This document shows, in pieces, positions 1 through 13,843 of a stretch of 13,843 nucleotides of DNA (positions are counted from its first letter, which is position 1; every line of letters begins with the position of its first letter). Location: UHGV virus genome UHGV-0253101. The stretch is one strand, 5' to 3'. The stretch is from a virus. The position numbers were made by a program, and so were the translations under genes. The notes under the pieces are model-generated. The model had not been told where the DNA came from, did not search any database, and saw nothing but the letters and a program-made list of their open reading frames with translations.

Positions 1-138
<138 letters not shown>

Positions 139-142
139 CTAG
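139..142. repeat. CTAG immediately flanking the IS5 end; probable 4-bp target-site duplication
   Basis: IS5 is known to make 4-bp duplications at YTAR targets, and CTAG abuts the inverted repeat. The second copy would lie at the other IS5 end, outside the window. Confidence 0.45.
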
Positions 143-296
143 AATAGGCAGAGCTAAGCTGTTCGTCTAATTTTGACAGACGTTCGTTATCGCAGATTTT
201 ATGTTCGATTGCTGTCGAAGCCTTTTGGCAGTCAAAGCTGGCTGCAAATGCACCCGGCGATGCCACTAACAATGATGCCAGTAGGATATTTTTCAT
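139..296 (-). pseudogene. Small secreted protein gene interrupted by IS5 after about 53 codons
   Basis: The ATG at 296 (complement of 294..296) has a GGAG about 7 nt upstream. It encodes MKNILLASLLVASPGAFA (signal-peptide-like, AFA-AS cleavage site) then SFDCQKASTAIEHKICDNERLSKLDEQL. The reading frame runs into the IS5 inverted repeat at 138 and stops inside IS5 at 111 (tracked ORF 111..323). The N-terminus tentatively resembles LprI/DUF1311-type periplasmic proteins. Confidence 0.5.
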
Positions 297-590
297 ATTC
301 ACTCCATAAATACAAAAGCGCATTACTATAGCACTTAACCGATCGCTTATCTCGCCCGTTCGTCATTCTTATCTAACCAGAACATGCGGCTGCCACAGCA
401 CATGTCGAGGATCGCTGCATGTCCAGTCACCGGTTGCCTCCTTTGCGCAATATCGCATTCAGATATTTGTTTTGATTCACTGATGGAAACGAGTTTCGCT
501 TAAGTAATTCCTCTCTCGATGGCATTGGCTTTACGCGTTGGCGAATAATCATTTCTGCCGGAAGAATGCCGGGATTGTATGCAAGTCCTC

Positions 591-881
591 TCATGATTTA
601 CTCTCAACGAACTGGTCAATAGCCATGCTAAGTGACATACCTAAAGTTTCGATATGCTGCTGAATATCCTGTAGCGTCTGCGCCTGAGATAACAGGATTT
701 CACGGTTGCATAACTCTTTAACCAGATGCTCAAACTTGCTGTAATAACCGATACGACTTAGTGTTTCTTTCCCTGCATTCTCGCCTTCTTTGATAATTCC
801 TCTTTCGCTAAGAATCAGATCGTGTTTGGTTCCGGTAATAACGTATTTTCCGAGGTCGATGTTTAGCTTCATTGTTTTCAT
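591..881 (-). CDS. hypothetical protein (about 97 aa), second gene of a two-gene minus-strand operon
   Basis: Part of tracked ORF 591..1031. The ATG at 881 ([14 protein letters not shown]...) has GAGGAA 8-12 nt upstream. An alternative ATG at 899 ([11 protein letters not shown]) sits 2 nt from the upstream gene's stop in an ATGACTGA arrangement. No recognisable motif. Confidence 0.5.
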
Positions 882-891
882 TGTTAATTCC

Positions 892-1185
892 TCAGTCATT
901 ACTGATAGCGCCATAGCGTGAGCGGTAATTACGCAGGCGAGGGTCAATTTCAGGGAAGTGGGTATATGTGGCTTTGCGGAATGGGCGGATTGATGTCTGG
1001 TAAATTCGCTCGCGTTCTTCTTTCTCTGCAAGCCATATACAATGGCGAAATTCCTTTTCCTCTTTCGTTTCCTGCGGTAGCGACATTATCCGGTCGTAGT
1101 TTTTTCTGAATTTATCCAGCACCTCCGATACGGAATTGCCGGAACAGCGGCGCGCGTCATCCTCACCATACAGAGGCGCTGGCAT
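892..1185 (-). CDS. hypothetical protein (97 aa), first gene of the two-gene minus-strand operon
   Basis: Tracked ORF with a strong AGGAGA Shine-Dalgarno 5-6 nt upstream of the ATG (complement of 1183..1185). Charged, Arg/Lys/Glu-rich protein with no recognisable catalytic motif. Confidence 0.55.
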   Translation of the reverse strand: MPAPLYGEDDARRCSGNSVSEVLDKFRKNYDRIMSLPQETKEEKEFRHCIWLAEKEERERIYQTSIRPFRKATYTHFPEIDPRLRNYRSRYGAISND

Positions 1186-1254
1186 GTTTTTCTCCTGATT
1201 AAATTGCGTGAATAGCGTGACGAGGGAAGGGGAGAGTTACTGGTGCAAAGGGTA

Positions 1255-1362
1255 TATATAACGAGCGTGTTCATCGGCTACATCGGTACTGACTCGATAG
1301 GTTCGCTTATCAAACGCTTCGCTGCTAAAAAAGCCGGAGTAGAAGATGGTGGAAATCAATAA
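1255..1362 (+). pseudogene. S: 3' remnant of a lambda-type holin S gene (last ~35 codons only)
   Basis: The frame ending at TAA 1360..1362 translates to ...[35 protein letters not shown], matching the C-terminal tail of lambda S as I recall it, and overlaps the R start as in lambda. An in-frame TAG at 1213..1215 and unrelated sequence upstream of about 1255 exclude a full-length holin. No plus-strand ORF of at least 60 aa ends here in the track. Confidence 0.7.
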
Positions 1363-1822
1363 TCAACGTAAGGCGTTCCTCGATATGCTGGCGTGGTCAG
1401 AGGGAACTGATAACGGACGTCAGAAAACCAGAAATCATGGTTATGACGTCATTGTAGGCGGAGAGCTATTCACTGATTACTCCGATCATCCTCGCAAACT
1501 TGTCACGCTAAACCCCAAACTCAAATCAACAGCAGCCGGGCGCTATCAGCTTCTTTCCCGTTGGTGGGATGCCTATCGTAAGCAGCTTGGTCTGAAAGAC
1601 TTCTCTCCCAAAAGTCAGGACGCTGTGGCATTGCAGCAGATTAAAGAGCGTGGCGCTTTACCGATGATTGACCGCGGTGATATCCGTCAGGCTATCGACC
1701 GTTGCAGCAATATCTGGGCTTCACTGCCGGGCGCTGGTTATGGCCAGTTCGAGCATGAGGCTGACAACCTGATTGCAAAATTCAAAGAGGCTGGCGGAAC
1801 GGTCAGAGAGATTGAGGTATGA
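1346..1822 (+). CDS. R: endolysin, lambda R-type lytic transglycosylase (158 aa)
   Basis: Protein [51 protein letters not shown]... is near-identical to lambda R as recalled. Its start overlaps the S remnant stop. Confidence 0.95.
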
Positions 1823-2256
1823 GCAGAGTGACCGCGATTATCTCCGCTCTGGTTATCTGCATCATCGTCTGCCTGTCATGGGCTGTTAATCATTACCGTG
1901 ATAACGCAATCGCCTACAAAGACCAGCGGGATAAAGCCACAACCATCATCGCTGATATGCAGAAGCGTCAACGTGACGTAGCAGAACTCGACGCCAGATA
2001 CACAAAGGAGCTTGCTGATGCTAACGCGACTATCGAAAGTCTCCGTGCTGATGTTTCTGCTGGTCGTAAGCGCCTGCAAGTCGCCGCCACCTGTGCAAAG
2101 TCAACGACCGGAGCCAGCAGCATGGGCGATGGAGAAAGCCCAAGACTTACAGCAGATGCTGAACTCAATTATTACCGTCTCCGAAGTGGAATAGACAGGA
2201 TAACCGCGCAGGTTAACTACCTGCAGGAGTACATCAGGACTCAGTGCCTGAAATAA
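1819..2256 (+). CDS. Rz: spanin inner-membrane subunit Rz (i-spanin), 145 aa
   Basis: ATGA overlap with the R stop. N-terminus [31 protein letters not shown] is a transmembrane segment, followed by a coiled-coil-like region as in lambda Rz. Confidence 0.9.
2012..2194 (+). CDS. Rz1: spanin outer-membrane lipoprotein subunit Rz1 (o-spanin), embedded in Rz in the +1 frame
   Basis: 60-aa ORF wholly inside Rz. Lipobox-like LLVVSAC followed by a proline-rich stretch ([16 protein letters not shown]), the architecture of lambda Rz1. Confidence 0.8.
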
Positions 2257-2287
2257 TTTTTTTGCAAATCACAAAGTCCATTTAATG

Positions 2288-2311
2288 AGCCTCGCGATGC
2301 GGGGCTTTTTT
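2288..2311 (+). terminator. rho-independent terminator-like hairpin downstream of Rz
   Basis: agcctcgc-gat-gcggggct forms an 8-bp stem (one G-U pair) with a 3-nt loop, followed by a T tract. Confidence 0.5.
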
Positions 2312-2458
2312 ATGTCCGCAGTAAACGCGCTTCACACGCGCGACTTATGAACACAGAACCTTTCAGGATGACCCTTGAGGATGCCGGTTTGGTGATCGGT
2401 ACCTTTCTGTGGGCCGGAATCCTGTGTGACAAGGTTCATCACTAAAAGGTAATTACTG

Positions 2459-2989
2459 ATGAAGTACCCAACAGTTATTGTCAATGGTGTGTCCGTTCGT
2501 GTTGATGAGGATGGACGCTACAACTTAAACGATCTCCATGCAGCAGCAGTTGCAAATGGAGAGGCTACAGAGCAACAGCGCCCAAGCCAGTTTTTGCGTA
2601 GCGCGCAGATAAAACGCTTCATCAAAGCACTGGAGGCCAAAGTGCAAAAAAGCACTTTGGAACAAATTCAACCACTTAAAATAATCAAAGGTGGTGCAGA
2701 ACCAGGTGTGTGGGGTGTTGAACTTCTGGCAATCAGATATGCAGCATGGATTAAGCCGGAATTTGAAATCGAAGTTTATGAAGTTTTCAAAACGGTTGTC
2801 CGTCTCGGCGTTGGCGCAATGTCCCGTCTGAATAGAATCGATCACATCATCAATACTGAAACCAAAGCGATAAGCCAGTGCGCAAGACAAATGGCTAAGT
2901 GGGGTGTTGGTGGGCGAAAAAGATTGCTTCATGTTGCACGTGAGAGAGCGGCAAATGAAGTGCAAATGTATTTGCCCGGGATGGTGTGA
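2459..2989 (+). CDS. KilA-N domain protein (176 aa), putative antirepressor or DNA-binding accessory protein
   Basis: AAGG ribosome-binding site before the ATG. N-terminal half (IVNGVSVRVDEDGRYNLNDLHAAA ... GVWGVELLAIRYAAWIKPEFEIEVYEVF) follows the KilA-N pattern of an N-terminal beta-rich segment then a conserved W-x-LA-x-YA-x-W-x-P-x-F block. C-terminal half has no recognised motif. Confidence 0.7.
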   Translation: MKYPTVIVNGVSVRVDEDGRYNLNDLHAAAVANGEATEQQRPSQFLRSAQIKRFIKALEAKVQKSTLEQIQPLKIIKGGAEPGVWGVELLAIRYAAWIKPEFEIEVYEVFKTVVRLGVGAMSRLNRIDHIINTETKAISQCARQMAKWGVGGRKRLLHVARERAANEVQMYLPGMV

Positions 2990-3094
2990 TTTCGCAGGTT
3001 AATCCGAGCAGTCCTTCAGTGAGGCTGCAATAATGCTTTATTCGTATGAAGACGAAGGGTAATCTGTAGACTCTGATTATCTAATGGAAGGTTT

Positions 3095-3301
3095 ATGATG
3101 GACAATTATTTTAAATCTGGCGATAACCGAGTATCTGATTCTGAGCACCAGCGTTTAGTGGCTACCAAAGCAGCTCTTGAAATTATCAAGGCCGCCGTAT
3201 CTGCCCCTACCCATGCGAAAAACGTGTCTTATGATTTGGAGGAGGCAATAAAATATCTTCCACGGTTGACTGATGCTATTCAGGAAACGATTGGCAAATA
3301 G
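3095..3301 (+). CDS. hypothetical small protein (68 aa)
   Basis: GGAAGG ribosome-binding site about 5 nt upstream of the ATG. Predicted helical and hydrophilic. Lies in a visibly AT-rich stretch. Confidence 0.45.
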   Translation: MMDNYFKSGDNRVSDSEHQRLVATKAALEIIKAAVSAPTHAKNVSYDLEEAIKYLPRLTDAIQETIGK

Positions 3302-3353
3302 CATTTGATTTTAGTTTTATTATCTCACCTTAAATATGAGTGAGATTAATACA

Positions 3354-3377
3354 AAGCTACCTACGAGTAGCTTTTTA
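3354..3377 (+). terminator. possible rho-independent terminator after the 68-aa ORF
   Basis: aagctac ... gtagctt inverted repeat (7-bp stem, 6-nt loop) followed by tttt. Confidence 0.4.
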
Positions 3378-3441
3378 ATGGCTTATACCTTACACGGGAT
3401 AACTTAACTGATATCCCCACAAGCGGATAAAGAGATTCTCA

Positions 3442-3567
3442 ATGTCCAACATCTACCAAATCACGTTAACCACCCAAACAGGCGAAACCGTTACGAGCAA
3501 GACGTCACGATTTCAGCATGAGTTGGTTAACGGCTTTGTGCCGCTTGTGATCGAGACGGGAGAGTGA
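3442..3567 (+). CDS. very small ORF (41 aa), speculative
   Basis: ATG...TGA encoding MSNIYQITLTTQTGETVTSKTSRFQHELVNGFVPLVIETGE with only a weak AAGAG upstream. The frame stays open for about 21 more codons past the TGA, so it may be a nonsense-interrupted longer gene. Confidence 0.2.
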   Translation: MSNIYQITLTTQTGETVTSKTSRFQHELVNGFVPLVIETGE

Positions 3568-3697
3568 CTGTATTTCTCTCCCGACAATGTGAAGCGCATA
3601 CAGTTCACGCCAGAATTGAATGATGAAGCGTGATAAGTGGCTATTTTGTGGTATAGGTTTATGCGCTAAAACAATCAATTAGCTCAGTCAATGATCT

Positions 3698-4222
3698 CTA
3701 TTGTCCTGCAACTTGTTTAGTGAGTCTTAGGATGATGCTGCCAAGAATAGCTATGAATTTTTCACGATTATTGGCATCTGGACGGTTAAGATTCAGCTCA
3801 ATGTCTCCAACTTTTATGCCGAATCTTGCTGAGTTAATGAGATCTTCCTGACCACCTCGGCTAATAAATGTTCGTAATGATTCAATTTCTGCGTCAGTTA
3901 TTTCCGGGTTGTCTATTTGATGAGAGCGAACATTTCTTATTCTATTTAGGCGTTTAAGTTCTGCGACGGAGTGTTCATTTAGGCCGAGGTTGGCAGCTAG
4001 CTGAATTTTTGCGGCATAGGTCATGGTTAAGTTTTCACCAAATCCATCAAATAGATTTTGGTTACCTACAGCGGCGCAACAAAATGCCTCAATCATTGCT
4101 TCTGTAATCAGATGTACTCTTAAAACCAAACCAATATCATCTTCAGTATTTACTAACCTTTCAATTCGTTGCCAAGTTGCTTCGTTCATTATGAACTTTG
4201 ATTCAAAAATTTCAGGATTCAT
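3698..4222 (-). CDS. HEPN-like protein (174 aa); candidate abortive-infection or toxin-type defence gene
   Basis: Tracked ORF antisense to the late operon. An R-N-V-R-S-H motif (Rx4H, residues 96-101, coded at 3920..3937) fits the HEPN Rx4-6H ribonuclease signature, in a predicted all-helical protein. Visibly AT-rich compared with the flanking terminase gene. AGGT about 6 nt upstream of the ATG. Confidence 0.6.
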   Translation of the reverse strand: MNPEIFESKFIMNEATWQRIERLVNTEDDIGLVLRVHLITEAMIEAFCCAAVGNQNLFDGFGENLTMTYAAKIQLAANLGLNEHSVAELKRLNRIRNVRSHQIDNPEITDAEIESLRTFISRGGQEDLINSARFGIKVGDIELNLNRPDANNREKFIAILGSIILRLTKQVAGQ

Positions 4223-4249
4223 TTATTTACCTTATCAGCAGGGGAAAAT

Positions 4250-4777
4250 ATGGCGCTCACTGACAAACAAGAAATGTTCTGTCGCGAGTACCTCATCGAT
4301 TTAAACGCCACGCAAGCGGCTATTCGGGCGGGGTACAGCGCAAAAACAGCCAACCGTACTGCGTCCGAAAACATGTCAAAACCTGACATACAACTCAGAA
4401 TCTCCGAATTGAAAGCACAACGCAATGACTCTGTTGGAATAAATGCAGAATATGTACTTAATCGCCTTATTGAAATCGACCAGATGGATGTGCTCGACAT
4501 TCTCCTGCAAAACGGTGAGTTAAAGCCCATTAAAGACTGGCCTAAGGTATGGCGCACAACGTTATCAGGAATGGATGTTGTGGAGATGGTATCCGCAGAT
4601 AGTGCAGCACTCCTGAAGAAAATCAAATGGCCTGATAAGGTTAAAAACCTCGAACTTCTTGGTAAGCATGTTTCTGTTCAGGCGTTTAAAGAACAAGCTT
4701 CTCACGAACTAACAGGCAAAGACGGCGGCGCAATCCAGATTGAAACATCACCGATGAGCACTCTATTCGGAAAATGA
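4250..4777 (+). CDS. terminase small subunit (175 aa), Terminase_2-like N-terminal DNA-binding domain
   Basis: N-terminus MALTDKQEMFCREYLIDLNATQAAIRAGYS is the characteristic small-terminase helix-turn-helix signature. ATGA overlap with the large terminase start. Confidence 0.9.
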   Translation: MALTDKQEMFCREYLIDLNATQAAIRAGYSAKTANRTASENMSKPDIQLRISELKAQRNDSVGINAEYVLNRLIEIDQMDVLDILLQNGELKPIKDWPKVWRTTLSGMDVVEMVSADSAALLKKIKWPDKVKNLELLGKHVSVQAFKEQASHELTGKDGGAIQIETSPMSTLFGK

Positions 4778-6099
4778 CCTCGATTAATCCTATCTTTGAA
4801 CCGTTCATTGAGGCGCATCGCTACAAAGTCGCCAAAGGCGGTCGAGGTAGCGGTAAGTCATGGGCAATTGCGAGGCTTCTTGTTGAAGCGGCGCGTCGGC
4901 AGCCTGTGCGTATTCTTTGCGCTCGTGAGCTGCAAAACAGTATCAGCGATTCGGTAATCCGGTTGCTTGAAGACACCATCGAGCGTGAAGGATATTCGGC
5001 TGAGTTTGAAATTCAGCGTTCCATGATTCGTCATCTCGGAACGAATGCTGAATTCATGTTCTACGGCATCAAAAACAACCCGACGAAGATTAAATCGCTC
5101 GAAGGCATTGATATCTGTTGGGTGGAAGAAGCTGAAGCGGTAACGAAGGAATCATGGGATATCCTGATACCAACCATCCGCAAGCCATTTTCCGAAATAT
5201 GGGTGAGCTTCAACCCGAAGAACATACTCGACGATACCTATCAGCGGTTCGTCGTAAATCCTCCTGATGATATTTGCCTGCTGACGGTGAACTACACCGA
5301 CAACCCGCACTTTCCTGAAGTTCTCCGTCTGGAGATGGAAGAGTGCAAACGCAGAAATCCGACACTGTATCGTCACATCTGGCTTGGTGAGCCAGTAAGC
5401 GCAAGTGATATGGCAATCATCAAACGTGAATGGCTTGAAGCCGCAACCGATGCGCACAAGAAACTCGGATGGAAAGCGAAAGGCGCTGTTGTCTCTGCGC
5501 ATGACCCGTCAGATACAGGGCCGGATGCTAAAGGTTATGCATCGCGTCACGGTTCGGTTGTTAAGCGCATTGCCGAAGGTCTGCTGATGGACATCAATGA
5601 AGGTGCTGACTGGGCAACTTCGCTGGCGATTGAAGACGGTGCTGACCATTACCTGTGGGATGGTGATGGTGTTGGTGCTGGCCTACGCAGACAGACAACG
5701 GAAGCGTTCTCCGGCAAGAAAATCACCGCCACGATGTTCAAGGGCAGTGAATCGCCATTCGATGAAGATGCGCCGTATCAGGCCGGAGCATGGGCTGATG
5801 AAGTCGTACAGGGCGACAACGTTCGCACTATTGGTGATGTGTTCCGCAATAAGCGAGCGCAATTCTATTACGCGCTGGCTGACAGGCTGTATCTGACATA
5901 TCGGGCGGTTGTTTACGGTGAGTATGCAGACCCCGACGACATGCTGAGTTTCGACAAAGAAGCGATAGGCGAGAAGATGCTGGAGAAGCTGTTTGCAGAA
6001 CTGACGCAGATTCAGCGCAAATTCAATAACAACGGGAAGCTGGAGCTAATGACTAAGGTCGAAATGAAGCAGAAGCTCGGTATTCCATCTCCTACGTGA
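4774..6099 (+). CDS. terminase large subunit (441 aa), probably C-terminally truncated
   Basis: Walker [10 protein letters not shown] near the N-terminus, then a nuclease-domain-like C-terminal half. Ends ...[10 protein letters not shown]-stop, whereas homologues as I recall them continue with an SP-D/N-L-ADAL segment. Confidence 0.9.
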
Positions 6100-6100
6100 G

Positions 6101-7456
6101 GTGAATAAATGCCGATTGTTGGCTGGTATCGGTGGTGTCAACTCAAACGCTCCGAGCGTAAATGACATCGGCAATACGCTTCAGCTTATCAGGCAGAACA
6201 ATGATATTGAGCGTTCAGGCGCTAACAATGTTGGGCTGACTGCTTTGCAAGGCCTTTCAGGTATTGCGGGTGTTTTTCAGCAGGAAAAGCAGGCTCAGCG
6301 GCAGAAAGAATTTCAGCAGGCATACGCTAAAGCTTATGCGTCTGGTGATCGCGGTGCTTTGCGTCAGTTGGCTACTCAATATCCAGACCAGATTGAATCT
6401 GTTCGTAAAGGCATGGGATTCATTGATGAAGACCAGCGTAATTCTATCGGCACCTTAGCGGCTGGCGCACGCCTTGCGTCATCGTCTCCAGAAGCAATGC
6501 AATCATGGCTGCAAAACAACGCCAAGGAACTGACTCGCGTCGGTGTTGACCCTAACAGCGTTGCTCAGATGTATCAGCAGAATCCTTCAGGATTTGGTGA
6601 GTTTGTTGATCACCTTGGGATGGCTGCGCTTGGTCCGATTGATTACTTCAATGTTCAGGACAAGATAGCTGGTCGTGAGATTGACCGAGGCAGACTGGCA
6701 GAGACAATCCGCAGCAATCAGGCTGGCGAGGCGCTAACAGCGCGTGGTCAGAATATCACGATGCGCGGTCAGGATTTATCGATGCAGAGAGCATCAATGA
6801 AAGGGGCGGTTGGGAATAATGAGCGTACAGTTCAGTTAGCAGATGGCAGAACTGTAACGGTAGGCGGGAAGCTTCACGGCGCTGGGGCTAATGCGTTCTA
6901 CGAAGGTATCGACAACGAGGGGAATATGGTTCGCGTTCCTGCTGGTTCTATTGCCGCTCCGGCTACATCGGCAGCAAGCGCGCAGAATTACGCAATGAAG
7001 AAAGATCTTGATGCAATTTCTGGTGCATCAATTGACGATCTTGGCTTCATGACTGGCATTACAGGCTCTTCAGGTTCTCCTGCTCTTGGTGCAGATATTC
7101 GTAGCCGTGCATCTGGTGGTGATCAGAGGAAACTATACAACGCTGCACAGCGAATCCAAGGAAAGATGCAGAATCAGGGCATTGCAGCAGCCAGAGACAT
7201 GGGGGCATCCGGTATCAACACCGTTGCAGAAGCAAAGATGTATTTTCAAGGTATGCCACAGGTTGATTTCTCAAGCCCTGAAGCACTGCAACAATCAATG
7301 CGCGACATTCAGCAATATACCGACAATTACAACCAGCAATATAACGTTAATGTCGGTAATGGCGGGAAGAAATCATCAAGGCAACAGCCAGCTACTCAGC
7401 AATCAGCAGGAGGTAGCTACACGTCAAAATCAGGCATTCAATTTACGGTGGAATGA
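6101..7456 (+). CDS. putative DNA-ejection (injection) protein, P22 gp20-like (451 aa), N-terminus uncertain
   Basis: Starts at a GTG one nucleotide after the terminase stop. Gln/Ala/Gly-rich with no catalytic motif. Size and position (second-to-last late gene before the immI-like region) match P22 gene 20 (about 471 aa). Confidence 0.5.
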
Positions 7457-9294
7457 TGAAAGTAACTGCAAACGGTAAGACATTTACCTTCCCTGATGGT
7501 ACGAGCACGGAAGATATTGGCACCGCCATTGATGAGTATTTTGCTGGTCAGGCTGTTCAGCAACAAACAGTTAATCAGGCCAATAATGCACCAACACGGG
7601 AAGAACCATCATTGATGCAACAAGCTGGCGATTGGCTCACTGGTGGTCAAAGTGCAGGGCAAATTGCAGAACAGGCTGGTCGTGGTCTGGTAAACATACC
7701 ATTTGACGTATTACAGGGCGGCGCAAGTCTGATTAATGCAATCAGTCAGGGGCTTGGTGGCCCCAAGGTTTTGGATGATGTTTATCGTCCAGTAGACAGA
7801 CCGACAGACCCCTACGCTCAAGCTGGAGAAACAATTGGCGGGTATTTAGTTCCAGGAGTTGGAACGGCAGGAAGCATGGCTATTGGATCACTGGCAGAGG
7901 CCGCAAATCAGAAAGGTGATTTCGCACAAAATGCAGCTAAAAATGCCGGAGTTAACCTTGCCGCTCAGGGTGTTCTTTCCGCAGCAGCAAAGGGAATAGG
8001 GCGTGGAATAACGGCTATAAAAGGTGATATTGCGCCAGAAGTGGCAAAGAAAATTGCCACATCAGAATCGATGGGCGTGACACCAATGACATCTGATGTT
8101 ATCCCGCCGAAAAATGCTTTCACTCGCGGACTTACTCAGGATGCTGAGGGGGCTTTGCTCGGGACAGGCTCAAAGCGAGCGGAGCAATATGCAACGCGTA
8201 GTAAGCTGGTAAGCAATTATTTTGACCGTTTTGGTGAGTACAACCCTGATGATGTGGTGAGATCTCTGACCACCACGTTAAGGGGACGGAAGGATGCCGC
8301 TGGCGCTGTTATCAATGACGTCACCAATAAAATGGGTAATGCCGCAGTTGATACCACAAATACCATGAATGCTCTGAATACAGCGATCGCAAGACAGGAA
8401 CGGCTTGGGACTTCTGCCAATCAAAACCTGCTTACATCCTTGCGTAACCTACGTGAAGAATTAGCAAACCCTGCAACTGATTTGGATGTTACGTTTGATC
8501 TCTTGCGCCAGCACAGAACAGCATTTAGATCTAATGTTCAGGGAGATGCCATGGTCTTCCCCAACCAGGCAAAAGCAGCTACCAATATGGTAGAGAATGC
8601 AATGTCAAAAGACCTTCGTAACGCAGTTGCCAAAAACCTCGGTGCTTCAGACGCAGCAAAATACCTTAAAGCAAATTCCGATTATGCAAACGTTTATAAT
8701 AAGGTGCTTAATAAAAACATTGCTAACAAGCTCAACAAGGCAAGCAGTGAAGCCAGTCCTGAACTTATAAATACTGTTGTATTAAGCAGAAAACCATCTG
8801 ACGTGAAACGAATCTGGAGCGCATTGGATGATAAAGGGAAAGATGCTATGCGTGCAGCTTACGTCAGCAAAATAGCGGAAAAGGCCGGTGACTCTCCAGC
8901 CAAGTTCATCACGGAAGTTAATAAGCTGAAATCTCAGTCAGGCGGTGAAATTTACAACACTATTTTTTCTGGAAAGCACATGAAAGAACTTGATGCTCTT
9001 CATGAAGTTCTACAGCAAGCAGCAAGATCAGACACCGCAAATGTAGTAACTCAGACGGGGCAATCGCAAGCCAACAGGATAAGGACGATTGGCGCAACTA
9101 CGACTCTTGGCGTATCAATGGGGCTTGAGGCTGGTTTCGGTGCAATGATGCGCTTGTATGAATCCAAAGCAGCAAGGAATGCGCTCTTACGTCTGGCAAA
9201 CACTAAAGCTGGAACGCCAGCTTATGAAAGAGCGCTAAATCAGGCGGCTACTGCCGTGCGCCCGCTCTTAGTTAACGAAGCTACCCGGCAGTAG
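7453..9294 (+). CDS. putative DNA-ejection (injection) protein, P22 gp16-like (613 aa)
   Basis: ATGA start/stop overlap with the upstream gene. N-terminus [31 protein letters not shown] resembles prophage DNA-transfer proteins as I recall them. Size (613 vs about 609 aa) and position match P22 gene 16. Confidence 0.55.
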
Positions 9295-9316
9295 CACTGT
9301 AAGCCAAGGACGGCAT

Positions 9317-9799
9317 TTATTTTATAGTTTTTATGAATTCTTTATTAAATCCCTTTGCTTCTCCGGGGTATCTTCCGAAGACAATTTTTATAAAAACAGA
9401 AAAAATAAAGATAGCAACGCTTAACAACAATTGCAGTATCATTGGAACCCAAAGAACTACAGGCTCTATATTCATGAAACCAAATATTCTTCCGGCGATC
9501 ATGGCGAAGTACCACACTGTTATCAGCAAACTTAGTGGCATATGAATTACTGATATTACCAATCCAAGAGCATCAGTAATTCTGTTTTCAAATTTTTCAG
9601 GGGAAAACTTTTCTTTAAGGTAATTCAGTGCGCAGGCCTCATTCTCTGGATTTTCAGCATTTTTCCCTATAGCAATAGAAATCTCAGATATCCTTGATTC
9701 AATTCTTTTACGTTTAATAAAACTAGAAAAAAAGAACCACGCAATCTGCAACCCTATCCCCAGAAATAGAGTTGCGGCAACTAGCACAGCGTAACTCAT
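9317..9799 (-). CDS. multi-pass membrane protein (161 aa); candidate SieA-like superinfection-exclusion protein, by position
   Basis: Internal start of tracked ORF 9317..10027 ([24 protein letters not shown]...) with AGGAGG upstream. About three hydrophobic helices (residues ~3-25, ~83-105, ~112-140) around a charged loop. Strongly AT-rich. Occupies the slot between gene 16 and mnt that holds sieA in P22. Confidence 0.55.
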
Positions 9800-9841
9800 A
9801 GAATCAGACACACCAACCTCCTTAGTTTTGCGCAGGATACC

Positions 9842-10207
9842 ATGAAAAAAGTTAACATTGGAAACGTACCAAAGATGCTCGTTCCGCTCTTTGAGAGCGG
9901 TACAATTGTGTTTTGTAGAGACTTTCCAGAATGGCAACGCCTGCATCAAAAACTTGGCGTTGACGTGCATGACTCGGACGCCAACGGAGCGTCTCATACA
10001 ATGAGTAGCGAGAATGGTGTTTTGCATGTGATAGGCGTGTTCAATGGCAAACTATCTACTATTGCCCATGAGTGCGCTCACATGGCATTCGATATCTGCT
10101 CAAGGGTAGGTGTTGATGTTGAACCAGGAAGAGCCAACGAGACTTACTGCTACTTAATGAGCAGGCTTGTTGAGTTCTGCGAGCGACATATCAAAAAGCC
10201 GGAGTGA
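9842..10207 (+). CDS. small HExxH-motif protein (121 aa), possible minimal zinc metallopeptidase-like protein
   Basis: Tracked ORF divergent from the membrane protein gene, with a 42-bp gap between them. H-E-C-A-H at residues 76-80 (10067..10081) within [11 protein letters not shown]. Several Cys/His residues. No confident family assignment. Confidence 0.5.
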
Positions 10208-10220
10208 CCCGGCTTGATTA

Positions 10221-10400
10221 TTACTTTTTGCTGTCTGGAGTTCGCTTATCCAATACCCAGCCATGACCTGGCTTTGTTGTTGGTGGAAGCCTTTCGTTGT
10301 CCTTGACGGTTGCAAAATTGTCTTTCTTACCGCCGCGTGGGCCAACTTCTTGGTATATTCCGCCGTTTTTTCCTGTGTTTTCACCTGGTTTTTTCGCCAT
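10221..10400 (-). CDS. small basic Lys/Gly-rich protein (59 aa), tentatively YjzC-like
   Basis: Internal ATG of tracked ORF 10221..10415 with GAGG about 7 nt upstream. Protein MAKKPGENTGKNGGIYQEVGPRGGKKDNFATVKDNERLPPTTKPGHGWVLDKRTPDSKK. Family resemblance is from memory and uncertain. Confidence 0.4.
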   Translation of the reverse strand: MAKKPGENTGKNGGIYQEVGPRGGKKDNFATVKDNERLPPTTKPGHGWVLDKRTPDSKK

Positions 10401-10490
10401 GATATACCTCAACATACACCCGTTATTGGGCGATTAAATATTGATCTCATTTTATAAGTAGTCAATATGGCCCAGGTAAATGCAAAAATT

Positions 10491-10516
10491 AACCCACCTT
10501 CAGGTGGGTTTTTTGT
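10491..10516. terminator. rho-independent terminator-like hairpin overlapping the mnt stop codon, possibly bidirectional
   Basis: aacccacc-ttca-ggtgggtt is a perfect 8-bp stem followed by tttt on the plus strand. On the minus strand the same stem is followed by aattttt. Confidence 0.55.
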
Positions 10517-10751
10517 ACAAATCCTTCAGCGTATCAAACACCATCTTCTTAACAAGCTCTGACTGCTCATCAGCGATGCGTTCCGCATCGTCTCGATAGC
10601 CTGAAATTTTGGATGGCTTTGATACAGCATCAGTCACTATCTGAACTAATTCTGAATTAAGAGAGCGGCCATTGGATTTGGCTCGCTGTTTTAGTTTTTC
10701 CTTTAATTCGTAAGGTAGCCGCAGATTAAATTGCGGGTCATCTCTTCCCAT
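10500..10751 (-). CDS. mnt: Mnt repressor (83 aa), Arc/MetJ-type ribbon-helix-helix
   Basis: Protein MGRDDPQFNLRLPYELKEKLKQRAKSNGRSLNSELVQIVTDAVSKPS...DDAERIADEQSELVKKMVFDTLKDLYKKPT matches P22 Mnt closely as recalled, in length and sequence. Confidence 0.9.
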   Translation of the reverse strand: MGRDDPQFNLRLPYELKEKLKQRAKSNGRSLNSELVQIVTDAVSKPSKISGYRDDAERIADEQSELVKKMVFDTLKDLYKKPT

Positions 10752-10814
10752 TCTTGATGCCTCGCTTTTGTGAGTGGATCGGCATCTTATTATCTGCTGG
10801 TTGCATCCTCAATA

Positions 10815-10829
10815 AGACCACAGTGGTCT
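10815..10829. promoter_or_regulatory. putative Mnt operator: 15-bp palindrome AGACCAC-A-GTGGTCT
   Basis: Near-perfect dyad (7-bp arms) between the divergent mnt and tailspike starts. Resembles the P22 mnt operator core (GGTCCAC-G-GTGGACC as recalled). A partial half-site CACTGTGG lies at about 10852..10859. Confidence 0.5.
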
Positions 10830-10897
10830 CTTTGTTTGATTAATAATGCATCACTGTGGCAATGCTGCGGCGATTCCTTGTATCTGGAGCAAATTAA

Positions 10898-13843
10898 ATG
10901 ACAGACATTACAGCCAATGTTGTAGTGAGTATGCCTTCGCAACTCTTCACTATGGCGCGTTCTTTTAAAGCCGTAGCCAATGGCAAAATTTATATCGGTA
11001 AAATTGACACTGACCCGGTAAATCCTGAAAACCAGATTCAGGTTTATGTAGAGAACGAAGACGGTTCTCACATTCCTGTTTCGCAACCAATAATCATTAA
11101 CGCTGCTGGATATCCGGTATATAACGGACAGATTGCCAAATTCGTTACCGTGCAAGGCCATTCTATGGCTGTTTATGATGCGTATGGTGCGCAGCAGTTC
11201 TATTTTCCTAATGTGCTGAAGTATGATCCTGATCAGTTACGGCAGCAATTAGAAGACCCAGATGGAGCGAATAAATACCCAAAACTTCAGATAGCAAGAT
11301 GGAGAGACAGTTATGATGTAAGAGGTTGGGGGGCTATTGGTGATGGTGTTCATGATGACACATCAGCTCTATCAGAATTACTTTCTGTTGCAACAGGTGG
11401 TGAAAAGATAGATGGGCGAGGGCTTACTTTTAAAGTATCAACTCTTCCAGATGTCAGTCGATTTAAAAATGCTCGTTTTTTATTTGAGAGAATACCGGGT
11501 CAGCCTCTTTTTTATGCTTCTGAAGATTTTATCCAGGGAGAGTTATTTAAAATTACAGATACACCGTGGTACAACGCCTGGACGCAGGATAAAACGTTTG
11601 TATATGACAATGTCATCTATGCGCCTTTTATGGCTGGAGACCGCCATGGTGTAAATAACCTCCATGTTGCATGGGTTCGCTCAGGAGATGACGGGAAGAC
11701 CTGGACAACGCCGGAATGGCTTACAGATTTACATGAAAACTATCCCACAGTTAACTATCACTGCATGAGTATGGGGGTTGTCAGAAATCGCCTTTTTGCT
11801 GTAATTGAGACGCGGACCGTGAGCGGAAATAAACTGCAGGTTGCAGAGTTGTGGGATCGCCCAATGAGTCGCAGCCTTCGCGTTTATGGTGGTATAACGA
11901 AAGCAGCAAATCAGCAAGTCGCTTATATTCGCATTACTGATCACGGATTATTTGCTGGTGATTTTGTCAACTTCTCAAACTCTGGTGTTACAGGTGTTAC
12001 CGGGAATATGACGGTGACTACTGTTATTGATAAAAATACTTTTACAGTTACGACGCAAAATACCCAGGATGTGGATCAGAATAACGAGGGTAGATACTGG
12101 AGTTTTGGTACATCATTTCACTCGTCACCATGGAGAAAAACCAGTCTTGGAACTATTCCTTCTTTTGTTGACGGAAGCACTCCTGTTACTGAGATTCACA
12201 GTTTTGCGACGATTAGCGATAACAGTTTTGCTGTTGGCTACCATAATGGTGATATTGATCCACGCGAGCTTGGGATACTCTATTTCTCTGATGCTTTCGG
12301 TTCTCCTGGTAGCTTTGTTCGCAGACGCATACCTGTAGAATATGAGGCGAATGCATCTGAGCCATGTGTAAAATATTATGATGGCATTCTGTATCTGACG
12401 ACCAGGGGGACATTAAGTACTCAACCCGGTAGTTCATTGCACAGAAGCTCTGATTTAGGTACATCATGGAATTCTCTTCGCTTCCCAAATAATGTTCATC
12501 ACTCAAACCTTCCTTTTGCCAAAGTTGGCGATGAGCTGATTATTTTTGGCAGTGAGCGCGCATTTGGTGAGTGGGAAGGAGGAGAACCTGATAACCGTTA
12601 TGCAGGAAATTATCCAAGAACATTTATGACCAGAGTTAACGTCAATGAGTGGAGTCTGGATAATGTAGAGTGGGTTAATGTTACTGATCAGATTTATCAG
12701 GGCGGAATAGTTAACTCTGCGGTTGGTGTTGGTTCAGTTTGTATCAAAGACAACTGGCTGTACTACATTTTCGGTGGGGAAGACTTTCTAAACCCATGGA
12801 GCATAGGGGATAACAACAGAAAATATCCTTATGTTCACGATGGTCACCCGGCTGATTTGTATTGTTTCAGGGTGAAAATTAAACAGGAAGAATTTGTTTC
12901 AAGGGATTTTGTCTACGGAGCCACTCCTAACAGAACGCTTCCTACTTTTATGTCGACGTCAGGCGTGAGGACGGTTCCTGTACCCGTTGATTTCACAGAT
13001 GATGTTGCCGTCCAGTCACTGACTGTCCATGCAGGTACATCAGGACAAGTTCGCGCGGAAGTCAAACTTGAGGGTAATTACGCCATTATTGCGAAGAAAG
13101 TACCGTCTGATGATGTTACCGCTCAGAGATTAATCGTTAGCGGCGGTGAAACAACGTCTTCAGCAGATGGTGCAATGATAACGTTGCATGGTTCCGGAAG
13201 CAGTACTCCACGTCGCGCGGTATATAACGCACTCGAACATCTTTTTGAGAACGGAGATGTTAAACCTTATCTTGATAATGTAAATGCTCTTGGTGGTCCG
13301 GGAAACAGGTTCTCGACAGTTTATCTTGGCTCCAATCCTGTGGTTACCAGTGACGGAACATTAAAGACAGAGCCGGTCTCTCCTGACGAAGCATTGCTGG
13401 ATGCCTGGGGTGACGTCAGGTATATCGCTTATAAATGGCTGAACGCTGTCGCTATAAAGGGGGAAGAAGGGGCGAGGATACATCATGGTGTAATCGCGCA
13501 GCAACTTCGTGATGTTCTTATTTCTCACGGACTCATGGAAGAAGAAAGCACAACATGCCGCTATGCGTTTCTTTGCTATGACGATTATCCCGCAGTATAT
13601 GATGACGTCATTACTGGCCAAAGGGAAATGCCGCTGACTGATAATGACGGGAGCATCATTGTTGATGAGGATGATAATCCAGTGATGGTAATGGAAGACA
13701 TCATTGAGCGCGTTGAAATAACGCCAGCAGGATCTAGATGGGGGGTCAGACCTGATCTCTTATTCTATATCGAGGCGGCATGGCAGCGCAGAGAAATAGA
13801 AAGAATAAAAGCTAGGTTAGACTTAATAGAAGGGAAGCACTAA
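10898..13843 (+). CDS. tailspike protein (981 aa): P22 gp9-type head-binding domain, sialidase-like domain with two Asp-boxes (probable endosialidase) and C-terminal intramolecular-chaperone autoproteolytic domain
   Basis: GGAG about 8 nt before the ATG. N-terminus [50 protein letters not shown]...VLKYDPDQ is collinear with the P22 gp9 head-binding domain. Asp-boxes SGDDGKTW (11681..11704) and SSDLGTSW (12446..12469) fit the S-x-D-x-G-x-T-W consensus. The C-terminal ~160 aa ([10 protein letters not shown] ... [13 protein letters not shown] ...) resemble the peptidase S74 chaperone domain of endosialidases and some tail fibres. Confidence 0.9.

Follow-up and report, generated by a model that had tools for sequence, protein, structure and literature searches.

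A truncated holin gene as the probable scar of a deletion within a P22-like prophage integrated at the lambda attachment site

Introduction

Partial lysis cassettes are familiar from the cryptic prophages of Escherichia coli K-12. Rac has rzpR and rzoR without a holin and an endolysin, and DLP12 has the partial cassette essD-rrrD-rzpD. Among P22-like prophages, the K1-specific CUS-3 of E. coli RS218 is complete and resides at argW. The idea that grounded prophages become domesticated is well established. In phage lambda the endolysin R accumulates in the cytoplasm, and holin function is needed for it to reach the peptidoglycan (PMC10865782). In laboratory holin-defective mutants of lambda, such as the lambda Delta(SR) lysogens, the loss of S function keeps the cytoplasmic endolysin off the peptidoglycan, and the inner membrane remains intact (PMC10865782).

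The locus described here lies in a stretch of 13,843 nucleotides from UHGV virus genome UHGV-0253101, the whole of which is called the window. The element is P22-like, with virion genes of the Sf6/HK620/CUS-3 type and a lambda-type S-R-Rz-Rz1 cassette, and the holin gene S of this cassette is reduced to a 3' stub. The stub itself is already known, since the copy in the genome of E. coli EC931 is flagged as a pseudogene in RefSeq. Comparison with related phages and prophages indicates that it is very probably (probability about 0.93) the right-hand scar of one deletion inside a P22-like prophage that is integrated at the lambda attachment site.

Results

The holin gene of the cassette is a 3' remnant of the lambda family. 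The cassette has the following features.

1255..1362, plus strand, holin S pseudogene remnant: codons 73-107 and the stop codon; the dual start, TMD1, TMD2 and the beginning of TMD3 are missing
1346..1822, plus strand, R endolysin: lambda-type lytic transglycosylase, 158 aa, full length
1819..2256, plus strand, Rz i-spanin: 145 aa
2018..2194, plus strand, Rz1 o-spanin lipoprotein: 58 aa, in the +1 frame inside Rz
2287..2317, plus strand, terminator-like hairpin and T-run 3' of the lysis cassette
For comparison, in HK75: S at 34118-34441, R at 34425-34901

When the S frame is translated over 1216-1362, the product from the tyrosine codon at 1255-1257 onward equals residues 73-107 of the holin (107 aa) encoded by the prophage of E. 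coli SW4848, and residues 1-72 are absent from the window. The remnant matches profile positions 73-99 of 99 in Pfam PF05106 (E 4.3e-5) and 77-107 of 107 in TIGR01594 holin_lambda (E 7e-9). Neither profile is matched over its full length, and the TIGR01594 score of 35.8 bits falls below the cut-off of 55.05 because the match is partial. The stop codon of S (1360-1362) lies beyond the ATG of R at 1346, so that the two genes overlap by 17 bases, the same length as in HK75 and SW4848; the remnant has the position of a lambda holin gene, just upstream of the endolysin gene and overlapping it. A TAG at 1213-1215, in frame with the remnant at a distance of 42 bases from 1255, closes the frame upstream.

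The point at which homology to S begins is sharply defined. A megablast search against 50,697 phage records found that homology to S-R-Rz starts exactly at 1255 in every match listed, including HK544, mEpX2, HK446, HK75, HK97 and HK022, with 96-97% identity. Alignments with HK75 and SW4848 show no relation to S in the sequence upstream of 1255. A preliminary description, drawn up from the letters of the window, had proposed that about 35 codons of a lambda-type S gene remain, that they overlap the start of R as in lambda, that the sequence upstream of about 1255 is unrelated, and that the TAG lies in frame; these points all agree with the comparisons above. It had also suggested that alignment to the lambda S-R junction would locate the breakpoint of homology, which falls at 1255, and that the absence of a significant match to S would speak against the proposal; the agreement with S goes far beyond what chance would give.

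The stub lacks the characteristic parts of a holin. A GGAG stands 9 bases before a GTG at 1243, and this GTG opens a 39-codon frame (1243-1362) that runs into the stub; the arrangement is probably fortuitous. Three transmembrane segments were not found: with a window of 19 residues, hydrophobicity in the 39-aa frame nowhere exceeds 1.6. The dual-start motif (Met1-Lys2-Met3) that gives holin and antiholin was not found either: the S gene of SW4848 begins MKMPEK, and the equivalent region is deleted in the window. PGAP labels the EC931 copy 'phage holin, lambda family; incomplete; missing N-terminus'.

In contrast to the holin gene, the endolysin and spanin genes are intact. Residues 1-158 of R align with residues 1-158 of lambda lysozyme (PDB 1AM7), and 154/158 are identical. 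The full-length protein includes the AWSEGT segment around Glu19, the catalytic residue of lambda R, and this segment is the same in both proteins. Pfam and NCBIfam assigned R to no family with an E-value under 0.01, and its identity was settled by the PDB match together with a match to phrog_90 endolysin in PHROGs (E 3.2e-63). It has the same N-terminus as lambda R, and a hydrophobicity scan found no hydrophobic window and no signal or SAR segment; R is therefore predicted to be a cytoplasmic, holin-dependent endolysin. Rz (PF03245, E 2.9e-36) is identical to SW4848 in its DNA and has an N-terminal transmembrane segment, with a hydrophobic window at residue 1. Rz1 (PF06085, E 2.1e-20) has AAGGAG at 2004-2009 ahead of its ATG at 2018, and its lipobox cysteine lies in the segment ...LLVVSAC. 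The anchor of Rz and the embedded lipoprotein Rz1 are those of a two-component spanin. HK75 has an annotated terminator at the place equivalent to 2287..2317.

Within the window the lysis cassette is holin-less and has lost its native late promoter and Q. A search of the window for a replacement holin by hydrophobicity gave only SieA, the anchor of Rz and the signal of Rz1, and SieA is the only small multi-TM protein encoded there. A holin from another prophage may act in trans, as the search covered the window only. A simple consensus scan of the plus strand from 850 to 1346 found no sigma-70-like promoter. R-Rz would be transcriptionally silent, unless read-through or fortuitous transcription occurs. 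R should not be exported, because it has no export signal and no holin is present to release it.

The sequence to the left of the stub belongs to an early-left operon on the opposite strand, preceded by an IS5 end. The features of this flank and the junction are listed below.

1..138, minus strand, left end of an IS5: first 23 transposase codons, reading leftwards out of the window; interrupts the LprI-family gene
139..296, minus strand, LprI-family prophage gene: 5' fragment (~52 codons) cut by IS5
427..594, minus strand, DUF2737 gene of a P22-type early-left operon
591..881, minus strand, DUF5405 gene of the early-left operon: intact in the window
892..1185, minus strand, abc2, anti-RecBCD protein 2: 97 aa, full length
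1199..1257, minus strand, 3' remnant of a phage ssb gene: last 18 codons and the stop codon, left flank of the deletion
1255..1257, deletion junction 1: TAT, 3 bases common to both parental flanks

The assignments rest on PF11043 for abc2 (E 4e-62, profile positions 1-97 of 97), PF17399 for the DUF5405 gene (E 1.8e-5) and PF10930 for the DUF2737 gene (E 2.1e-33). Positions 139-632 are 99.8% identical to EC931, in which the gene at this place encodes a 232-aa 'lysozyme inhibitor LprI family protein'; a gene call for the fragment, 111-296, was taken from an identical contig (L017). Positions 1100-1257 are 98.7% identical to HK75 23810-23967, which holds abc2 and the 3' end of ssb, and the minus-strand translation of 1199-1257 is the C-terminus of the HK75 SSB. 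In ssb the breakpoint cuts the acidic DDDIPF motif close to the C-terminal end of the phage protein, directly after DDD. What is left upstream of abc2 is the IPF of SSB, a 15-residue extension and the stop codon.

The two remnants meet in a clean switch. In a three-way alignment, confirmed against SW4848, homology to the left flank ends at 1257 and homology to the right flank starts at 1255. Both flanks are found in HK75 in the same order and orientation, with the breakpoints at 23967 and 34334, 10,367 bases apart. The early-left part of this interval in HK75 holds ssb, erf, a small recombinase-associated gene, kil, cIII, a Nun/N-type gene, pL and the operators. The rest holds the repressor gene, cro, cII, O and DnaB-type replication genes, the nin region, Q, pR' and tR', and the interval also includes S codons 1-72. 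For the window the left flank was taken from HK75 and the right flank from SW4848, whose early-left arm represents another mosaic allele and lacks this ssb; the deleted length is therefore an estimate, 10.4 kb in HK75 coordinates and ~13 kb in SW4848 coordinates. To the right of the junction, positions 1255-6094 are 100.000% identical to SW4848 from S codon 73 onward (4,840 bases, 0 mismatches), and this identity shows that the deletion is recent.

The element is a defective prophage at the lambda attachment site. In EC931 (NZ_CP049118.1) the remnant is flanked by ybhC and ybhB in the attachment region of lambda (gal-bio), next to a tyrosine integrase gene. E. coli SW4848 carries an apparently complete P22-like prophage at the same ybhC/ybhB site with the same integrase accession, and this prophage also shares the protein accessions of R, Rz, the KilA-N protein, the gp16-like protein, the SieA region, Arc/Mnt and the tailspike. 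The common site and integrase indicate that the event occurred inside one element and was not a chromosomal rearrangement. SW4848 has the repressor, replication, Q, S and portal-to-gp7 genes that are missing from the window. By this comparison the remnant sits at an attachment site with an integrase and is without modules needed for induction, replication and virion assembly.

Two further deletions have removed the head genes. They are seen upstream of the region that encodes the ejection proteins and the tailspike.

6093..6117, plus strand, deletion junctions 2a and 2b: 25-base island between a truncated terL and a gp20-like ejection gene
10898-13843, tailspike gene: endosialidase, with the Pfam domains End_N_terminal, End_beta_propel, End_tail_spike and Peptidase_S74

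The island is identical to the gp4/gp10 boundary of SW4848. On its left terL encodes 441 aa instead of 471 aa, and on its right the gp20-like gene is without its first ~9 codons. The presence of gp4/gp10 sequence between the scars indicates that the head region was lost in two deletions, of ~5.2 kb and ~3.3 kb, which together removed the genes for portal, scaffold, coat, gp4, gp10, gp26, gp14 and gp7, head-completion and tail-needle genes included. The microhomologies are TA (6093-6094) and GATT (6114-6117). At all three scars the microhomology is thus 2-4 bases, which would fit homology-independent illegitimate joining. Positions 6111-13781 are 99.96% identical to the distal late region of SW4848. 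The tailspike shares ~98.5% identity with its counterpart in CUS-3, a K1-specific phage, and since it is an endosialidase of this type, the host lineage is probably K1-encapsulated. In EC931 an acyltransferase fragment follows the tailspike gene.

The same scar is found in independent assemblies. Among 5,426 complete E. coli genomes, the junction occurs in EC931 only, with 100% identity. The 36-mer that spans junction 1 is carried by EC931, OZ040824.1 (GCA_964053445.1), contig k141_54542 of ENA ERZ27315542 and OGZA01007817.1, which are two finished chromosomes, one ENA metagenome-assembly contig and one metagenome contig of a JGI collection. Contig k141_54542 is 100% identical to window positions 1-12599. 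Loci that span both positions all have both scars. In the assembly collection the truncated 441-aa terL is indexed in 397 blocks, which shows that the remnant is common in sequenced samples. A 28-base junction sequence had no match among one-genome-per-species contigs, in which E. coli is represented by a single genome.

The IS5 insertions in the carriers are younger than the junction. The reverse complement of positions 1..138 starts GGAAGGTGCGAACAAG and is 98% identical to the annotated IS5 of EC931. The insertion at 1-138 is shared by the window and the ENA contig. In EC931 and OZ040824.1 the LprI-family gene is free of IS5; there the element lies at 628-632 and splits the DUF5405 gene instead. 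Since the IS5 sites differ and the junction is identical, the insertions are later and independent, and the carriers are independent genomes, each with the same older deletion by descent. No IS5 copy touches junction 1.

Two loci were set aside. The sequence of OGZA01007817.1 (1850-4866) switches at window position 1935, within Rz, to a Rac-type Rz followed by trkG and a ynaK-like ParB-domain gene; it is probably an assembly chimera or a real inter-prophage recombinant through Rz and was not used for inference. NZ_CP082824.1 (1569028-1586658) has abc2 and R-Rz within 3.6 kb and was considered as a recurrence of the deletion, which was rejected because its S gene is an intact 107 aa. In that E. 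coli prophage region a truncated terL abuts abc2, exonuclease and ssb genes that are all frameshifted, and a second copy of the early region follows; it is either a different rearrangement or a low-quality assembly.

Discussion

The S stub is best explained as one end of a large internal deletion. The breakpoint coordinates, the identities of the flanks, the TAT microhomology, the set of genes missing by comparison with HK75 and SW4848, and the scar in independent assemblies are direct observations. The event would have been an illegitimate, homology-independent joining at TAT that fused ssb, 18 codons before its end, to S codon 73. Such a join would run from the early-left operon on the minus strand to the late operon on the plus strand, with the loss of everything between, and could have arisen by RecA-independent illegitimate recombination or by slippage. 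After all three deletions, the remaining element would be non-inducible, non-replicating, headless and non-lysing.

The preliminary description had regarded the breakpoint as a deletion or recombination junction in a cassette that is holin-less and probably lysis-defective, with R, Rz and Rz1 intact. The junction is now seen as one end of a ~10-13 kb internal deletion, and R at its full 158 aa and the PF03245 and PF06085 matches confirm that the other genes are intact. Within the window the cassette is indeed holin-less, and the predicted lysis defect would be the least of the defects of the element. The scale of the deletion was hidden from that description, and the lesion is not local to the lysis cassette. 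The test of lysis on induction that it proposed would be moot, because nothing inducible appears to remain.

A more ambitious interpretation, which is unlikely, is that the remnant has been domesticated. According to it, a successful E. coli lineage carried a K1-specific P22-like prophage, which the three deletions may have grounded. Exactly the lethal or mobile functions (kil, the start of the holin, replication, induction and heads) would have been removed, and genes useful to the host (the endosialidase tailspike region, SieA, Mnt and Abc2) would have been kept. The remnant, possibly with R-Rz-Rz1, would then be under selection as a domesticated module.

It is very unlikely that the junction arose by recombination between two phages or prophages, as a mosaic or inter-prophage exchange, rather than by internal deletion. 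Lambdoid genomes are mosaic, and the best matches of the two flanks differ, the left being an abc2-ssb of the HK75 type and the right SW4848, whose early-left arm is ~96% identical at abc2 and is without this ssb. However, the flanks fit a single colinear map (int ... abc2-ssb ... S-R-Rz ... tailspike) as in HK75. The element in EC931 is bounded by ybhC/ybhB like SW4848 and has an identical integrase, and no chromosomal segment has been lost or inverted. Mosaic joints usually lie at gene boundaries and leave the gene sets complete, whereas here two genes are cut mid-codon and the joint removes all essential early functions.

Maintenance of the stub and R-Rz-Rz1 by selection is highly improbable. 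The cassette could be domesticated and expressed from a new upstream signal with a holin provided in trans, or the 39-codon frame could give a functional S C-terminal peptide. The element does persist in a well-sampled lineage, as seen from the 441-aa terL in 397 blocks, and the GGAG before GTG 1243 could serve such a frame. On the other hand, with 0 differences in 4,840 bases from the intact prophage, decay has had no time to set in, and no signal of purifying selection is seen. The genes R, Rz and Rz1 look intact because the deletion is recent and not because they are used; with zero divergence from SW4848, their intactness says nothing about selection or retained function. In addition, pR' and Q are gone, there is no promoter-like site before R, the 39-aa frame is without a transmembrane segment, and IS5 insertions are accumulating in the element.

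Deletion by IS5, either as an adjacent deletion or by recombination between two IS5 copies, was rejected as most improbable. IS5 copies are indeed present in the remnant: the window has one at 1-138, and EC931 and OZ040824.1 have one at 628-632. However, neither IS sequence nor an IS end is seen at 1255-1257, where ssb switches directly to S with TAT in common, and the positions of IS5 vary among carriers with the identical junction, so the insertions postdate the deletion. A sequencing or assembly artefact has next to no probability: the window does resemble the end of a short-read metagenome contig, starting inside IS5 and being 100% identical to k141_54542, and one metagenome contig with the junction (OGZA01007817.1) is chimeric or recombinant further downstream, but two finished chromosomes, EC931 and OZ040824.1, have the identical junction in its proper chromosomal setting.

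The S stub, read as the scar of an internal deletion, is an ordinary product of prophage decay and is of little consequence except for getting the annotation right. The proper name for the stub is holin pseudogene, and the region should be described as a defective prophage remnant and not as a lysis-competent cassette. The exact breakpoints and the short microhomologies at the three scars make it a clean, datable example of illegitimate deletion, and the junction sequences are useful as lineage markers of the carrier clone.

The cassette resembles the lambda-type S-R-Rz-Rz1 cassettes of lambda, HK97, HK022, HK75 and mEpX2. It has the same gene order, the 17-base overlap of S and R and the position of Rz1 within Rz, and the DNA identity over 1255-2300 is 96-97%, with R matching lambda lysozyme at 154/158 residues. 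It differs from them in that S is without codons 1-72 and the upstream pR'-tR'-Q is replaced by the tail of ssb on the opposite strand.

Two P22-like prophages are close relatives of the element as a whole. The prophage of SW4848 has the same site and integrase, is identical from S codon 73 to terL codon 440, and is 99.96% identical from gp20 to the tailspike. Unlike the remnant, it includes a complete 107-aa S together with Q, the repressor, the replication genes and portal-gp7, and the early-left arms are different mosaic alleles. CUS-3 is ~98.5% identical in the endosialidase tailspike, ejection, sieA and mnt region, whereas the element in the window lies at lambda attB and carries three deletions.

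Like the Rac and DLP12 remnants of K-12, the locus is a partial lysis cassette stranded in a defective lambdoid prophage after internal deletion. Unlike them, it has an intact endolysin and intact spanins with only the holin cut, and its deletion is very recent, with no sequence decay. Laboratory holin-defective mutants such as the lambda Delta(SR) lysogens keep the whole inducible phage, whereas this natural remnant has lost induction, replication and head assembly together with the start of its holin.

Follow-up and report, generated by a model that had tools for sequence, protein, structure and literature searches.

The minus-strand open reading frame (ORF) at positions 3698-4222 of UHGV virus genome UHGV-0253101 (13,843 nucleotides, here called the window at its full length) is almost certainly a tai prophage defence gene, with high probability TaiEcB or a near-identical allele, and is predicted to encode a stand-alone HEPN protein that is a distant homologue of HepS from Salmonella. 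The gene itself is already known: He et al. named the Tai ("tail assembly inhibition") family and tested it in 2024 (PMC11364771), and in 2026 Sargen et al. worked out the HEPN mechanism of a relative (PMC13043305). The following features of the window bear on this assignment.

1346..2256, plus strand: lysis genes, comprising endolysin (lysozyme) at 1346-1822 and Rz-like spanin at 1819-2256 (Pfam Phage_lysis, E 2.9e-36)
2459-2989: gene for a KilA-N protein, between the lysis genes and tai
3095-3301: ORF for a 68-aa protein, between the lysis genes and tai
3613..4248, no strand: exchangeable cassette (blastn against the E. coli TUM12357 prophage)
3698..4222, minus strand: probable tai gene (TaiEcB-type) for a 174-aa stand-alone HEPN-fold anti-phage protein (ORF, homology, AlphaFold2 model)
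3920..3937, minus strand: codons R96-N97-V98-R99-S100-H101, the predicted HEPN Rx4H catalytic motif (direct read, HepS alignment)
4223..4249, no strand: divergent 27-bp intergenic gap between tai and terS, with both ribosome-binding sites inside
4250..4777, plus strand: terS, Terminase_2 small terminase, divergent from tai (Pfam PF03592, E 1e-39)
4774..6099, plus strand: terL, shortened to 441 aa versus 470-471 aa in intact relatives (comparison with these relatives)

Translation confirmed the 174-aa minus-strand gene proposed in the initial annotation: 3698..4222(-) begins with an ATG and comprises 174 codons plus stop (525 bp), and its product corresponds to RefSeq WP_001067622.1, which is labelled "hypothetical protein" there. 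Its reported location between the lysis cassette and the terminase genes (terS/terL, 4250-6099) also held, with the lysis gene assignment drawing additionally on the PGAP annotation of EC931 and SW4848. The AT-rich island described initially is reflected in a GC content of 38.5% and a GC3 of 29% for the ORF, compared to 45.8% GC for the window and a GC3 of 45-54% for the terminase genes. The window protein matched phrog_5483 (E 1.7e-50); its close homologues form 16 clusters in Enterobacterales, and an exhaustive profile search retrieved 367 distant representatives or clusters at E <= 1e-3. Measured against homologues, pN was 0.13-0.45, with pS saturated at 0.72-0.86. Given the phrog match, the homologue clusters, and the low pN at saturated pS, 3698-4222(-) is a true gene under purifying selection and no chance ORF.

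A tblastn search of phage genomes returned only 3 of 50,697 records, namely FSL SP-016 (36278-36787, 58.8% identity, E 1e-61) and phi80, which is deposited twice (44440-44919, 30% identity, E 5e-15; pairwise E 4e-22 with TaiEcA). These two matches sit at the loci given in Table S3 of He et al. for TaiSalA (FSL SP-016, KC139516 36,278-36,823) and TaiEcA (phi80 orf63, JX871397 44,365-44,979), and sequence homology therefore assigns the window gene to the Tai family with near certainty (PMC11364771). The family was defined by PSI-BLAST starting from TaiPectA/B and other Tai versions and counts 57 homologues; its members are single-gene defences, for the most part in accessory loci of prophages, where the usual site is upstream of the packaging module (PMC11364771). 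Within it, TaiEcB is a 525-bp gene of E. coli 9.1649 (NZ_AEZY02000006 51,336-51,860) listed as "before terS," the commonest location of published tai genes (PMC11364771, Table S3). TaiEcB is 56.9% (99/174) identical to TaiSalA and 28.3% to TaiEcA (PMC11364771, Table S2); the corresponding values for the window protein are 57.5% (100/174) and, depending on the denominator, 26-31%. Species, length, position, and this identity fingerprint make it highly probable that the window carries TaiEcB itself or an allele nearly identical to it. TaiKlebC (K. aerogenes) and TaiEnterobD (E. cancerogenus), which are likewise 525 bp each (PMC11364771), correspond to members of the closest clusters of the window protein. 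The suggestion that the gene might act as a single-gene defence or exclusion factor was thus corroborated by its homologues TaiEcA and TaiSalA, both of which are published anti-phage Tai proteins (PMC11364771). The window gene resembles the published Tai genes in homology, in being a single gene, in occupying a prophage accessory locus, and in its orientation antisense to the late operon. No substantive difference from them was found, apart from the window copy being without an Ati-type counter-defence gene and lying in a Q-less remnant.

Searches of Pfam and NCBIfam with the window protein gave no significant match (the best hit was DUF6548, below threshold at E 0.029), and none of the families in PADLOC-DB v2 (2023) was matched at E up to 1. 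The PADLOC result agrees with He et al., who report that the two founding tai genes, from Pectobacterium PICIs, escaped both DefenseFinder and PADLOC (PMC11364771).

The initial annotation had called the protein HEPN-like, and structure prediction, profiles, and residue conservation all agreed with this. An AlphaFold2 model built on 14 homologues (pLDDT 89.9, pTM 0.86) showed seven helices and one beta-hairpin (residues 135-144); this hairpin and the extra helices are absent from a minimal HEPN. By fold comparison the model is HEPN, the top match being HepS, the solo HEPN protein of Gifsy-1 (score 13.9 over 143 residues, 18% identity). Next came YggD/MtlR (about 11), Sacsin HEPN (9.7), and AF0298 (9.4), followed by HepT toxins (8.4), Csm6 (7.3), AbiA (6.9), and LsoA (6.2). 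Foldseek independently ranked four HepS chains first (E 7e-4, TM 0.54-0.57) and then YggD/MtlR, and the viral structure library BFVD yielded no meaningful match.

Used as a single sequence, the window protein had no match among PDB sequences, and TaiEcA alone had none in PDB or Pfam, so that it takes profiles or structure to see the HEPN link. A profile of the close clade retrieved HepS from the PDB at E 2e-4, with RNVRSH aligned to RNKYAH, such that R96-N97-V-R-S-H101 lies opposite R100-N101-K-Y-A-H105 of HepS. With a profile of 150 members, HepS was found at E 2.3e-17 over its residues 21-196 (this hmmsearch alignment also supplied the sequence of HepS residues 19-198). A linking profile was made from distant family members only, excluding the clade of the window protein, with E-values calculated for a PDB-sized database. 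It scored TaiEcA at 178 bits (E 1e-51), TaiSalA at 150 bits (E 5e-43), the window protein at 148 bits (E 3e-42), and HepS at 65 bits (E 6e-17). By sequence comparison, the Tai proteins thus belong to the core of a stand-alone HEPN family, with HepS as a more distant branch. Weak Pfam matches to other HEPN families were scattered over the 150 members (RiboL-PSP in 29, Cthe2314 in 11, DUF4145 and Abi_2 in 7 each, and MtlR in 1).

The RNVRSH motif, initially read as an Rx4H signature, was located at residues 96-101 (window 3920-3937). In composition-matched shuffles of the window protein, Rx4H arose by chance at a rate of 21% and RNx3H at 2%. Rx4H by itself is weak evidence, and it is the near-invariance throughout the family that gives the motif its meaning: among 150 representatives, R96 is kept in 148, N97 in 149, and H101 in 148, and further conserved positions are E41 (150/150), H37 (144/150), and D28 (135/150). 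HEPN proteins are characterised by an all-alpha core fold and by a signature in which the R of Rx4-6H is followed by a polar residue (N/D/H) and an N-terminal helix bears a conserved acidic residue (Anantharaman et al. 2013); the predicted all-alpha core, R96-N97-x3-H101, and E41 of the window protein conform to this. Based on the fold matches, the profiles, and these near-fixed residues fitting the published signature, the HEPN assignment is sound.

HepS was assigned to a family of stand-alone HEPN proteins of <250 aa with Rx4-6H, for which an iterative profile search found 393 homologues (PMC13043305); in the opposite direction, profiles seeded with the window protein reached HepS in the first (E 2e-4) and second (E 2e-17) rounds. 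It forms a tetramer of two HEPN dimers, with F66, K78, and L83 at the interface and Y20/I107 as allosteric residues (PMC13043305). In the window protein, F66, L83, and I107 have identical counterparts in F58, L79, and I103, and K78 is replaced by Q74; at these interface and allosteric positions F, L, and I are therefore conserved, but K is not. Overall identity to HepS (Gifsy-1, PDB 9oij/9oik) is only about 18-21%. The window protein is also shorter (174 versus about 210 aa), and in a four-way alignment it lacks ∼18 N-terminal residues and the C-terminal tail, which belong to the trigger-binding sheet of HepS. At the position of H37, which is almost invariant among Tai-type proteins, HepS has N. 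Both genes are prophage borne and have no conserved partner gene; however, they occupy different genomic slots (the lysis/terS junction here versus the replication/antirepressor region for HepS), and the carrier of the window tai is a podovirus, unlike that of HepS. He et al. do not call their protein HEPN, and the word is absent from their article (PMC11364771), while Sargen et al. do not cite the Tai paper (PMC13043305). A literature search found no paper containing both "tail assembly inhibition" and "HEPN." The connection between Tai and HepS/HEPN apparently had not been made before and may be novel.

In complete E. coli genomes, tai was rare (2/5426); the exact window protein is indexed in 1,200 blocks of a large assembly collection and is common in E. 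coli prophages. It was found almost always in one slot of P22-like prophages, and once together with a different head module. The same slot before terS is used in SW4848 and in ten further E. coli contexts. In the TUM12357 prophage, by comparison, 3613-4248 is replaced by 336 bp containing an unrelated 72-aa minus-strand ORF, and the right junction of the cassette falls exactly at the terS start codon. In FSL SP-016 and phi80, no gene other than the tai homologue runs antisense between the lysis cassette and the packaging end. Homologues at the lysis/packaging junction were also present in Enterobacter, Citrobacter, Pantoea, Serratia, and a metagenomic lineage, next to unrelated terminases and heads, and the divergent tai-terS arrangement recurred in the Enterobacter, Pantoea, and metagenomic loci. 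A Kluyvera homologue (53% identity) lies antisense inside a lambda-like tail cluster, a site corresponding to the location that Table S3 calls "between tail genes" (PMC11364771), and a Vibrio family member is part of an integron-like cassette array. In every prophage copy examined, tai was antisense to the surrounding late genes. Since tai occurs in so few complete genomes and the slot of a sister prophage holds an unrelated gene, its homologues are sporadic accessory genes and did not turn out to be conserved core phage genes, the outcome that would have contradicted the initial reading.

The lack of an obvious antitoxin-like partner, remarked on initially, extends to the other loci examined, none of which revealed a conserved neighbouring or partner gene. 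Small convergent ORFs were considered as a partner or antitoxin and rejected, as the small flanking ORFs are unrelated between loci; the recurrent ORF at 3442-3567 was discarded because it is also found without tai and has an in-frame stop. A functional link to terS was likewise dismissed, given that the same terS (91% identical) can carry a different gene in the slot, and that tai is also seen beside small terminases of unrelated types or within clusters of tail genes. No AtiEcA homologue was detected in the window. The lack of an Ati gene is plausible, because the P22-like podovirus carrier has no J protein to attack.

The start of tai is separated from the divergent terS ATG (4250) by exactly 27 bp, as had been reported. 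A Shine-Dalgarno sequence for tai (AAGG, 4230-4233(-)) lies 7 nt upstream of the start codon, and the ribosome-binding site of terS is GGGGA. With both of these sites contained in the 27 bp, the predicted tai promoter must overlap or lie within the terS coding sequence. The upstream sequences of tai, examined in the window and at six homologous loci, contained no sigma-70 consensus site. Downstream of tai, no intrinsic terminator was identified and the local fold was unremarkable (z -1.5). Besides the two ORFs listed above, ∼400 bp of mostly non-coding DNA separates the lysis genes from tai. A search of the whole window against Rfam gave no match.

What the window holds is the decayed remnant of a P22-like prophage, a defective copy. 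It matches E. coli EC931 at 100%, except for an IS5 element present in EC931. Early-left genes adjoin a truncated holin gene, and the region that would lie in between (immunity, replication, nin, and Q) is lost. On the other side, terL is joined directly to a DNA ejection protein gene at 6101, and the genes for portal, scaffold, coat, gp4, gp10, gp26, gp14, and gp7 are missing after it. The shortened terL fused to the ejection genes indicates a deletion from portal to needle, which renders this prophage copy defective. An intact version of the prophage is found in SW4848 and many other assemblies. As the window copy no longer has Q or a late promoter (most virion genes are lost as well), its late-transcription switch cannot operate. 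The initial claim that the gene interrupts the late operon therefore stands with respect to position and antisense orientation, but the late operon is a relic here. In the window, no late operon is left for tai to interrupt. tai is intact in the remnant and adjoins a SieA-like exclusion gene.

For the published Tai proteins, 8 of the 10 phage-borne variants tested protected against lambdoid phages, and in the presence of TaiEcA, TaiEcB, or TaiEcD, induced HK106 and HK544 produced only tailless capsids (PMC11364771). Escape mutations lay in the C-terminal region of J, the central tail fibre, and those against TaiEcC, in P22 and HK620, to the tail needle gp26 (PMC11364771). Protection was seen at low, but not at high, multiplicity of infection (MOI). 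Phage DNA replication, lysis, and capsid production were normal in the presence of Tai, and He et al. argued for direct inhibition of assembly and not for abortive infection (PMC11364771). TaiEcA, the prototype among the phage-borne members, is expressed constitutively in the lysogen, antisense in the Q-controlled late operon, and is lowered by overexpression of Q; phi80 escapes its own TaiEcA by means of the adjacent late gene orf64 (AtiEcA), and only five Ati-like genes are present in the data set of He et al. (PMC11364771). HepS, for its part, rests as a tetramer, and a J peptide opens its HEPN sites; segments of HepS including S13, D15, S202, and T203 form a composite beta-sheet with this J trigger peptide, and binding of J probably also blocks J trimerisation (PMC13043305). 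Once activated, HepS acts as an abortive-infection nuclease that cuts tRNA (tRNA-Thr/Ile/Ser), and R100 and H105 are needed for defence (PMC13043305). Expressed on its own, neither HepS nor a Tai protein is toxic (PMC13043305, PMC11364771).

By published description, a comparable system is Tha of S. aureus, a prophage HEPN RNase that is set off by a phage tail protein, as proposed here for Tai, and whose antisense "noncontiguous operon" couples expression of the defence to the prophage life cycle (Rostol et al. 2024, PMC11087260). Tha is larger, with its motif at R265/H270 and a disordered region of 167 N-terminal residues, and unlike tai it belongs to the lysogeny operon and comes with an inhibitor of its own, Ith (PMC11087260).

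The mechanism we propose would start from tai as a swappable, AT-rich accessory gene upstream of terS and antisense to the late genes, as observed at this locus. In the lysogen it would have a promoter of its own, and Q-dependent read-through would dampen it during lytic growth, by analogy to TaiEcA of phi80 (He et al.); the Tai protein would rest as an inactive oligomer, as HepS does. Upon infection by a lambdoid siphovirus, newly made central tail fibre (J) would be bound and tail assembly would fail; tailless, non-infective particles would be released, as with TaiEcA/B/D and HK106 and HK544 (He et al.), and the population would be protected. Binding of J would probably also open the HEPN site R96/N97/H101, so that tRNA or other RNA might be cut as by HepS, a step suggested by the motif and by homology to HepS. 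A podovirus carrier without J would require no self-immunity gene, in line with the missing AtiEcA homologue.

Whether Tai and HepS form one superfamily of trigger-activated solo HEPN nucleases is a question on which we lean slightly to the affirmative. On this one-superfamily reading, TaiEcB-type proteins would depend on R96 and H101 for defence, with tRNA or other RNA cleaved upon binding of the tail protein, and the surface that binds the trigger would not be that of HepS, whose N- and C-terminal strands they lack. If the window protein binds J, its binding mode must therefore differ as well, as the terminal segments that make the trigger sheet in HepS are absent. Loss of defence in catalytic mutants is given only a narrow preference, since the infections studied by He et al. 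proceeded normally through replication, lysis, and capsid production. These observations fit poorly with a strong translation block and argue for a partial block at most.

The main competing explanation is that Tai is a pure stoichiometric blocker of tail assembly, in which the HEPN scaffold serves as a binding platform and RNxxxH is non-catalytic. Unchanged replication and lysis and abundant capsids without tails speak for it, as does the contrast that He et al. drew between Tai and abortive infection (PMC11364771), and non-catalytic HEPN families do exist (part of MtlR and the NTase-fused HEPNs). However, the motif decays in non-catalytic HEPNs, whereas R96, N97, and H101 are kept here in 148, 149, and 148, and E41 in 150, of the 150 representatives. 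In addition, the homologue HepS depends on R100 and H105 for defence and cuts tRNA (PMC13043305), and protection at low but not high MOI is the pattern of an abortive system (PMC11364771). We regard a purely stoichiometric block as possible, but less probable than a trigger-activated nuclease.

The remaining explanations fare much worse. The protein is highly unlikely to be the toxin of a HEPN toxin-antitoxin pair (of the HepT/MNT, RnlA/RnlB, or LsoA/Dmd type) with an overlooked antitoxin: an MNT antitoxin gene, as known from HepT/MNT (PDB 5yep, 7ae2), is absent from the window and the homologous loci, no adjacent gene is conserved, and the small flanking ORFs are unrelated among loci. Moreover, the structural scores of HepT and LsoA are far below that of HepS, neither HepS nor Tai is toxic alone (PMC13043305, PMC11364771), and AtiEcA, the one inhibitor known, serves phages as a counter-defence and has no homologue in the window. 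Equally improbable is an MtlR/YggD-like regulator, that is, a non-enzymatic HEPN fold acting on phage or host gene expression. MtlR/YggD (PF05068; PDB 3brj, 3c8g, 6kcr) is a mannitol-operon regulator encoded on the chromosome, and some 40% of MtlR members have lost Rx4-6H, whereas the motif is near-invariant in the Tai-type family. The window protein has no PF05068 match, Tai-type genes always lie in a prophage or cassette with no mannitol/PTS operon, HepS is the better match by both structure and sequence, and defence has been demonstrated for homologues (PMC11364771). Finally, despite the position inside the late region beside the terminase genes, an ordinary core late phage gene or a spurious antisense ORF can be practically dismissed, considering its rarity (2/5426 complete E. 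coli genomes, 3/50,697 phage records), the unrelated gene in the sister prophage slot, the orientation antisense to all late genes, the strong purifying selection and deep family, and the viability of phi80 without taiEcA, a deletion phage that still served in spot tests and as a source of lysogens (PMC11364771).

As the discovery of a gene, this finding carries little weight, with the family tested in 2024 and the window variant very probably among those tested. Its value is in annotation, as RefSeq still calls the protein a "hypothetical protein" and none of Pfam, NCBIfam, and PADLOC v2 recognises it despite its commonness. Recognition of Tai as HEPN joins two papers that describe homologous proteins, one in terms of a direct block of tail assembly and the other in terms of abortive tRNA cleavage. 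The Tai-HepS connection predicts that Tai catalytic-site mutants would lose defence. If it is true, the "tail assembly inhibition" of 2024 and the "tail-tip-activated anticodon nuclease" of 2026 would be two views of one mechanism. More generally, the locus would exemplify a design in which single-gene defences lie antisense in the late operon of a prophage, such that late transcription can turn them down.

The prophage of the window (1-1362 and 4774-7456) is a decayed remnant, of which an intact version is present in SW4848. Two early-left genes were located:

427-594, minus strand: DUF2737 gene
892-1185, minus strand: anti-RecBCD gene

Since these genes directly adjoin the holin fragment, which lies immediately ahead of the endolysin, the genes for immunity and replication have been lost, together with nin and Q. 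At junction 6099/6101, terL is cut at 441 aa and fused to the DNA ejection protein gene; because the truncated terL runs straight into the latter, the portal-to-gp7 genes are missing as well. The same remnant also occurs in E. coli EC931 and OZ040824, there with an additional IS5. Right of the terminase region, the following genes were found:

9317-10027, minus strand: SieA-like superinfection exclusion protein gene (phrog_7745, E 1.9e-108)
10500-10751: Arc-family repressor gene, following the SieA-like gene
10898-13843: tailspike gene, extending beyond the window end

The SieA-like gene, whose PGAP version is shorter (164 aa), is a second defence-type gene of the window.

A small ORF was also considered as a partner of tai, the antisense HEPN-fold gene upstream of terS:

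3442-3618, plus strand: small unannotated ORF (MSNIYQITL...ETGE) with an in-frame TGA at 3565-3567

It resembles a 68-aa E. cancerogenus prophage protein (49% over 59 aa), with similarity extending past the TGA. The ORF is a pseudogene or, alternatively, a candidate for read-through. A role as tai partner was ruled out, because the ORF is also present in E. coli TUM12357, which has no tai, and is therefore a backbone gene. In TUM12357, the slot directly upstream of terS is instead occupied by a different, unrelated 72-aa antisense ORF (WP_053903632.1; locus L004, 3255-3590), suggesting that antisense accessory genes are generally exchanged at the junction next to terS.

No recognizable sigma-70 promoter was detected ahead of tai in any of seven loci, comprising the window (4223-4500, minus strand) and homologous loci, in contrast to the constitutive expression reported for TaiEcA of phi80 (PMC11364771). 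Since the terS 5' coding region was the only conserved sequence upstream of tai in Terminase_2 loci, any tai promoter would be embedded in terS.

Divergent from taiSalA-type genes, we observed a late-strand ORF of 110-111 aa:

L002, 3589-3924: FSL SP-016
L007, 7595-7927: Citrobacter koseri

The ORF is conserved between the two (68% identity) and occupies the position of the counter-defence gene atiEcA in phi80. Its sequence bears no relation to that of AtiEcA; the ORF may represent an alternative anti-Tai gene.

Homologues were also found in other settings:

L020/L021, 7001-7537: tai homologue of Kluyvera ascorbata (53% identical), antisense within a lambda-like tail gene cluster
L019, 7001-7606: more distant family member in Vibrio diabolicus, situated among small ORFs arrayed on one strand

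The Kluyvera ascorbata homologue is flanked by the tape-measure gene and gpM/L/K/I/J; because it sits inside a tail cluster including J, its carrier itself encodes the likely trigger. The Vibrio diabolicus array looks like a chromosomal integron. In P0050 (1424 aa), a profile-search match, 12 separate stretches matched the family profile, each of them within the region of the N-terminal helix (profile positions about 15-56). This protein may be built from repeats of that helix.

The RefSeq label of the window protein is still "hypothetical protein." HEPN is mentioned nowhere in the 2024 Tai paper (PMC11364771), and Tai is not cited by the 2026 paper on HepS, the Gifsy-1 solo HEPN anticodon nuclease (PMC13043305). 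One sequence profile nevertheless unites Tai proteins and HepS, and each of the two has a link to J, the tail-tip protein, albeit from different evidence: direct binding for HepS (PMC13043305) and escape mutations for Tai (PMC11364771).

Follow-up and report, generated by a model that had tools for sequence, protein, structure and literature searches.

The 13,843-nt stretch of DNA analysed here (UHGV virus genome UHGV-0253101; hereafter the window) is very probably the late region of a decayed CUS-3/Sf6-like (P22-like, Lederbergvirus) prophage that lost two stretches of DNA in one Escherichia coli clone. The first-pass annotation had estimated that 8-10 kb of morphogenetic genes were missing; compared with the intact SW4848 prophage, the net loss is 8,519 bp, between codon 441 of the large terminase gene terL and codon 11 of the ejection protein gene 20. 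The element is a further instance of a well-known kind, the decayed P22-like prophage.

Genomic location and gene content

The window is identical, base for base, to an ENA metagenome contig (ERZ27315542 k141_54542, L007), and the chromosome of E. coli EC931 (NZ_CP049118.1) differs from window positions 628-13843 at a single base. EC931 is a urine isolate from China. In this chromosome the element occupies the lambda attB region, with ybhC on one side and ybhB/bioA on the other, and carries a lambda-type integrase. The integrase is followed by a truncated excisionase, an inserted IS5, a few early-left genes and a truncated holin; then come the endolysin, Rz, KilA-N, terS and terL genes, and finally genes 20 and 16, sieA, mnt/arc, the endosialidase tailspike gene and a hexapeptide acyltransferase gene. 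The window opens with an IS5 end in reverse orientation (1..138), at which the metagenome contig breaks, and the left end of the EC931 IS5 corresponds to window 1-149 on the opposite strand.

On the left of the window, an anti-RecBCD (Abc2-like) gene (892..1185, minus strand; PF11043 and PGAP annotation) is the last early-left gene retained, and the intact endolysin and Rz lysis genes (1346..2256, plus strand) have the same WP accessions as those of the SW4848 prophage. The start of a P22-like late operon is present: an intact small terminase gene, terS (4250..4777, plus strand; Pfam Terminase_2, E = 1e-39), is followed by a terL of the Sf6/P22 type (Pfam Terminase_2 and Terminase_3 across the two genes). 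The end of such an operon is also present and comprises gene 20, gene 16, immI and a tailspike whose head-binding domain is of the P22 type, as judged from PF16928, PF26808, the Arc/Mnt families and PF09008 together with phrog_917 and phrog_770. Gene 16 is intact (7453..9294, plus strand; 613 aa; PF26808, phrog_770) and shares its WP accession with SW4848. The middle of the operon, portal to gp7, is missing, and terL and gene 20 are separated by only 23 nt. The two large ORFs downstream of terL are gp20 and gp16 by Pfam and PHROG, which rules out their being the portal and coat proteins.

The first-pass annotation had described the tailspike and accessory genes as kept, and both the endosialidase tailspike gene and a SieA-like superinfection exclusion gene are indeed intact. 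The former (10898..13843, plus strand) encodes Head_binding, endosialidase and Peptidase_S74 domains, and its 5' end has 96% nucleotide identity to siaK1 of CUS-3; the latter (9317..9811, minus strand) matches PF26849 and phrog_7745 (E = 7e-109). The statement that the repressor was kept holds for the Mnt/Arc-type repressor of immI (10500..10751, minus strand; PF03869 and PF11423) but not for the cI/cro early region, which has been deleted in this lineage.

The closest intact relative used in the comparison was the SW4848 prophage (NZ_CP107284.1, about 3,333,310-3,372,704; coordinates within it are given below with the prefix L003), which has the attB site (ybhC) and the integrase in common with the window element. 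Twelve of its proteins carry identical WP accessions, including the integrase, endolysin, gp16, SieA, Arc and tailspike, and its Rz and KilA-N proteins are likewise identical. At the DNA level it is 100% identical to window 1255-6094 and 99.95% identical to window 6111-11575. Downstream of terL (471 aa), SW4848 has portal, scaffold, coat, a small ORF, gp4, gp10, a tail protein at the gp26 position, DUF2824 at the gp14 position, gp7, gp20 (456 aa) and gp16. Its holin and early region are intact, and its early-left genes form a different mosaic from those of the window element.

CUS-3 of E. coli K1 RS218 (CP000711) is likewise P22-like and encodes a K1 endosialidase tailspike, and its terL has about 96% nucleotide identity to that of the window. 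CUS-3 is complete and integrated at argW, whereas the element studied here shares the endosialidase tailspike but not the integration site: it sits at lambda attB, without the head module and early region. An att-site segment, an integrase adjoining ybhC and missing virion-essential genes together identify it as a cryptic prophage. It has neither the head and tail genes nor the early region, and its holin and excisionase are truncated; an element lacking these head, tail and early genes is predicted to make no virions, in line with the first reading of this DNA.

A compound joint between terL and gene 20

The joint was mapped by three-way alignment, in which the DNA was divided into segment A (terL), segment B (an island) and segment C (gene 20). 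Homology to the SW4848 prophage ends at window 6094 (L003 14395) and restarts at 6111-6118 (L003 22931-22938). Segment A is terL through 6094, and segment C is gene 20 from 6118 (L003 22938). Between them, local search and alignment identified a 23-nt island (6095..6117, plus strand) that derives from the gp4/gp10 boundary and corresponds to L003 19613-19635. The missing DNA therefore consists of L003 14396-19612 (5,217 bp) and L003 19636-22937 (3,302 bp). The portal, scaffold, coat, small ORF, gp4, gp10, gp26, gp14 and gp7 genes have been lost, together with the last 31 codons of terL and codons 1-10 of gene 20.

Both sides of the island show short microhomology. Joint 1, between terL and the 3' end of gp4, has 2 nt (TA; 6093..6094, plus strand), and joint 2, between gp10 codon 3 and gp20 codon 10/11, has 4 nt (GATT; 6114..6117, plus strand). 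The island holds the last codon of gp4 with its TGA, the gp10 Shine-Dalgarno sequence GAGGTG (6098-6103), and the gp10 ATG (6109) with two further codons. The retained gp10 start opens an 18-codon ORF (6109..6165, plus strand), which by translation and frame analysis is out of frame with gene 20. Positions 6095-6113 form an exact 19-mer (25 nt when the shared bases are counted) found at the gp4/gp10 boundary of both the SW4848 prophage and CUS-3, and this exact copy rules out untemplated filler or a divergent gp20 allele as the source of these bases. The direct abutment of terminase and gp20 described at first thus stands for the ORFs, which are 1 base apart, but not for the DNA, where the joint is compound and has the gp4/gp10 island in between. 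Folds of the DNA at the breakpoints were no better than those of shuffled sequence (z-scores +0.75 to -1.5), giving no sign of hairpins there.

Without portal, scaffold, coat, head-completion, needle and gp7 genes, the element would be unable to assemble a capsid. Taken at the level of gene content, the picture is one of ordinary prophage decay, in which a dead prophage would no longer be able to make virus particles.

A truncated terminase and a start-less gene 20

The large terminase gene (4774..6099, plus strand; Pfam Terminase_3) encodes a 441-aa protein that is truncated at residue 440 and ends in a Thr and a stop taken from gp4. It is identical at 440 of 440 residues to the 471-aa TerL of the intact SW4848 prophage, after which come N441T and the stop, so the possibility that the terminase is full length is ruled out. 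The first-pass annotation had recognized that the protein, with its C-terminus ...GIPSPT, was short; 31 C-terminal residues are lost. Because the compound joint keeps the gp4/gp10 boundary island, the stop codon of the terminase is really that of gp4: terL is fused in frame to the last gp4 codon (ACG) and to the gp4 TGA (6097-6099).

The intact TerL is near-identical to Sf6 gp2 (PDB 4IDH), and the suggested alignment of the window protein with Sf6 gp2 (PDB 4IDH, 5C10-5C2F) bears this out, with near-identity over residues 1-440 and then the stop. In Sf6 gp2 the metal-binding triad of the nuclease consists of D244, D296 and D444, and N441 is also metal-coordinating (PMC4678813). Ending at residue 440, the window TerL has thus lost two active-site residues. 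Judged by this alignment, the truncated TerL is a protein with an intact ATPase domain and a nuclease domain that lacks the metal ligands N441 and D444 and the C-terminal tail, all three of which Sf6 gp2 has. From this loss we infer that the element would be unable to cut DNA for packaging.

Gene 20 (6101..7456, plus strand; Pfam Inj_translocase, E = 2e-76) has lost its native Shine-Dalgarno sequence, its ATG and codons 1-10. The 451-aa ORF opens at GTG 6101, one nucleotide after the terminase, as was noted at the outset, and from residue 11 of the intact protein onwards the comparison with gp20 proposed there gives complete agreement (446 of 446 residues, positions 11-456 of the 456-aa intact gp20). 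Only two in-frame starts are available, namely GTG 6101 (chosen by PGAP), which has no upstream Shine-Dalgarno sequence, and TTG 6116 (chosen by Prodigal), which lies 13 nt from one. Translation of gp20 is therefore probably poor, as far as these start signals allow a prediction. The earlier view that the ejection proteins are kept holds for genes 20 and 16 with qualifications: gene 7 is deleted, and gene 20 is without its own start, ribosome-binding site and 10 codons. In RefSeq, neither the truncated terminase nor the gene 20 without its start is distinguished from an ordinary intact gene, and prophage predictors could score the region as a phage though it is predicted to make no particles.

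A second deletion in the early region

On the left of the window, a 3' fragment of a phage ssb gene (1199..1257, minus strand) forms the left side of the early-region deletion, where alignment to WCHEC025943 (L020) extends through window 1257. It is joined to the 3' fragment of a lambda-family holin gene (1255..1362, plus strand), and from window 1255 the sequence follows the SW4848 prophage from L003 9556, within the intact holin at L003 9340-9663. The holin had been called truncated in the first reading; the last 35 of its 107 codons are left, and PGAP flags it as lacking its N-terminus. The joint has the microhomology TAT (1255-1257). In the window's sub-lineage it has removed the recombination, immunity, replication and antitermination (nin, Q) regions, and it would represent a separate removal of the immunity, replication and antitermination region. 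Microhomology of 2-4 nt is thus common to all three joints (terL/gp4, gp10/gp20 and ssb/holin), in keeping with what RecA-independent illegitimate recombination is expected to leave. Two groups of contigs (L019 and L010/L017) have the same head junction with a different lambdoid Q-porin-holin-endolysin block upstream of Rz, which indicates that the head-module deletion is not tied to the holin truncation.

Distribution of the junction

The 58-nt junction string (window 6078-6135) was base-identical in all 12 assemblies fetched, among them two complete chromosomes (CP049118.1 and OZ040824.1), drafts of isolate genomes, and assemblies from ENA, JGI and Logan. Over 3.6-13 kb, these assemblies show 0-5 SNPs relative to the window. 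Contigs with the exact 441-aa TerL number 211 and those with the 446-aa gp20 number 181, and the junction occurs in only 1 of 5,426 complete RefSeq E. coli genomes. Such identical junctions, together with the near-identity to the intact phage, point to a deletion that would be recent and fixed in one well-sampled clone. None of the observations speaks against the deletion as such.

The window itself was taken from a MEGAHIT-style metagenome contig terminating in IS5, and a misassembly of a genome with a complete head module would be one way to produce such a joint. This explanation has a negligible probability, as CP049118.1, OZ040824.1, several drafts of isolate genomes and a number of independent metagenomes all have the identical junction, and the exact fusion protein is present on 211 contigs. 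Within EC931, the 3' part of gp4 and the 5' part of gp10 were each found at one place per record, with no further copy of either. This E. coli lineage can be recognized cleanly by its unique 58-nt junction, which serves as a clonal marker, and the main value of these observations is for annotation and epidemiology.

One event or two

Illegitimate recombination at very short homologies would have taken out the two stretches and stranded the 23-nt island between them. We lean slightly towards two separate deletions in the head module rather than one event, because each joint type occurs alone in other remnants. In MSB1_9I (NZ_LR890508.1), a decayed P22-like prophage, terL (L003 14448) is joined to the 3' end of gp4 (L003 19562), and islands of 236 and 341 nt are kept between other deletions. 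In PSJ-29 (NZ_AP027639.1), also a decayed P22-like prophage, gp10 codon 3 is joined to gene 20 at L003 23059. Each of the two has one joint type only, and both differ from the window in their other breakpoints and tailspikes and, for PSJ-29, in the integration site.

We consider it less probable, though still quite conceivable, that a single complex event produced the compound joint, either by replication template switching with two forward jumps or by end-joining repair that copied a short templated patch from the lost segment. A leftover of only 23 nt is unlikely from two random and independent deletions, the island is collinear with its source and in the same orientation, and microhomology (TA, GATT) is found at both joints. 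Moreover, chimeric queries found no one-joint assembly with these endpoints among complete E. coli genomes, and an intermediate with gp4 intact and the second joint only was not found in a scan of JGI metagenome contigs. These searches for intermediates covered limited collections, however, and MSB1_9I and PSJ-29, which are unrelated remnants, each show one of the deletion types standing alone; the two islands of MSB1_9I further indicate that stepwise decay can leave such pieces behind. Two successive deletions accordingly remain our slightly preferred reading.

The left endpoint in PSJ-29 is the same nucleotide as that of joint 2 here, and the PSJ-29 flanks belong to another allele with 96-97% identity. 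By chance, such a coincidence has a probability of about 5/300 for one comparator and a 300-nt search window. Scans of viral and metagenome contigs for further junctions that diverge just after ...ATGCCGATT returned the window type only. The compound joint and the endpoint it has in common with the unrelated PSJ-29 are small data points on prophage decay.

Passive debris or retained function

The remnant is probably just carried along by its host. Comparable elements are familiar from E. coli K-12, namely the grounded prophages DLP12, Rac, Qin and e14, from which deletions and IS insertions have removed structural and regulatory genes, with a small number of accessory genes still present and expressed. 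Compared with the element described here, these prophages are of greater age and divergence, and their late regions are lambda-like, not P22-like.

It is very unlikely, in our assessment, that the remnant is instead a domesticated module, such as an anti-phage decoy or a satellite-like element, whose deletion was selected. Under this explanation, selection would favour the keeping of TerS, an ATPase-only TerL, gp20, gp16, SieA and the tailspike, and it is true that every retained ORF is open, that sieA adjoins gene 16 and that the clone is widely sampled. Yet the flanks match the intact phage at 99.95-100% identity, so that frames would be expected to stay open even if nothing selected for them, and divergence this close to zero gives no means of telling whether the retained ORFs are under selection. 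The translation start of gene 20 and the catalytic residues of TerL are gone, and other remnants show similar random-looking decay. PADLOC defence models gave no match for TerL, KilA-N, SieA or the ORFs of unknown function. Nor does the element qualify as a phage satellite of the PICI or P4-like type: its TerL is catalytically incomplete, and the Pfam, PHROG and PGAP annotations contain no primase/replicase gene and no gene that would redirect capsids or packaging.

A more specific proposal is that the nuclease-less TerL, if expressed, would act alongside SieA as a decoy that poisons the packaging motor of superinfecting Sf6-, CUS-3- or HK620-type phages. The truncated protein retains the ATPase domain and presumably the TerS contacts, and a decoy of this kind, if true, would account for the wide sampling of the clone; we regard it as highly improbable. 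In a weaker variant of this reading, the gp10 start might be a true deletion hotspot in P22-like prophages.

With passive carriage as the preferred reading, the candidates for anything that keeps the remnant would be genes expressed from the prophage, namely sieA, mnt and a neuO-like capsule acetyltransferase. The P22 homologue of SieA blocks DNA injection by P22-like phages (PMC10883804). These three retained genes, of which the putative neuO-like capsule acetyltransferase lies beyond the window, may matter to the host. As the K1 endosialidase tailspike, the SieA gene and the putative capsule acetyltransferase are all kept, the remnant may still affect capsule biology and phage resistance. 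In related assemblies, the gene downstream of the tailspike, outside the window, encodes a hexapeptide-repeat acyltransferase of 111-268 aa with a weak Pfam match.

Junction backgrounds and related remnants

Some contigs, L019, L010 and L017, share the identical terL|gp4'|gp20 junction, yet upstream of Rz, from window 1819, their lambdoid late block is another one. This alternative block, found at L019 10400-13645 on the minus strand and at the 5' ends of L010 and L017, encodes Q, an OmpC-like porin of 360 aa, a holin of 86 aa and an endolysin of 165 aa. Two upstream backgrounds of the same junction thus exist.

We compared window 6095-6118 with the gp10|gp20 deletion of PSJ-29 (L016 12276-12310), a P22-like remnant that is located at argW and is unrelated to the window element. 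On its left side this deletion ends after ...ATGCCGATT, at exactly the nucleotide where joint 2, the gp10|gp20 joint of the window, has its left endpoint; its right endpoint lies 121 nt deeper in gene 20 and is devoid of microhomology. The common left endpoint may reflect either a deletion hotspot or a coincidence. In the MSB1_9I remnant, which is integrated at the ybhC attB as is the window element, terL was joined to the 3' end of gp4 (L015 11767-12410), with both breakpoints about 50 nt from those of the window; the islands left between its deletions were 236 nt (primase) and 341 nt (terL).

Accessory genes and IS5 positions

Between the lysis genes and terS, a typical moron position, lies a minus-strand 174-aa ORF (window 3698-4222; phrog_5483, unknown function) that is also kept in the intact phage. 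Pfam and PADLOC searches with this ORF returned no match. The sieA gene, also on the minus strand, was listed as a 236-aa product (window 9317-10027) in the mechanical ORF list and as a 164-aa product (window 9317-9811) by PGAP and Prodigal; the 164-aa call covers the full SieA-like PHROG profile.

Downstream of the window, 3' of the tailspike, a hexapeptide acyltransferase (L002 28858-29193, L008 13495-14301, L009 13444-14157 and L013 10271-11047 in the compared records) measured 111, 237, 258 or 268 aa depending on the assembly. Such variation in length fits a repeat tract subject to phase variation, as in CUS-3 neuO.

The window starts with a reverse-orientation IS5 end (1-149) adjoining LprI-proximal sequence, whereas in isolate EC931 and most other isolates IS5 is located at window 628-632, inside the DUF5405 gene. 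IS5 thus occupies different sites in members of one clone, unless the difference is a quirk of metagenome assembly, which is possible.

Follow-up and report, generated by a model that had tools for sequence, protein, structure and literature searches.

We identify the interval between the gene 16 homologue and mnt in this 13,843-nucleotide stretch of viral DNA (UHGV-0253101; the whole stretch is called the window here) as the known phage P22 locus sieA–hkcC–orf59a, carried by a decayed Escherichia coli prophage. It makes up the left portion of the immI region of P22, also called the 'ant moron', and its three genes are separately assorting units rather than one system. The combined reading that we favor, at roughly three chances in four, is that of a P22 immI remnant in which sieA would act as the excluder alone, hkcC would encode a putative late hydrolase, and orf59a a YjzC-family protein. 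A first-pass annotation of the same DNA had held that none of the three products was confidently assignable. The membrane protein is instead SieA, judged by 93% identity, motif, position, and strand, an outcome that the annotation had itself named as overturning its view, and the other two are the named P22/HK620 genes hkcC and orf59a.

A P22 locus in a decayed prophage

DNA identity to phage P22 is 97.1% across window positions 9295-10500 (P22 13316-14514), a stretch in which the P22 record annotates sieA, PsieA, a terminator, and orf59a, and gene 16 lies immediately to the left of sieA in that record as it does in the window. Villafane et al. 2008 (PMC2629481) named sieA, hkcC, and 59a as genes of the P22 moron. 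The first-pass annotation had correctly placed its three ORFs between the gene 16 homologue and mnt (Table 1), at what is indeed a superinfection exclusion hotspot of the P22 family. It had also described the 121-aa HExxH ORF as divergent from the membrane-protein gene across a 42-bp gap, which is borne out when counted from ATG to ATG; the spacer shortens to 30 bp when the GTG start of sieA is used. The membrane-protein ORF stands, but its length of 161 residues included the stop codon, the product having 160 residues from the first ATG (at 9799) and 164 from the GTG. The atypical composition ascribed to the cluster holds for sieA (35.4% GC) but not for hkcC (46.2%) or orf59a (46.7%), set against 45.8% for the whole window. 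An Rfam scan found no RNA family in the window.

Table 1. Features of the sieA–hkcC–orf59a interval and its borders, in window coordinates
Feature	Position	Strand	Remarks
Gene 16 homologue (ejection protein)	7453-9294	+	Left border; probable SieA target together with gp20; ORF, RefSeq context
sieA, type A	9317-9811	-	Inner-membrane exclusion protein by homology; 164 aa from GTG (start in the P22 record)
PsieA promoter	9842-9872	-	Placed by homology; promoter 13861-13891 in P22 BK000583
hkcC	9842-10207	+	121-aa soluble protein; HExxH at 76-80 (H76-E77-C-A-H80) and E100; late-gene strand
Bidirectional terminator hairpin common to hkcC and orf59a	10196-10215		Terminator scan, both strands; P22 'mnt terminator' 14212-14234
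orf59a (HK620 HkcD)	10221-10400	-	59-aa basic, predicted all-beta YjzC-family protein; lies behind mnt, in the same orientation
Promoter-like site upstream of orf59a	10437-10465	-	TTGACT-17-AATATT, 9/12 consensus matches
Hairpin terminator between mnt and orf59a	10491-10510		Terminator scan; strong T-run on plus strand; HK620 'tMNT'
mnt, Arc/Mnt-family ribbon-helix-helix repressor	10500-10751	-	Right border; Pfam Arc 2.8e-22, Repressor_Mnt 2.2e-18; P22 context

By their sequences, all three ORFs are real genes. Each product has a full-length PHROG match: SieA (residues 1-164 of 164) to phrog_7745 'SieA-like' at 7e-109, HkcC to phrog_1365 at 2e-39, and Orf59a to phrog_3202 at 7e-31. Relative to P22, hkcC carries 5 synonymous codon changes and 1 non-synonymous change and orf59a 4 and 1, which leaves Orf59a with one residue different from its P22 counterpart. 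Reading hkcC as a chance ORF that overlaps the sieA promoter and a terminator would suit the two P22 records BK000583 and NC_002371, which leave the ORF without annotation and show only the promoter and terminator there. We nevertheless give this reading a negligible probability and reject it on the codon pattern, the homologue family with its invariant His, Glu, His, and Glu residues, and a confident fold prediction. The gene is moreover annotated in HK620, many other phages, and RefSeq, in addition to its place among the published moron genes. HkcC is 99.2% identical to the HK620 hkcC product and 99.2% identical to the P22 ORF (tblastn), and the window gene has the same place, strand, and terminator as HK620 hkcC, with nothing material different. 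Homologues reach down to ~25% identity, and clustering at 50% identity divides this family of ~120-aa proteins into at least 546 clusters. For more than 20 years hkcC was listed as 'unknown' in P22 and HK620; it now yields a testable prediction of a small metal-dependent hydrolase.

SieA and superinfection exclusion

Sequence comparison identifies the membrane protein as a true SieA orthologue of type A, in keeping with the role in superinfection exclusion that had been suspected for it. It is identical to P22 SieA at 152/164 residues (E = 3e-114), and the cytoplasmic motif of the family, FxRYPxEAxxFNK, is found near the C-terminus at residues 145-157. Hydrophobic regions are predicted at ~5-32, 78-113, and 112-150 (Kyte-Doolittle). 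Hofer et al. 1995 is reportedly a source for P22 SieA. The gene has the gene 16 homologue on one side and that of gene 9 on the other and runs opposite to the late genes, as in P22, and this location in P22-like prophages is the type-A criterion of Leavitt et al. 2024 mBio (PMC10883804). PsieA sits within the 5' end of hkcC, and the 85 bp upstream of sieA differ from P22 by one base. The window protein resembles P22 SieA in length, position, orientation, promoter region, motif, and its three hydrophobic regions; it differs by 12 substitutions and in its setting, an E. coli host and a defective prophage whose tailspike is a K1 endosialidase. The 12 non-synonymous changes stand beside 10 synonymous ones, a ratio far above that of the neighboring genes. 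Pfam and NCBIfam searches with SieA returned noise alone.

We infer the exclusion function of this allele from its 93% identity to P22 SieA, for which the genetics are published. Leavitt et al. (PMC10883804) report that P22 SieA is located in the inner membrane, that sieA with 85 bp of upstream DNA suffices to block DNA injection by P22-like phages, that a single chromosomal copy of this insert gives at least 10^7-fold exclusion, and that phages escape through mutations in gp16 and gp20. An injection block was also shown there for the type-B SieA of HS1, and CUS-3 was excluded by a factor of at least 10^8 by P22 SieA in an E. coli K1 host. In the lysogen, sieA would be transcribed leftward from its own promoter, and its product, a putative three-pass inner-membrane protein, would alone keep incoming P22-like phages from injecting their DNA; interference with the trans-envelope conduit formed by gp20/gp16 is the most likely way. 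The SieA mechanism was worked out in 2024, and the flagged cluster offers little new in this respect.

The relevant targets would be CUS-3-like K1 phages, because the prophage carries a tailspike of the CUS-3-type K1 endosialidase. The sieA gene and its promoter region persist nearly unchanged in a decayed prophage of a urinary E. coli isolate, beside the K1 endosialidase tailspike gene, and this prophage probably still protects its host against CUS-3-like K1 phages. Such protection, if real, bears on phage therapy of K1 strains.

The first-pass annotation had likened the membrane protein and the HExxH protein to a two-component exclusion or abortive-infection module. Some features of the locus fit a joint action of SieA and HkcC: the two genes are adjacent and divergent across a spacer of 30-42 bp, PsieA and the 5' end of hkcC overlap, and the place is a genuine exclusion hotspot. 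We consider the module highly improbable, however, and reject it, since the published genetics contradict it; the insert that gives full exclusion holds only ~55 bp of hkcC (PMC10883804), and sieA alone suffices. The two genes also do not regularly travel together in the gene 16–mnt interval, where a co-occurrence survey had been suggested. In our survey set of 80 IMG/VR viral contigs whose hkcC has at least 99% identity, which gauges turnover of the neighboring slot rather than deep co-evolution, type-A sieA stands beside hkcC in only 13. In total, 12 unrelated gene families occupy the sieA slot (at least 11 besides type-A sieA), most of them encoding envelope proteins. A scan of one genome per species gave just 11 loci, and the co-occurrence survey therefore rests on IMG/VR. 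Most E. coli genomes among the matches listed have hkcC, orf59a, and mnt without this sieA, and HK620 has hkcC and no sieA. The phages with HkcC relatives include both temperate ones (P22-like and lambdoid) and strictly lytic ones (N4-like and T7-like), the latter counting against a SieA–HkcC module; relatives also stand behind the lysis genes in late operons, for example in phage L, with no sieA nearby. PADLOC returned no defense-system match for SieA, HkcC, or Orf59a. HkcC would be expected to have no role in SieA exclusion.

Expression of hkcC and orf59a and their possible pairing

The hkcC gene shares the strand of genes 20, 16, and 9, a scan of the interval between gene 16 and hkcC found no plus-strand promoter-like or terminator-like site, and the gene ends directly before the bidirectional terminator. 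From strand and context, HkcC would be made from late read-through transcripts in lytic growth, and the relatives located behind lysis genes in late operons, or in lytic N4-like and T7-like phages, agree with this; in this remnant hkcC may be silent, because the late activator region appears deleted. For orf59a, the P22 annotation suggests that the gene is probably co-transcribed with mnt in the lysogen. Promoter-like sites such as the one upstream of orf59a are no more numerous in the region than expected from shuffled sequence. The hairpin common to hkcC and orf59a corresponds to 'tORF59A' of HK620, annotated as a 'bidirectional terminator' in the HK620 record (AF335538, Clark et al. 2001).

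We propose that Orf59a belongs to a divergent proteobacterial and phage branch of YjzC, because it scores 19.4 bits against the Pfam YjzC model (PF14168; E 1.3e-3), below the curated cut-off of 25. Among the bridging homologues, those with 40-60% identity have PF14168 and closer ones bear the UniRef name 'YjzC family protein'. Orf59a and YjzC proteins have a common invariant core, G..E.GPRGG...PPT, and AlphaFold2 predicts three beta strands for Orf59a (pLDDT 87).

Whether hkcC and orf59a work together as a pair, with Orf59a as a small inhibitor of a protease, an antitoxin-like partner, or a substrate, in a convergent cassette beside a ribbon-helix-helix repressor gene, is a question on which the evidence divides, and we regard such a pair as doubtful. 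The two genes are often found together, orf59a being present in 70/80 of the contigs with near-identical hkcC, and the convergent arrangement is kept in Xenorhabdus, Proteus, and a Pasteurellaceae genome, there on phage backbones of a kind other than P22, with orf59a 64-80% identical. A ribbon-helix-helix gene lies just upstream of orf59a in two of these (Proteus, Pasteurellaceae), a YjzC gene in environmental contigs runs convergently with what remains of an HkcC-family gene, and one bidirectional terminator serves both hkcC and orf59a. On the other hand, hkcC lacks orf59a in 10/80 contigs, and 11/13 loci from four Orf59a/YjzC homologue clusters have no HkcC-family match. The orf129-type relatives of HkcC (phage L, ST64T) and the lytic-phage relatives likewise lack an orf59a neighbor. 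The adjacency may merely reflect joint inheritance of a cassette, and the two genes are not co-transcribed, because they are convergent.

HkcC as a putative metal-dependent hydrolase, compared with known zincins

The zincin signature of HkcC and the size of its family are described here for the first time. The family is very large and phage-wide and has no Pfam model. The annotation had made its suggestion depend on conservation of the HExxH motif, and the motif is conserved: H76 and H80 are present in 129/129 diverse family members and E77 in 128/129, and all three are invariant in a 110-member alignment. E100 is invariant across the family as well, with G49 and Y104 nearly so. From this gluzincin-like signature, HExxH-x19-E...Y, we infer for HkcC a metal-dependent hydrolytic activity, probably that of a peptidase. 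The protein has no hydrophobic segment, a mass of ~13.6 kDa, and a predicted pI of 6.4.

The AlphaFold2 model of HkcC (pLDDT 89, pTM 0.83) predicts, in this order, two short beta strands followed by a helix, then a beta hairpin, the HExxH helix (71-88), and a helix spanning 100-116, an arrangement consistent with a minimal zincin topology. The latter helix is predicted to start at E100, which lies 20 residues past H80 and is a candidate third metal ligand. The predicted fold has no significant similarity to any solved structure, zincins included. With the window protein as query, no Pfam family was found at E <=0.1 and none above threshold, and none in NCBIfam or PADLOC. The strongest of the weak matches across the family are nearly all zincins (SprT-like, DUF5700, and M48, and, in the PDB, myroilysin and astacin); SprT-like (PF10263) is matched weakly by 17/110 relatives, at best with E 1e-4, and the matches of HkcC among viral structures include proteins named SprT-like or metalloprotease. 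In the literature, we found no functional study of hkcC, orf59a, YjzC, or SprT-like proteins in anti-defense.

Repressor cleavage by HExxH proteases is well known from mobile elements (ImmA/ImmR, IrrE/DdrO), and HkcC could be imagined as a protease of the ImmA/IrrE kind that serves the immI circuit as an anti-repressor, with Mnt, Arc, or the main prophage repressor as its substrate. The place of hkcC in a secondary immunity region near mnt would agree with this, as would the ribbon-helix-helix genes beside the hkcC–orf59a pair in Proteus and Pasteurellaceae. None of the 110 family members matches Peptidase_M78 (PF06114), however, IrrE-named viral models match HkcC only weakly (E ~0.03-0.05), and the neighboring Mnt is a ribbon-helix-helix repressor, not of the XRE type. 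HK620 keeps hkcC intact while its mnt and ant are mere remnants, and relatives of HkcC occur after the phage L lysis genes and in lytic phages, which as a rule have no repressors. Given the missing M78 match, the lytic-phage relatives, and the HK620 remnants, we reject the anti-repressor reading as improbable.

We return to HkcC as a putative late hydrolase. The target of a cytoplasmic HkcC would be a protein of the host or of a rival phage. As a tentative extension, which we think more likely wrong than right, HkcC may be the founder of an undescribed, phage-wide family of ~120-aa minimal gluzincin-type metallohydrolases, made in lytic growth and cleaving a specific host or rival-phage protein in host takeover or counter-defense; where its gene sits in an immI-type cassette, Orf59a may cooperate with it or restrain it.

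Comparison with known zincins places HkcC near gluzincins and SprT-like/SPRTN proteins: its predicted structure has HExxH on a helix and a beta-sheet and helix subdomain on the N-terminal side, and its invariant Glu lies downstream, at the start of the next predicted helix. Thermolysin has the same spacing of its Glu, 20 residues past the second His. SprT proteins have a conserved His as third ligand and a zinc ribbon, neither of which is evident in HkcC, whose family has no further invariant His and no invariant Cys. HkcC also differs from zincins in size, with only ~120 residues in total. ArdC has two domains, of which the N-terminal one binds ssDNA; HkcC is by contrast a single small domain. 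The ArdC-type SprT-like domains of plasmids (PMC7213743), as a mobile-element zincin thought to counter host defense, nonetheless provide our working analogy for HkcC.

The ant-moron cluster and its prophage

Over window positions 9295-10500, DNA identity is 97.1% to phage P22 and about 50 P22-like Salmonella phages. In the curated P22 record, the matching stretch contains sieA and the sieA promoter, a terminator and orf59a; mnt, arc, ant and gene 9 come next. The P22 counterpart of the 121-aa ORF differs by one amino acid and is unannotated in that record; in the HK620 record this ORF is named hkcC and listed as 'unknown', and the 59-aa ORF corresponds to a possible HkcD. Villafane et al. called this region a hypervariable 'ant moron' and distinguished ten types of it among sixteen genomes (PMC2629481). 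Together, these matches and annotations indicate that the sieA-hkcC-orf59a cluster is already described. The first-pass annotation placed the three ORFs correctly, as our coordinates reproduce; its statement that none is confidently assignable does not hold, as the membrane protein is a true sieA orthologue and the other two are known P22/HK620 genes. The atypical composition that it ascribed to all three is confined to sieA (35.4% GC), with hkcC (46.2%) and orf59a (46.7%) close to the window as a whole (45.8%).

Features of the cluster and its surroundings (window positions)
Feature	Position	Strand	Description
68-aa gene	3095-3301	plus	phrog_5901 (unknown)
174-aa gene	3698-4222	minus	phrog_5483 (unknown function), no Pfam match
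Large terminase and gene 20 homologue	4774-7456		441-aa terminase gene directly abuts gene 20 homologue
Gene 16 homologue	end at 9294		left of sieA
sieA	9317-9811	minus	membrane protein; 164 aa with the P22-record GTG start, 160 aa from ATG 9799
hkcC	9842-10207	plus	121 aa; H76-E77-C-A-H80
orf59a	10221-10400	minus	59 aa, Lys/Gly-rich
mnt	10500-10751		Pfam Arc 2.8e-22, Repressor_Mnt 2.2e-18
Palindrome	10815-10829		AGACCAC-A-GTGGTCT, perfect
Tailspike gene	10898-13843		981 aa, stops precisely at the window's final base

The queried stretch 9295-10900 matches E. coli EC931, which was isolated from urine, at 100% identity; in that chromosome the corresponding P22-like prophage remnant adjoins ybhB and the bio genes. 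Between the large terminase gene and the gene 20 homologue, the portal, scaffold, coat, tail-accessory and gene 7 genes are all missing. Upstream, the RefSeq annotation (locus L002, 1-17000) shows an IS5 insertion together with an excisionase and a holin that are both partial, and includes no immunity or replication region. Despite this decay, sieA, hkcC, orf59a, mnt and the tailspike gene are intact. An AT-rich stretch (39-40% GC) that separates the KilA-N gene from the small terminase gene carries the 68-aa and 174-aa genes and looks like another moron within the late operon.

SieA and the exchange slot beside hkcC

The earlier view of the membrane protein as an exclusion protein is supported. 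SieA is identical to P22 SieA at 152 of 164 residues, matches the SieA PHROG over its full length (7e-109) and has hydrophobic regions at residues ~5-32, 78-113 and 112-150; its residues 145-157 are an instance of FxRYPxEAxxFNK, which is kept across SieA types A to C (Leavitt et al. 2024, PMC10883804). In that study, a single copy of P22 sieA flanked by just 85 bp upstream and 22 bp downstream cut P22 plating at least 10^7-fold and lysogenisation 10^5-fold. P22 SieA resides exclusively in the inner membrane and stops K+ efflux, a marker of DNA entry, and escape from it requires changes in the C-terminal parts of gp16 and gp20. It is also active in E. coli, where it excludes CUS-3, a K1 phage, at least 10^8-fold (PMC10883804).

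Codon changes relative to P22 number 12 non-synonymous and 10 synonymous in sieA, compared with 1 and 5 in hkcC and 1 and 4 in orf59a. SieA appears to evolve much faster than the neighbouring proteins, and its far higher ratio fits an arms-race gene. Since the 85 bp upstream of sieA differ from P22 by a single base and the tailspike belongs to the CUS-3 type of K1 endosialidase, the present function of sieA is most likely to protect a K1 host from CUS-3-like phages.

The tailspike comprises P22 head-binding, endosialidase N-terminal extension, beta-propeller, beta-barrel, catalytic and S74 chaperone domains, and its gene shares 98.5% DNA identity with the CUS-3 counterpart. It directly follows mnt (gap 10752-10897), arc and ant being absent here; mnt has 75% DNA identity to P22 mnt. 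Because the palindrome in this gap resembles the P22 Mnt operator, the prophage Mnt might control a putative promoter that reads into the tailspike gene.

The first-pass annotation paired the membrane protein with the HExxH protein as a two-component exclusion or abortive-infection module. We reject HkcC as a SieA partner: sieA alone suffices, in a published construct that includes ~55 bp of hkcC and no more; type-A sieA is present in just 13 of 80 IMG/VR contigs with hkcC at least 99% identical to that of the window, where orf59a is present in 70; and the content of the interval between gene 16 and hkcC varies. In these contigs this slot spans 240-1330 bp and is occupied by a total of 12 unrelated gene families, which lie on the minus strand and mostly have lipoprotein or secretion signals or predicted transmembrane segments. 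Besides SieA, the commonest are a 161-aa lipoprotein (18/80 loci), a 129-aa secreted protein (12/80), hkcB-like proteins (8/80) and a 75-aa protein with two transmembrane segments (8/80). Among the matches listed, most E. coli genomes likewise cover hkcC, orf59a and mnt and not this sieA. The proposal of an exclusion hotspot is upheld. The slot is a cassette-exchange site, and hkcC, at least 99% identical throughout by choice of contigs, is its constant flank, outside the exchanged cassette. The other slot genes may encode alternative exclusion or envelope-modifying proteins.

Orf59a and the timing of hkcC

Orf59a and its P22 counterpart differ at a single residue. We detected 108 homologue clusters, the distant ones with Pfam YjzC, and several closer homologues are labelled 'YjzC family protein' in UniRef; our search found no functional literature on Orf59a. 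Its invariant core is G6, G14, E18, G20-P-R-G23 and P39, and a small three-stranded beta domain is confidently predicted (pLDDT 87). The P22 record labels the terminator downstream of orf59a as the mnt terminator, an indication that orf59a and mnt are co-transcribed in the lysogen; a hairpin separates mnt from orf59a, and a weak promoter-like site lies upstream of orf59a.

The main rival to treating the neighbours separately is that hkcC and orf59a are linked, which we consider unlikely. The convergent pair is kept in Xenorhabdus, Proteus and a Pasteurellaceae genome on backbones unlike P22, with a ribbon-helix-helix gene adjoining in two of the three, and in environmental contigs a 54-aa HkcC-family remnant (contig positions 2718-2879) is convergent to a YjzC-family gene. 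However, 11 of 13 loci drawn from four YjzC homologue clusters have no HkcC-family match, and HkcC relatives of the orf129 type occur without orf59a.

hkcC has the same orientation as genes 20, 16 and 9. A consensus scan from the end of gene 16 to hkcC found no plus-strand promoter-like or terminator-like site; the first plus-strand hairpin overlaps the hkcC stop codon and is an annotated terminator in P22 and HK620 (bidirectional in HK620). Distant relatives occupy clearly late or lytic positions: orf129 lies between Rz and dec in phages L and ST64T, an arrangement also found in Citrobacter and Atlantibacter prophages; in T7-like phages, relatives follow the lysis genes or adjoin the RNA polymerase gene; and N4-like phages carry them in a small-ORF block, presumably the early region, divergent from the terminase genes. 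From strand and the context of relatives, we infer that hkcC is made in the lytic cycle. A role in prophage-based exclusion is unlikely because the family is common to temperate and strictly lytic phages; the most economical guess is that HkcC serves lytic growth, for example in host takeover or counter-defence.

HkcC and the zincins

Profile searching against 1.84 billion representative proteins recovered 546 HkcC clusters at E<=1e-3 (151 at E<=1e-10), nearly all of them single-domain proteins of 105-140 aa. In mEp lambdoid phages the domain forms the N-terminal part of a 194-aa fusion after the lysis genes (mEp044 4001-4585). The P22-like Salmonella phages SE1, ST160, ST-32, Phi75 and UAB_Phi20 each have two tblastn sites, probably the ant-moron hkcC copy and, behind the lysis genes, a paralogue of the orf129 type.

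The HExxH motif is retained in close homologues (43-78% identity) and across 129 diverse members, all of which have H76 and H80, while G49, E77 and E100 are each present in 128 and Y104 in 124; a 110-member alignment shows no variation at H76, E77, H80 and E100 and very little at P15, G49 and Y104. This gives the signature HExxH-x19-E, the final E usually within N-E-x-x-C-Y, with the ligand spacing of thermolysin-type gluzincins. The AlphaFold2 model is confident (pLDDT 89, pTM 0.83) and runs through two short strands, a helix, a beta hairpin, a helix carrying HExxH (71-88) and a helix that starts at E100 (100-116), a predicted topology that is that of a minimal zincin. The protein has a predicted pI of 6.4, with neither a hydrophobic segment nor a signal peptide in its sequence.

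The family has no Pfam model and no matching solved structure, and its weak links point mostly to zincins. Pfam SprT-like is touched by 17 of 110 members (best 1e-4), and DUF5700, DUF4344, M48 or DA1-like by a few; PDB profile matches to myroilysin, astacins and Lys-specific metalloendopeptidase are marginal. In a viral structure library, 26 matches at E<1e-3, with TM-scores as high as 0.83, were to small phage proteins listed as uncharacterised; the few matches with names, within or just beyond this cut-off, carry SprT-like or metalloprotease labels. We do not file HkcC in SprT-like, M78 or another curated family. On signature, modelled fold and weak matches, we regard it as a putative zincin-like protein with a gluzincin-type signature. 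The remaining interest of the cluster lies in hkcC, missing from the reference P22 annotation, as part of a very large family of small zincin-like phage proteins.

Follow-up and report, generated by a model that had tools for sequence, protein, structure and literature searches.

A predicted endosialidase tailspike of CUS-3 type, intact in the remnant of a P22-like prophage

The window analysed here, a stretch of 13,843 nucleotides from the virus genome UHGV-0253101, carries at its right end a 981-codon open reading frame that runs from ATG to TAA without interruption, the last base of its stop codon being the last base of the window. The surrounding prophage is heavily reduced. Two questions arise: what the protein is, and why its frame is still open. 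Comparisons of sequence and domain composition indicate that the ORF very probably encodes the tailspike, an endosialidase, of a CUS-3-like temperate podophage (P22 type) from K1-encapsulated Escherichia coli, and that its frame is intact because the deletion is recent. The features on which this reading is built are collected in Table 1.

Table 1 Features of the tailspike gene, its upstream region, and the prophage remnant (positions in the window).
Feature	Position	Strand	Basis or remark
IS5 copy end, within the remnant's left arm	1–138	-	100% alignment to the left end of the EC931 IS5
Holin gene 3' fragment, marks the second deletion	1255–1362	+	EC931 annotation mapped to the window (offset 16061); SW4848 intact layout
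Large terminase, truncated to 441 aa from a native 471 (last 31 aa lost)	4774–6099	+	PHROG and Pfam; SW4848 length; breakpoint
19-nt joint left by the 8.5-kb deletion of head genes	6095–6113		Alignments to the SW4848 intact prophage and G749
gp20-type ejection protein, first 28 nt replaced, native start lost	6101–7456	+	Pfam Inj_translocase; PHROG 917; alignment
gp16-type DNA transfer (ejection) protein, intact	7453–9294	+	PHROG 770, E = 2e-278; RefSeq protein identical between EC931 and SW4848
mnt repressor gene (P22 Mnt homologue), divergent, immediately upstream of the tailspike	10500–10751	-	PDB 1MNT, E = 3e-34; Pfam Arc and Repressor_Mnt
Perfect palindrome AGACCACAGTGGTCT in the mnt–tailspike interval	10815–10829		Sequence and stem scan
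Conserved leader before the tailspike start, common to the CUS-3 'bsq1' boundary sequence	10845–10897	+	CUS-3 alignment; bsq1 annotated in CP000711
Tailspike gene, siaK1-type endosialidase	10898–13843	+	981 aa plus TAA; RefSeq WP_058905271.1
P22 gp9-type head-binding (particle adaptor) domain, aa 1–113	10898–11236	+	Pfam PF09008 Head_binding, E = 1e-66
Endosialidase N-terminal extension, aa 146–212	11333–11533	+	Pfam PF12218 End_N_terminal, E = 9e-37
Six-bladed β-propeller catalytic domain, aa 213–662	11534–12883	+	Pfam PF12217 End_beta_propel, E = 8e-233
Asp-box 1, SGDDGKTW, aa 262–269	11681–11704	+	Pattern search; endoNF counterpart SGDDGQTW
β-barrel domain inserted in the propeller, aa 324–406	11867–12115	+	Pfam PF12195 End_beta_barrel, E = 1e-46
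Asp-box 2, SSDLGTSW, aa 517–524	12446–12469	+	Pattern search; endoNF counterpart SRDIGQTW
Stalk (End_tail_spike) domain, aa 663–817	12884–13348	+	Pfam PF12219, E = 8e-78
C-terminal intramolecular chaperone/self-cleavage domain (Peptidase S74), aa 818–981	13349–13840	+	Pfam PF13884; PDB 3GW6

The preliminary description had read in this protein a head-binding domain collinear with P22 gp9, two canonical Asp-boxes as in endosialidases, and an S74-type chaperone domain at the C terminus, in an architecture of CUS-3 type, and had proposed an alignment to endosialidases as a check of the catalytic residues; the comparisons bear out each of these points. At the N terminus, the head-binding part has matches in PDB entries 1LKT (E = 9e-45), 2VNL, 7SG7, and 8TVR. 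Residues 1–127 align with the head-binding domains of the P22, Sf6, and HK620 tailspikes (1LKT, 2VNL, and 7SG7), and P22 gp9, Sf6 gp14, and the HK620 tailspike are collinear with the window protein over residues 1 to about 125 (E = 1e-45 to 1e-65). An N-terminal gp9 head-binding domain, recognized with both Pfam and PDB, makes the tailspike P22-like (Lederbergvirus type). The likeness is restricted to the adaptor, as the receptor-binding parts of the P22, Sf6, and HK620 proteins are β-helix endorhamnosidases or endo-N-acetylglucosaminidases that act on O-antigen and carry no S74 domain.

The remainder of the protein has the propeller, barrel, stalk, and self-cleaving chaperone of endoNF, the tailspike of the T7-like phage K1F (PDB 1V0E, 3GVL, and 3GW6). 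Homology to endoNF begins at residue 145/146, and residues 145–817 align with 1V0E and 3GVL with an E value of 0 and 66% identity over 665 aligned residues (aa 146–817); a full-length alignment was also obtained with phi92 (4HIZ). All four Pfam families of the GH58 fold, PF12217, PF12195, PF12219, and PF12218, score far over their cut-offs. The two proteins differ in their N-terminal adaptors, T7 gp17-like in K1F and P22 gp9-like in the window tailspike, and in a 7-residue insertion, FVDGSTP (residues 423–429), in the latter. In endoNF, the β-barrel inserted in the propeller is a polysialic acid-binding site (PMC12632334).

The active-site residues listed for endoNF in the same paper are all conserved: H250, R456, E488, R503, and R554 of the propeller align with endoNF H350, R549, E581, R596, and R647. 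A search with the pattern S-x-D-x-G-x-T/S-W finds exactly two canonical Asp-boxes in the tailspike, the number expected of GH58, and both are conserved in endoNF. The stalk ends at T817, the predicted final residue of the mature protein, and the crystal chains of endoNF stop at the aligned Thr. The Pfam Peptidase_S74 match (residues 818–878, E = 2e-10) follows directly after the stalk, while the endoNF chaperone domain (3GW6) aligns with residues 698–979, with a match of E = 2e-70 over residues 780–979. The cleavage dyad of S74 domains consists of a Ser and a Lys five residues on, as described in the MYRF paper (PMC3742443); on this description and the 3GW6 alignment, the dyad is present as S818, which aligns with the mutated Ser911Ala position of 3GW6, and K823, which aligns with its Lys. 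These features of the tailspike are beyond a chance origin.

As judged from sequence, the tailspike is a chimera of a P22-type adaptor and an endosialidase part. Nucleotides 1–449 of the gene are common to other P22-like tailspikes, and the head-binding part alone has matches in the tailspike genes of about 1,000 further E. coli genomes. Nucleotides 522–2914, which take in all of the catalytic part and the greater portion of the chaperone domain, are 99.5% identical to the tail fibre gene of Escherichia phage vB_EcoP_ZX5 (Uetakevirus, MW722083), whose product of 1,039 residues has an N-terminal adaptor unrelated to that of the window protein and belongs to an epsilon15-like genome. A tailspike module swap of exactly this type has been described in a review (PMC5380687). 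No module boundary was seen in the base composition across the tailspike gene.

The SiaK1 tailspike of CUS-3 (EndoN-CUS3; CP000711, ABQ88383; Stummeyer et al. 2006, PMID 16689790) likewise consists of 981 residues in an identical domain order, with 99.1% nucleotide identity between the genes and 971 of the 981 residues in common. The ten substitutions are V9I, P43T, I59V, P121T, A207V, D454G, V480A, G767R, T807I, and A832T; D454G lies two residues from R456, and G767R and T807I are located in the stalk. More than half of the 26 nucleotide differences (15) cluster in the head-binding domain. The siaK1 record (CP000711) carries the GO evidence code IDA for endo-alpha-sialidase activity, and cleavage of alpha-2,8-polysialic acid may be ascribed to the window tailspike by transfer from this 99%-identical enzyme.

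Two genomes set this gene in its chromosomal and capsular context. E. coli EC931 is 100% identical to the window over positions 139–13843 (13.7 kb), and the intact 41-kb prophage of strain SW4848 is 100% identical over positions 6114–13843. The tailspike gene shows 100% nucleotide identity to both copies, one RefSeq accession covering an intact and a decayed copy, and of the 12 intact proteins that are common to EC931 and SW4848 within this stretch, 11 share their accessions, the exception being the small terminase. Statements on neuO, the att site, and the K1 locus, which are located outside the window, refer to EC931 as the closest complete genome; repeat counts and joints were taken from a tandem-repeat tool, alignments, and direct reading. 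A K1-encapsulated host had been suggested at the outset, with the neuO gene just past the right edge if present, and both expectations agree with what EC931 contains. Its K1 capsule cluster comprises kpsFEDUCS and neuS/E/C/A/B, with a neuS 99.8% identical to that of the K1 strains S88, UTI89, and CE10 and distinct from the group at ~87%. The ATG of neuO stands 154 nt past the tailspike stop and is followed by 35 AAGACTC heptanucleotide repeats, in phase OFF; neuO of SW4848 has 23 such repeats.

An open frame may still encode an enzyme that is inactive or of changed specificity, for instance toward O-acetylated or K92 polysialic acid, as a result of the ten substitutions. Seven of them fall outside the adaptor, among them D454G near R456 and the two in the stalk, but none of them affects the five active-site residues, either Asp-box, or the cleavage dyad, the same RefSeq protein occurs in the apparently complete SW4848 prophage, which would need a working tailspike, and the host-type neuS is of K1 type. 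We consider such a loss or shift of function highly improbable. For a functional K1 endosialidase, the mode of action can be transferred from solved and assayed orthologues: three chains would fold with the aid of the C-terminal chaperone domain, which would cut itself off between T817 and S818 by means of the S818/K823 dyad; the P22 gp9-type N-terminal domain would dock the trimer onto the tail; and the propeller, barrel, and stalk would bind alpha-2,8-polysialic acid, the endolytic cleavage of which would allow the virion to tunnel through the K1 capsule.

The window is part of the non-viable remnant of a CUS-3-like prophage, presumably located, as in EC931, at the lambda attachment site. 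The earlier impression that head genes had been deleted proves right: the large terminase ORF is followed directly by the gene for the gp20-type ejection protein. Relative to SW4848, one deletion, 8,538 bp long, took away the C terminus of the terminase, the genes for portal, scaffold, coat, head completion, and tail, and gp7; another eliminated the genes for immunity and replication, the nin genes, the antiterminator, the late promoter, and the start of the holin gene, so that ~24 kb of the prophage are gone in all. With the portal-to-gp7 and early/late-control regions absent, the terminase, gp20, and holin genes truncated, and IS5 inserted, the element is not a functional (inducible) prophage. 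The position of IS5 differs between the window and EC931, which shows that the window does not come from EC931 itself. The 19 nt at the head-gene joint have a loose likeness to the gp20 start of other alleles; a simple microhomology deletion was considered here and set aside, since neither flank is matched cleanly by these nucleotides. The window limits are arbitrary (it starts inside IS5 and stops at the tailspike stop codon), which might suggest that the deletion is an artefact of assembly or of the window and that the prophage is really complete; the joint, however, is identical base for base in the independently finished EC931 chromosome, and both of its flanks are continuous within the window, leaving this explanation a practically negligible probability. 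With gathering thresholds applied, Rfam gave no match anywhere in the window.

Rather than CUS-3 proper, the element is a mosaic of CUS-3-like type that occupies the lambda att site, lacks ant, and has an unrelated integrase of lambda type. In EC931, the remnant is flanked by ybhC and ybhB/bioA and has the lambda core GCTTTTTTATACTAA at its right end, and the SW4848 element likewise occupies the ybhC-ybhB/bioA position, with the lambda att core; the CUS-3 location at argW next to dsdC and the CUS-3 integrase are found in neither, the 356-aa integrase showing 23% identity over 114 aa to CUS-3 Int. CUS-3 carries ant (within immI) and two 'boundary sequences' between mnt and the tailspike gene, whereas in the window the tailspike follows directly after mnt; only 146 nt separate the two genes, of which the final ~55 nt alone match CUS-3 bsq1. 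The CUS-3 arrangement of siaK1 with neuO and its AAGACTC repeats directly downstream is present, as seen in the EC931 and SW4848 loci. Frequent decay, and a second site for CUS-3-like elements, located between pgl and bioA, have already been reported (PMC9659370), and the prophages described there from E. coli CE10 and IAI39 have the chromosomal site and the neuO-attR-ybhB junction in common with the present element; this junction occurs in 8 complete genomes, CE10 and IAI39 among them. At ~17 kb without IS5, the EC931-type copy stands at the small end against the 20–50 kb published for pgl-bioA elements (PMC9659370), from which it also differs by the terminase-gp20 deletion joint, private to the window/EC931 copy.

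The preliminary description left two explanations for the intact ORF, a recent deletion or retention for a function; the sequence comparisons favour the first, and the second loses ground. Under retention, the tailspike would be kept by selection in a decayed prophage and serve the host or other phages, possibly in K1 capsule trimming or turnover or by donation to superinfecting P22-like particles, and in this variant, which lacks ant, a Mnt-controlled promoter could drive its expression. The ORF is indeed whole although most of the prophage is gone, and mnt and the perfect palindrome stand directly upstream, with neither arc nor ant between. The palindrome AGACCACAGTGGTCT is a candidate Mnt operator, presumably resembling that of P22. 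The neighbouring neuO, moreover, is viewed in the literature as retained in decaying CUS-3-like elements (PMC9659370).

Against retention, the window does not differ by a single substitution from the intact prophage of SW4848 across 7.7 kb, hypothetical genes and intergenic DNA included, which leaves no time for selection, and the deletion joint is found in 1 of 5,426 complete genomes, that of EC931. Tailspike genes of other genomes are interrupted by IS3 or ISCro1, or reduced to nt 1531–2946, and their loss is thus tolerated. The tailspike also occurs without neuO in some genomes (181 with the tailspike vs 158 with neuO, some att-lambda copies lacking neuO); the related idea that the tailspike is kept because neuO depends on it was rejected on these same counts. 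With the holin truncated, a cytoplasmic enzyme would have no obvious exit, and a sigma-70 promoter scan of positions 9200–11100 found no site before the tailspike and 4 sites in all vs 3.9 in shuffles. We regard retention by selection as very unlikely. The ORF would instead be intact because the deletions are very recent, as indicated by the same tailspike accession in an intact and a decayed copy and by the single-genome distribution of the joint.

With a recent deletion, the tailspike would be a passenger beside the phase-variable capsule O-acetyltransferase gene neuO just past the window. Hardly to be expected, a decayed, ant-less att-lambda element might still make P22-adaptor endosialidase trimers under Mnt control, which could confer K1 specificity on superinfecting phages of P22 type (phenotypic mixing) or remodel the host capsule; if true, the tailspike-neuO pair would be no debris but a domesticated module for capsule editing.

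The tailspike is an already well-described enzyme of CUS-3-like E. coli prophages, a correct and ordinary find: published work already covers the tailspike chimera and its enzymology, the phase variation of neuO, the second site of integration, and the tendency of such elements to decay (PMID 16689790; PMC5380687; PMC9659370; PMC13001214). Its importance beyond correct annotation is small. The gene is a marker of an extraintestinal E. coli background with a K1 capsule and of a CUS-3-like element that carries neuO, and the remnant offers a clean snapshot of early prophage decay, datable thanks to another strain, SW4848, in which the 41-kb copy is intact and its proteins are identical.

The tailspike gene is a single unbroken frame of 981 codons from ATG to TAA, as confirmed by the ORF listing and translation, and the last nucleotide of the window is the end of its stop codon. 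Pfam detects six domains, one of them nested in the propeller, and a motif search turns up two canonical Asp-boxes and no others, as proposed in the preliminary description; both are kept in endoNF, the endosialidase of phage K1F. Among solved structures, the head-binding domains of P22, Sf6, and related tailspikes match residues 1-127, endoNF (1V0E and 3GVL) matches residues 145-817 with E=0, and 3GW6, the endoNF stalk and chaperone domain, matches residues 698-979. The protein thus has the P22 gp9-type head-binding domain, the sialidase fold, and the S74-type chaperone end that had been claimed for it.

Features of the tailspike and of the surrounding prophage remnant (nt, window positions; aa, tailspike residues)
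Feature	Position	Strand	Basis
Terminal 138 nt of an IS5 copy, reverse orientation	nt 1-138
abc2, P22-type anti-RecBCD gene	nt 892-1185	-
3' holin fragment	nt 1255-1362	+
Lysozyme gene	nt 1346-1822
Rz gene	nt 1819-2256
Head-gene deletion joint	nt 6095-6113
SieA-like superinfection-exclusion gene	nt 9317-10027	-	PHROG 7745
Perfect 15-nt palindrome AGACCACAGTGGTCT	nt 10815-10829
Tailspike gene	nt 10898-13843	+	ORF listing, translation
Cluster of differences from siaK1	nt 10921-11072
Head_binding	aa 1-113		Pfam, E=1e-66
End_N_terminal	aa 146-212		Pfam
End_beta_propel	aa 213-662		Pfam, E=8e-233
Asp-box SGDDGKTW	aa 262-269		Pattern search
End_beta_barrel (nested inside propeller)	aa 324-406		Pfam
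Asp-box SSDLGTSW	aa 517-524		Pattern search
End_tail_spike	aa 663-817		Pfam
Peptidase_S74	aa 818-878		Pfam

Alignment with the crystallised part of endoNF gave 66% identity (440 of 665 aligned residues). The endoNF active site, made up of H350, R549, E581, R596, and R647 according to a recent deep mutational scan (PMC12632334), is identical at all five positions, the tailspike counterparts being H250, R456, E488, R503, and R554. Alignment of the chaperone domain with 3GW6 pairs S818 with the Ser911Ala position and K823 with the Lys five residues further on. S818 and K823 are thus the Ser/Lys dyad that carries out self-cleavage in endosialidases (PMC3742443).

The likeness to the tailspike of the K1-specific prophage CUS-3 extends over the entire gene: siaK1 (CP000711), whose record names an endosialidase tailspike and cites direct-assay evidence, is 99.1% identical at the nucleotide level. 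Ten of the 981 residues differ between the proteins, but the catalytic, Asp-box, and cleavage residues are all unchanged, and judged by sequence the tailspike is CUS-3 SiaK1 in every respect tested. Of the 26 nucleotide differences, 15 are grouped within 150 nt of the head-binding domain, which suggests a patch acquired by recombination instead of point mutation.

The chimeric origin described for the gene is borne out by the database matches of its modules. Tailspike genes of over a thousand E. coli genomes, and those of other P22-like phages, match its first ~340-450 nt; the full gene occurs in 181 of 5,426 complete genomes. Across gene nucleotides 522-2914 (window 11419-13811), the catalytic and chaperone modules, identity is 99.5% both to vB_EcoP_ZX5, in its tail-fibre gene, and to two unannotated "Phi05" phage records. 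vB_EcoP_ZX5 is an epsilon15-like temperate phage (Uetakevirus) whose own N-terminal adaptor differs. These matches point to a very recent module exchange between different podophage genera. The swap between P22 adaptor and endosialidase is a textbook case of tailspike module exchange (PMC5380687, which cites Stummeyer et al. 2006).

The chromosome of E. coli EC931, a urine isolate from China, contains window 139-13843 at 100% identity and differs only in where one IS5 lies. There the element sits between ybhC and ybhB/bioA and carries the lambda core GCTTTTTTATACTAA at its right end. Its 356-residue integrase (23% identity over 114 residues to CUS-3 Int) is essentially unrelated to that of CUS-3. 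Strictly speaking the element is not CUS-3, since it differs in site (not argW) and integrase and has no ant; this CUS-3-like variant at the lambda att site is already published, and the neuO-attR-ybhB junction is present in eight complete genomes, including CE10 and IAI39. In strain SW4848 the same site holds a copy of ~41 kb that appears complete and runs from integrase through neuO, with immunity, replication, nin, antiterminator, lysis, terminase, portal, scaffold, coat, head-completion, tail, and ejection genes.

Scored against the SW4848 copy, the window bears three lesions, so the element is defective, as had been supposed from its missing head genes. The first is a loss of 8,538 bp, which begins 31 codons short of the large terminase end and stops 28 nt inside gp20, with a 19-nt replacement, CGTGAGGTGAATAAATGCC, that matches neither flank of the intact prophage; this filler gives the truncated terminase a stop codon and gp20 a GTG start. 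The second, also large, joins abc2 to the holin fragment and took out the entire early, immunity, and late-control region: the genes for immunity and replication are lost, together with the gp23-type antiterminator and the late promoter. Lysozyme and Rz are still intact, without holin. The third is the IS5, inserted at CTAG within an LprI-like gene. In the EC931 remnant IS5 lies ~490 nt further right; the source strain is therefore closely related to EC931, and its IS5 has been active independently. The SieA-like gene, which is intact and lies between the ejection genes and mnt, may be a second gene of the remnant that benefits the host.

The open frame had been ascribed either to a recent deletion or to retention for a function. 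The intact SW4848 prophage shows 100% identity over window 6114-13843, even in hypothetical genes and in intergenic DNA, and the deletion joint occurs in one of the 5,426 genomes. Of 12 intact proteins common to EC931 and SW4848 in this stretch, 11 have the same RefSeq accession, among them the tailspike (WP_058905271.1), the small terminase being the exception. In other genomes the tailspike is interrupted by IS3 or ISCro1, or truncated; more genomes carry it (181) than carry neuO (158). These comparisons favour recent deletion over retention, and nothing requires selection to account for the open frame.

Since the late promoter and the antiterminator have been lost, and the DNA upstream of the gene yielded no promoter-like site, we infer that the tailspike is now a silent passenger. 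A P22 Mnt homologue (1MNT, E=3e-34) is encoded just upstream and the palindrome lies between mnt and the tailspike, so that expression from a Mnt-controlled promoter is possible. The mnt-to-tailspike stretch (within 10500-10897) has neither arc nor ant, unlike P22 and CUS-3, and its match to the CUS-3 "bsq1" boundary sequence is confined to the final ~55 nt ahead of the tailspike ATG.

The acetyltransferase gene neuO, predicted just past the right edge, is invisible here because the window reaches no further than the stop codon of the tailspike. In EC931, an ATG 154 nt past that stop precedes 35 perfect AAGACTC repeats and, after them, a hexapeptide-repeat acyltransferase body (30058-30953 of the EC931 locus, L002); SW4848 has 23 repeats (27887-28049 of its locus, L006) and the CUS-3 record 19. 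By the published rule (PMC13001214), repeat numbers that are not multiples of three, such as 35 and 23, mean phase OFF, in agreement with an annotated C-terminal-only neuO ORF that lies out of frame with the ATG. The 19 of CUS-3 are no multiple either, so all three assemblies show the OFF state. EC931 also has kpsFEDUCS and neuS/E/C/A/B adjoining pheV, and its neuS is 99.8% identical to those of the K1 strains S88, UTI89, CE10, and APEC O2:K1, set apart from a ~87% group. The suggested K1 host is thus supported for the nearest complete genome.

The sequence comparisons establish the domain layout, the catalytic and cleavage residues, the chimeric make-up, the defective prophage, and how recent its deletion is. 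By analogy with close, experimentally studied homologues, the protein would trimerise with the help of its C-terminal domain, cleave itself between T817 and S818, dock as a trimer onto a P22-type tail, and cut alpha-2,8-polysialic acid processively. The initial observation is confirmed and its interpretation supported; the tailspike itself is an already known feature. The IS5 end, the private filler-DNA joint, and the ant-less immI region are useful for annotation, as is the fact that P22-like and epsilon15-like adaptors carry catalytic modules that are nearly identical, and they leave this assessment unchanged.
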